64,000 nucleotides of DNA from Callorhinchus milii. Lineage: Eukaryota. The notes under the pieces were generated by a model. That model worked only from the letters and a program-made list of their open reading frames with translations. It had not been told where the DNA came from and made no database searches. Shown in pieces: positions 1 through 64,000 of the stretch; the stretch's first letter is position 1; each line of letters starts with the position of its first letter. The stretch covers positions 59,646,001 to 59,710,000 of the forward strand of contig NW_024704742.1 in the NCBI RefSeq assembly GCF_018977255.1, written 5' to 3'. Made by a program: the position numbers and the translations under genes.

Positions 1-187
1 GGGATGCAGATGAACATATGGGTACAAGAAGGTGGTGCAATGGCATGAAAGGATTTCTATGTGAGAGTGAAGAGTTGAAGTCGATCCTTTCAGAGACAGG
101 GAGTCAGTGGAACCTGGCGAGGATTGGGGCATTGGGTGTGCAGAGTTTGGTACTGGTGAGAACGCAGGTGGCGGAGTTTTGGATGAG
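1..187 (-). mobile_element. L2 LINE ORF2 C-terminal fragment (runs off window edge)
   Basis: Minus strand reads as degenerate LIQNSA..VLT..PILARFHWLPVSERIDF, matching the other L2 copies in the window (e.g. 10990-11120). Confidence 0.75.
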
Positions 188-677
188 ATAGTTCAATATT
201 CTAGCCTTTGCTTTGTATATTTAACTTTGCTGCACTTCCCGTTCACTGCAACAAACTTATTTTTTCAATTACGCTGTCAGGCCAGATCACAACAACTGCA
301 CTGAAAGCATTTGCCCAGCTGCCAACATGATGGGATTGAAGCAGAATTGTCCCTTGATGTTCTGGGGAATCTGCCTGAAAACTCCCCCAAGGACGTGACA
401 GCAGGTGGTAACAGCACTCCTTGTATTTCACACATTCCATTTGCTTTTTTTGCATTTGGCTTTAATTTACACAGCTTCCAAGTGTCAGCAAACAGCATAA
501 GTGCTTCCAAAAAAATGCATTCTATCTCAATTCCTGACAGTGCAGTTAACAAAAGAAACAGATTTGAAGTACCTCAGACATATCCTCTTAGAACTGTCCC
601 TAACTCAGTAAATGCCACCAGAATTCAAATGTATACTTAGTGGATCAGGGCTCATCCTGTTGGGGAATGAGCAGGTT

Positions 678-930
678 TCGGCAGGGTGAAATCTTGGGCA
701 AGTTTCCTTACTCCACACACCTAATAATAATCCTTCAAGAAAAAAAAAACAATAATAAATTGGTCACTTCAATGCATGACTGTTTGTAGGGCACTGCTTT
801 TCGCAATTTGGCTGCCGCATTTCGCCCACAAATATACAGTCAATTCACTTTACAGTATATTCTGTGAAGCACTTTGAGATGTCTAGACGACGTGAAAAGC
901 GCTATCTCAAATGCAAGTATTATTATTATT
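678..930 (+). mobile_element. Young tRNA-derived SINE, short variant, head truncated
   Basis: ttgggcaagtttccttactccacac body and gtgaaaagcgctat..aatgcaag(tta)n tail, near-identical to 20899-21203 and 39585-39901. Confidence 0.9.
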
Positions 931-1076
931 AGAGAAGGGGTGAAAGTTAGATTTGTTCTGAGTTGTGACATCGTCAACTTCATAAGAGTTGAGTCTGAAC
1001 TGTTCTGAGATTCTCATTATACTTTCGGCCAATGGAGTGTGCCAAATGGAGTGTCAATTTGTTAATACCAACCTAA

Positions 1077-1373
1077 GAATAATCCTTGCATTTGATACAG
1101 CACCTTCTCATGTCATCAAGGTGTTTCAAAGAAATTCACAGCATTTATTGCAAAGTGCAATAACTGTACATTTTGTAACTGAATATGGTAGATAATTTAT
1201 GCACAGCAATGTCCCACAAACAGCCACAAAGTGAATCACCAATTTTATTTGGAGAATTTTTGGCCAAGACACCAGGGAAAAACTCCCTTCTTTTTTCAAA
1301 TAGTGCCATGGGATCTTTAACGTCTTTAACGAATAGCCAGAGGAGATCTCAGTCTAACATTTCATCTGAAGGA
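1077..1373 (-). mobile_element. Deu-domain SINE (SacSINE1-like), 3' part; continues at 3126-3195
   Basis: aatagtgccatgggatctttaac Deu core and aataatccttgcatt tail; stops at tcatctgaagga and resumes in register at 3126 (tcatccgcagaacggcacctc...ggagtgtcagcc). Confidence 0.85.
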
Positions 1374-1466
1374 TTTTTTTTTTGGTCAGCCAGGTGTCTG
1401 GCACATGCAGAAACCCATCATCATGCTTAAGAGTATCGAAACCAAACTGAGGATTCCATGCATCCT

Positions 1467-1893
1467 TGTGGAGTGCTGTTGCTTAGTGATCAGAGCACTC
1501 ATCTCGCAAGCGAGAGACCTGAGTTTTATTCCCCGCAGTGCAAAACGTTGGGCAAGTTGCCTTACTCCACACTCCTCTGTTTACCTTGTAGTAAGCAGGA
1601 ACCCGGTTGTTAGTTGGTTGGTGGATCGATTTTCCAGGGATAATAATCCTTCAAAAAAACAATAATAACTTGGTCACTCAATCCACGACTGCTTGTGGAA
1701 CACTGTTGTGTGCAATTGGCTGCCGTGTTTCGCCCACAAAATACAGTCAATTCACTTTACAGTATATTCTGTGATACGTTTTGAAACTTGGGATGCCCTC
1801 CTGACGTGAAAGGCGCTTTACAAATGTAATTTTGTTATTGTTGTTGTCTAGAAAACGTGAAAAGCACTATATCAAATGCAAGGATTATTATTA
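1467..1893 (+). mobile_element. Young tRNA-derived SINE, long variant, with doubled 3' tail
   Basis: Degenerate tRNA head, ctctgtttacc..gtaagcaggaaccc middle module, an L2-type (ttg)n tail followed by a SINE (tta)n tail. Confidence 0.9.
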
Positions 1894-2074
1894 TCCCATG
1901 GAAATCTCAGAGAGAGAGACAGATTGTTGGAATGGAATGCGCATTATCTCCCTGGAGGGACGCATCCTGCGTATCTAACTGTTGAAAGTATTAGACACGG
2001 ATTGATAAAGGCCAAAGCTTGGGGACCCCAGTGTATGTGTTGAGGTACTGCTGAAGTCTAACCAACTGAAACTG

Positions 2075-2458
2075 TATGGAGTCGTGAAGCTTTGTTGTTA
2101 GAGTACTCACCTCACAAGTGAGAGAACTGGATTTAATTTCCGGCAGGGTGAAAAATTGGGCACGTTTCCTTACTCTACACATCTCTGTTTACCTAGCAGT
2201 AAGTAGGAACCCAGTTGTTAGTCGATTGGCCAGATAGGTTTCCCATAGGTAATAATTTCTTCAAAAAAATAATATTAATAAATGTGTCACTCAATCCATG
2301 ACTGTTTATGGGACACTGCTTTGCGAAATTGAAATTGGCTGCCGAGTTTTGCCCACAAAATACATAGTCAATTCACTTTACAGTATATTCTGTGAAGCAC
2401 TTTGAGACATCTCGAAAATGTGATGAAGTGCTATATCAAATGTAAGGATTATTATTAT
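2075..2458 (+). mobile_element. Young tRNA-derived SINE, long variant
   Basis: Head, middle module and (tta)n tail collinear with 1467-1893 and 59431-59783. Confidence 0.9.
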
Positions 2459-4404
2459 AGCTTGCCATTGATATTGCTGTCCGGCAAGCTTTCCTGTTGC
2501 TTGTCCAGTTAGTACCATCCTACCCCTGAGGGCTTTGGCTTGCGGGTTAGCAGGAGCTGAGTGGGATGACACCCTACCCCCACGAACCGGTCTGCCCTTC
2601 CGGATCCTGCCAATGAGTCAGGCTGGCTGTGCTGTCATCAGCTGTGCCGCTGGAATCTGCGGAACTGTCTGGCTCAGGAACCGGATTACAGAGACTGCCA
2701 CAGAGGTCTGGCTCATTGCCAACAATCTGTTGCCAAGCATGTCACCTTGGAGTCAGTTCAGCTCCAAGGAGACCTCAATTACCTCACCCTCAAGGAGGAT
2801 AGTCACTAGTTTGGTCGTTTGACATCTGACAAGCGTGGGTTTGAGCCTCACTCACTGGATGATTGTAAGTACAAGGAGCTCCCTGTGAGCTTTTTGATGG
2901 ACAACGCATCTCAGTATGAAATGTGTGAGAATATTGCCACCCTCTTCCTGTCCACAGCTTGGGCACACGTCCCTTCCCATTGAGTGATGGTTCCACCAAT
3001 TGGAGGTGCAGAGTTTAAGCAACAGCTACTTGCCTATTTGCAGGCAATCAAGGTGGATTCCAAGCGTTGGACGTACGAACATGTGTTCACAAACTCGGAA
3101 TCCAGGTAATGCCTTCCAACTGCTGTCATCCGCAGAACGGCACCTCTGAAATACAGCACTCCCACAGCAGTACACTGGAGTGTCAGCCAAGACTGGGAGC
3201 TATTGCTCGGTGTTCATTTTAGAATATATTTGATATTTTCTGAAGAAGCTTCCGATATTTACTGATTCATGGATGTTAATATCAAACTAAGAACCAGATG
3301 GCACATGATTCTCATTTGTCAAAGACAACATGCTTACAAGTTTCATCTAAGTATGTTGATGTATTGAGAATTCCTTCATTCATTTTTTCTTTCCCATCAT
3401 ATGAATGTTCAACATATGGCAGCATTTTGCTATTTGTTATTGGCTCAGATAGCTAGACACAATCCAGATCATGTTTTGCAAACAGGATTATGATGTTTCC
3501 AACTTCTATAGACATCAAAATCTCTGAAAAGGTTGTTAAGAAGTGATGCATTAGGTAGTCATCAATATGATACAGATTTGGTCACAAATTTACTGTGCAT
3601 TTCCTATTCAGTTATCCAACTATTGACAGCTCAAGGTATGTTCAGAAATACATGGTCAAAATAAAATCAGCTGCTCTTTTCTGTTGATAACATCCATCTT
3701 TCAGGGACAGTAGTTAAGAAAGATTTAATATGGAACTTAAGTCAAAAAAGCCAGCTAAACAAGTTTTGACGCTGAAATGAATATGATATCTGCAATATAA
3801 TTTTCCTAGCTCGCACATAGAGATACGGTCCATTTTTATGCTGTTGAAGCCTTGAAGATTGTATCAATTGTAATTACTGTGCAGGCTTCAATGCTTTAAA
3901 GTCTAATTTACATAGGACAGCAAAAATAATGCAATCTCTTAACATAAAAGAACATGCAAAAGAAATTGCTAACATGTAAAAAAAACAGGAGCTTAGGAGA
4001 ACAGATACAATTCCCATCAATCTGCTGGGCAGAAGCCAAAGTGAATGTTACATGATTCATCTACTTAACAGTGCTACCATAAAATAGAGCCAGATACGGA
4101 TCGAGCTAAATGCTGATAAACAGATCATTACCATACCAAAAATATGTTATACAGGGAGCAAGATTTTAACAAAGTGCTCATAAAATGGCCAATCTGCAAA
4201 ATCCTTCATCATAGTCGCAGTTATCATTAATTCAGCAATTTGCTCAACATAAGAGCCTTGTTGTACAAAGAAACCTTACTACAAAACTAAATGGTTCTGC
4301 TATGTCTATGTAAAATCTGGTAATGGAATTGGTCCACCTAATGTGCTGAGCATTCCAAACTGCATATAATTAAAGAGTCGTTAGTGCTTGAACGAAGACT
4401 ATTG

Positions 4405-4590
4405 GGGAAAAATTCCACCTGGGTCTAGACTTATTCTATTTTATACAGAATTTTAGATCATCCTGATCTCGACTTTAAATTCAATCTCGACTTTGAAATC
4501 TGTTTTCTGTAAGTTCTTAAAAGAAACTTAGAGAAAACGGGCTTCAAAATTAAAGCTGCATTTAAGGATTTGTCAAATCCTGGACTTGCT
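4405..4590. repeat. Old palindromic MITE-like relic
   Basis: Imperfect inverted arms of about 50 bp centred near 4519 (tttgaaatctgttttctgtaagttctt / aagaaacttagagaaaacgggcttcaaa); left end aattccacctgggtctagacttattctattt recurs at 46534-46563. Confidence 0.55.
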
Positions 4591-5864
4591 AAAATAGTAA
4601 GAATAATAATCCTTGCATTTGATATAAAGCCTTATTACTTCATCTAGACATCTCAAAGTATTTCACATGATATAGGAATTCCAGCTCAACACAGTCTTCC
4701 TTAGGCAAACTCCATGTGGGTCAACGGTCATCATATCAGGATTCTTTAATGCGAGATAATAAATACTGTCAATAAAAACCCTGCATCAGGAAATTCAAGA
4801 TAGTGATGGGGATAGAATTTGTCTGAGGCATATGAGAGATGGAGTAGAGGATTTTTTAAATTATTTTTTAATTTTTTTTTTACTCTTTTCACTTTTGGAT
4901 TACTTATATGGACATTGATGACCTTTTCTGGTTGTGTAAAAGAAAACACACACACATTTGGAGTCTTGGGATTTACAACAGGTAGCCCATTTGTGATCTT
5001 TGACTTAACTCAGTTGCAATCCAGTTACAAGTTGGGTATATCTCTCACTCATAATTTACAGGTCAGATACAACTAATGGTTTATTTTTGAACATCAGCAG
5101 GTCCTTATCCCTATCCTTGATGTGCAGTATATTTGAAGGCCCGATGTTGTGGGCATGGTAAATCTGCCCCATTTATTTGGGCTGCATTTTGACAGACGTC
5201 AAGCATGTTATCAGTTGACTGAAAGTGGTAAGGACAGACTAAGCCCAGGGGCTTTATTCTGAACATACTGCTATTTCTTCCAGCCTCTCTGGCCCCTATA
5301 ACCTGAGAAGGACTTCCAGATGAATTATTTTGGTTCGACGTTGATTCTTGGAATGAAAGCCATCAATTTTCTGCTGTCTTGAACATATTCTGACTATAAG
5401 CAGCTCCAAGTTACTTGTTATATGTATTTATAGGATATTAGCATGTATTTTGCCATTATTCAAGTGAATCTATACTGCAAGTATTTTTTTAGATCAACCA
5501 CTGAGTCAACAGTTGAAGCAAGGGTTATGTAAATGGAGAACAATGAGTGGCAAAGTTGGTAAAAGTATATTCACTCTGCTTTTACTTAGAATGTTACAGC
5601 ACCAAATCTGTGAATGAGGCTGAAACCATTAACTTATTTAAGAGGAACCTTGATGCACACACAAGGGATAAAGGAATAGAGGTATATGGGGGCGAGGGGC
5701 TGGTGTAGTTTAAGGGGCCTGGGGAGGTACAGGGGGAATCTGGGGAAGTGCAAGGGGGTGGGGGGTTTCACCCCTTACCTCATCTTATGGGACATTGCTC
5801 TATGCAAAAATGATTGCAGGGTTGGTCTACAAAATATTTTTAACCATAATTCCTGTGCCACTTT

Positions 5865-6045
5865 TTGAGATGCTTTTCAAATTGACGATCCATGTACTTA
5901 CGTTCAAATCCCTCCACAGCCTCGCCCACTCCATCTCTGTGACCTCCTACAATCCAACTGCTCTGGCTGCTACCTCCAATTCTCACTACTGGGCCTGCCT
6001 CACCATCATCTACTAAGCTTTAAGCCTTTCTGCGTTTTGGAACTG
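5865..6045 (+). mobile_element. L2 3' fragment
   Basis: Degenerate FKL..LTFKSLHSLA motif (ORF 5795..6016). Confidence 0.6.
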
Positions 6046-6047
6046 CA

Positions 6048-6537
6048 TCAAGAAGGAAAAAATCCTACTGACTGGGTGAGTGCAATAGTGACTGTAGAAA
6101 AGTCGGACAAGTCATTAAGAATCTGCTTAGACCCCCAACAACTAACAAAAAGAACATTACACAATACCAATGCATGAAGACATGCATGCACTATTACGTG
6201 GAGATAATCTTTTCTCAGCACTAGATTCATCCCTGGGGTATTGACAAGTTAAATTGACAAAGAGCAGTATGTACTTAATACCATTTGGGAGATACTGTTT
6301 TCAGAGAATGCCATTTGGCATAAAATCAGCACAGGAGATATTCCAGAAGAAATTAGCACAAATTCTGGAAGGATACCAGGTGTAATAAATTACATAGATG
6401 CCATATTAATATTTAGGAGGACATGAAAGGAGCATGATGAATGTCTGGAAAGAGTATTGTAGAAGTGCTTAGAGGAAAATGTAAAATTAAACAAAGTAAA
6501 GTGCAAAATAGGAGTGACAGATATCAAATATCTAGAC
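6048..6537 (+). mobile_element. Gypsy/Ty3 LTR retrotransposon reverse transcriptase relic
   Basis: Across frameshifts and stops: PTDWVSAIVTVEKSDKSLRICLDPQQL, FSALDSSLGY, PFGRYCFQRMPFGIKSAQEIFQK, GVINYIDAILIF (YIDD decayed), EHDECLERVL, KLNKVKCKIGVTDIKYL. Confidence 0.92.
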
Positions 6538-6760
6538 CAGTGGTAGCCAATCTTTTTGGTCAGCCAACCAAATAATTCTTTTTACTGCATGTTTCTTGAT
6601 TTATGGACACAAGATGTGAAGTGTGGCTCGGTAGCTCCTGGAAATAAGGTATTAATTTGGCACAGACTTGCCTGGGCTGGAGCGAGTGTTCGGCAGGCCA
6701 CTTCTTGACGCGTGAGATAATACATTACACTGGTGTAGTGGTCCGCAGTCTCCCTCAAGA
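6538..6760. mobile_element. Possible left end of a hAT (Charlie-like) non-autonomous DNA transposon
   Basis: cagtggtagccaatcttttt TIR-like start directly after atctagac (NTCTAGAN target preference); it truncates the Gypsy RT. Right TIR not found. Confidence 0.45.
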
Positions 6761-6769
6761 GCAATCCTT

Positions 6770-6995
6770 TCAGTCTCATTTACCTAGCCTTTCCCCATTC
6801 CCCTGTAGGTGACATTTTTATGGTATTTATCTGGCACCTTTTTTGAAGGTCAATATGGATTTTGCCTCCACCACCACTCTAGCAGAGTATTCCATAACCT
6901 CATTACCCTGTGAGTGAAAACAAATTCTCCTAACCTCCTCATTTGATCATCTACTTAAATTAATGTCCTCTAGCTACTGACTCACTGACCAGTAA
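6770..6995 (-). mobile_element. CR1 LINE 3' fragment
   Basis: Antisense match to the CR1 C-terminal region (FTHRVMRLWNTL..VVEAKSI..FKK) seen intact at 45563-45808. Confidence 0.7.
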
Positions 6996-8434
6996 TATAT
7001 GCATGAAATGGTCTTGAACTCAGTGACATGATAAACTACAGATGAAGTTTCAGCACATGCAGTGTGTTAGCACTGACTACAAGCAGCACGGTTTTCAGTC
7101 TTCTCAGAGCACAATAGCAATTGGAAGGAAATTACAATTCTCTACATTGGAATGAGCTGCAGATTTCTGGACTTCTCTTTGCTTATAATGTAGTTTGATT
7201 GAATCTTGTTTATATCATTGATTTACACCAGCGCACTTCCAACTACCACCTCCAGACCCCTCCCTCCCCCCACTCACGCATACACACACTCACACACAAA
7301 TATAAATCCGTACTTCTACAAAACTGAACTCACTAAATAAATAATTTATAACCTTGTGGCACAGATCATGCAGACATGACAACCCAGCAAGTGACCTTGG
7401 CCATGCATTTGTATAGAGTCATTTATTTTCCATTAAAACATTTTATAGTTTAGCCCATTGCCATCTCTGAAAAACAGTAAACAAAAGCACTTATATATTC
7501 CAGAGGGCATTAATGGTACAACGCTTGAGACAGAAAACATGCATCAACAACTTCTCTAGAGGTTTGTAAATAAATAACAGCACTGCAATCCATTGAGCTT
7601 CAGAAATACGTTAAGACAGTGAATAAAATAAATTTTATGTTGAAAACCTTTGCTTGCCTGTTATCTTGCAGATTGTGGCAAACACTGCTGTCCACAGATC
7701 TTGTACAGCATATCTGTATAGCACATCAACTTATAGCAGATTGAGCACAGTGCATTCATCACATCTACTGTCCACATATTGAGTTTGTATTATTTTGTTG
7801 TAACAAGTTGGCCTCATTGATCTTTCTATAAGTAAATGTGTTGTATTAGCAGCTAAGACCAGCACGCAGGAGTGTTATTTAAAGGCATTATCAGACCTAA
7901 TGGTAGCAAACTGTGATGATAAGCCTCCCACTGTATTACAGTGGTTGCTGATGTTTTATTTGTTGCAACTGAATATGAAGAACCAGAAAAGACCATTGTG
8001 GTCCATCTCACTATTCTCAAATTGCCATGATTAATGCACTGTTCTGTCTGTCTTACACTTCAGTCACAATTTATTTGCTAAGTAGCCAACTATTTCTTCA
8101 TTTTGCTGATACCAGCTGGCTCCCCTCCCTCTCTGGGCAGCCTATTCCACATATTAGCTACCCTTTATGTACAGTAATTAAATCTGGTCTACAAGTTATC
8201 TGCCATCTATACCTCACTCTTGGAACTTTAACTGCCAGGAGAACAGTCACAACTAACATCTGCTAACTGGCCCTTCACAACTATCCACATCTGTCTCTGT
8301 TCTCTAATTCAGCCTCCTTCCACCAGGAATGTGTTCCTGTCTCCACGCTGCATCCCTCACTTTGTATGGCTAGGGACTGTTTAGTAGGTCGGGATTGAAT
8401 TTAGTGCTCATCTTCTACACTAGGTTTGTATCAT

Positions 8435-8615
8435 TATAATAATAATAATAATCCTTGAATATGATATAGCGCTTTTCACATTTTCTAGATGTCTCAAAGT
8501 GCTTCACAGTATATGCTGTAAAGTGAATTGACTGTATATTTGTGGGCAAAACGCGGCAGCCAATTGCGCACAGCAGTCATGGATTGAAGTGACCAATTTA
8601 TTATGTTTTTTTTAA
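8435..8615 (-). mobile_element. Young SINE, 3' half
   Basis: (aat)n tail and gtgaattgactgtatatttgtgggcaaaacgcggcagccaattgcgcacagca body. Confidence 0.88.
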
Positions 8616-8679
8616 TGCTCTATTAATGCTCCATTAATGCTCTAACACTCAGCAGTACACTACTGTCCAAATTTATATA

Positions 8680-11500
8680 TACTACAAAATGTCCGATCCC
8701 TTTCTAACAAGGCTCTCGCCATCAAAGACATCATGGTTGATGTAAACATTGATATCCTGGCCCTCATTGAAACCTGGACCACCCCAGGCGACACCTTCGC
8801 CCGATTGAGGCCACACTATCTGGCTATACCTTCCACCATACCCCACGTCCTAACCGCCATGTCGGTGCTGTGGCCTTCATCTCCAGGTGCTCACTTGCTC
8901 TATCCCCTATTCCTCTGGCTCATTCCCCTCCTTCGAGCACCTTATCCTCTACCATCCCTTCAATCCTCCCTCAAAATTCTCCTGATTTATTGTCCCCCCA
9001 AACCCTTCCCCACCTTCATCTCTGACATTGACACCCTCCTAGCTTCCCTCTGCCTCCGTTCTGAACACCTTTTCATCCTAGGTGACTTCAACCTGCACTT
9101 CACCCTTCTTGCTCTAACTCCATTGACTTCTCCTTTCTTCTTGCCTCTCACAACCTCTCCCTCCACATCCACTTTGCCACCCACGTTTATGGCCACCCAC
9201 TCGACCTAGTGATTACTTGGGGCCTCAGTGTCTCGGATATCACAATCACTGATAAAGCCATCTCAGATCACCATTTAATCTCCTGTAACTCCTCAATACC
9301 TCTCCCCACAGCCACCCAACCCATCTCCATCTTCTACCAGCCCATGAAAAGAATTGCCGCCCACTCTATCTCCGCTGCCCTGGAGTCATCTGAACACCTT
9401 CCCCTCTGACCTATCTCCTGCACCAACCGATCCTCCTCAGTCACTCTCCTCCACAACTCCCTCTCCATCATTCTCGATGCCCTTGCCCCCCTCACTTCCC
9501 GAACTACATCCTACTCATGAACCTCACTCTGGTACACCAGCCACCTCTGCTCACTCAGGGTCAGATGCGTGCTGCTGAATGCACCTGGCTCAAATCTGAT
9601 TTAAAGGTTCACCAGCAGATCCGACTGGAACACATCAAAACTTATTGGTCCGTCCTCACCACTGCTAAATCATCCTTCTATTCCAAGGTAATCTTGGAGG
9701 CCAAGGACAGCTCCAGGCCCCTACCCATCCTCCACACCTTTGAACCTGTCTCCCCCTCCTCTCTCACCACCACTATAACCTGCATGAAGTCCACAACCTG
9801 CTCCTGTCCCTACTCTTCTCCTTACCTCCCAGCACCATCTCCTCACCCCTTTACTCTCAGACCTCATCAACCTCTCCATGTCAACTTGCACCGTTCCAAC
9901 CCCTCTAAAAATAGCTGTCATCACCCCATCCTAAAAAAAGCTTCCCCGGACCCACCCCTGCTCACTATCTATTGCCCCATCTTCAACCTCTCTTTCCTTT
10001 CCAAGATCCTTGAAAGAGATGTTGCTTCCCAGAGTCATTCCTTTCTCTCCTGCCACTCCCTTTATGGATCTCTCCAATTGGATTTCCGTGGCAGTCAAAG
10101 CATGGAAACAGGCCTGGTAGAGGTGACAAATTAAATTATGTCCATCTGTGACCAGGGCTTTCCTCTGTCTCCTCGTCTTCCTTGACCTCTCTGCTGCCTT
10201 TGACACTGTGGACCACTCTATCCTGCTCCACCACCTCTCCTCTCACCTTAACTTTCAAGGTTCTGTCCTTGAATGGTTCAGATCCTATCTCTCACACCAG
10301 TTCTTCCTTGTCTCCACAAATGACTTCTCCTCCAGCCCCCACACCATCTTGTGCGGTGTTCCTCAGGGCTGATGGAAAAGACTGCTCTGTCCTCATGTTC
10401 ATGCTCACTCTTGGTGACATCATACGCAGACAAGGGGTCAACTTCCACATGGGAGGAAAAGTTTGCAGGGCTATGGGGAGAGAGCGGGAGGAATAGAATT
10501 GATTTGGGTAGCTCTTTTCAAAGAGCCAGCACAAACACGATGGGCCAAATGGCCTCCTTCTGTGCTCTATAATTCTATGATTTTATGACACCCATCTCTA
10601 TCTCTCTGCTTCCACCCTCGACCCCAGGACCACTGATATCCTGATAGACTGCCTATCAGACATCAAGACCTGGATGAGAGCCAACTTTCTAAAGTTGAAT
10701 GTCAGCAAGACCAAGGTTTTCATGATTGGTTCGCCCCAGTGCCTCCACTCACTCCACCTCACCAAACCAATCAGGAACCTGGGCATCCTGTTCATCCCAC
10801 AACTGTCCTTTCTTGCCTACATCCACTCTGCCCACTCTGCCTTTCCCCACCACCGTAACATTGCCCAACTCCACCCCTGCTTAACACTTCAGGCTGCTGA
10901 AACCCTCACCCATGCCTTCGTTACCACTAGGCTCGACTATGCCAATGCCCTGCTTGTGGGCCTTGACAACTCTTACCTCCACAAGCTGCAGATCATTCAG
11001 AACTCTGCAGCTTGTTCCTCTCCTGCACCAGGCTCCGTGACCCCACCCCCCCCACCCTTGCCCGGCTCCACTGGCTTCCCATCCCTCAGAGGATCAAGTT
11101 CAAAATTCTCGTTCTCACCCTCCATGGCCTTGCCCCCTCCTACCTCTCTGACCTGCTGACCCCTTATCAACCTGTCCACTCGCTCTGCTCAGCAGGCTCT
11201 GGCCTGCTCCACGTCCCGCCCAGCATGCCCGACCATCAGCGGTCGGGCTTTCAGCCTCTCTGCCCCCACCCTCTGGAACTCCATCCCGCAGTCCCTCTGT
11301 TTTGCTCCCTCCCTTGCCTCCTTTAAGACCCATCTGAAGACCCTCCTCTTCTACCATGCTTTCGATTATCCTCCTTCCCCTGCCCTCCAACCCTTCCTAA
11401 TCCCGACCACCAGCTCGGGTCTGAAACACCGATTGTTCAGCGCCTTGGGATGTCCTACCGGCGTGATAGGCGCTGTACACGTAATTTATTGTTTTTGTTG
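8680..11500 (+). mobile_element. L2 LINE, near full-length ORF2 (APE endonuclease + RT), decayed
   Basis: LQNVRSLSNK, DILALIETW, LIYCPPK, ILGDFNLH, ISDHHLI (APE); [84 protein letters not shown]; 3' tail gccttgggatgtcct..ggcgct..(ttg)n. Many frameshifts. Confidence 0.95.
10452..10586 (+). mobile_element. CR1 3' end nested in the L2 RT catalytic motif
   Basis: ttgcagggctatggggagagagcggg...atgggccaaatggcctccttctgtgct..ttctatgattttatga shark-type CR1 tail between ttccacatg and atgacaccc. Confidence 0.88.
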
Positions 11501-11725
11501 CAAAACTGCCAAAAGTAATTTCAGGCCAGACACTATGAAATATTTAATTATCCAGGGGGTAACTAACAACTGGAACAGGTTAACAGGAATGGAGGTTGAA
11601 ACAAAGACACAATTTGATGCTGTATGGGAGGAATTTAAAACAGGTATTCTGAAGGGATGAGATCAAATAAGCTAAAAGGTCTTCTTTATTCAAGGTGATT
11701 TTATCATATTGTGATCTTGTGATTG
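11500..11725 (+). mobile_element. Old CR1 3' fragment
   Basis: Degenerate FRPD.MKYL.IQGVTNNWNRL motif and ttgtgatcttgtgat tail; similar relic at about 25960-26250. Confidence 0.55.
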
Positions 11726-13029
11726 TGCTTCATACCCTTATCTACTGGGTTGACATAGTTCCGAGTTTGTTTCAACTTGGACTGTTACAGTCCAAAATAT
11801 ACGATAATCTGCTCTTTGTACTTTAGGTGGCACTGAGATTCAGAATGTAGAGTTAGCAATTGATCTTTAGGTTACGTTTGGCTGCAGTCTGACCTAACAT
11901 CACTGTTAACTTTGTCCAGTTGCAATGATTAAAGAAAGGTTCTCTCTGATTACAAAATCTGCTGACATTACTTGCACCCCATAAACTCTGATTGTTGGTC
12001 TTTCACTGTGCATACTCCTGGATCATATTGCTGCTCTTTATGGAAAATGAGCCTTCATTGAAGAATCACTGCTGCACAATATTAAACAGTTTCAACATCA
12101 TGTTTCATACCCTCTATTCTACAGCTATCTCTATCAATTCCTCAAGTCTGCTTGCCCAGATACGCTCACCTCAGCTATTATGGATTAAACTTAGAGATGA
12201 ACAAGAGCTGTGTGATTCCAACTCCTATAGATGAGCCAAGCTGGCTTGAAATCCTCTGAAACATTTACATGTCAGTACAAAGGAAGGACACCTCCAGAGC
12301 TTGAAAAGGACCAACCTGATGCTGCTTTACTTCCACAGACAAGAGTATTGTAATAAGCCGGCAGGATATATTGAAGGAGTTTGATAGGAAAATTGGATGG
12401 GTATACCAAATTGAAGAGACCGGATGTTACAGTAGTAGAAATGGAAATATATCCATTTAGATACTGCAATGCACTTCAACACTCTCCAACACACAAGTCC
12501 AAAGTTGTCATTCCACATACTGTGATACATTTGTGCACAGGCACTCTGCAGGGATATATGAATCAGCCATACAGCTAGATTTTAAAAAATCTTCTTTGGA
12601 ACATCTGCATTTCCATAACTTCAACATGTTCCTTCATATGATGATTTACTCCTGCTTCAACTAGTTACTATTTGGTCGAATTGCAATATTCCTAGACATT
12701 CCGTTCCTTAATTTCATTCATTTGGGGAATGTTGATCAGGAACCAAATTTATTCCCGTCCACGATTGAAGGCTGCTTTCACACATAGTACCTTAAAAATT
12801 CATATCAAAAGCTAAGCTAAAAGTTAAAATCCTATTCTGTAGCCAGGAATAAAGGCCTCAGATCCTCACTAACTAAAAAATGAAGATAATTCGATTTTGA
12901 TCTGAAAATTCTTATGGGAGAAACCAGATGTCAGGTGTGAGGGAGTTCAGTTCCAACCTGTCGTAAGTCATTCCCAAATTCCACCCTGCATTAAGGGAGC
13001 TACAATAAATGCAAGTTGTTGTTGGTTTT

Positions 13030-13230
13030 AAGTCACATCTTAAGGATGCATTTCAAATTTGGTCACTCAATCTACTACTGTTTATGGGATACTGCTGTGT
13101 GCAATTGGCTGCCGCATTTCACACACAAAATATAGTCAATTCACTTTGCAGTATATTCTGTGAAGCACTTTGAAATGTGTCGAAGACACGATAAGGCACT
13201 ATATCGAATGCAAGGATTATTTTTATTATA
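13030..13230 (+). mobile_element. Young SINE, 3' half
   Basis: ttggtcactcaatc..gtcaattcacttt..aatgcaaggattat. Confidence 0.85.
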
Positions 13231-16189
13231 AATTCATATTCTGTCTTTGTGATAATTATCACAGCACATATCACAATTTAACCCCTTTTGTACATAGATG
13301 ATCAAAAATTTATGTTTCTTTGTAGTAGTGTTTAGAGCAGATTTTAATCACAGCAGGTTTAATTTTGATTCAGACCCTGATCGCAGAGGTAAAAAGGTTT
13401 CTGTGCTAAGTCAGTGTACCACTTATAACCTGAAATATACTGCAATTTCTTGTTCTTGAATTCAGAATATTTTGTATCAAAAACATCACTGTCACCACGT
13501 AAATACAGCATCTCCCATGACAAGGGTACTGTAACAAAAATGCACATTGAATAGCATTTACAATAATAAAACATAATAATAATCATTGCATTTGGTATGG
13601 CACCTTACCATGTCGTTGAGACATCTCAATGTACTTCAGGGGATTTGCTATAAAATTAAGTGATTATGTTTTGTAGGGAATCATAACTGTATTTTGTAGG
13701 TGATCTATGAACTGTTTCAGGTAACAAATAAAAATTAAAATGTACGCAAACACAATCAGAGGTGATCAGTACAATTTCTCAACATGACATTTCACAACAT
13801 CTTGACTTAAACAGAAACGTTGATTGCTGATGGGTATTGTGTTGCCTTTGTCTCTCATGGATTATCACAACAAGTGACTAATAGTGGAAAAAGGTGACAT
13901 TACAGTGGTATATTTCACATCATCTCTCGTGTGCAATTGGCTGTCGCGTTTTGTGTGCAAACATCTTGTCTGGATTCCACTGCATGACAAGATGTAACCT
14001 GGGTTTGTGGTTGTAGCTCACAGCCAACCCATCAACAAACCCTCCCGGAAAGTCCGCAGTGGTTATTTGAAAATCAATGATTATGCATTTGGCTCCTGGT
14101 TAAACTTTGTATGGAAGAAAAAGCAAAGGCTCAATTTGCGGACCATTTATGGAATAGCTTGAGGCACATTTGTTTACTGTCTTTATAATTCACATAAAGC
14201 AACATCCTTTTTTTTTGCAAATATGGGAACCAAAATCCAATTATATAATGATGCATTATTTCTCTAAACAATATAACTGAAGGTTTAAATCACTGATATT
14301 TGCTGATTGGCGATTTGTCCTGGAGTAATTCAGATAAATCTGTTTTCCTGGACAAAGGGTAGAAAGGGAGGAACATAAATCTGCAATAATCCGGTTATCA
14401 CAAATAGCATTATTTAATAGATGCAAGACCGGAGGCAACAATTAAAATTTAGTAGCTTGCGTTTTCAATATTTGATTCATAATCTTCTGTGGTATTTACC
14501 TGTGGGTTGTATTTCTTGCGAATGTCACTTATTTATTTTTTTCCCACGCGTCTAACCACAGCCTACAGAATATGCAGTCACTGGACTTTACAGTATATCC
14601 TGTAAAGGCTTTGAGACATCCTCCTGACGTGAAAGGTGCTATATCGAACAGAAAGATTATGATTATAACACTGGTTCATTACAACAAAAAGTGAAAACTA
14701 TGACATGTGCTAATTGTCATTAGTGTTGAGAATTGCAGGTTAGTTAGCCCATAGCCAAAGATTGGCTGTGAGTGTGAATCACCTTGTCAGAGTGTGACAC
14801 ATTTGTTGGGTTGCTGCCAATGCTGTAGTTTTTAGCCACAGAGAATGGCATTTGAGTACTGCACGACGGGCTAGCAATCAGCCTCAATTTGAGTTAACCC
14901 AGTATTTCATGAAGCAATGCACAAATCCCACAATCTATGGCCAATAACTTCAAGGTTGATAGTGGTTTCAAGTCCAACTGCTTAGTTGCAGTCAAAAGAA
15001 CATACTCTACCTTTACTTTCCACACATCACTGCAGTTCAGACAATTGGGACTAAGTCTGAGACTGATGGCAAATGGCTGATATTAGATTCTGCTGTATCA
15101 CCCTTCAGTATCCTCAACCTCAGAGTATTTTCCTTTTCTGAACTCCTGTTTCCTTCTGATTCTTACTTTTTCAGTTTGCCTACTTTACCCATTAGGCCTC
15201 TACAAAATATCCCAGACATATAGTTATTCACGATTATCAGCACATACTGTGTACAGAATGGGGTGAAATGTTTGGCATTGCATAATGTTTTCCTTGTGTT
15301 AATTATCATGAGTCATATAATATAAAATGCAACATATTTCATCCTAGTATCTTGGTTACATGTGCAGTATTTTTTTGTTATCGTTATATGTAAAAGACAA
15401 TACCATCTGGTGCAGATACATACATATTTTATCAAGAAATGGCATAGTTAATTGAATAATTGAATAATTCAATACATTAATGATGAGTATATAAAACTGA
15501 CAAATATTGGAACTTTTTAAATCATTAATTTAGCAAATAGCAACAAAAAGAGAGATACTTAACAGTAATATTTATTTTCACTGATTAGATTCATCTAATG
15601 TGTTTATGTCCTCCAGTGAAACCTGGAGCAAATTCGCATTGCTTCTGAAGCATTAAAATGAGTATAATTTACAAATATTTTATGCTTAGTTCACAATTTT
15701 CCATTCAAGTAATTATGCTTTAAATCAGGAACCCAATCTGTTTTGAGTCTGTCTCAGTATTGATGTATAGATCAGAGATTTACGCTAAAACATAGTTTCC
15801 CCCTTTTGTTGGCTATATTATGAGACTATTTTAATGATGCAGGATTTCTGCTGGTTGAATCTCCTATTGACCTTTCTAAACTCATGAATGGTTCTTATCA
15901 AAGTCCATTATGATTATCACTAGAGAAGGCAGCTTCTCCATTAATGACCGGTGTCCTGGCCAACAGTCCCCCAGATAAAATTGATCATTCACTTGATGTC
16001 TGTTTGTGGGACATCGCTGTGAGCAAATAGGCTGCCGCGTTCACCTTCCTATGCAGTCACTATGCCTTACATTAAATCCTGTTAAATTTTTTGAGACATC
16101 CTCCGAACATAAAAGGCACTATACCAACTACAAGAATTATAATTATTATTGTTGTTAAGACTTGTACCTTTTCCACTGTTGAGAGCCAC

Positions 16190-18210
16190 CCCTTCCCAAA
16201 ATGCCCTGCTCCTAATCCCCATCCCTTGTTACTCCTACTCAGTCCTTCTCTCCTACCACCCTCCATATCTTTTCTCCCTCCTGGATCTCCCACCGCCTCT
16301 CGCTGCTCCAGCCTGGGCATCCTCCACTGGGCTCACCATGGCAGCTGGTTATGGTTGTCCCAGAGCAGCCACCCCAACCTCTCCAACACCCATATTCTCT
16401 GCAAGGTCTGCCTTCCCCACCTCCAACAGACGTGGGAGGCAGGCCTCATCCACCTCCACGTCCTTTCCAACTCTCCCCCTCATACCCAACAGTCGTTCCC
16501 CCTCTCAATTTACAACAATGCCTCCCCTTCCTGTGCCTCAATTCGCATTGGCCTCCAAAATATCTGCTCCCTCTCAAATAAAGCTCTTACAATCCACAAC
16601 GTTATCCTGGACGAGCAAATAGACATCCTTGGGCTCACAGAAATCTAACTCTCCCCTAATGACGCCGCCTCCCCAGTCAAAGCCTCCCCACCTGGTTACA
16701 CTTCTCACCACACACCCCACCCCAACGAACGCGGCGGCAGGGTGGCCCTCATCTCCAAAACCTCCCTTGGTCTCTCCCCCCATTCCTCTGGCTGTTTCCC
16801 CTCTTTTGAGCACCTCAACCTCAACCATACCTCCTCCCTCTCCTTCAAAATTCTTCTGGTTAACCGACCTCCCAAACCTCCTGGCCCCTTCCTCGCAGAT
16901 ATCGATCCTCTCCTCTCATCCCTGTCCTTCTGTATAAACGCCTGCTCATAATGGGCAATTTTAATCTCAATTCCTCCTGCCCCATCTCTCCACTCTAAAT
17001 CTCACACACCATGTAAACTCCCCGACCCACAACTGTGGCCACCTCTTCGACCTCATCATCACCCGTGGTCAAGACACCTATGATCTGACCATCACAGACA
17101 AAGCCATCTCAGACCGCTTCCTCTTCTCCCTCTCCTCTCATATCACCTTCCCCTCCTCCAAACCCTGCATCATTGTTTCCACCCATGGAAGAAGCTTCCC
17201 CCCCAAGTCTCTCACAAATACCCTCTCATCCTTGGATCTTCTCTCCCTCTGGCCCTCCACCCACAGTTAACCATAGTCAGCATAATCAAAAATCCCAAAC
17301 CCGATTCCTCGAGTGCAGATGGCACAATACCGGCCTCACAGTTCATTGTCAACTGTGGCTTGAGCATCTTCATACCTACCACCTCTCCCTCTCTCAAGCC
17401 AAAACTACTTTCTACTCACATGCCATTCTCAAGGCCAAAAACAACCCATAATCCTATTCTCCATTACCCACCACTTCCTCAACGGCCTCGCATGCACTCT
17501 TGATTGTCACTTTTGATGCCAAGTATGAAGTAGTCCTGGACTTCTTGATCTCTAAGATAGATAATATCCACCTGGCTGCCTCCTCCTCCTCTTCCCCTTC
17601 CCACCCATCCACCCCATGTCACCTACCTCCCCATGCCTCTTTTATCAACTTCTACTTCTACCATGGTCCCCACCCTACACTCCTTTGCCCTCATCTCTCC
17701 CTCCTCCATTTCCCCCACCATCTTCTGCCTCAAACCCCTGCCCACGCAGCTTCTGGTCATTCAACTCCCCCACCTCTACCCACTGCTGGCTGTCAAAATC
17801 AATCAGTCCCTCTCCTCAGACTCTGTCCCACTCCCAATTATGGAACGGGTTGATTTCAAGATCCTTTCACTCATTTTGAAATCTCTTCATGCCCTCACAC
17901 CTCCGTGCGTATCTAATCTGCTTACCCCCCATTCCACCATCAGCTGTAGTTGTGCCTTCAGCCACCACGCCCTGAAACTCTGGAACTCTCTCCCTCAATC
18001 CCTCCGCCTTGCTCCTTCCCTCCATCCCTCTGTTTTGCCCCCTCCCTCCCCACTTTCAAATCCTGCCTAAAGACATTCCTTTTTGTTTAAGCTTATGGTC
18101 ACATCCACCTCTCCTTCTCCACCTGGTTTGAGGTCAGACTCTGCCGGTGTCAAGCACTCCAGGACAATACCTCCTGTGAAGGACACTATATAAATAGAAG
18201 TTGTTGTGTT
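16190..18210 (+). mobile_element. L2 LINE with 5' leader and APE domain, most of RT deleted
   Basis: IRIGLQNICSLSNKAL..IDILGLTEI, LVNRPPK, GHLFDLII, AISD; jumps near 17830 from the pre-RT region to LPIMERVDFKIL; L2 tail ending (ttg)n near 18210. Confidence 0.92.
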
Positions 18211-19144
18211 GACTATCACTCCCGAAGAAGATCATTATTCCCAACCAGGAACTCAATACAATCTCAACTGCATCACTGAAAATTTCTGCCTGACACGATT
18301 GCACGAAACACCAAGTGAAGACAACATTTTGAGTTATTAGATATTTATCCTGTATTGGTTGCTCCAATGCTGCCATCTCCACTGTAGTGCTTCTGTTCAG
18401 ACCCATTTGTCAATCATTTTAGTGCAGAGCAATGAAGGCTAAAGCTTGTCGTACAGTTCGAGTGCAACAAAACCCAAAAGAAAACAAGCCCAGGTCTGCT
18501 TCCCAATGTCATTCAATAAAGTTCCAAACATGTCATCATTCATTCTTCTGTGCCTTTTTCATCTGCTAGAAAAATGGATGTTGAGCCATTTTTATAGCAA
18601 CAAATTTGAGCCGAATCTCTGAACTTTTCGTTGGATTTGACAAGTTCGCTGAATTATGTTGCTCTTTGGCACAATTGACTGATTTTCTTTAGCGCAGAAG
18701 CATTGGAGTAACATTAGATTTATTTCAGTAGGCGTGATTGATCACTCAATTTCAGAGCAGACTTTAAGTTAACTCTAGAAAATTATGCAAATGTTTTACC
18801 CTGTTTATTTTTCAATTATTTGAAGCTGCGCTTTAATGGACAGTGAAAGCATCATTTGTTCCAATCAAACCTACATTTTTAAAAGTTTTTTTCCTGCTTC
18901 ATTGTGTAATCGGTCCACTTTGATTTATTCTGTTCTTGCTGATCCATGTAATTAGGCTTTCTGAGGACTTTTCTCTGTCCAACAGAAAATACTGAGGGTA
19001 TCTTGATGGATACCTTGGTTCAATGCTTCACTGGCCATCACTCGGCTCAAAATTCTGTCATAAAATTTAGTGAAGATGAAGGCGAAATTTGGAGAATAAT
19101 ATAAATAAACTAACCTTAAAATCCTAGTGGAATTCTGTATGCCT

Positions 19145-19475
19145 CCAATTTCAAGATCCTGACACTTGTCTTCAAATCCCTTCATGCCTTGGCATCTCCC
19201 TACCTCTCCGTCCTGCTTACTGCTGAACCCACTACCCATTATCTCCACTCAACTATCTCCAGCCTCCTGCTTGTCCCTCATGCCCCTCTGTTCCATCATC
19301 GGTGATTGCCACTATGTCCTGAAACTCTGGAACACTCTCCCTGAATCTCTTTGCCTTGCTCCTACTTACACAGCGCACCTCCTTCCCCATATTCTTTTAC
19401 TGTGCTTACGGCCACTGTCAAGTGCTCTGGGATGCTACCCTCCATGAGGAGCACTGATAAAAATGCAAATGTTAT
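19145..19475 (+). mobile_element. L2 3' fragment
   Basis: FKILTLVFKSLHALA, LKLWNTLPESL, L2 tail. Confidence 0.8.
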
Positions 19476-19516
19476 GGTAAAGAAATTGACATTTTCGTTG
19501 TCTTCATTACATCGAT

Positions 19517-19680
19517 ACATAGACATAGAAAAAGGCATAGGCTATTCAGCCCCGCGAGCCTGTTATGCCATTTTATAAGATCTCGGCTGATCTATACCTC
19601 AAGTTCAGTTATCCACCCTTGCCCCATATCCCTTAATACCCTGACCTAACAAATATATATCTACCTCCTTCTTGAAAGTG
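19517..19680 (-). mobile_element. CR1 3' end
   Basis: Reverse complement of the CR1 tail at 43380-43510 and 45770-45900 (ctcg.ggggctgaata.ccta). Confidence 0.85.
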
Positions 19681-20084
19681 CGAATGTAAATGTAATTGGC
19701 CCTTATCAATGGGTGTGGTTTAAACCATTATTAGTTTGTTTTGTGATTTTTGTCGCTTTAAGTCTAGAGCTGATTTACAATTAATCCATGTTGCAGGAAA
19801 AATCCTTCATTCTATTATAAAAGGGACCATTATCATGATATCATGATTGGAAGCCTAGAGTGAAAATCCAACAGCACTTCAACACTGCAAAGGTCATTTC
19901 CTTTGAATATTGGGCAGAATGTCAAATCATGAATGAAACTATGCATATTCCATTCACTGCAATCAACAGCAAAAGGTTAGCGTTGGCAGTAAAACCTCAA
20001 CCTTGGAAAGCTAGCATATTTACTGGAAACCACCTATCTCATTCCCTGCACTGCAGCCCTGACCATCAAAAATACAGTACCACT

Positions 20085-20250
20085 TGCAAGTTGTTAACTT
20101 AGTTCAACTTGAACATTTAGTTCAAGTTGTCACACTTTTAGTTCAGCTACATATCGAACAATATTTGACTAATAAGATAAGAACATCTTATCAGGTAAAT
20201 GTTATTCAAATGTGACTGAACTAAACGTGTGTCGATTCTGAGTGCAAAGC
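20085..20250. repeat. Nested inverted repeats (palindromic relic)
   Basis: Perfect 10-bp stem caacttgaac/gttcaagttg (20105-20129) next to imperfect arms of about 50 bp centred on gataaga-aca-tcttatc (about 20184). Confidence 0.7.
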
Positions 20251-20631
20251 TTGAAGACATTTTATGTAGTAAATACAATTTAATGGTGCATAAGTTTAAG
20301 TATGAGTGAAATACACATCATTCAAAACATTCTCTTATTGGCTATCATTATATATTAAGCAAACAGAAACATTCATGTCTTTCTGGGCTAAGCATTTATC
20401 ATCAAAAATCAACAAGCAGCAGCTGATCTCCGAAGATTATACTACACTTTTTACTTTATTTTTAAGCAAACATCTTTTATAATGAACTCAACGATGTGTA
20501 TGTCACCATCGGTGTCCACCAGAATGAATCAAATAGTCGATCATCTCAATGCTGTTTGTGATTTTACAGGTGCAGATTAGCTGCTACGTTTGCTACATAA
20601 CAGTGATTAAACTTCATATTTGTGTAAGAAT

Positions 20632-20898
20632 GGCTTATTTGGTAGCACTCTCGACTACGAGTCAGAAGTCTGTTGGTTCAAGCCTCACATCAGGACTTTG
20701 AACTCACACAGTCCAGGCTGACACTTCAGTGCAATCCCAGGGAAGTGTTGTATTGTCATAAGAGCTGCATAGCTGTTTGTGGGTTATTGCTGAATGCAAA
20801 ATTGCTGACCATGTTTGCCTACAAAATACATAATCACTATATATTTCAGTAAATCCTGTCAAGCGCTTTGAGAAGTCTTCCCAAAGTCAAAAGCGTTA
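20632..20898 (+). mobile_element. Deu-domain SINE, internally deleted
   Basis: ggtagcactctcgactacgagtcagaag..ggttcaagcc head, caggctgacacttcagtgca, tail. Confidence 0.8.
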
Positions 20899-21203
20899 TG
20901 TGGAATCCTGTACCTCAGTGGCTAGAGCACTCGCCTCGCAAGCGAGGCACTTGGGTTCGATTCCCGGCAGGGCAAAACCTTGGGAAGTTTCCTTACTCCA
21001 CACGCCTGATAATAATCCCTCAAGAAAATAAAACAATAATAAATTGGTCACTTAATCCACGACTGTTTGTACTCATAATTGGCTGCTGCGTTTTGCCCAC
21101 AAATATAGTCAATTCACTTTACAGTATAGTCTGTGAAGTGCTTTGAGACGTCTAGAAGGCATGACAAGTGCTATATCAAATGTAAGGATTGTTATTATCA
21201 TTA
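20899..21203 (+). mobile_element. Young tRNA(Ala)-derived SINE, short variant, full length
   Basis: A box ta.ctcagtgg, stem ctcgc-ctcgcaa-gcgag, B box ggttcgattcc, body and (tta)n tail. Confidence 0.93.
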
Positions 21204-21517
21204 TATACTCTAGACTGACTCTCCAGAACAGTGCAAGGGATGTGCTACATTGTTGGCGATTCCATTCTACAGGTCCCATCTGTCTGGTCAGATGAACATC
21301 AAAGATCTCGTTACACAATTTTAAAATGGAGGATATTGGGCTGTGAATTGTTCTTGCCCTAAGAGTGATATCATGTGGGAATATACTTTTGCTAAACAAC
21401 ACAATGGAAAACTACTAATCACTTGTACCTCAGTTACCATTGCTGCTGTGAATTGTGGGTCACAGTATTTCTTTGAAAAAGTAATGACTGTTTTGCGATT
21501 ACCTAACATCCTTCTAG

Positions 21518-21710
21518 TAATAATCCTTCCAAAACAAAAAAGCAATAATAAATTGGTCATTTTTAATCCATGACTGTTTTGCGCAATTGGCTGCCACGTT
21601 TTGCCCACAAATATAGTTAATTCACTTTTACAGCATATCCTGTGAAGTGCTTTGAGACGTCTACAAGACGTGAAAAGCGCTATATTAAATGCAGGAATTA
21701 TAGTCATCTA
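21518..21710 (+). mobile_element. Young SINE, 3' half
   Basis: Collinear with 21010-21200. Confidence 0.88.
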
Positions 21711-22116
21711 ATGTCCTCAGCGTAAAAAGCAAAGGTTTAACCAGATGGCCTTTGTATGCAGAATTAAGACAAAAAAACAGTTTCTGGATACGTGATAACC
21801 AGATGATCTTGTGGTTATGGATATGTCCGGAATGTTATAAGTGAATATTTATAAGGTAATGTGACATAAAAAGTTGTAACTCGATTGAATCATTTTTGGT
21901 GTGGACAGTTGACCACAAATACTTGGTACCAGCTTCATATGTTGCAATGCATGAATAGACAGTCTCTATACCACATGAGGGACATGTTTGTTTGTTTGTT
22001 TATAAATATATGAAGAAGAACAATGAAAAGTCAGAACAGACCCAGGAAAGAAAAAGAAACTTCTACGACTACGTATTCTGCTCTGTTGGTAATCATGTGT
22101 TTCTGTACAATTAATG

Positions 22117-23125
22117 CAACAACAACAAGAATAAAATTGCATTTGCATAGCACCTTTCATGTCAGGAGGACATCCCAATGCGCTGGACCATCACTGTTTC
22201 GGAACGGAGCTGGGGTTTGGGATGGGGAAGGGTGGAGGGGAATGAGGGTGACCAAAGGCATGGGCGAAGAGGAAGGTCTTGAGACAGATCTTGAAAAATG
22301 CAAGTAAAAGGACATTCTATCAGGATAGCAGTGGTCATGGAGTTGAGGGTGGAGGCAGAGCGGTACCATTGGGTGTCATCCACATGCATGTGGATGTTAA
22401 CCCCATGTCTGTGGAGGATGTCACCAAGTGTAAGTATATAGATATTGAAGAGGAGGGGACCAAGGACAGATCTCTGATGAATACCACAAGACTGTGCGGG
22501 GGCTAGAGGAGAAACTGTTTGTGGAGATGAGGAGGAGATGGTGTGAGAAGTAGGATTTCAACCACTCAAGGACAAAAACCATGAAGGTTGAGGTGAGAAG
22601 CGAGGATGTGGAGGAGGATAGAGTAGTCAACGGTATCGAAGGCAGCAGGGAGCTCAAGGAGGATGAGGAGGCAGAGGGAGTCCTGATCACAGATGGACAA
22701 AATGTCATTTGTCACTTTGACCAAAGCTGTTTCTGTGCTGTGGGTGGCATGGAAACACGATTGGAGGGTTTAGTGAAGGAAGTGGTGGGAGAGGAAGGAG
22801 CGAAGCTGGGAAGCAACGTATTATTCTGGGACCTTGGAAAGGAAAGTTGGCGATGGGGCAGTTATTTGAGAGCGGGGATGGGTCCAGGAGGGTTTTTTAA
22901 GATAGGAGTGTTGACGGCCTTTTCAAGGAAATTCAGTATCAACTCACAGTTGGCGTTGGAGGTGAGGATGGGTGAGGCATGAGAGGGTGGGCAGAGGAGC
23001 TGATTGGTGATGGAGAAGAGGAGCCTGGGTTTGTCCTTGGCCTCCAAGAAGTAGAAGGACAATTTAGCAGATGCGAGGGCAGAGCGGTAAGTTTTGATAA
23101 GGTCCAGCCAGATCTGCCGATGGAC
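22117..23125 (-). mobile_element. L2 LINE fragment (partial RT plus 3' tail, internal deletions)
   Basis: Minus ORFs EAKDKPRLLFSITNQLL, HVDDTQ (YADDTQ decayed); (caa)n tail near 22117-22130. Confidence 0.9.
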
Positions 23126-23219
23126 TGTTAAATTAGATTTGAGCCAGGTGTATTCATCCCATCCCTAAATTGTCATAAACTTTTGCAAGAGTCTTTGTGA
23201 GCTTGATTATCTTGGTGTT

Positions 23220-23462
23220 CGAATCTTTTGCCAATTCACGTCAACAGAAGGGAGTTTGTCCCAGTGTCCGAGCCAACAATTTCCCAGATAAAATTGGTCA
23301 TTCATGGCTGTGTGCAAACTAGCTACTGTTTTTGCCCACAAAAACACAGTCATTGTACTGTACAGTGAATCATTTGAAGCGCTGTGAGATGTCCTTCCGA
23401 TGTGAAAGGAGCTTTGCCAAATGTAGGAATTTTTTTATGATCAAAGGATTATTATTATTACG
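23220..23462 (+). mobile_element. Deu-type SINE 3' part
   Basis: ccagtgtccgagccaacaat..aaattggtcattcatggctg..gtgaaagg..(tta)n; opposite-strand SINE tails follow at about 23590-23860. Confidence 0.7.
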
Positions 23463-24149
23463 AATTGGATTGTGTGAAGTATTTTGAGGTCAAGTGCCAC
23501 GGTTGTTCATAAGGAGGCATGGAGTAGAATATGCCAGCAAATACCAACCAGAATGTATTAACTATTTGCTGAAGAATTCAATTGATAGATAATAATAATC
23601 CTTATATTTGGTGTAGAGCCATTCACATTGAGATCACTCAAAACTCTTCGCAGGATATACTGTAAAACATAGTGACTGTGTTCTTTGTAGGTAAACATAT
23701 AATATAATAATCGTCATATGTTAACATAGTGCCTTTCATGTTGGGAGGATGTCTCAAAGTGCTTCACAGCATACATTGTTAAATGCAGTGTCTGTGCATT
23801 TAATAGGCTTTGTTGCAGCAAAATCCTAAAACACTCGTAAAATTAATGACCAATTTGCATAATAGAATATGACCATTGATCTCATTATGTTTGCGCTGGT
23901 GTGAGTTTTCACTCTGCCCACCCCCAATTAGAGCTACTATATTATAGCACCACCACTCTAATCCGGTTCCCCTGTCCTATATATTCTTTTCAGATTATTT
24001 CAACTCAAGCATTTATCCCAAAACATTTTAAATATTTTTAATCTTGATTTGGCTTCAATAACTATTCCATATTCCAACAACCCTTTTTTTTCTTCTGGTG
24101 ACAATCCTGAACTTATTAAATGCCTATTTATTAAGTGATTATTGCACGG

Positions 24150-25200
24150 GTATGATTCAAGTCTTACTTAACCAATCGCCTCCACTTCATCTCGGCAAAT
24201 GGTTTCTCCTCCCAGTCACCCTCCCAGTACACTAGGGCTCCATCCTTGACCTTCATTGTTTCCTCATCTATATGCTCCCTCTTGGCAATGCATCAACAGA
24301 CACTGGGTAAACTTCCACATGTATGCAGATGACACACAAATCTACTTTGTCTCCTCCAGGTCCACTGATGTTCTATCAGTTTGTCTGTTGAGAACAAACT
24401 TTCTGCAGCTGAATGTGGACAAGACGGAAACATAATCCTTGGCTCTCATCAACATCTGCACTCCTGTGGATCTAAACTCTTCAACTTCCCTGGGCTCTCC
24501 CTCAAACTGACCAAACCAGTGCGCAATCTAGGCATCTGGTTCGACCCCCAATTGTCCTTCCTCCCCCACATCCGATCCCTGACCTGGACCACCTTCTTCC
24601 ACCTCTGCCACATTGCCCGCCTCCGATCGAAACTTACTCCAAATGCAGCCGAAAGCCTCATGCATGCATTTGTCACATCCTGCTTAGATTACTCAAATGC
24701 ACTCCTCTCCATTCTCCCCAGCTCCACAATTCAAAAGCTCCAGCCCACATATTGACCCAGACCACACTCCATACCCACATCTCACTAGTTCTGGACAGGT
24801 ACCACTATCTCCCCATCACCGAATGAATCGATTTGAAGATCCTCACACTCGTGTTCAAATCCCTTCACTCCGTGGCACCTCTCCAACCTCCTCACTCCCC
24901 AATCGACCACCCGGCTCCTCCACTCAACTGGCACCCGACTCCTGCTCATCCCTCATACCCTTCGCTCCACCATTGGATGTTGCACTTCCAGCCACTACAT
25001 CCCGAAACTCTGGAACACACTCCCTCCGCCTTGCCACCTCTCTCCCCATTTTTCAAGTCCTGCCTGAAAACTTTCCTTTTCGATTGTGCTTATTGATCAC
25101 CTTCCTCCTCCTTGGCTCGGAGTCAGGCTCTGCCACTGTTAAGTGCTCTGAGACTCTACCCTTTACAGAGGGCACCATATAAGTGCAATTTGTTGTTGTT
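24150..25200 (+). mobile_element. L2 LINE 3' half
   Basis: FHMYADDTQIY at 24313-24345, KPVRNLGIWFDPQLSF, HAFVTSCLDYSNALL, KILTLVFKSLH, FKSCLKTFLF, (ttg)n tail. Confidence 0.93.
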
Positions 25201-26395
25201 GGATCTCATGATTAGAAATAATCTCTTCCTGTTCAACATAAAAACATTCAATCTTTCCTCGTTTCCTGCGAAAATGGTCTAAATGTGTAATGTCTCTTCA
25301 CATACTTATGGCTTCTCATCTCTGTCAATATACTGATTCCCATCGCCGCATATCTCATGCAGAAAGTCAGCATTTTTCATTTGGGGAGGGGGAAACACAA
25401 GTGCTGTTGCGCATTTTAAGAGAAGAACCAACAAAATATCACAAGACAACTTTAAATGAAGAAAGCTTTTTCGTCCATTTGACCTTGTCCTTTCAGAACC
25501 CAACTATCCTCCCAAACTTCATCAAAGTAAATGGAGGGACTGTGGAAAAGACTAAGCCAAAGGGTTTGAAAGTACAGGTCCTTTGAGCTACTTCTCAAAG
25601 AAGGATTTGATGGAGGTGACATCAAAGTTTGTGTCAGGGAAGAAGGTCATGGATCTCAAAATGGATACTATTTATTAATCTATTCTTTAGGTGTTAGAAA
25701 CATTGCACCAGTTGGTGTTCACAATGCCTGTGAGGATGAGATCAAGGACATCTACATTCAATAACAGTTTTGCTCTTTGTTTCCTGTGAGATGAATAGAT
25801 GAAGCAAGTCCATTATGCAAACTTATACTGTTAAATATGTTGCTTTTACTTTATTCTTTGAAAATGGTGAATCTGTAACTGTCAGTAAAATTACTTTCAG
25901 AAGCATCAAGTAAGCAGGGCAAGGTGACAAGTTCAAGACTGCCCTCCAGTCTGTTACAAAGAGCAACAGTCAGACTGATATCAGTGAGTATTTCTTTCCA
26001 TGTAGGTTAGTCAACAACTGGAACTGTTTATCAGGAAGGGTTGCCTTGAAGCCACATCACTTGGCTCATTTGAAAAACAGCTTGAAGCTGCAATGGGTGG
26101 ACTTAAGGATTCATGTTAAGAAAAACTACAGCCTAGTAGATTTTGAGCCATTAGTGTCAAATTAACTGACATTAGTGTCAGCGATTCTGGATAGTTGAGA
26201 TGAAATATCTAAAGGCCCTTTTTCGTCAAAAGTCTGATGTGATCATGTGATGATAATAACACAGGAGCACATAAAACAGATGAAACTGCTACATCATTAT
26301 CAAGCCCGTCGTCTCCATTTAACAATTGTTGTACAAGCGAATATCAACTCAGAAAAAAATAACAGATCTATCCAACAATTTTCATTTTAACTCAC

Positions 26396-26440
26396 CACAG
26401 TTATGCTGTACCCAGAGTAGACTAAATATATGCAGTTTCA
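26396..26440 (-). CDS. Candidate 45-nt internal exon of an unidentified gene
   Basis: Minus strand tttctcttgttttag | exon | gtgagt; open only in phase 1-1 (KLHIFSLLWVQHNC). No homology recognised. Confidence 0.3.
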
Positions 26441-27359
26441 CTAAAACAAGAGAAATTACTATGGAAACCATGCTAATCATCCTTGGGTAACAGGCGTTTT
26501 CTGCAGAGTACGTGGGAAGAGACCAGAACATTTAACTCAGCACAACTGCGGCAAGAAGTCAAAAGATACTAAATGGTAGAATCAAAGCGACCAAAACAAA
26601 ACTGGGAACAAAATCATAAAGGGAGATGTTTCCAATTTGTTTTCGAGTTGTTAAAAATGCTTTTGCAGTTACAAAGCAAACAGAACAGAATGAAAGAATA
26701 CGAATGAGAAAACAAAAAGCGGAGAAAATAACACAATCAAATGAGCAGAAATTAACTCTGTACTTTAATAATATTACCAAAAAAAGCAGCAATATTGTAT
26801 CTTATGTAAATATGAGAACCAAATATTACATATCTTTCTAATAGTTTCACTATTTTAATCATTTTCTCTTCAGTTACATTGTCAATAAAATTTAAATACA
26901 ATTACACACAATGGTAGCTTTCCACCAATTTAATACATCTGTTGGCCATTTATTTATTGCATTACTTTGCATTGCATTATAAGTCCATTCATAATCCTTT
27001 TTCTTTGCTTGTAAATGAGAAAATAGAAAAACAGTCGACAGTGATGGAATCATACTGGCTGTTGTACATGCCCAGCAGCGCTCCTTATGTTTCCACTGAA
27101 CTTACTGAATTGAGGCCACATGCGAGTCAGCAGGCAAGCATGCTCGGAGTGCATAGTATTTAAACTGCATTATCAGTGGGTTTTTGAGTGCAAGTTGAAG
27201 TTTGTACCAGTTAACTGAATCAATTTGCAAGCGCAGGAAATTTTGGTTCTGTAACTAAAAAGAAATCGGGGAGCTAAGTTCCAATATTTGTTTCTATATT
27301 TCTTAATAAGAAACATGCAGTTGTGAGGAACTATGATGTGTAGTACTAAAACGTTATCA

Positions 27360-27605
27360 ACCTGCCTGCTCCCTCCGCTCAGCAGGCACTAGGCTGCTCC
27401 ATGTCCCCTGCCCTCTGGAAATCCTCCCTTGCCTCCTTCAAGGCCCATCTCAATACCTCCCTCTTTGACTGTGCCTTTGATGATGCTTCCACCTTCACCT
27501 CCCTTGACTTCAACTCCCAGCTTGGGTGCAAATCCGTCATTGCCCAGTTCCTTGGGAGGTTCTCCCGACATAAAAGCCACTATACAAATGCAATTTGTTG
27601 TTGTT
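27360..27605 (+). mobile_element. L2 3' end
   Basis: SLASFKAHLNTSLFDCAF and (ttg)n tail. Confidence 0.82.
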
Positions 27606-27639
27606 TTAGTGAATAGAGTTGCAAACTATGGACAAGAAT

Positions 27640-27935
27640 GTCACCTGTTCGAAGCCAGCCGGGGCTGACATTAATTGGCTTAGGGTCAGGAAGTGTAAAA
27701 TCAAACAGGATTCCTGCTTCTCAGCCCACTTCAACAACCTCTGGTGGTTGGGTATATGGTAGAGAGTGATCAGGCTTAAATGTGATGTCCTCTAGAGTCA
27801 AGTGGTTTGTGAAGATCCACTGCCAAGACTCACACATAAACAGTGGCCACTTGGTTGACATAGTGAATGTACCCACACCTCAGCAAGTGAAACTCTGGGG
27901 CAGGAGCAGCTAATGGGGAGAAAATGAGAAAATAA
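27640..27935 (+). repeat. Old interspersed repeat (SINE-like relic)
   Basis: caggattcctgcttc..ggct..tgtgatg..ctcacacat..tggccacttgg..ggggagaaaa resembles an ancient cartilaginous-fish repeat recalled from memory; family not named. Confidence 0.4.
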
Positions 27936-28334
27936 TTGGAAATACTATTTTTCTTTTAAAAAAAACTGTAATTATTAAACATCTAAAGCATTGAAGAATC
28001 CATTAACTTTTTTTTAATTTCCAATGTGCTGAATACTGCATTCTTCAACATGCTATCACATTCTTCATTGTGATAATACCCATTTCTAATTAAGAATTCT
28101 GTTAAGATATCCTGCAAATTAAACTCCAATATTGGATGCATTTTACAATAATACTATAATCCTTGCATTTCATAAAGCAAGACATCTTTCACAGGTAGTC
28201 ATGTTTGTGTCAGCAAACACAGCAGCCAACTTGCCACAGTATTATCTCACAAACAACCATGTAGTGAATTTTATTTGGGGGATTGTTGGCCAGAATATAT
28301 ATTCTGATGTCTATCCTGAAATTGGAATTCACAA

Positions 28335-28825
28335 AGTAATATTCCTTGCATTTGATTCAATGCTTTATCACATTATTGAGATGTCTCAAAGCACTTCACA
28401 ATATTTCTGTGACCGCAGTGACTGTGTACAGCAATCTCCCACAAATAGCTTTTTGGGGGGTCAGCTGAGGATCTGTCACATGCAAAAAAACATCACCATG
28501 CTTCAGAGTATCCAAACTAAGCAGAGAGTTCCCGAAACAAACAGCCATGAAGTGAATGACCAAAAATATCTGAAGAATTGTTGGTGGGACACCGGCTGAA
28601 ATTCCTTTCTCTTTTCAATATTGAACTGCAGACAGGTTCTCAGTTTAACATCTCATCTGGTATTACGTCTTATCGGTAGGACAGCAACACCAACAATTCA
28701 GCCCTCTGGCAGTACTACACCAGAGTGTTAGCCTATATTATGAACTGAAAGTCATGACTTGAAGTTTGAACTCACAATTTCCTAATCCAGAGGCCAGAAT
28801 GCTACCAATTTAACCAATTTGACAT
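28335..28825 (-). mobile_element. Deu-domain SINE, interrupted at 28450-28536
   Basis: Tail aatattccttgcatttg, Deu core gtttaacatctcatct..agagtgttagcc, head tttgaactcacaa..ccagaggc..gctaccaa. Confidence 0.8.
28450..28536 (-). mobile_element. 87-bp retroposed 3' terminus related to the 1374-3125 element
   Basis: Gap-free 57/75 match to 1384-1458; T5 tract; 9-bp TSD acaaatagc (28441-28449) / acaaacagc (28537-28545). Confidence 0.8.
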
Positions 28826-29359
28826 CTGATATGTTCATGCTGGTGAATGATATCAGGTTGATGCTGACATCTCCTACTTACACATTTTCTTTATTTTCCC
28901 TTTTGCGTTATAACTCTCAAATCATCATATATTCTGCCCACTGCACATTTTCCTAGATTGGTACCACTAAATTAGATTGGATGGAGAATTTTCCCTGAGT
29001 AACACATGTGGAGATGTTTTAAACATGAAATTATTTTAACTGGCCTCACTGGTTGCTACGAGAAAGCACAGCTGGAAACTTTCTTCACTGTCATGCCTCC
29101 AACTGTGCCTATTGGGAAATGCATCAGACAGAAATAAAACAAATTAAACAGGACTTTCAAACAACTTTGGACACACAACCATCCTTATTGCTGTGCATGT
29201 TGAAATCCTATTGAACATTTCAAATGGAGCAAATTTCACAGATTCACTGAATGTTGCAGAGTCCACAATATGTCAAACAATGTATTCTTCTCCACTGCCT
29301 TTCCTCTTATCTCCACCTTCATGGATCTGTCCTTGAACAGTAGTATTCCAGAAAAAGCC

Positions 29360-29630
29360 ATCAAGTGAATGACCAGTGTTATTTAGAGGATTGTTGGTCA
29401 AAACATTGGGAGAAACTCTCTTCCCTTTTCAAATAGTGTCATGGGATCTTTATCACCCACTTGATGGGGGCTTGGTTTAACATCTCATCTAGAGCATCAT
29501 CTTTAACAAAGGAGCACATCTCCAGCACTGCATTGAAGTGTCAATTCAGACAATATGAGTTCCAAGTCCCAACATGGGACGTTAACCCACTGACTCAGAA
29601 GCAAGAGTCCTAACGCTGAGCCAAACTGAT
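29360..29630 (-). mobile_element. Deu-domain SINE
   Basis: aatagtgtcatgggatcttt, ggtttaacatctcatc, tgactcagaagcaagagt..ctgagcca head. Confidence 0.85.
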
Positions 29631-31019
29631 GAATAATTTAACGTTTAATCCTAAGTCAGCGGCTTCAACAGTGCAGTTGTCTACAAACCTGGGCAAATTT
29701 GTAGAGAGAGTTGGCAATGTTTTAAACTCGGTCGGTATTTGGCAAGCCAGTTTTTTTCTTTGAATAACTGGCTTGCAAATTGAGATTTAATTTAAGGAAT
29801 CTCTGAAAATTTGGCCTGATCTTAAATTAGGTTAGGTTACAATTTGTGAAGCCAGACACCAATCAATCTGCAGCCAATTAGACTCCTCAATTCCTGACCC
29901 ATCAATATCATAACAGTTGCCTACAGTACTACACCTACTTTGGAACAGGCCTGTTCCATTTAACTTCTGTTCATTGAAGTTACAGTTAAAATATTATAAC
30001 AAACAGATGCTTGTGGACACAGAACAATTTTTCAACAGGCAGGACTATTGCCATCTCAAATGATATCTAAGGATTATCTCATATTATAGAATGGATTCAG
30101 ATTTTTGTGAACTTGTGTCAAATTATATTGTCTGAACATATTTGTACAGGTACTAGGGACAATATTTTTGTTGATAATTCTGTCTGTGGTTGTCTCCTCC
30201 AGTTTCAGTGCAAAGGGACAATCATTCGAGTGATGGAAAGATAGTATTGATAGATGTTCTCACTGGTTTTGAAAACAAAAAGCATCCGGCATTCCTCCCC
30301 AAATTATGCACTTCAAAGATAATTTTTTCCTGCTGTGTTGGTGGATTATTAACCCATAACACTTTTTGACCATGCTTTCAGTTGTATTTCCCCTCCTCAT
30401 CCTTTTGGCTTCCCCCCCAGCTCAGGTGCCCAGCCAGCAGTGTTAAGCACTTTCACATGTCCTCCTGTTGTGAAAGATACTATATAAATGTAAATAGTAT
30501 TGTGCTGAATTGTTTGCCCTTATGTCCAGGGGTTTTAACTTCTTAGCTCAAGATTTGTGATGCTGGAACAAAAATCAATATCGGAGGAACAAAGCAAAAT
30601 GAGAGTGGAAGTATATTGGGAGAGGCTTGCAGAGAGCAGGGCAAAGTGGCTGAAAATTTGGCTGGCATTTGTGAGCTGGAGAAGGTAGCAGATATGTTCC
30701 AGATCTGAGTTTACGGGATAGTGGGAGTAGTTGAATGAGTGTGACTGGAGGAGATCACACATGTAGGGTGGGGCAAGGGTGAAGAGGAAGTCTGGAAAAA
30801 TCAGAAACAGCTATTGGCAGTGTGAATTTAGGGTATTAGAGATAAAGAAAAATGTTGTTTTAAGAAAATGTTAGCACCCAGACTGATTCAATACATTGTT
30901 ATGCTAAATTGATGATATGATAAAGGACATTGAGATAACAATTACTTCAGACACTGATGAGTTACTTACCACATATCAATGTTAAAAAAAAGTATTACTT
31001 TTAACCATACAACATGATG

Positions 31020-31510
31020 GGAGCTGTTGGGAATGCTGTATTGTCAGAAGTGCCATTCTTCAGATGAGACATTAAAACCAAAGTCTGCTTGTTTAGATCC
31101 TCCGGTTAAAGACCCAATGGCAATATTCAAAAGAAAAAGGGGTTTCTTCCAGTGTCCAGCTCAAATATTCCCCAAATTGAAAAAATGGTCATTCATTTCA
31201 TGACTGTTTGTGGGACACTGCTATGGATAATTGGACTGCCACATTTGCCTACAAATACACAGTCAATCCAACTCACAGTGAATCATGTGAAGTGCTTTGA
31301 AACATCCTCCTGACATTAAGATGCTATACAAAATGTAAGGATTCTTATTATTATTACATGAATGCTAGTGGGACGTTGTTGTGTGTAGATTGCCTGTCAC
31401 ATTGGCTTCCAAAAACACAGTAACTACACTTTACAGTAAATCCCGTGTAGTGTTTCAGACGTTTTGACGATGTTATGAGGCATGATATCAAATGTAAGGA
31501 TTTTATTATT
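31020..31510 (+). mobile_element. Deu-domain SINE plus a second SINE 3' part
   Basis: gctgtattgtcagaagtgcc..cagatgagacattaaacc, aaagacccaatggca; tails ending near 31357 and 31510. Confidence 0.82.
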
Positions 31511-31829
31511 CTACTTTATTATTGATCTATGTTGGTGGAGTATTACTGATAATAATCTGACAACACAGAAAGAAAAACATTGTCTTTGAATTTCTCTGCT
31601 CAATTGAACAATTGCACTGATTTGGGAGGACCTGAAGTTGCCAGTGGATGATATTCTCCCAACTCCACTTTTTTTTATTTTTGCCATAAATAAACTGATT
31701 ATTCTGGCTCAGACACAATCTAATATCATCAACACCTGCAGCATGATCTGCACCCCCTGCACAGTCACTATATCACTTTTACCAGAAATAGTAGTTATCT
31801 CTCCTATATAGGTGTTTTAGCTGAATCAT

Positions 31830-32110
31830 CGCTCACCATGTCAAAACAGTGTGAGGCAGCAATAAACAAGACAAACAGCATGTCAGCTATATTGTCAAAT
31901 TAGTTGAGTTCAGATGTCCAGCTCAAGCTAATAAAGTGCCCTGACTAGCCACACCTAGACTACTGAGTTCTGGTTGCTGCAACATGCGAGAGCTGCCCAA
32001 GATCTTGAGGCAATTCAGAGGAAAAAAATGAGGCTAATCCCTACCTTTAGAGGAATGAACTACAAGCATTAACTAGATAAGCTAGGACCATGTAAAACCT
32101 GAAGAAGACG
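31830..32110 (+). mobile_element. Old CR1 ORF2 relic
   Basis: Degenerate QC.AAINK.N.M, L.RPHLDY..FW, LEAIQR..RLIP..RGMNY..L.KLG motifs. Confidence 0.6.
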
Positions 32111-32689
32111 AGGACAAAATTTAATAAGCCATTTTGTACATCATCAAACATGAATTGCAGTACAGCTTTCCATTATCTATAGAATTGGATAATCTAATGC
32201 CAGTAACTTCATCAAGGTCATTTTCTGATGGTTTTCTGATCAGTTATTGCCTGCACTCATCTCATCAGAAACACTGCATTGTTGTTCTCATGATCAGTTA
32301 GATAATGAATCTTTACACGTATCTTTCTCGATGCTTCATTTAGAATCTCAATCTCACCCATGGAGGTAAAAGAAGAAACACTTGGCTGATTTTTTTTGAA
32401 AAGAGTAGGGAGTCATCATTCATGAAAGGGAATTTAGAATTCTGAGTTACCTGGCTTTATTAGGCTGGATATATTTTAAAAGTTACTTAATTATTCTTCA
32501 ACTACTTAGTTTATAATTAAGTCAACCTTGCCAATTGAAATGAATAGGCAATAATAGCAAGTTATCCAATCAGTGGTTTAAATGTTAACCGCTCTGTTTA
32601 CATCAGTAAAATATTAGACACAAAATACGACTTGCATTTTAAATAACCCATGTAACTTTGAAATGTGTTTCACAAGTAACTGTTGTAAG

Positions 32690-32930
32690 TGCAGTGAATT
32701 TATATTTAAATGCAAATTCAGTAGCCGATTTGCATGCAGCAAAGTCCCAGAACGAGCTTTGATGTGAATCAACAATTTATTTGGAGTATTGATGGCCATC
32801 TGTTTTCTAATTGTGGGACTCTTAACTTCCACCTAAAGAGTCAGATAGGATCTCAGTTTAATGTCTCATCCGAAGAATAGCACCTTCGACACTGCAGTAT
32901 TCCCTCTGTACTACAATCAGTGTAGCCAAG
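32690..32930 (-). mobile_element. Deu-domain SINE fragment
   Basis: ctcagtttaatgtctcatccgaagaatagcaccttcgacactgcagtattccctc. Confidence 0.8.
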
Positions 32931-33924
32931 CTGATACCAGTGTTACACTACAAATCAAATAAAATGCCTGTTGACTTTAAAATGCTCAGGCTATAGCCTG
33001 ACAAAAACACATTTTCCTTTTGAAATATAACTTTAGTCCCACAGAAGAATGAAACAATTATTAACCTTTTTTAAGGTTATAAAATAAACAATTGCCAAAC
33101 AAGTAACATTGTGGCTTGAAATGCAAAAAAAAATGCATTCAGTGATAGTTCTTATAACCCAGTCTCAGTCACAAGCTTACCACCACAGTCTTCACAGCAG
33201 TCAATATTTATTTAATACCGCATTGATTTCATGAATGTAGAGCAATTATTTTGACAGATTACAGTACTTCTTGATCACAAGCTACAAATTAGCACTCAGT
33301 ATTGAACAGAACAGAAACTACTTTTATGATGCATTTGTCTGGTTCCAAAGTAGATCAAATCCTTTTCTCTCCCACCTTCTCACTCTCTCTCAAATTCCTC
33401 AAAAAAAAATTCCTCACCAAATAGCTTGCAAATTCCTTCTTGAATTTGCTGGCACAATCTGCCTCCATTGCCTCCTTAAGTAATCCATTCCACATTCCCC
33501 AACGTCTGTGTAAAGTAATTAAATCTAAATCTTCCCTCTTCTGAGATTGAGCTCCCTTTACACCCCCTCCACACCAATAAAGCCTTGGAGCCTACAAGTT
33601 GTACGGTAGTGATAAACATACTGGTATCAGTTTGAGAGTTAACACATACTCCAGTGTACTACATAAGGGTAGCAGCTGAGAAGCTGGAACTGAAGGGGAT
33701 AATCAAGGGAGAAAGGGTGTATAGTATGAGTATGAATAGATCCAGGGAACCTGTCTGTGATAAACTGTTTAGTTAGATAGTGCAGATGCCAAATTATGTG
33801 GTTTGTCTTATTTAATTTACACCCACCTCAGACTGCACCTACTGGTGTTTTTCCCTTTGGATATTATCCATCATCATCATTCCCCAATCCAATCAAGATT
33901 AGGCTTAATGGTGGAAATTATTAT

Positions 33925-34190
33925 TGGTGGGAGAGCCTTCAGGCACTCTGCCCCCAACCTCTGGAATTACATCCCCCAGTCACACCGCCTCGCCCCCTCC
34001 TTAGCCTCCTTCAAATCCTGCCTCAAGACCCTCCTCTTTGAACATGCCATCAGCCACACCCCTTCCCTTCCCCTCCTTACTCCTTCCCTGACGCCAGCTC
34101 GGATCTGAAATACTGTACACTGTCCAGTGCCTTGGGATGTCCTCCCAATGTGAAAGGCGCTATACAAATGTAATCTTCCTGTTATTGTTG
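33925..34190 (+). mobile_element. L2 3' end
   Basis: GGRAFRHSAPNLWN..SLASFKSCLKTLLF; gccttgggatgtcctcccaatgtgaaaggcgctatacaaatgt tail. Confidence 0.9.
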
Positions 34191-34269
34191 TATCAGAAAA
34201 ACACAGATAAAACAAGCAGAAGAGAAGTGTACAAAAGTAAGATAAGGATCACAAAGGACGGAGAGATAA

Positions 34270-34512
34270 TAAAGGGGGATTTTAAGAAGAATTATTTTGC
34301 ATAGAGATTTGTGAGGATATGGTATGCCCTGCTTGGTTAAGTGGTCAAGATAGAATCCAAATTAGCTTCAAGAGGGAACTAAATAGATGTCTAAAAATGA
34401 GTAGTTTGCAGGGTTATGTAGAAAACGGAATTGAATTGATTGCTCTTTCAAAATGCCAGTATGGACACAATGGGTCGAAATGCCTTTTTCTGTAAAGCTC
34501 TCTGGTTCTCTT
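34270..34512 (+). mobile_element. CR1 3' end
   Basis: tttgcagggttatg..gaattgattgctctttcaaa..atgggtcgaaatgcct, like 10452-10586. Confidence 0.78.
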
Positions 34513-34514
34513 GT

Positions 34515-35595
34515 TAATAACAATAATCCTTGCATTTGTTATAGTACCTTTTATGTTGGGAGGATGTATCGAAGCTTCTTTACAGAAATTACTCTAAAGT
34601 GGAGATTTGGTGTGTTTTGGGGGTGGACTTGGTCATCCATTTTGTTAGAATTTACACTTTTTGTATAATGTTAGAATTATAATAGATGTTGCGAACGGGT
34701 TAACTTTTAAGTTAAGTGTGTTGTGGGCAGCTGGACTGAAACTCATGAGTTTACACCCAGGATCACGTGAGTGTCTCAAGGACAAGATGTGTACTACTGA
34801 CCTGCACGTATACGAGATAACGGACTTTCTCAAGGACAGTGTGTTTGTGTGTGTGAGGCACGTATATCCCATGAGATGTTCACGTGAACCCAGCATGATT
34901 TCGACCAGGTGATCTAATATCCACACCATGATTGGATGAACATTGGTATAAGAGTTCCGATAACTTTGTGTACGGGGCCATCCCGAGTCGTGGAGACTGA
35001 GAGCTAGAAACACTAAGACTGAGGATATCAGATGGAAGATTGAAAGCTGTAAGCAAGAAGACTGAAAGCATGAAGAATCAAACTTGTGTGCTGTAAAGAC
35101 ACAGTGTTGAACTCCTGAATTCGAGATATCTATAGTGGTGTTATTCTGTTATAAGATCTGTTGATTGTACCGGCCTTTGGTCTGACCCATCGGGATATTG
35201 GGGAATAACGAACGAATAATAATAAAACAGTCTGATATCTGGTTAGAGGAATTAGCGTTATTTCCTTACAGATTTGGCTGATTTTATTTTCTAACAATTT
35301 GCACATAGCAATGGCCTACAAACAACCATGAAACAAATAACCAATTTTATTAGAGGGATTGCTGACCAACAGAAACTTGCTTCTCTTTCTGAATAGTGTC
35401 ATGGGATCTTTAACATCCACCTGAACTGGAAAACAGCACCTCGGTTTAATTTCCTCCAAAAGATGGCACCTTCGACAATTCAGTACACCTCCAGCATTGC
35501 ACTATCAATATTCCAGCCTAAAATATGTGAGTTCAAGTCCCGACATAGGGATTGAATTCACAACCTTCTAACTCAGAGGCAAGAGTCCTAACAAG
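34515..35595 (-). mobile_element. Deu-domain SINE split by a solo LTR
   Basis: Tail at 34515-34600; Deu core and tRNA head at 35300-35595. Confidence 0.78.
34643..35270 (+). mobile_element. Solo LTR (628 bp)
   Basis: TGTTAG...CTTACA termini, 5-bp TSD cattt/gattt, ATTGG at 34931 and 34942, TATAAGA at 34947, AATAAA at 35221, CpGs retained. Confidence 0.85.
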
Positions 35596-36344
35596 CTGTC
35601 TTTGTGAAATTGTGTTTTGTATAATTTTTAAAAAAGAGCAATATTTCAAAATACACTAATAAAAATCATTTGTTATACTTGACTGCTTAATATTGCAATA
35701 TAACTGTTGAATACTTTTCAGAGTCACAATGAGCAACCCATATGCATAAAAGATCAGCAGCTGGAGCCAGGAGCTGCCAACATTTCAAGAGTTGATAGGG
35801 ATTTTAACAACTGATTGCAAAGTTATGAAATAATGTTATCTTTTTTATACAATTTTTTTTCTCATTCCTAATAAATTACAAATTAGGCAAATGAAACTGG
35901 CATTGACTAAAATAATGAAATGTTCCAACAGATTTCATTTTCAAGCTAACTTTTACTCAAGAGAAAATTGCGTGCATTGAGGTAAATATGAAAAGGCCAA
36001 TCAAAGCCAATAAATTGAAAGCACAAGTCTTTTGTAACATTAGAGCAGGGTTTGAAAGGATGATGAAAATTACTTCATTATTGTTTGTTTTTGCTTTATT
36101 GAATGCTCAAGAACAATGCAGTTGCAAACATTTCATTTAATTCATTCATTTGTGCTACACCAATTTCACTGAATATACTATCTCAATTGGCCTTGCTTGT
36201 TAAATTGTTAAAATGATTCGAACATAACCTGGAGGAAGATGAAGTGAAATTATTACCAGAAAATTCTTATTGTTGTAAAGTAGAAAAGATAGACCTGAAA
36301 TGTTCCATGATATCTCGATAAAAGTATGTTATTGTGAGGTAAAT

Positions 36345-36730
36345 ACTAATAATCTTTGCATTTAATGTAGTGCCTTATCACATTGTTGAGACATCTCAAA
36401 GCACTTCACTTCACAGAATGTACTGTAAAGTGAATTGGCTGTATATTTTGTGGGCAAAATGTGGCAGCTGTTTGCTCATAGCAGTGTTCCACAAACAGTC
36501 ATGGATTGAATGACCATATTATATATTTACTTGTTTGTTTTTTGAAGGGATTATAACTCCCAGAAAGCAAACTGCTAATTGACTAACAACTGGGTTCCTA
36601 CTTACTGCTGGGTAAACAGAGGCTTATGGAGTAATGGAACTTGCCTAAGGTTTCACCTGGCCGGGAATCAAACCCGGGTTCTCTCGCTTGCCAGATGAGT
36701 GCTCGAAACAATACTCTACAGGACTCCACT
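36345..36730 (-). mobile_element. Young tRNA-derived SINE, long variant, full length
   Basis: Reverse complement of the 2075-2458 family with head ending ctacaggactcca. Confidence 0.92.
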
Positions 36731-36933
36731 TCAGGAAGTGTACTTGTTTGAAATGATCCAAATATGCCAGACGTGGGCGACAAAATCAGTACATTTTTAT
36801 ACGATTGGCGGTTAGCGGAAATGCAGCCTTTCAGTAAACAAAGACTCAGTAAAGGAACTATCCAATGTGGAATACCATCAGCCAGAAATCAATTAAATAT
36901 GTGGCCTGGCATTATATGGGTTAATTTTGAGAA

Positions 36934-37055
36934 ATGTGTGTGTGTGTGCATATGTGTTTGTGTGTGTGCACGTGTTTGTGTGTGTGCATATGTCCACGTG
37001 CATGTATATATGTGTGTGTGTATATGAATATGCATGTGTGTGCATGTGCGCGCAC
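36934..37055. repeat. (GT)n/(GTAT)n compound microsatellite
   Basis: About 120 bp of mostly alternating purine-pyrimidine. Confidence 0.95.
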
Positions 37056-37664
37056 AGAGTGGGCATACATCCAAGTATTTATTTACCGATACATTATAAT
37101 TTTTGTACCTATTTAAATGGCATGTGAAACAGATTAACTGACAACCTTTACAATAACTGGAGAATTAAATGGTTATCAGTTCTATTCAAGAGTAGGTTTC
37201 CTTGAAGTTAGTTGTACACCTTCCTTGATGTCATCCCATTTCAATATCAAGCTGTTTCTTAAATAAATCCTTCAACCAAGTAATAACAAAGGTTGTTGTA
37301 TTGCATTTTGGAAAGAACAATGTTGAAACAACATACCCTAGTTTTGCCAAGCTCTGAATGCCAGATTCGAGTATAGACATCTAATACAAAACTTAATTAG
37401 TTATTAGCGTTTTGACAAAATAGCTTCATTTTGGACTCCTTCACCCTAACAAGACTGCATGCAAATACCACCTAAAGTAGCTTCTCACCATAACCTCCTG
37501 CCTTTTGCTTTTTTGTGTCATGTTCTTTGTGATTTCATCTTCTGAAAATTATCTTCAGAACTCTGTGTGGGATTTGGATGAAGATCTAAGTTAAGCAGTT
37601 TAAATGAACAGATGGATCATCCCTCACAGGTGTTCATGCAATTGCTTTTGGTTGCTCTACCTTG

Positions 37665-38105
37665 AGGTGTTAGCCTGGCTCAGTGGGTGACACTCTTGCC
37701 TCTGAGTCAGAAGGTTGTGTATTCAAGTCCATGTCAGGACTTGAACTCACATTGGCTAGGCTCGCCAATACACTCCAATACAGTAATGTGTGTGTGTTGC
37801 ATTGTTGGAGATGCCATCTTTTGGGTGAGATGTAAAACCAAGATGCCACCTGTCTGCTTAGGTGAATATTAAAGACCTAGTTAAAAAGAAAACTGAGTTT
37901 TTCCTTGTGTCCAGGCCAATAATCCCCAAGGTAAAAATGGTCATTCAGTTCATGGCTGTTGACATTGCTTTGTGGAAATGAGCTGCTGCATTTGCCTAGA
38001 AATACATTCATTCCACTTCATGGTAAGTCTTGTGAAGCATTTTGGGACTGCTTCCTGATGCATAAGGATGCTATCAATACTAAATGCAAGGATTATTATT
38101 ATATT
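37665..38105 (+). mobile_element. Deu-domain SINE (SacSINE1-like), full length
   Basis: tggctcagtgggtgacactcttgcctctgagtcagaaggttgtgtattcaagtcc head, Deu core gttggagatgccatcttttgggtgagatgtaaaacc, (tta)n tail. Confidence 0.9.
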
Positions 38106-38319
38106 ATAGAAGCAATGAGCTCAAAAGTTAAAAGTTGCAGTCATGATTGGCTTCAAACCTCTTGGAGAAAGGTCACAGTGAACCACGTTGGAAGTATTCC
38201 AAAACTTTACAGATGGTCAAGTTTAAAGTTCACACAGAGCAGAGGGCAACTTGAGCAGCTAGCTTCCACTAGTAGCATACATTGAGTAAACACAACTATG
38301 GTTGGTTGGCACTGATGTG

Positions 38320-38900
38320 AACCTATAGCCCCGAACAAGTGACAGCAGGCAAGCACTTCCTCCAAGAACACTGAGTACCCATCCATAAAAGGATCAGAGA
38401 CCGGGCGTGATATAGATGCATAAAAATAATGGTGATGAGTTAGCATGTAATGTGTTGTCATCCACCGGTGCTATTGTTTCAACTAGGGGAGCGTCTTGTA
38501 GGACACAAACAAAACCAACAAGAAGATGTTCATTGTATGCTCGGGGCGAACAAAAGAGCGCATTTGATTAAAGAAATATGCCACTACCATCGCATAGGTT
38601 GATAAATTGTTTTTCATTTTCTAATATCTTGTAATGCGTCATTCTTTAACTGCACGCTTGAATTGAAGGATCGGTTATACAAAGCGAAAGCAGACAGAGG
38701 ATACACAGCCAAACATAACCAAGGATATCAAATAACATCTGAAAATAATTGTGCCCATTTGCAGAGCTCAGTGGAACAACTGGGCAATGAGACCCTCCGG
38801 CAGCTGGCTGCCTGCTTGCAGTTACTGGCCTGTGAATGAAATCAAATTCTCTATAGTTCTGTGTATTTATTTCAGTTGCGTAGCATTTGGCTTCATAAAA
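38320..38900. promoter_or_regulatory. Candidate regulatory element (CpG-retaining unique sequence)
   Basis: 13 CpGs counted in 38330-38700 in otherwise CpG-depleted DNA; Sox-like ATTGT/ACAAA and POU-like TTAGCAT motifs; no repeat match seen. Confidence 0.35.
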
Positions 38901-39584
38901 GTTACATATATTCATTGCAACTTTGAATATTCAAGATGCCAGAACCAATTTACACATTGTGAGCATTATGATAAGGCTCAGTAATAATCCACAGTCATTG
39001 TCAACATAGATTAATAATGTAAAATGACAGTACCTGCATAGCTCTACTTTAAAAAAAGACATATGGTTTTCCTTTAGCGAAATTGATTGAAATCGGCAAG
39101 GAGATTAATAAAAAAACAAGATTTGTTTTTCTTTAAATCCTGCTTCTTCAGCTCCCTGGCTTCATGCTGTCGTCCTTTATACATGCACAGAGCTGTCTGG
39201 CTGAAGACTGATCAACACCTTATTTGTAAAGCTGAAGTGATTTGACAGCATTCATCGAGGTGTAAGGTTATGAAATTATGATATTTGAAAGGTTAGACAT
39301 AAGAGCAGCCAAGTTTTATTAAAGTTGATTTTTAAGTGAGCAGAATAATACAAAACGTGAACATAACCTCATTTTATAAAAACAAAATTAACTAATAATG
39401 CATCCAGCATTTGTTGTTGAATATAATATAAAAAGTTGCATAAATATAAAAAGGTTGTTGTTAGAACGCTTTGACAAGAACTGTCTGTAATAGGCTTAAT
39501 GTTCAGCATGTTGTGGTCATTTTAAATCTATTGATTCATAATTCACTAAATATTTAAAGACTTCTGGGTCTATATAATAATATA

Positions 39585-39901
39585 AATAATAATAATCCTT
39601 GCATTCGATATAGCGCTTTTCACGTCGGGAGGACGTCCCAAAGCGCTTCACAGAATATACTGTAAAGTGAATTGACTGTATATTTGTGGGCAAACGCGGC
39701 AGCCAATTGCGCACAGCAATGTCCCACAAACAGTCGTAGATTGAAAATGACCAATTTATTATTGTTTTTGGTTTTGGAGGGATTATTATTAGGCGTGTGG
39801 AGTAAGGAAACTTGCCCAAGGTTTCGCCCTCTGCCTGGAATTGAACTCAGGTCTCTCGCTTGCAAAGCGAGTGCTCTAACCACTGAGCTACAGGACTCCA
39901 C
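39585..39901 (-). mobile_element. Young tRNA(Ala)-derived SINE, short variant, least-diverged copy
   Basis: tagctcagtgg A box, ctcgc-tttgcaa-gcgag stem-loop, gttcaattcc B box, CpGs intact, (tta)n tail. Confidence 0.95.
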
Positions 39902-42789
39902 GAACACATTATATACACATTAGTCATGTTTAATTTCCAAATGTGATACTCTTAAACTGATTTTCAAACCTTATTAGATTGTGGATCAGTGTTTTCTCAA
40001 TTAACTTTTAAAGTCGAGGCACTTGTATACTGCAAACACAAAATATGTATTGAAAATATTAACTATGATATATATACATTGTTTAATATTTAAATGCAGT
40101 CAAATTCCCTGACAATTGAAAATGTTGGCATTCTGTTTTTAAATATGATTGAGTCATTTAGTCAAAATATCGAACCATAGGGTTACAGTATGTTTAAAGA
40201 TGGTCTTTTTGAAAATGAATATTTGAAAAGTTTTCTTAAAAATTTTTTTATCACTTAGTATTTTATTTTTAATTTATCAAGCAACTACTGAAACCGCTGT
40301 CATTTCTCCATGACACAACTCAGCACTTGGAACGATATATCCAGAGCTGCTTTGCCTGTTACCTGCTCTATTAACACGTGAAAAAAAAATCCTGGTTAGC
40401 ATGCAACACCACAAATGTCACTGAGAAATAGATCTTCAATTCAGCCCATTGAACCGATTCCTTTCAAACATTATGTAGAATTATCTCATCTTGAAATCTA
40501 TCTGACCCCTTTCATTTTCTGAGAAAGTTCTGCAAAATTTCTCCCTGCTCTCCCCCCCACCCCCACCCCCCAACGCGAAAGTAAATGAAGTAAATCATCA
40601 GCAGAATATTTATTTGGCCTTACATCTTAGTTGCTTTTCTTTGCATAATATTTCCACTGCCGTAACAACTCAGGAAGAATTGAACATTTATAATTGATCC
40701 TCCAGCTGGGGACAGAGACTTTGGAGTGACCAACATTTCTCCAAAAAATAGTAACTGCACAATAATAATTCCTGTGAAACACGTTGAGGTATTTTGAGTT
40801 ATTGGTGCTACAAAATTATAAGTTCTCCTTCATGTTCCCTGACAATACATTCCCAGTGTACTTCTTGCTCGGCATATATTGATCACCGTTCTTGGTGTAT
40901 GTCTAGGGGAGTGATGCTGACCTGCCAGTCTTGGGAGAGAAGGCTCCATTAAGTCAGCATCTAAAAACACACTTGAGAAGAAGAGGAGTTCAAATTTAAT
41001 CCAATCTGGGAATCAAAGCAACTCCACCTGAGCCCAATGCTCTATTGACAAATTCTATATTTATGATAAACTGGCAGCTGAATTCTTAACTTCTCAAAAA
41101 AGCTTTGTACTTCAAGTAATCGTTTTTTTTACACTTTCAATGAAGCCTACACACTCTTCAGTCTCTTTTGTTTGCTTGGTAACATTCAATCAATTTTTGA
41201 CTTGGTTGTAGGACAAACTGCTCCCCAAAAGGACAAAACTGCTCTCTCTCAAGCGAGGTCAAGTGAATAAGCAAAAGCTGACATTGAACCGATTTAACCT
41301 ACTTAGATTGTTGCTCATTCTTTTGATAATGGAGAAGCTCTCTCAGTAATAAAAAACTATCTCCAACTGGAAAGATGGGGATAATTTATAGCGGCTGTAT
41401 GAAAAGGGAATGACATATGCCATGGTTGCACCATTTTATAAGACTCATAACCAACCGTTAAATTGTTAGACTGATGTTTCAGCTAATTGTAAAAAGCATT
41501 GATTCCCTCATCACTTGTTTATTTTAACATAACCATAATCTTAATTTTAAAAATTACAGCACAGAATGTAACCCTTGAAACCATCAATCTTGTCATGGTG
41601 CTAGGTCTTCAAATGGGAGTAAACAACTCAAATCAGGAATCTGAATTATTGAATGTAGCTTTATTATTTAAGAAACAGCTCAAAATTGCACCACGTGAAA
41701 TTGTTATTTTCATTTTAAGTTTGCTGCAATAATTGCAGTTGGAAGAACAATGAAATATTTGCTCATCTCTCCTGTGGATTTGTCACGATTTATGCTAATC
41801 TACCAAAATAAATTCAAAGAGTCATTACAGCAGATTGTAGATCACAGGCAAATTCACTGAGGCTGTCAGCTTCTGTTTTAACTAATCAAGTGAACTTCAG
41901 CAGTTCCATGATAAAATGCCACCTGATAGCTTGTTTCTTGTGCTGAATTGTTTCGCGTGCATTATTTATGGTTTCTGTGTCATTCTGCTTTTTCATGGGA
42001 CTACTGACAGAGCAATAAATTGATAGTCTTCAGATTTTATATGCTATTATAGATATTTAATGTACTACTGAACTACATATGGTTTTCCAAAGAAATGCAC
42101 CACTCTGAATAACACAGCTTCAAAGGATATTGTCTAATCCCTTAGAGTTGATGTTAACTTTGTTGAACCTAGTGTAAAACTGGATATTACCTTCAAAAAT
42201 ATACTGATACAAACATTGGGTCACAATAAATCTGCTATTGAATATTACTGAACATGAGGTGGCGAAATGAATTGCTTTATTAAATAATTATACCCTTTGC
42301 AACAGGAGATCAGAAGAAAATGTAATTGAGAGAAGGGCTGTTCATGCCTGCTCGCACCATATTGCACACACAGACATACACATATATATCAATCTTTGGA
42401 GGCTCCATCAAGTCTACTCAATTGAGAAATCTAACCAAAGGCAAAGCAACAGGAAAAGTCTCAAAAGATTATCCTTTGCTCCCAAAAACAATGGAATAAG
42501 AAAATCTATCCAATCTCCCAATTGACCCATCCATTGTACCATATGAATCACTGTATTCTATAGGGGATCTTCCTAATTTGAATTCAATTCACAATGATTG
42601 ATTGCAAGTTTATCAAAACAAATAAATAAAAATTGTAAAAATAATACTCCACAGACTGTGATGATTCCTGCAAAGCTGGGACAATGGGTAGGTCAGCTTT
42701 GGGTAATGTCTGGAGATGAGCTTGATTCCCTTGAGTTTTAGGTGAAACCTCAGAAGATGTGTTTTCTTGGTGATCTGGCTGCACCTGGT

Positions 42790-43065
42790 TGCTTCCTTTA
42801 GGAAGCAGTCTGTACTTTACATGCATCACCTGACTATGTAGCTTGGGGTAGTTAACAAAAGTTAGATCATTGTTAGAAGTATCATTCTTCACACCATTCA
42901 TGAATATTGCAAACAGTAAGGGATCCAAACAGCATCCCACTGTGGGACATTAGTAGTGACTGCCTTCCTTTACTGCCAGAGCTTTTACATACATCATTAC
43001 CTTCTGTTTTCTAGCATGAAGCTAATTTTCAGTCCAGATAGGACAATTATTATTCATTCCAGAAG
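42790..43065 (-). mobile_element. Old CR1 RT relic
   Basis: Minus frame V.TNVP..CCLDPLLFAIFMN..LTFVNYPKL, a decayed [20 protein letters not shown]. Confidence 0.6.
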
Positions 43066-43113
43066 CTTTGATCTTTAATAATAATAATAATAATATTATT
43101 ATTAAATGCAAGG

Positions 43114-43145
<32 letters not shown>

Positions 43146-43152
43146 ATCAAAG
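43066..43152. repeat. (AAT)n/(ATT)n palindromic AT-rich repeat
   Basis: ctttgat..(aat)n ... (att)n aaatcaaag; contains a SINE terminal aaatgcaagg. Confidence 0.85.
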
Positions 43153-43667
43153 TCTCATTTGCCTGTTCAGGTGGACGTTAAACATCCCACGACACGATTC
43201 AAAAACTGAAGGGAATTTCTCCTTTCACCTTGCTAAGGAGAATGATAGGGTGTCCTGTTGACAATTTCCTGGATAAAACTGATCATTAGCTTCAGGGTAG
43301 TGGGAATCTGGAAATCCCTCCCCCAAAAGGCTGTGGATGCTGGATTCCATTCACATTTTCAAGACAGAGGTAAATAGATATTTGTTAGGTCAGGGTAGTA
43401 AGGCATTCGGGGCAAGGGCGGTTAATTGGAGTTGAGGTACAGATCATCCATGATCTTATAAAATAGTGGAACAGTCTTGAGGGGCTGAATAACCTACTCA
43501 TGTTTCTATGCTTCATGGCTGTTTGTGGGAAATTGCTGTGCGCAAATTGACTGCTGTGTTCGCTTACAAAATATAGTCACTACACGTTACAGTAAATCCT
43601 GTTAAAAACTTTGAGACATTCTCCTCGCATGAAAGGTGTGATATCCAGTGCAAGGATTATTATTATT
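43153..43667 (+). mobile_element. Deu-domain SINE with a nested CR1 3' end (43295-43509)
   Basis: gcctgttcaggtggacgttaaacatccca core; CR1 piece flanked by gcttca duplication at 43289-43294 and 43510-43515. Confidence 0.87.
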
Positions 43668-44539
43668 TATTAAATCCTTGCTTCTGACTCCTTCCAGGCT
43701 CCATGTTGTTTAAATGAACATTGATAGCCTACAAGAACAGTTCCCTTTTCACTGGTGTTGAAGGCTAACCGGTCTATAATTCTCAGATTAATATCTCATT
43801 TCTTTTCTGAATATTGGAATAATATTCACCATCTTTCAGTGCAAAGTAGAACTCTTGTACTTATGGGTCTTCTTAAAGGATTTACTACATAAATCTATAT
43901 CTCTATTACTACACTATATCAGTGGCTTGTGTTTTTTTAACAAATTATCAGCAATTCAAAGGTACTTGTTCTCACAATGCACTTAATCTTCCAAGAACTA
44001 TTTTATTCTATTTTGCATTCATCCAATCTTTTGAGCAGTCGAGTGATATTTGTGCATGTAATTTTTGCAGTCATCCAAAAGTGTGTGTAAATCCTATCTC
44101 AATGGAAGTTGGTGACTTTTCTATATGTCCCTCTCATCAGATTGGTCTCAATCTAATGTAGCCATTTCTCCACAGTCCTGTACTAACAAGAGACATCGCA
44201 GAATGAGAGTGCAGTCCCATAATATCAATCAAAACCAGCATTTCACCCATTCCTATCTAATTCTGCAGACACTCAGCAAAGAAAAAGAGGTTGTACTGTA
44301 CATGTAGATACACAAAGTCAATAGCTGGCTATTTGTACTAGTGTTTGAGAGACTGGTCAGAAACAACAACAATGGCCAATTACCATTTGAAATAACAGAT
44401 CTAAGAGAACAGAATGGTTTGTGTCAGTTTACTGGTTTTAAAAACAAGACAGATTTAGACAAATAGAATTCAAAATGTGTTTGAGTTATCTTATATTCAA
44501 ACTTGTGCTTTCCTACATTCATGCCAACGCACATATTTT

Positions 44540-44757
44540 CAGCCACTATACCCCAAGATTCTGAAACTCTCCTCAATCCCTCCATCTTGCCATCTCCTTG
44601 TTGATCTTGAGATCCCAGCTAAAGACCTTACTCTTCGACCATGCCTATGGGCACCTTCCCCCTTCTCCAAGCTCGGTGTCAAGCTCAGCCACTATTAGGT
44701 ACTCCAAGATGCTACCTCTCGTGACCAATGCTATATAAATGCATGTTGTTGTTGTCA
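44540..44757 (+). mobile_element. L2 3' end
   Basis: ctaaagaccttactcttcgaccatgcct and gctatataaatgca(tgt)n tail. Confidence 0.75.
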
Positions 44758-45524
44758 TAACCCCAACTGCCCCGACATTAAAAGATAAACATTGTGGAGC
44801 TTCACCCAATGGAAATATATTACAAATGTGAAGGCTTTTAGTAAACAAGGAATGCATTGAAGAGGAAATTTGTTTGCAAACATGATGGAGAAGGGAGAAG
44901 AGGGGAAAGACTAGGAAGGAGGAATTAGGATGGGTGGAATATAAATATTGCATGGATTATTTGGATCAAATGACTTATTTTGGTGTTGAAGATTCTATAC
45001 AGTTCTGTGTAACAATCTGCTTTAATATTCAGGAACTTGCCCTTACCTTATGTGTTTTGCTCCCTCCAATTTACTCTTGTGTTCTCCCCCACTTCTCTCC
45101 TGCCAGTCCATTGCTGGGATAAAATTCCACATGTGACATTCAACTTCTGGTCATTCGTAATGTGCGACCTAAATCAGTGTGAGTTGGCATTGAATTCGAT
45201 AACAAAGCCTGTCATCTACATGTTTCCAGTTTCTTGCTGAGGCCACTAGATAGCAATTAAGAGCAAGAAGTCTGGCTGATTTTTTTCCCTCCCAAGAGCA
45301 TTCCAACTACTGGCCAGGCTGCAATTAGCTAACTAAGCAAAAACAGATTCAAAAATGCAACCATCTGGTCTATATTCGAGTGTAAAATTGGGCAATGCTT
45401 TCTCCCCCTAGGCCATCGTAGCTTATTTTGTCCTCTGAAAATCTAAACTGTTGCTTCTACCCTGGTTCAATGTGAGAATTTAGAGAAGGAAGCAAGATTC
45501 TTAAAGATCTTAATTCTTAAGAAA

Positions 45525-45905
45525 CCTACAAGATTCTTAAGGGTCTTGACAGAGTAGATAGTGTGAGACTGTTTCTCCTGGTTGGAGAATCTAAAACTAG
45601 GGGTGATAGTCTCAAATTGAAGAGTCAGCCTTTACAAACTGAGTTGAGGAAACATTTCTTCATTCAGAGAGTAGTGAATTTGTGGAATTCTCTACCCCGG
45701 AAGGCTGTGGATGCTCAGTCCTTGAACATATGCAAGACTGAGGTTGATAGATTTTTAAAGGATGAAGGGATTAAGGGATATGAGGATAGGGCGGGTAAAT
45801 GGAATTAGGTTAGCAGATCAAGTATGATCTTATTAAATGGCAGGGCAGGCTCGAGGGGCTGAATGGCCTAGTCCTGCTCCTACATGTTATGGTCTTATGG
45901 TCTAA
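45525..45905 (+). mobile_element. CR1 LINE 3' end (ORF2 C-terminus plus 3' UTR)
   Basis: ORF 45563..45808 RLFLLVGESKTRGDSLK..RKHFFIQRVVNLWNSLPRKAVDA..KTEVDRFL..GIKGY; ggctcgaggggctgaatggcct hairpin and (ttatggtc)n tail. Confidence 0.95.
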
Positions 45906-45945
45906 GTGTCCTGTTTCCTATTTAGCCATTTTCATCAGACATTTG

Positions 45946-46080
45946 GCCTGAAATTGGACCTGGTTTTTGTCTGAAATGCTTTCTTAGCATTTTGTCTTAA
46001 AATTAAGAGTGCCCAGAATTCTGGAAAATTCTTAAATTCAGTCTAAATCCTTAAATTCAGAAAACCGGTGTCCAAATTAA
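45946..46080. repeat. Palindromic MITE-like relic
   Basis: aattggacctggtttttgtctgaa / ttcagaaaaccggtgtccaaatt arms, centre ccagaattctgg. Confidence 0.55.
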
Positions 46081-46089
46081 GATTGAATT

Positions 46090-46270
46090 GAATCCTCCAC
46101 TACCTCACCCCTCAGGCCACTGAAACTTTTGTTCATGCCTTCACCACCTCCAGGCTCGACTATGCAAACACTCTGCTTTTCAGCCTTCCCAACTCCACAG
46201 GCTAGCGCCTTGGGGCATCCTCCTGACGTGAAAGGCGCTATACAAATGTAATCTTGTTGTTGTTGTTGAA
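46090..46270 (+). mobile_element. L2 fragment joined to L2 tail
   Basis: LTPQATETFVHAFTTSRLDYAN then gcgccttgggg..cctcctgacgtgaaaggcgctatacaaatgt(ttg)n. Confidence 0.85.
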
Positions 46271-47819
46271 TCAAATATTTTTCCCACAATCATAAAGTAA
46301 TTTGAACATTAAAACAAAATAATGTTGCAGGCTAAGTCTAAGAATTTGAGGATTCAGGTGAGAGAGGCCTGCATAGGAACATACACTGAAGAGAAGATAA
46401 GGAAGACTGTTTTTCTTAGCATTGCATTAATCTGTTAAATCATGAAATTAAATATTTAAAGTTAAGTAAATATACTTACAGTTCACGGGAACTTCCTTAC
46501 ATCATAGTTCCAACTAATTGGTTCCCAGTACTAATTCCACCTGGGCCTAGATTTATTCTATTTATATGACATTTCAGAACATCCAGAATGTGGCAAATTC
46601 TCAAATATTGCCTTGCCATTAAAAGCACTGTTTGGCAAGTTCTCTGCTGCTTTGTCGAGCTAAGACCATCTTAGCATATCAACTGATTTGAGGTTTCATG
46701 AGCTAGCACAACCAAATCCTAAATTATGGATTTGTTTTCAGTTAACTGGGGCGGTTTTTCAGGTTTCTCATTAACCTGACAAAATAACAGAACCATGACC
46801 TGAAATTCACAAGTTATAGTCTCTTCTAATGCATTTATATATTGTGAGAAAGAAACAGCAGAAGAATGTAGGCAAATGTAAAACAAATTACATTTTAAAA
46901 AGTTAAAAATGTATGCTCTCCTATCATCTCTTCTATTGCTCACCAAATCTCCTTAAAGTATTATGTACATGACATTTCTAATTCTATTGAAAACTACTCA
47001 AACATAGAACGAACACAATGCTTGTTACATGGTTTTTCAGTGTCAGAGACCAGTTTGTGCAAACTTTGGTTTGGCCTTAATGGATTTTGCCATATTAATT
47101 TGGGAATTTCAGCCTTTATCTTGTAAAAACAATATGAATCCTTTTTGATATAAATGGAGCCTCTGGCATGTATTCACCATTTTAAGAGGTGAAGTAAATC
47201 AAATTGAACGAGCTACTCTTCTATACAATAAAAAGCAAATTGTATTAAACCTTCAATTTCTATTACTTCAGTGGTATAGCGGTAGTACTCAGTGGCTTTT
47301 TATTGTCTTTTGCACATTAACTACATTGTAAAGGTGAATGGCATTTGATTTTTATAGCCACTTCATTCAGAGTATGGGTTACAAATTAAATTATTATTCC
47401 AAATTGACTTATCCATTTTCAAACTGCTCTGAGTGATTCCTGATGAGGACATTGTCGTCAGGGAATTACAGCAATTTGAAATCAATGCAGCTGATCATTT
47501 ACAGCTGAGATTTCTTTTAATGAAGTTTCAATAACTGTGTCTTGTTGATCAAGCCCTTTTGATCTCCCGGAGCCCCACAGGTCTGAAGGATAGGGTTAGT
47601 TACTGAATAACTGTAAGACACACATTTAAGTTTTTATGGACTGCCGTTGATCTGTTATTCTGCTTGACTGACTGTACTCGAATTTCCTTATCTGATTTGC
47701 AGATGCATCTGTTCATAAGGACTGAGAACACCTACAAAAAGGCATCTTTAATAAAACCATTTAAATAATTTGCTCATAGAGTAATTCACCTGCTATTATC
47801 AAATGACCACCAGCTAGCG

Positions 47820-48180
47820 CAGTGTCAGTTTAGCTCCATTGGTAGCACTCTCACCTTACAATCAGAAGCTCATGGGTTTAAACCCCATGCCAGGACGTGG
47901 AACTCATGTAGTCTAGGTAGGTCCACCAATGCAGTGTTGAGGGTGCGCTGTATTGTTGGAATTGCTTCAGATGTGACCGTCAGATGAGACGTTAAATTGA
48001 CGTCCCATCTGCCTACTCAGATGGACTTTAAAGTTTCCATGACACTGTTCGAAAAGAGAAGAAAGTTTCTCCAAAGCTCCACCAATAAAATAAATTATTC
48101 ACTTCATGGCTATTTGTGGTCTACTATGTGAAGCATTAGAGATGTCCTTCTGAAATAAAACGTGCTCTAATTCGAGGAAT
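47820..48180 (+). mobile_element. Deu-domain SINE
   Basis: ttggtagcactctcacc..tcagaag head, cagatgagacgttaaa, ctcagatggac core. Confidence 0.82.
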
Positions 48181-48494
48181 ATACAAACAAAATCAAATGA
48201 CAAAAATGACAAAAATAAATCCATATCAATTGGACATTTCAAATGGAACAGGTTATAAAATGCGATGTAAAGTATGTTAATTATCACATCTCAGATTATT
48301 GACTTGGGCACCGTGAGATTTAAAAAGCATCTGAAATTACTTCAGGTTGTTTCACGTTTTTGCTTCCCAGAAATCTGTAAATTACTCAGAATTGGCCAGA
48401 CCCATCTGAATAGCTTTTGGAAATGCAATTTCAAGAGTGCTGATATCGACTCTCAGATTGTACAAAGCAACCAAGGTGATAACAGCTCTTAGGA

Positions 48495-48747
48495 TAGGGT
48501 GACCCTACATCCCCAATTTCCGGGGACAATCACCGGATGAGGTATTGTGTCCCTGACCAAATATGCACTGTCTTCAATTCAGCAACAAATGGAGCAAGAA
48601 CAATACAATTCTAAAACAAATACACTCATCAGAGAAACACAGCCGTTAATCCAATAAACTTCTTGAATGCTGCCAGCATCAGGAATTGTAGTGAAATAAT
48701 TTTTTTATATGTATCCCTAGATTTGGTTTGCAAAATATGTCACCCTA
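48495..48747. mobile_element. hAT-superfamily MITE (Blackjack/MER81-like termini), 253 bp
   Basis: TIR TAGGGTGAC (48495-48503) / GTCACCCTA (48739-48747); 8-bp TSD tcttagga / tattagga. Confidence 0.88.
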
Positions 48748-49241
48748 TATTAGGATATATGTTATTTGGCAAGGTTGAAGAAGTTGAGTGGTAATTGAGA
48801 GTTGATCCTATAGAGACTATCAAGATAATTTTAAAGATTACAAATAATATGCAAGACGAAACAGCTATTCAGCCCAACCAATCCATGTCAGTGTTTATAC
48901 TCCACACAAGTCATGAAGGGAATTGATATGGTTGATCCAAAGTAATTGTCAAAGTGATGACAATTTCAAACACATGCCCAGGACATTAAAATTATGACTT
49001 AAGGAAGTATAATCGAAAGAAGCAAAGGAAAATAGACTCCATGGAAGCAGCCAGTAAAAATGTGTTCCCGTAGAAACTATACTTGTTTCTGTAAAAAAAA
49101 TCATATGATGAGAAAGCAGGTAGCTGAGGTGGTGAAGGATCAACAGGGCCTCTTTTGTGCGCCTCATGTTCCAAAAAAAAACAGGAATTAAGGGGTTAAT
49201 CATTACAGATTTTCACGCAAAAACCTGTTGCACAATCTTAC

Positions 49242-49246
49242 CATAT
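49242..49246 (-). other. Candidate 5-nt microexon
   Basis: Minus strand tgttttctttgtgcag | ATATG | gtaaga. Confidence 0.25.
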
Positions 49247-50307
49247 CTGCACAAAGAAAACATTCATTTTCCTTCTTCCACTCAACTTGACATTTACTTG
49301 CACCAACCAAAATGTTTGACCTTAGTCTGAAATGTTATCAATAACAGTTCATTTCCACACTATCCACAAATTCTCTATATTAAAATGATAAGGAACCAAA
49401 CTGAAACTCAGTATTCTCAGAATATCTGCATGGACAATCTATTGTCAATCATGTTCACCAGGATTTATTATAGTAAACATGCAGTAGTCACCGAAAAAGG
49501 CCACCTGCAGGTTTTGTAACATATTTCAAATCACGTCACTCAAATAATAATACTTATTTTGCACAGCAATTTCAATAAAAGCTTTAAGATAGAGAGAGCT
49601 TCCTGCAAATGCAATCATGATTTTTCAGATTCTTCTAAAATGTATTTTTGTTGATACAGTATGTTTCCTCACAGTTGACCAAAAGTTGCATTCGTTACGA
49701 GAGAAGTTGCTGATTTTGTTAGATCCATGGAAAAAAAATATAGTTTAATTAAAAATCTGAACAATATTATTTTATTCTCTGCATCACACAAAAGTATCAA
49801 CAGTATAGGTTCCTAGTGACCAGAGCCATCAGTATCACCCTGGATGACAATCTTATTATAGGGTTATCTTATGTGATTGTCATGTTTTAGTCAGTCTGAC
49901 TCCACATTGGCTCATTCACAGGAACATTTTCAGAAGCAGACAATTACATCATCCTGACTCCTGTATCTTTGTAAATCAAAATTTCCAAAGATATACTGCT
50001 CAAGTCTTCTTCGGGATTATCAGTGTCTCATGTGATCTGAAAACAGCACTGAGTGATGTGTTTAGCAACAGAAATCAAGAGGGAAATGGATGATTGTACA
50101 GAAGGCAGTTATCTATTATAAATGTCAGCTGAGAAATCCTACAACAGGAAGATAAACAGATAGTAACTAAGAAGGAAGGGAACCTTACACACTGCAGTTT
50201 TACCAGAAGAAAAGCATCAACTCGATTAGTTAAGAAAGGAATCTTCACTAAAGTGAAATGCTTTTGATTTTCTGTCCCTGTCGCCGCAGCATCTTCAAAG
50301 AACTTAC

Positions 50308-50336
50308 TTTACTGTCCGTTCGGCTAGATACACCAA
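50308..50336 (-). CDS. Candidate 29-nt internal exon
   Basis: Minus strand tcttttttgtttag | TTGGTGTATCTAGCCGAACGGACAGTAAA | gtaagt; two frames open (LVYLAERTV or GVSSRTDSK); local CpG retention. Confidence 0.45.
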
Positions 50337-50474
50337 CTAAACAAAAAAGATAATTCTTGAAATCTATAAAAATCCACAAAGAATGTATGCCCCAGTACAG
50401 AAACCTCTCTCATGTTCTCTTGCCACTGAAAGGGGTAGGCAATTTTACTATACACATTTTTAGCTCCTTATCTA

Positions 50475-50660
50475 GGCTGCCGCTCCAATGCAGTATTGGA
50501 TGAATGATGCATTGTTGTTCTTGAGATGAGACATTCAACCGAGGTTCCATCTGGCTGTTGAGATGGATATTAAAGATCCCATAGCACTATTCAAAAAGAA
50601 AAGGAAGTTTCCTCTGGTGTCCTGACCAACAATCTCCCAAATAAAATCGTCAGACTGACC
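50475..50660 (+). mobile_element. Deu-domain SINE core
   Basis: gatgagacattcaaccgagg..taaagatcccatagcactattcaaa..ggtgtcctgaccaaca. Confidence 0.82.
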
Positions 50661-51257
50661 CATAGGTAAAATAAATAACTTTAACCCTTCACACACAACA
50701 ACTGTTAATAATCCCATGTTAGCCAAGTAGTTTAGAAGCAATTGATTTGTTATTTAAGAGGTGGCATGTAAAGTGAAATTATTGTATGCACTAAAACCAC
50801 CTTCAACATGATTACAAGCTAAATCCTCATCCCAAAACAATGCTAGCTTGAAAAACAGCCAAATCTTACTATAAGACTAATTACTGCATAGGACAACTTT
50901 ACACTTGATTACTATTGCATCCCACACACCCATGGAAATTGAATGCCGTAGTATTGAAGGCAGAAGCAGTCGATTGTGACTACTGCTGCAGTTATCATAC
51001 GTTCTGACACATGGTGTTGAAGGATGAAAAATTAATTAATATGAAGTGATTCCAGCAAAGGAAAACAGTAATACAACAACAACAACAACAACAAGATTCC
51101 ATTTATAGAGGTACAAATTGAAATGTTCTGAAAGAACAGTGTTTTCCTTTTGTGTTGTGATTTGAACAGCTGGACTTTTGCTTAATTTCGCCAGTTTAAC
51201 TCAGTTGGTAACACTTTTACCTCTGGATTGGAAAGTTGTGAGTTCAAGACCCACATT

Positions 51258-52060
51258 ACGTCTTGGATGAGAGCTAACTTTCTTCATTTGAATGTCAACA
51301 AGACCAAGGCCTTCCTGATTGGCTACTGTCAGCACCTCCATACCTCAGGTGCTGACTGCATCATCATCCATGGATCCACACTCTACCTTGCTAAGCCAAT
51401 CCAGAACCTTAGCATCTTGTTTGACCCTCAACCAGCCTTTCTATCCTATATCTGTGCCATGACCTGCTCTGCCTTCCCCCACTTCTGCAAGGTCACCAGG
51501 CTCTGCCACTGTCTCACACCTCAGGCCGCTGAAACCCTCATGCATGCTTCCATAAGATCGTGGCTTGACTATGCAAACTCACTGCTTGTCGTCCTCCCTA
51601 ACTACTCCCTCCATAGGCTGCAGATCATCCAGAACTCTGTCCTTTCCCGCACCAGGCTCCACAATCCTATCACTCCCCATCCTCGCCCGACTCTACTGGT
51701 TTCCCATCACACAGAGGATACAGTTCAAGATCCTGGTCTCACCTACAAAAACCTTTATAGCCTTGCTCCCCCCCTATCACTGTGATCTTCTAACCCCCTA
51801 CCAGCCTGCTTGCTCCCTCCACTCAGCGGTCTCCGGCCTGCTTTACATCCCCAACCTCGCCCGCCTCACCAATGGCGGGTGGGTCTACTGCCACTCTGCC
51901 CTTACCCTCTGGAACTTCACCCTGCAGTTCCTCCACCTCACCCCTCCCTTGCCTCCTTCAAGACCCATCTCAAGACCCTCCTCTTCGACCATGCTTTGAA
52001 TCATCCTGCTTCCCACCCCTGACCACCACCCTCACCGATCCCAACTCCCAGTTCGGGGTG
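51258..52060 (+). mobile_element. L2 LINE 3' part, terminal tail missing
   Basis: SWMRANFLHLNVNKTK, LTPQAAETLMHA..LDYANSLL, LARLYWFPITQRIQFKIL, SFKTHLKTLLFDHA. Confidence 0.93.
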
Positions 52061-52505
52061 CGTGGATTAGAGGCGAAACCATTTGTGGTGATGAAGTGGA
52101 GGTGGTATGAGAGGTATGATCTGAACCAGTCAAGGACAGCGCCATGAAGGTTGAAGTGAGAGGAGAGGTGGTGGATGAGGATAGTGTCAACTGTTTCGAA
52201 AATAGCAGAAAGGTCAAGGAGGACGAGGAGGCAGAGGGAACCCTGGTCGAAGATGGACAGAATGTCATTTGTCACTTTGACCGGGGCTGTTAAATCTGAT
52301 TGGAGGGGTTCTTGAAGGGAGTGGCAGGAAGGGAAAGAGCGAAGCTGGGAAGCAATAATTCTTTCCAGAGGAAAGGGAGTTGGAGATGGGGTGGTAGTTT
52401 GAGAGCAGTGATGGATCCAGGGTGGGTTTTTTAATGATAGGAGTGATGATGGCCGTTTTTAATGGGATGGAAACAATACAATTGGACAGGGAGAGGTTTA
52501 TGATG
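52056..52505 (-). mobile_element. L2 RT fragment in opposite orientation
   Basis: Minus ORF 51970..52275 NDILSIFDQGSLCLLVLLDLSAIFETVD..VLDWFRSYLS. Confidence 0.92.
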
Positions 52506-54339
52506 TATAATTAGTACAAGATAATTGTTAACCCCTCAGGCATATACTTAGCAAGTGTTTAAGCACAGATTCCAAGATAGTAATGATTCTGCTGCTTACA
52601 GGAATGATTGTTAGTTTGTTGTGAGGGCTGATAGTACTGAAAACATGGAAAATGTGTCTATTTAATTTATGTTATGGCATGTTTTATTTATTTTATGAGT
52701 ACTGTATGAGTATTTAGAAATACAGAAAAGAAATCTCTCCTAAGCTATTTAGCGACACTAACATTTTCTATTTGGGTGTTTTTGAAATATTTCAATAGGT
52801 TGGGGTTATGTGACGAAGTTGAAAATTGACCTCAAAGTGGTATGTGGAGTTTTAAATGTAGGGTGCTCAGTGGTGCAAATCAGATATTAGTTGGGATTAT
52901 TACAAAGTTTCAGCTCTCAGTCAACTATGTGAAACACTTTGAGATCCTTCTTCCGACATGAAAGGCGCTATACAAATGTAAAGTATTGTTGTTGGTTAAA
53001 ACTCCTCAAATTCTCCTTGGTGTTTTTCCATATGTGAAACAAACGCAGAACAATGTAATTGCAGCTTTGATTCACTAGTGCCTCTGTAATAATGATTCCT
53101 TTCTTATTGTACATAATACAAGGTTTAGAACTCATTGAGCACAGTCTGGAGCCATCCAGTAATGCAATCAGATTTGGCCATTGCATATCAGAGCTGCCTA
53201 ATTAGACAGGGTTCATGTGCTGCAATCTATCTACATCCAGCTGATGCTGCAGATGTTGTGCACTGGTGGAAATCAGTAGCTGGCCTCAGGCTTCGCTTGG
53301 TCTTGTGCAGTGTCACACTGACATGGATAACTTAATAGTTATAATCACTTCTGTAAAATGAGATGACACAATATAATTGCACTCAAGACACAAATATTAA
53401 CTCTCCAGGCCAAAGGCATTTATCTACACTCAGTAAATAAACCAATCGTGACATTGCTAACTTTATTCTGTATTTTTTCATTGTGATTATAAATGGGTTC
53501 ATTCCTCTGCAGCAATGCTCATACAATTTTTCTTTATTTACATGAAACAAAAAGATGGATTCATTCCTATCCATTACATTTGATAGATTGAACCCAATTT
53601 TCAATCAAGGTTTCTGCGCTTCCCTCATTTACATTTGAACAGATCAAGGGAGAGTGTTGGGTATACTCTATGTTTTTCCGAGTGAGCCAAAGTAAGACTG
53701 CAACAGACTCAAGACAATTGTTTGCTTCTGTCTTTGCTTGCTAATGAGAAAAGTAGCATGACCCAAGCAGGAAGCTGCAGCTCCCCTAAGGTTTTGAAAC
53801 TGCCAAGGTGTATTCTCAGCTTCACCTGCTGCAATTGGCAGCAATTGCAATAATACATTGAACAGCAAAAATCAGTCAGCTGAACCCAAATCAAAACATC
53901 TCAAGCAATTAAATTCTCCTTTATTCTATCAAACACTTAAGTTTCTTTTTTTGGGGGGGAAATATCTGTACCAGAAGATCAACAAAACTTAATTCACCTC
54001 CTGGGCTAATTTCATTTTAGCTCATTTGTTAATGAGCTTAAAGGCAGGAGCTAACTGTTGTTTTACAGGAAACCATCTGAGGAGAATGGGTTCAGCAGGA
54101 CATCAATTCCTATCAGGGGAATCAACAGTCAAAGACACACACAAAAGCAATCTCATAAATCACAGTCAACAAGAACTTCAGAAGGAACAGAACATCAGTC
54201 TGTGCAACCACATGGACTTTTATGTAGAGGATGGAATACAACCTTTAGCTTTGCATCGCATTTAAGTATCGCTAAATGTTTGGTCATATTACTGATAAGT
54301 AATCTCTTTAAAATATTGTAACACAATTGAGTGTCAGGC

Positions 54340-54690
54340 CATTTTAGGTCATGAGCGTCAAGTTCCAGAGCAGGAGTGCTGGGATCACACTTTTGCTGCT
54401 GAATTCCTGAACTTGGAGCGAGGGCGGCTGAGGCTGGGATGCGACTAAATTGGGAGTGAGCAACATAAAGTGGATGGAGAAGAGTGGTGTGAAGAAACAG
54501 CACAAGACTACTGGCTCTGGGAGGATGAGGGAAAGACTGGACATCTCACAGGCCTACAGCACAGTGCCCTCCAGTAAACTGGAATAGTTCTCTCCAAACG
54601 GAATAATCTAAGTTCCTTTGCAGAAGGCAAACCTGTGGATGGTCCTTGGGAAGAGCCCAAAAGGGTATTGGAGGCATTTCCACACCTTGT
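54340..54690 (-). mobile_element. Possible ancient RTE-clade RT relic
   Basis: GC-richer block; minus frame CCFFTPLFSIHF weakly resembles GCVLAPTLFSIFF. Confidence 0.3.
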
Positions 54691-57604
54691 AAATAGGAGT
54701 GAGCAGAGTCAGACTTACCTTGCTGCAGTTCCATGGATATGCAATTACCTGATTTTTTGGCATGAGCCTATTAAAGTTAGTTTGTTTTGTTTAAATAAGA
54801 CTGGTATCGACTACTATTTCCACCATACCCCCTGCCTGCTACGATATGTATCAGAATTGTTTTTCCTAAATTAAACATTTTGATTTTGTATTTGTCTACA
54901 TTCAGCCATTGTCATTCAGACCCAAACCAGTTGTAACAGATTTGGGGCTGTTACTTTGGACAGGATATAGACAGTAGATTTTACTTCCATTTTTCTCTGG
55001 TCCAGGATAAGTTACAATTTATTTCAGATGTCCAACTTAGTGGGTGTAGATGTTGTTCTCAAGCTTGCAGCTGAGACATGGCTGCCAATTTAGCCATTGG
55101 CATATGTTTTGTTGCTAACTGGCTCCATTGAGAATTTTTAAATCGGTTGTAATTTGAATGTTTCCTTTCTCTGATCAGGCAGGTAAGCGAATGAGCCACA
55201 AACACAGTGCAGCTGTTAGGCTGCCATAAAGTTCATTGGAGCTTCAGTATCAACAATTTTGCCTCCTTTCCATCTTTCAATACTCTTTATGGCCCAAGTC
55301 TTTTACATTGGTTGCAGTTTTATATATTTTTGTTTACATTGACCCAGGCAAAGTTTTGGCACACATAAACACCTTGGACCCCTTGTTCAACTTGCCCTTG
55401 ACTTGATCATGAAAACCTCTGGCTCGACCACCTCTAGTTATAAAGAAATTGAATGCGTTGATGCCAGGTTACTGTGTTGGTGTTCCTTGTTGCACTGAAA
55501 TCTGCATTCTGATTTAAGGATTACTCCAGAGTAATTCAGAGCCTGGGAATGCTCTATATTAGATTAATTTCAATGTCAAATGGCACCAATACATGTGGAA
55601 ATAGTAAATTTGGTAGTATTAAGTTTTTTTTATTCCAGAGATGAACGATCATAAATAAAGTCTTCAATTATCAATGTTTTCCATATCATGGTAACTCTGT
55701 GGACCTTTCAAAACTGAACTTCTATCAGCCAAGAGATCAGGAAAGGTGTCCTGTCAGGTGTTGATGCCAATCCTTTTGGCAATCTAGATGGAAGCCTGAA
55801 TTCTATGCATTGTTCCAACTAACAAAAGAAAACACAGAATTGATGCTCACTGATTGAGATGAGCTGATCTGACTGACATTTATCATTGGGATTTGCCTTT
55901 CTGGTGACTTAGGAAACATTCCAACTGCACACACCAACAGAGCTTTTGTATAAAAGAGCATGCTGCTGACCTTTTCAAATTAGAGAGTCAAACAGGAACA
56001 TTGTTTTGTTCAAAATTAGTCTTTGAAGATAATTCCTAGCCTTGCATTGTTCAGTGTGCTACCATTCAAATTTGATATTGCTTTTGTTTCTTTTCCTATC
56101 TTGAATGACAAATATCAATTTATAAGGCTTTTGCTGCACTTTGAACAGTTACAAATGTAAAAGGCTAACAGTGAATGAGAAAAGTGCTACACCAAATGCA
56201 TGGATTATTATTAGTATTATTCCAGGCTGACACTCTAGAGCAGTTCTGCATTTACAGAAGTTCAATAGTTTTGAAGAGATGTGAAACTGTTAAACTGAGA
56301 CCTTGTGTGCCTGTTTAAGTGGATGTTAATGGTCTCATGATTGTATTCATAAAGAGAAGGGGTACATTGTTCGAGCACCCCTAAAATGTTCCAGATCCTC
56401 TTTCTTGTGGTTGCTGTCCCAAGAAGCATTTATTTTTCAATCCCAGTGCATCCTGATTTCAACAGTGTTAATTGTGAAGAACTGGTCACTGAAGATTAGA
56501 TTCTTCTACACTTGGAGGAAGAAAGAAAACATCTTCCTTCTTTCTCATTCCAAAGACTCCTATCCTACACACTCTTCCTGCTCCCTGAATTGGCATTGAA
56601 ATTAAAATTGAAAAATAATGTAGAAAAATGTTTCCAAATTAAGACTGAATTGAGGAACATTCCAAAATTCAGCATCATCTTACATTCTTAGACAACAGCT
56701 TTAAGGTTAGTGGATTTCAATTTAGATATTAATGTAAAGAGCAGAAAGAGACAGGTCTTCAAGTTGGCATTATTGAGATCACGATCTAATGAGAGTGCAA
56801 CTCACTCCTTTGGGCAGTAACAGTGTTGCTGTTGCCATACAGTCACAAAATAAACATTGGAATGTGAAGCTAAGACCTTTGGGTAAATGGTGTTAACCAC
56901 TGGGTTAAGGTTAGTATCATTGGGTAAATAGTTTAAGGTTAATTTGGGGCCTCCATATCTGGCAGTAAATTTGGAGCAACCATTCATTCTCAGTCTTACT
57001 GGTATATGTGAACTGGATTTAATCCAGTATATTCTGTCATCAGAATCATTTAATCAACTGTGGTCTTGTAACTCATCAGCTTTTATCTTTGGATCTTCAC
57101 TTTGATCTTTTAAATAAAACTGATCTATAACTTTATAACCCCATAGAATTGTCCTTTCACGTCTGTGAACTTCAAAAAATTATGGACAGTCAACAGACTG
57201 CAACGTCTCCTACTTGAATTCAGGAAGTATAACGTTGTAACCTGAGCAGCACACACATTGAAAATCTCCCCAGGCCTCCCAGTGTCTGGGCAATGTTTTG
57301 TTCGCTTGGGAGAAAAAAATCATTACAAATCATTAACACACTGCAGCATTTCAATTGCATTTGTTGAATGAACTGCTGGATCTTACATAACAGCAAGCTA
57401 AACCTTTTCTGTATAATTGGGAAGTGTAGGTAACTGTTAACTTACTAACATGCGACCAGGAGACTTCTGAAAAGCTTTTTGAGAAATGTTTTCATACATA
57501 ACCATTATGGTTCCTGGCTGTCAATTTCAATACATAGTGACTCAACTATAAAATATGCCTTCAATCTGGTATGTAATTTTTGAACCAGGTTATGTGCTGG
57601 TTCT

Positions 57605-57832
57605 CTACAACTCCAACCCGGAATCCCTCTGGCTTATCCCTTCCTTCCCCATCTTTAAAACCTTTCTATAACACTTTTGGTTGCCTACCTCCCCACTATC
57701 AGGACCACCTTCCTCAACTCCCCCTGCCCCTCCACCCTTAGCTCGGGCTCCAAGTTGGTTCTGTGACGCACATTGATTGAGATGTTCTCCCAATGTGAAA
57801 GGCGTTATATAAAATGTAAAATAGTTGTTGAC
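57605..57832 (+). mobile_element. L2 3' end
   Basis: ggaatccctctggctt..ttaaaacctt..gatgttctcccaatgtgaaaggcgttatataaaatgt. Confidence 0.78.
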
Positions 57833-59430
57833 TTGAAAACTTTATCAAAGGATCAATGATCACAATGGTTGAATTATGTTACATCTAAAGAATGACCTCT
57901 CAAAGGTAGTATATCATGGACAAGCTGGATCTTTGTTACAGAATAACTTTGACAAAACTAAAACTGGAATTCAACCTGCTGAATACACATGTTTTCAGCT
58001 ATTGAATGCTTCAGATGCATGGGACATGGATACAAGAGGCTCCAGAATCCTTTGTGAGTGCTACTGCATCACTAGATTAACAGATATAAGGGCAGCATTT
58101 GAATAAAATCAGCAGTTAGCATATATTTTATGTATGTACATAGGTTGAAGTTCATCCCGTTAATGGAAGCTTTTGTTTTAGCAGCAATTATATAATATGA
58201 TGCTTGAATGGGGGGTTGGGGGGGAGGGAGGGAGGGACGGAGGGGGAAAGTACTGTCTGATTCTTAGTTGGTTTGGAATGGAATCATTACTGGACAAGTA
58301 ATCAGCAATTATATATTGTGGGTCACAGAAACAAGCAGCACCTAGTGCTACACCATTTCATTGGTGATATACTCCTGATTACAACCAAGGAGATGCTTTT
58401 TGAAATATTGGAGCTGTTCAGACTGAAATATAATACTGACCACCATTGTAAAGAAATATAGTCACTTGTAATCTTTTTTATTTGTTATTAATTTCATAAT
58501 GAAGAGGAACCTGTAATTCCCTCTGTTCACATAGTCAAATTTTGCAAATGGATTGTTAACCCGTTTTGTAAATTAGACCCCAATAGATGAGATTATTTTA
58601 TTCCAACTCCTGAAGTGAAGTTCTTGAATTAGGTAGATTGCTATCTTTAAATAAGAAAACATTTTGAACAGCTGGGTTCATTGCATTATTTCTCAAATTT
58701 ATAGCAAATTCCATCTCTTATTGCAGGAAAATGGTTAATACGTGGTTTGAAATCACCTTCATCTTCTGAATAATGGTAGTGCCAGAAACACCAATGAAAT
58801 GCCCTGAAAGTCAGCATTTTGGATCCTCAGTTAGTTAGATATTGTAGTTGGAGATCTTAGTTGGAGATCTTAGTTAGAGAATACGAGACTAATTCAATCT
58901 GCATGAAGGCAATATCCCAGGAATAAGACCAATGATGCCATTTTTCACACTGGCAAACTTCAATGGAGGTAAAATCATGAAAAAAATGTTTTGTAGTGAT
59001 TTTTCTCAATTTCCTGCCGAAGTTTCTTCAGTCCAATTGTTTCCATTGAGAAATTTAATTATAGTATTTATACTTAAGACCTCAAGAGTGGAGTAAAATT
59101 ATCTCACTTATTGGGGTCTAATTTGTACCTATCCAGTATTTTTAACTTTTGTTATGAATGCTTATTAGATTTTTCATAATCGGATGGAGAACTGCAAAGG
59201 TTATTTGTGCGGAGTGTATATAATTTTGTGCCATCATCGTACAATAGTTCCACTCCCTAAGGAGCTGAAAGGGCAAATCTAATACTTTATTATCATCAAA
59301 TGCCAACTTCCTATTAGAGATAAGTAAAGATAAGTTTATAATTTCAGTTGGTGAGATCTCACAACTCAGGCTCTTGCGATTCTCGATTTGTAAACTTTAG
59401 AACTGCTTAAAGGACCAATGTTACATGAAT

Positions 59431-59783
59431 TGTGGAGTCCTGTAGTTTAGTGTTAGAGCAATCGCATCGCAAGCGAGAAGAAATGGGTTTGATTCCCAGG
59501 CAGGGCAAAATGCTGGGCAAGTTTCCTTAGTCCACACACCTCTGTTTACCTAGCAGTAAGTAGGAACCCAGTTATTTGTCGATTGGCAGATAGTTTATCT
59601 GGGGGTAATAATTCCTTAAAAAAAATTGGTCACTCAATCCATGACTATTTGTGGGACACTCCTGTGCACAATTGTCCCCGTTTTGCCCACAAAATATACA
59701 GTCAATTCACTTTATATTCTGTGAAGCTCTTTGAGACATCTCAAAGATGTGATTAGGCGCTATATCAAATGCAAGGAGTTATT
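59431..59783 (+). mobile_element. Young tRNA-derived SINE, long variant, full length
   Basis: tgtggagtcctgtag head, cctctgtttacctagcagtaagtaggaaccc module, tail. Confidence 0.93.
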
Positions 59784-61090
59784 GGGAAAGGAAATCCAAA
59801 GAAAAGATAATTGTGTATAATTTTCTATCATTGGTGCACAATGTACTTGGGATATCTTAATTCAAACTATTTTTGGGGGTCAGGTTTCACCTACAAAAAC
59901 TCACCACCATGGTTAAGCGAATCCAAATCAAATGACTTAGAGTTTTACATTGGCATGAACATTTCTGTTTGTCTGGAATGTAATGTGCATCCTCTCTCCA
60001 AAGGAATACACACTGATCATCTATTCCCAGTAAGAAATAAGTGCAGGTTGCTAAGAGCCAAGGCTTGAGGACCTCAAAGTGTGGGTTGTTGTGCTGGATT
60101 GTAATAGCAGGTTAGCTGCCTAGCTGTCCTTTCACTCACAGTTTCTGAAATCTAGAAACAACATGGAGATAAATGGAGGGAAAAGCAGATGATTTTATGC
60201 ATTTTGTTTAAAAATTAAACAATACATGTTCTAATGGCAAATCACCAATCTCACAACTGCTCAGCTCTGCATATAACAAGGACTGTGTCTTGTGATATGA
60301 CCTTTATTTACTACAGCAGAATAAAGTGAATTGCTTGACAGGGGATTTCCAATATAACAGCTAAGCGGTAGCATGTGAAGAACTGAATGAAGTTCCTTTC
60401 AAAACTTGTTCATTGGAACACCTCTGTCAAGCAGTTTACTTCATTCAGTTGTTGCCATTAAAGGGGCAGGGTTGCAAGCTACTTTGGTGTGTTTCTACAC
60501 AGAGTGGAGCTCTAATCAGTCTCCAAACAACGGGGCCCAGAAGCCGTCAATTTCACAAAATAATCCTTGCATTTCAAATGACCTTATCGGGTCATCAAGA
60601 CGTCTCAAAGTGCTTCACAAGATTTTATTTAAAATGTGGTGACTGTATTTGTAGATAAATGCAGCAGCTGTGCTCCACAAACAGCCATGAAGTCAATGAT
60701 TAATTTATCTGGTGGTCTTCTCCATGGTATTCTTTGAATAAGATATCCCAAGTACATTGTGCAGACACATGGGAACGTTGTTAGAAAAATATAGATTCGG
60801 ACGGAATTCTTGTCAGTTGTGACATATTTATGGACTCCTTAATTAAAGAACGCCATTACAAGTCACCCTTACCCTGTCCCTCTGTCTTCAAACCCCTCCA
60901 TAACATCTATCTCATTCGAGCATGTTTTTGGCCATCTTTCCCATCTGCTCCTCAGCTTTCCCAACCAATTAAGGCTCCCAAGTAGTTGTGTGAAGAACTT
61001 TGAAATTTCCTCTCGAGTTGAACAGCACTATCTATATGAATGTAAATTGTTGTTGCTAGTGGTAGTTTAGACTCCATTTCCTGAACTTAC

Positions 61091-61164
61091 CTTCGCTCTT
61101 GCATTCATGCAAACATTTTTTCTTGAAACTTTGCCACACATTTAATGCTTCAGAGCAATACAAG
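61091..61164 (-). CDS. Candidate 74-nt internal exon
   Basis: Minus strand gtggtttctgcag | exon ending AAG | gtaagt; one open frame (phase 2 to 1) LYCSEALNVWQSFKKKCLHECKSE. Product not recognised. Confidence 0.45.
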
Positions 61165-61419
61165 CTGCAGAAACCACATACTGTGCATTGACAAAAATTG
61201 ATGCATGCATCATATCTAATTAAAATCTTAAGAAAATATCATCATTAATATTCCCCGTTGTGGATTCCCAACTGTGTTATTCTACGGTATGATACCTGGG
61301 GATTATAATTAGGCAGGCAGCATACCATGGCTGGAATTGTCATGATCCTGAGATGTTAATCCTGACCCACTGAATATTCTCAGCATGTAAAAATTCTCAA
61401 ATTAGAAGAGGGATGATTG

Positions 61420-61700
61420 TATTGCACGAGACTGGAAAATATTTTTTTTTCTGATGCAATGTTAAATTCAGTTCCCATCTGCCTGTTCAGGTGGACATTA
61501 AACATCCCTTGGCACAATTGGAAAAGAGAGAAGAGTTTTCTACCAAAGCCCTGGCCAACAATCCCCAAATATGGAACATTGCTATCAGCAAATGTAAATT
61601 GGCTGCTGCAGATACCTACAAAATACACAGTGACTGTACTTTACAGTATATCCTCCCAATGTGAAAGGTGCTATATCAAATACAAGGATGATTTTTAATT
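61420..61700 (+). mobile_element. Deu-domain SINE
   Basis: cccatctgcctgttcaggtggacattaaacatcccttggcac core and tail; further SINE 3' parts at about 60560-60720 (-), 62050-62225 (+) and 63455-63560 (-). Confidence 0.82.
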
Positions 61701-63834
61701 ATTTATCTTTACCTAGCACTCTGAAGGGGAAGGAAACAGTGTTGTGTCTTTCCCAGAGAAAACAAAACAAAAGTGTTAACATTACAATCTGCTGCACCAT
61801 AGAAATTAACACAACCTATCAACTGCATTCTACCTGCTTTCTGAGGAGTCTGACTAAAATAGACTGATAATACACCATAGGAACACAAATTGTCTCCTGA
61901 AGCCAAGGACGGGAGCTATTGTTTGAGGAGGGCGGGTAGCCAAGGATTGAGCAGCAGAGATGTAAAGACAGATAAATATTTTGGAGGTTTGCCCAATAGG
62001 CTTTTGGAATCAGAAAGTTTTTTATGCAGAACTTTCCCTCAGAGATCAAATGTTTGTTGGACATTTTCTGTGTACAAATGAGTTACCGGGTTTGCCTACA
62101 AAAATACAAAGATCACACACATACTACACTTTACAGTATATTCCAAGAAGTAATTTGAAACATTCTTGCAAAGTGAAAGGCACTATGTCAAATGCAAGGA
62201 TTATTATTATATTATTATTAATTATTATAAATAGATGATGCAGGATACATGAGAGGACAGATTGTATCCAATCTGTAGAGACAGTGGACTCAATAGTCTT
62301 TTCTGATTCCACGTGCATTTGGTGAGAATTTTCACTCGGGTATACATTTACATAGCATTTCAGACTATCAGAATTTGTCAATCTTTTGAATCCAGTCTAT
62401 AGTTCTTAAAGTAACTTACATAAAATCAGGAAGTTGGAGCCAGAGTCCATTTGCTTCTTCAATGAATATTGCCATTGAGTTGATGCAAATTCAAGGGGAA
62501 ATTTTTCTTTGATCATGTCTTCAGTCATCTTTCCCCACCACCCATCCCCTCAGGCTCCACCACCCCACAGCTCCAACTCCCAACTCGTGTGCAAACCCTG
62601 GACTGTTCAGTATCTTGGGATGTCCTCCTGTTGTGAAAAGAACTATATAAATAACTTTACTGCTGCTGTTTGCTATATAATTGTATACAAGCCAAATATC
62701 AGCTCCTTATCCATACTCAAGCTTGTTTCGCAAGTATGGTGGAAATATTGGTTAACACATCACTCATCTCTGTCTTCGACATCTCCTAGTTTTCTCAGCA
62801 TCTATGGTGGAGAGGGCTTCAAAGGGAATGCTATCCTTTTGGCCACAATCTCTCTTGAGAATGGCATAGAAGGGAGTGAATGAAGTCAACAATCATTTTC
62901 TTTAAATTAAATGAACATTGTTCGGTTGTTTGGTGGATGTACTAAAGACATCTGCAAGTGAATTTATTATTTTAGGCATTTAACAGATCTGCATATATTT
63001 TATGCAATGAAATTCCAATAAATAAGCGATTTTGTAAAATGTTATATATGACATTGTTGGACACCATTCTGTACAGAGCAAATTTTTGCTTTGGATCACT
63101 TTTACTATGTAGATGTGTAGTTTGATGTGTTGATTAAAATTCTGATGAAATTTAGATTTCTGCAGCTTCATTTAATCTTTTTCACTATGTGGCATTTACA
63201 AAACAGTAGCAGAATATACAATCATGCCAATTCAGAAATATCTTCAATTTTGGTCGTTTAGAAGCACTTTCAAAAATGAGACACTAAATGATTTTTTTCG
63301 CTGCAATATTTTTGCCAAAGTAGCAGGAGCATCAAAAATCCAAATATAACAATGACATCAAATTGCAAATAAAGAAGCTGTGGACATTTGTCTCTCACAT
63401 CCCACAGCTGTTAGAGCTTGTCTTTTCATGTTGAAAATTCAGATTCTTAGCAGTAATGATAATCCTTGCATTTGATATAGTGCTTCATCACATCGTTGAG
63501 ATGTCTTAAAGCACCGCACAGGATTGTAAAATGGATTGACTGTGCATTTTGTGGACAAACACAGTACAGTAGTACAATATTTTATTCAGTTGCCATCTAC
63601 AGATTAGACTGCACAGATTAGCCACCTACACAAACTAGTCACCAACATAGAGATAGAATTGAATGACAACACAGTTCCTGTCTAGCACTGAGAGATATTA
63701 TCATACGTGAAAATAACTGTATAAAAACGAGTTCTTGTTGCTGCTTTGTGTAGTAGCACTGAAGCTCTCCTTTCTAATTGCATTATACTGGAACAGCTTC
63801 ACCTGGTCTATGTCAGACCAGAAATACAGTGTAA

Positions 63835-64000
63835 CAATACTTTCACATATATATAATGCCTTTCACCTTGGCAGGACATCTCAACGCGCTTCACAGAGAT
63901 GACTGGGAGTCCGAGCTGGGGTTGGAGGGTACTGAGGAAGGAAGGGAAGTGGAAAGCGACCAAAGCCTGGGTGGTAAGGTTGCTGGAGATCACAAGGTGG
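63835..64000 (-). mobile_element. L2 3' end (runs off window edge)
   Basis: Reverse complement of the L2 tail (ccagctcggac..gtgaagcgcgttgagatgtcctg..gtgaaaggc); a + strand L2 tail lies at about 62530-62670. Confidence 0.75.

Follow-up and report, generated by a model that had tools for sequence, protein, structure and literature searches.

Target-primed reverse transcription is recognised by an A tail, 5′ ends at differing points and duplicated target sites, as is established and as an excerpt of PMC1687206 also describes. LINEs whose 3′ ends are stringently recognised often have stem-loops there, poly(A)-ended LINEs among them (excerpt of PMC3747384). The other sequences to be compared here are box C/D snoRNAs, in particular U13 (SNORD13). 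A box C/D kink-turn (K-turn) is built from G1b·A1n and A2b·G2n pairs, a U·U and a G-C, with a helix next to them. The fourth base of box C, RUGAUGA, corresponds to position 2b of the K-turn, with the register deduced from the U·U at 3b:3n and the G:C at 4b:4n (excerpt of PMC5689011). A2b is one of the two conserved K-turn adenines, and is the acceptor in one of the fold's two near-universal hydrogen bonds (excerpt of PMC5061560).

The locus compared with these systems lies in a 64,000-nt stretch of Callorhinchus milii DNA, here called the window. It was originally predicted as a retroelement 3′ terminus built like a box C/D snoRNA of the U13 type. The locus is quite likely the ordinary 3′ terminus, composed of a hairpin-rich 3′ UTR and oligo(A), of an abundant non-LTR family of the LINE type. 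The likeness of its tail to U13 is probably a coincidence.

Structure of the Insertion

Copy 1 is one insertion of ~0.94 kb on the minus strand, from about 3123 to 1375, which splits a SINE and was later cut by two SINEs. Its 5′-most part (2459–3123) contains a decayed frame and can be read as the end of a LINE ORF2. The 3′ UTR (1895–2075) aligns with the upstream part of copy 3 (see below) and contains arm A (1897–1910) of a 14-nt inverted repeat. The terminal 3′ UTR segment (1384–1465) is rich in hairpins and includes arm B (1447–1460). The two later SINEs are tRNA-headed and on the plus strand. One is at 2075–2458 (Rfam tRNA at 2080–2151). The other, at 1466–1894 (Rfam tRNA at 1472–1543), has many copies in the window and separates arm B from arm A. 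Four tRNA-like SINE heads are the only Rfam matches at threshold in the whole window.

The flanks of copy 1 at 3138–3124 and 1374–1360 are two halves of one SINE, based on comparison with three uninterrupted copies of this host SINE. In the same comparison the flanks overlap by ~15 nt. This corresponds to a degenerate target-site duplication of ~15 nt on the minus strand, with its 5′ copy at 3124–3138 and its 3′ copy at 1360–1374, the latter running on into the host SINE to about 1074. The insertions are nested: copies 1 and 2 are each within SINEs of one type (1074–1374/3124–3200 and 28380–28620). The SINE at 1466–1894 is a later arrival, inserted into the loop that joins the two arms of the inverted repeat.

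Read on the minus strand, the tail of copy 1 shows ATGATGA (1424–1418), 28 nt, CTGA (1389–1386), CC and ten A (1383–1374), the final A possibly being a base of the target duplication. This is the arrangement that had been predicted. A short hairpin had also been described, and a 5-bp hairpin adjoining box D is found. The limit of the element had been set at 1458, but the sequence continues 5′ beyond this position in reads and in other copies. Per shuffled 82-nt tail, the chance of a terminal CTGA together with a perfect box C is 1.7e-4. It is 2.8e-3 with a one-mismatch box C, and 1.7e-3 with the bare TGATG core.

Copies in the Window and in Reads

Two other copies are present on the minus strand of the window. 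Copy 2 (28447–28535) is ~85 nt long, 5′-truncated, and 77% identical to copy 1 over 74 nt (E = 3e-11). It reads ATGGTGA ... CTGA-C6-A5, has a target duplication of 9–12 nt, and sits in another SINE of the host type of copy 1. Its ATGGTGA starts at 28499 and its CTGACC at 28464, with the same 28-nt spacing as in copy 1. The original prediction had already noticed both motifs and their identical spacing. This part stands, but ATGGTGA is the majority state of the family and not a kept box C. Copy 3 (about 59870–60105), which had been overlooked, is ~240 nt long and diverged (nhmmer E = 4.6e-4). It reads ATGGTGG ... CTGA-C5-A5, with 20 nt between ATGGTGG and CTGA, and its upstream UTR is uninterrupted. 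This upstream region aligns with 2062–1923 of copy 1 with a score of 74, against a maximum of 36 in 200 shuffles. Separately, a 14-nt exact match to the last bases of the element and an A run is seen at 6553–6566 (E = 0.047); it lacks upstream likeness and is probably due to chance.

Sequences from outside the window come from two organisms. The read runs X15 and X14 represent the same sample of organism B, and the contig runs X1 and X5 represent organism A. Reads were mapped on 1345–1494 at a likeness of at least 80%, a mapping that favours reads resembling copy 1. They pile up on 1375–1465 only, with a peak depth of 2278 (X15) and 4339 (X14) versus 1–8 on the flanks. At the oligo(A), the reads diverge into unrelated flanks (agreement 0.33–0.37). 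The copy number is at least ~2,000–2,300 per Gb of haploid genome, counted from reads of at least 80% likeness.

Behind position 1465, 306 of about 597 reads (X15) and 664 of about 1182 reads (X14) share one extension, with an agreement of 0.71–0.72. The shared extension is found in the window at 1895–1913, past the SINE at 1466–1894, with one mismatch in 19 nt. It had been proposed to check whether most copies extend 5′ into the same element, and both these reads and the alignment of copy 3 with the upstream part of copy 1 agree with such an extension. Dispersed copies at high number, a 3′ oligo(A), variable 5′ truncation, target duplications and a common 5′ extension are all observed. These are the features of LINE-type insertion, and the 3′ terminus of a LINE-type retroelement is thereby borne out.

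Alternatively, a short and novel C/D snoRNA could have given rise to the 75–85-nt unit as its retrocopy or SINE, but this is extremely improbable. Copy 2, with ~85 nt, an A tail and a target duplication, does resemble type-1 snoRNA retroposons (excerpt of PMC1687206). Against this, over half of the reads reaching 1465 continue into one common sequence, copies 1 and 3 extend 5′, and no fixed mature 5′ end follows the target duplication. The reads over the tail region show no site where many molecules start or end, and the unit has no Rfam match. A simple snoRNA retrocopy is excluded by the 5′ extension common to the copies.

Scans with the exact motif for more copies gave no match in metagenome contigs, and 19 matches in viral sequences, all of them chance matches of 17–20 nt. 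One 5,265-nt contig of run X5 carries the element at one end; provided that its coordinates follow the direction of the record, 5.2 kb of it would precede the tail. It could be a long copy of the element, or a host transcript ending in the element. Run X5, of which 2015 contigs map to the element, is RNA only by guess, and these contigs were not counted as evidence of transcription.

Decayed Frame and Classification

In 2459–3123, the sense frame has the fewest stops of the six frames (4 in 221 codons). Of 2000 shuffles, 19 contained its C-x2-C-x10-H-x4-C (CCHC) motif. No protein was named for this part, on either strand, by Pfam, by PDB or in three homolog searches, and these searches revealed no reverse transcriptase (RT) or endonuclease domain in the window copy. 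The label "LINE" is thus provisional, drawn from the insertion anatomy and one CCHC motif. Clades with a C-terminal CCHC knuckle, such as L1/Tx1 or RTEX, are possible leads for the element.

A search of 1.8 billion proteins with the decayed frame gave four matches: two mis-predicted proteins holding the same repeat, and two unrelated weak ones. The former are the public protein models P0002 and P0003, which carry the repeat of window 2546–3124 in frame at their C-termini. P0003 is the model of COP9 signalosome subunit 5 of Callorhinchus milii. The repeat-bearing ends are probably gene-prediction artefacts or an exonised repeat. An in-register frame on the other strand (2621–3145, plus) has 3 stops in 175 codons and is protein-like; Pfam, homolog and PDB searches gave nothing for it. 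Elsewhere in the window, decayed frames at 8646–11660, 16076–18070 and 51186–52458 resemble, by eye, ORF2 fragments of putative L2-type LINEs.

It is quite improbable that the element is a long non-autonomous retroposon, or a composite whose part 2459–3123 came from another repeat or exon, mobilised in trans via the A tail. Consistent with such an origin, no RT was found, the antisense in-register frame is nearly as open as the sense frame, and copy 1 is the only window copy that joins 2459–3123 to the tail. However, a single target duplication brackets 3123–1375, the CCHC motif is on the sense strand, and 2546–3124 is a repeat at two other loci, those of the public protein models.

A Penelope-like element was considered and rejected: none of the 12 exact hammerhead cores of the window is in the element, and no GIY-YIG pattern is seen. 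Four of the 57 one-mismatch hammerhead matches of the window are in the element, and they are not family-wide where reads could tell (position 1438).

The C-Like Box in the Family

Position 1421, the fourth base of the C-like heptamer at 1418–1424, is G in 1274 of 1981 reads (X15) and in 2569 of 3863 reads (X14), corresponding to 64–67%. It is G in 99% (X1) and 89% (X5) of the contig depth, and in copies 2 and 3, two of the three window copies. The family majority is ATGGTGA, and among the window copies canonical box C (RUGAUGA) is seen in copy 1 only. CTGA is present at the 3′ end of all three window copies.

The original prediction had named, as grounds for abandoning it, a family consensus lacking RTGATGA and CTGA, boxes no better conserved than their flanks, and no Rfam signal. 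These grounds largely apply, except for CTGA, which all three window copies keep. RTGATGA is missing from the family majority, and no Rfam C/D family reaches threshold. The positions of box C vary no less than the flanks in the reads: 11–12% at 1422, 13–14% at 1423 and 64–67% at 1421, against 8–11% at 1414, 1416 and 1426. Conservation at the level of copies could not show selection, since dead copies decay neutrally.

The perfect C/D pair of copy 1 is one substitution away from the family state, so it is expected in many of the thousands of decaying copies. Non-G bases at 1421 occupy 33–36% of the organism B reads, about twice the 12–18% at other private sites, and a subfamily carrying a perfect box C may therefore exist. 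The consensus of the loose ends of diverged X14 reads at 1420 suggests an older form, ACGG, which is farther from box C.

Folding and the Proposed Kink-Turn

Copy 1 is predicted to fold as a long hairpin (−26.5 kcal/mol, z = −2.3), and some bases of the C-like box are within it. Copies 2 and 3 fold no better than shuffles (z = −0.07 and −1.15). The consensus fold of the three copies pairs the C-like box within a hairpin, where the pair 1446–1421 is U-A, C-G or U-G. With this pairing, the tolerance of 1421 for A as well as G would be accounted for. Covariation of boxes and stem had been suggested as a check; on the three window copies it does not exceed that of shuffles (72–218 of 500). In copies 1 and 3, three possible hairpins occur at matching places of the upstream UTR (1915–2065 and 59958–60108), with 25 pairs, 3 of them changed on both sides, in a comparison of two sequences only. 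Folds of these hairpins as single sequences do not beat shuffles.

The original prediction had proposed a C/D kink-turn, captured or mimicked, as the 3′ cis element. In this explanation the tail, captured or convergent, would bind 15.5K and so help the RT to recognise the LINE RNA, protect its 3′ end or route it to the nucleolus. It would do so in a subfamily with perfect boxes, or else by using a register displaced by 3 nt (GTGATGG). In copy 1 both boxes are perfect and a 5-bp GGGU/ACCUG stem could form, CTGA is shared by all three window copies, and the third of organism B reads with non-G at 1421 could belong to such a subfamily. In the homologous register, the majority G at 1421 would change the K-turn adenine 2b. 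The shifted register keeps G1b, A2b, U3b and G4b in the majority and in copy 2, but its next pair is G·G and it lacks an adjacent helix, and copy 3 has neither register. The consensus fold also places the C-like box in a hairpin, although its covariation is no better than that of shuffles.

Forcing the C/D fold costs 13–16 kcal/mol on the full tail of copy 1 (first estimate 13.3), and 8–13 kcal/mol without arm B. Forcing the shifted register costs 13–16 kcal/mol in copy 1 and 11.5 kcal/mol in copy 2. Opening the boxes costs 1.6–7.4 kcal/mol in real U13 genes versus 7.2–8.3 kcal/mol in copy 1. Because real U13 RNAs also pay to open their boxes and fold poorly without protein, the folding energy is weak evidence against a kink-turn. 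With a majority lacking RTGATGA, no excess conservation of box C, and no C/D match at the Rfam threshold, a working kink-turn is not supported as the 3′ cis element, and is considered very improbable.

Comparison with U13

Rfam was suggested as a further check, and no C/D family reaches threshold on any window copy. The snoU13 model (RF01210) scores 11.1 bits on copy 1 (gathering threshold 46, E = 3.5), and gives no match on copies 2 and 3. Over the upstream UTR, no match of a longer C/D RNA of the U8 or U3 type is seen in 59850–60130 or 1880–3140. A snoU105B match at 2603–2642, with 16 bits against 49, is at the noise level.

Rfam aligns ATCCT of copy 1 to the 5′ end of U13. This sequence is private to copy 1, with 87–98% differing at 1452, and is part of arm B, one half of the inverted repeat that belongs to the element itself. 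The 5′ antisense element 18S-A (GATCCTT) is not seen in the family majority, and copy 1 alone has the partial ATCCT. The antisense element 18S-C, TTGTTACG, is in none of the three window copies.

Published vertebrate SNORD13 sequences, from the list in the supplement of PMC9226516, were compared by eye and not aligned by program. In that list, TTGTTACG is present in 19 of 19 vertebrate U13 genes. The U13 features named in the original prediction are mammalian or undiagnostic. AGC or AGT ahead of box C is mammalian (in the list, all 11 eutherian U13 genes have it and none of the 8 from other vertebrates), and the end CTGACC is seen in 2 of the 19 vertebrate genes and in 10 of 23 aligned metagenome U13 genes.

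As natural references, metagenome contigs were scanned with a short gapped U13 pattern, which gave 46 loci (L001–L046). The 5′ 18S-antisense element, which is itself outside the pattern, is carried by 27 of the 46, and 4 of 40 scanned loci reach the Rfam snoU13 threshold. In prokaryote genomes, a U13 pattern has seven matches, none of them with the 5′ antisense element. Many of the 46 loci have the appearance of SNORD13 genes, from invertebrates or protists, that lack annotation. L010, L030, L035 and L045 are candidates for divergent SNORD13, with 30–39 bits in model R1 (see below).

An HMM of U13 was built from 26 distinct natural genes (24 from metagenomes and 3 added, minus duplicates). None of the three copies is among its 15 matches at E < 50. 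Covariance models were built from 23 natural U13 genes (R1) and from 6 (R2); the closing arm of stem I was one column off in R1 and corrected in R2. They gave 14 and 16 matches in the window at E ≤ 10, none of them on the C/D part of any copy, and the best score of copy 1 is 2.8 bits. As a control, 30 of 30 U13-like loci were recovered, 23 of them being training sequences. The reference set for the HMM, covariance and pairwise tests contains no shark or tetrapod genes, which limits all these negative results. One R2 match of 8.2 bits, at 59957–60018, coincides in part with the upstream region of copy 3 but is on the plus strand, opposite to that copy.

Pairwise comparison gave marginal signals. 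The mean score of copy 1 against six U13 genes of metazoan type was reached by 102 and 103 of 2000 shuffles, and its score against U13 by 28 of 6392 window slices. When the alignment between the boxes is anchored, p is 0.03–0.08 for the mean z and 0.07–0.09 family-wise, across three gap settings. Copies 2 and 3 give null results in the pairwise tests. From vertebrate U13, three blocks were picked by eye: TGGGT behind box C, ATGTGY, and ACCY ahead of box D. They appear in order in copy 1 and in none of 2,000,000 shuffles, a figure that overstates the case because the blocks were chosen post hoc.

These observations bear on the explanation that the last ~50 nt descend from U13/SNORD13. An ancestral LINE would have acquired it at the 3′ end, opposite to the usual order of such chimeras. 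The losses would include stem III, the loop with 18S-C and several bases just ahead of box D, and box C would have decayed. The chimera would have been the amplifying master, and its tail would by now have ceased to function as a snoRNA or kink-turn. The C-like box, TGGGT, ATGTGY, a GTGTC/GACAC palindrome like U13 stem II, ACCY and CTGA are collinear with U13, and copy 1 has blocks like stem I and stem II. snoU13 is one of five Rfam matches at E ≤ 10 on copy 1, and copy 1 is in the top 28 of the 6392 slices.

On the other hand, stem III is absent, and the explanation requires three separate deletions. All three blocks occur together in only 1 of 26 natural U13 genes, and copies 2 and 3 have none of the three. 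The HMM and the covariance models give no signal, and ATCCT belongs to arm B of copy 1. By eye, the bases that follow the C-like box look like arm A, and an internal duplication can account for them. Both of the more diverged copies have G at the fourth position of the C-like box, and the X14 reads suggest the older ACGG. In addition, the mammalian chimeras catalogued in an excerpt of PMC13174262 have the small RNA 5′ of the LINE. Descent from U13 is thus judged unlikely. The tail itself is not a U13 member, as its box C, 18S-A, 18S-C and Rfam score all fail.

Proposed Formation of the Copies

The preferred reading remains an ordinary LINE-type terminus, and its copies could have formed as follows. 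A LINE-type master RNA would end in the tail hairpins and the A tail. Its ORF2 protein (reverse transcriptase/endonuclease) would bind the 3′ end of the RNA and nick the target. The cDNA would be primed on the A tail and often aborted early, leaving 5′-truncated copies such as those of about 85, 240 and 940 nt. The early stop is perhaps at the hairpin of arm A and arm B, which would suit 85-nt copies such as copy 2. The insertions are flanked by target duplications of 9–15 nt, and the inserted copies are dead and decay neutrally. The family tail holds ATGGTGA and CTGA, and copy 1, or a minority subfamily, would have gained a perfect box C by one substitution. The role of the hairpins in RT recognition, the ORF2 identity of the decayed frame and target-primed reverse transcription itself are all inferred.

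The most likely meaning is one more family end of the LINE type, useful for repeat annotation, and a caution that perfect C/D boxes can arise by drift in individual decayed copies. A bolder speculation is that an ancestor of an abundant LINE family captured a U13/SNORD13 at its 3′ end, that this snoRNA, with internal deletions, was turned into the RT-recognition tail of an autonomous element, and that a perfect-box-C subfamily might still bind 15.5K. This is rather unlikely. If the U13 origin were true, a retroelement that propagates itself would have taken a snoRNA as its 3′ cis element, in the opposite order to known chimeras of small RNAs and LINEs. If the tail were kink-turn-dependent, one could ask directly whether retroelement RNA is routed or protected by snoRNP proteins. 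In the literature searched, no LINE tail derived from a snoRNA is reported. The family may already be catalogued in Repbase or Dfam.

Comparison with Known Systems

The element is similar to SART1 and to the tails of plant and algal L1, which are poly(A)-ended with stringent 3′ recognition (excerpt of PMC3747384), in its oligo(A) end and the stem-loops of its 3′ UTR. Variable 5′ truncation, target duplications of 9–15 nt and a decayed sense frame with CCHC are shared with poly(A)-ended non-LTR retrotransposons. Unlike the tails of poly(A)-ended LINEs, the element has no AATAAA before its tail, its target sites are not of the TT/AAAA type, and no RT is seen in the window.

The likeness to U13/SNORD13 (RF01210; excerpts of PMC9226516 and PMC9670809) consists of an internal C-like box ~30 nt from a possible 5′ end, TGGGT next to it, ATGTGY, and the 3′ end ACCY-NN-CTGA. 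In contrast, the boxes are 28 nt apart in the element and about 60–80 nt apart in U13. The element also differs in lacking the 18S-C sequence TTGTTACG, stem III and, in the majority, 18S-A, in its majority G at the position corresponding to 2b, and in being embedded in a longer element.

The snoRTE/PlatSINE1 of platypus is a precedent for a snoRNA sequence present at tens of thousands of copies within a retroposon (excerpts of PMC5499810 and PMC7245038). The platypus element has the snoRNA as its 5′ head and a tail derived from RTE, whereas in the present element the putatively snoRNA-derived part would form the tail. U6-L1 and U3-L1 chimeras and type-1 snoRNA retroposons (excerpts of PMC13174262 and PMC1687206) are similar to the element as single insertions with an A tail and a target duplication. 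In the U6-L1 and U3-L1 chimeras of those excerpts, the small RNA is 5′ of the LINE, and the chimeras are one-off and usually non-propagating, whereas in the present element one tail is common to thousands of copies.
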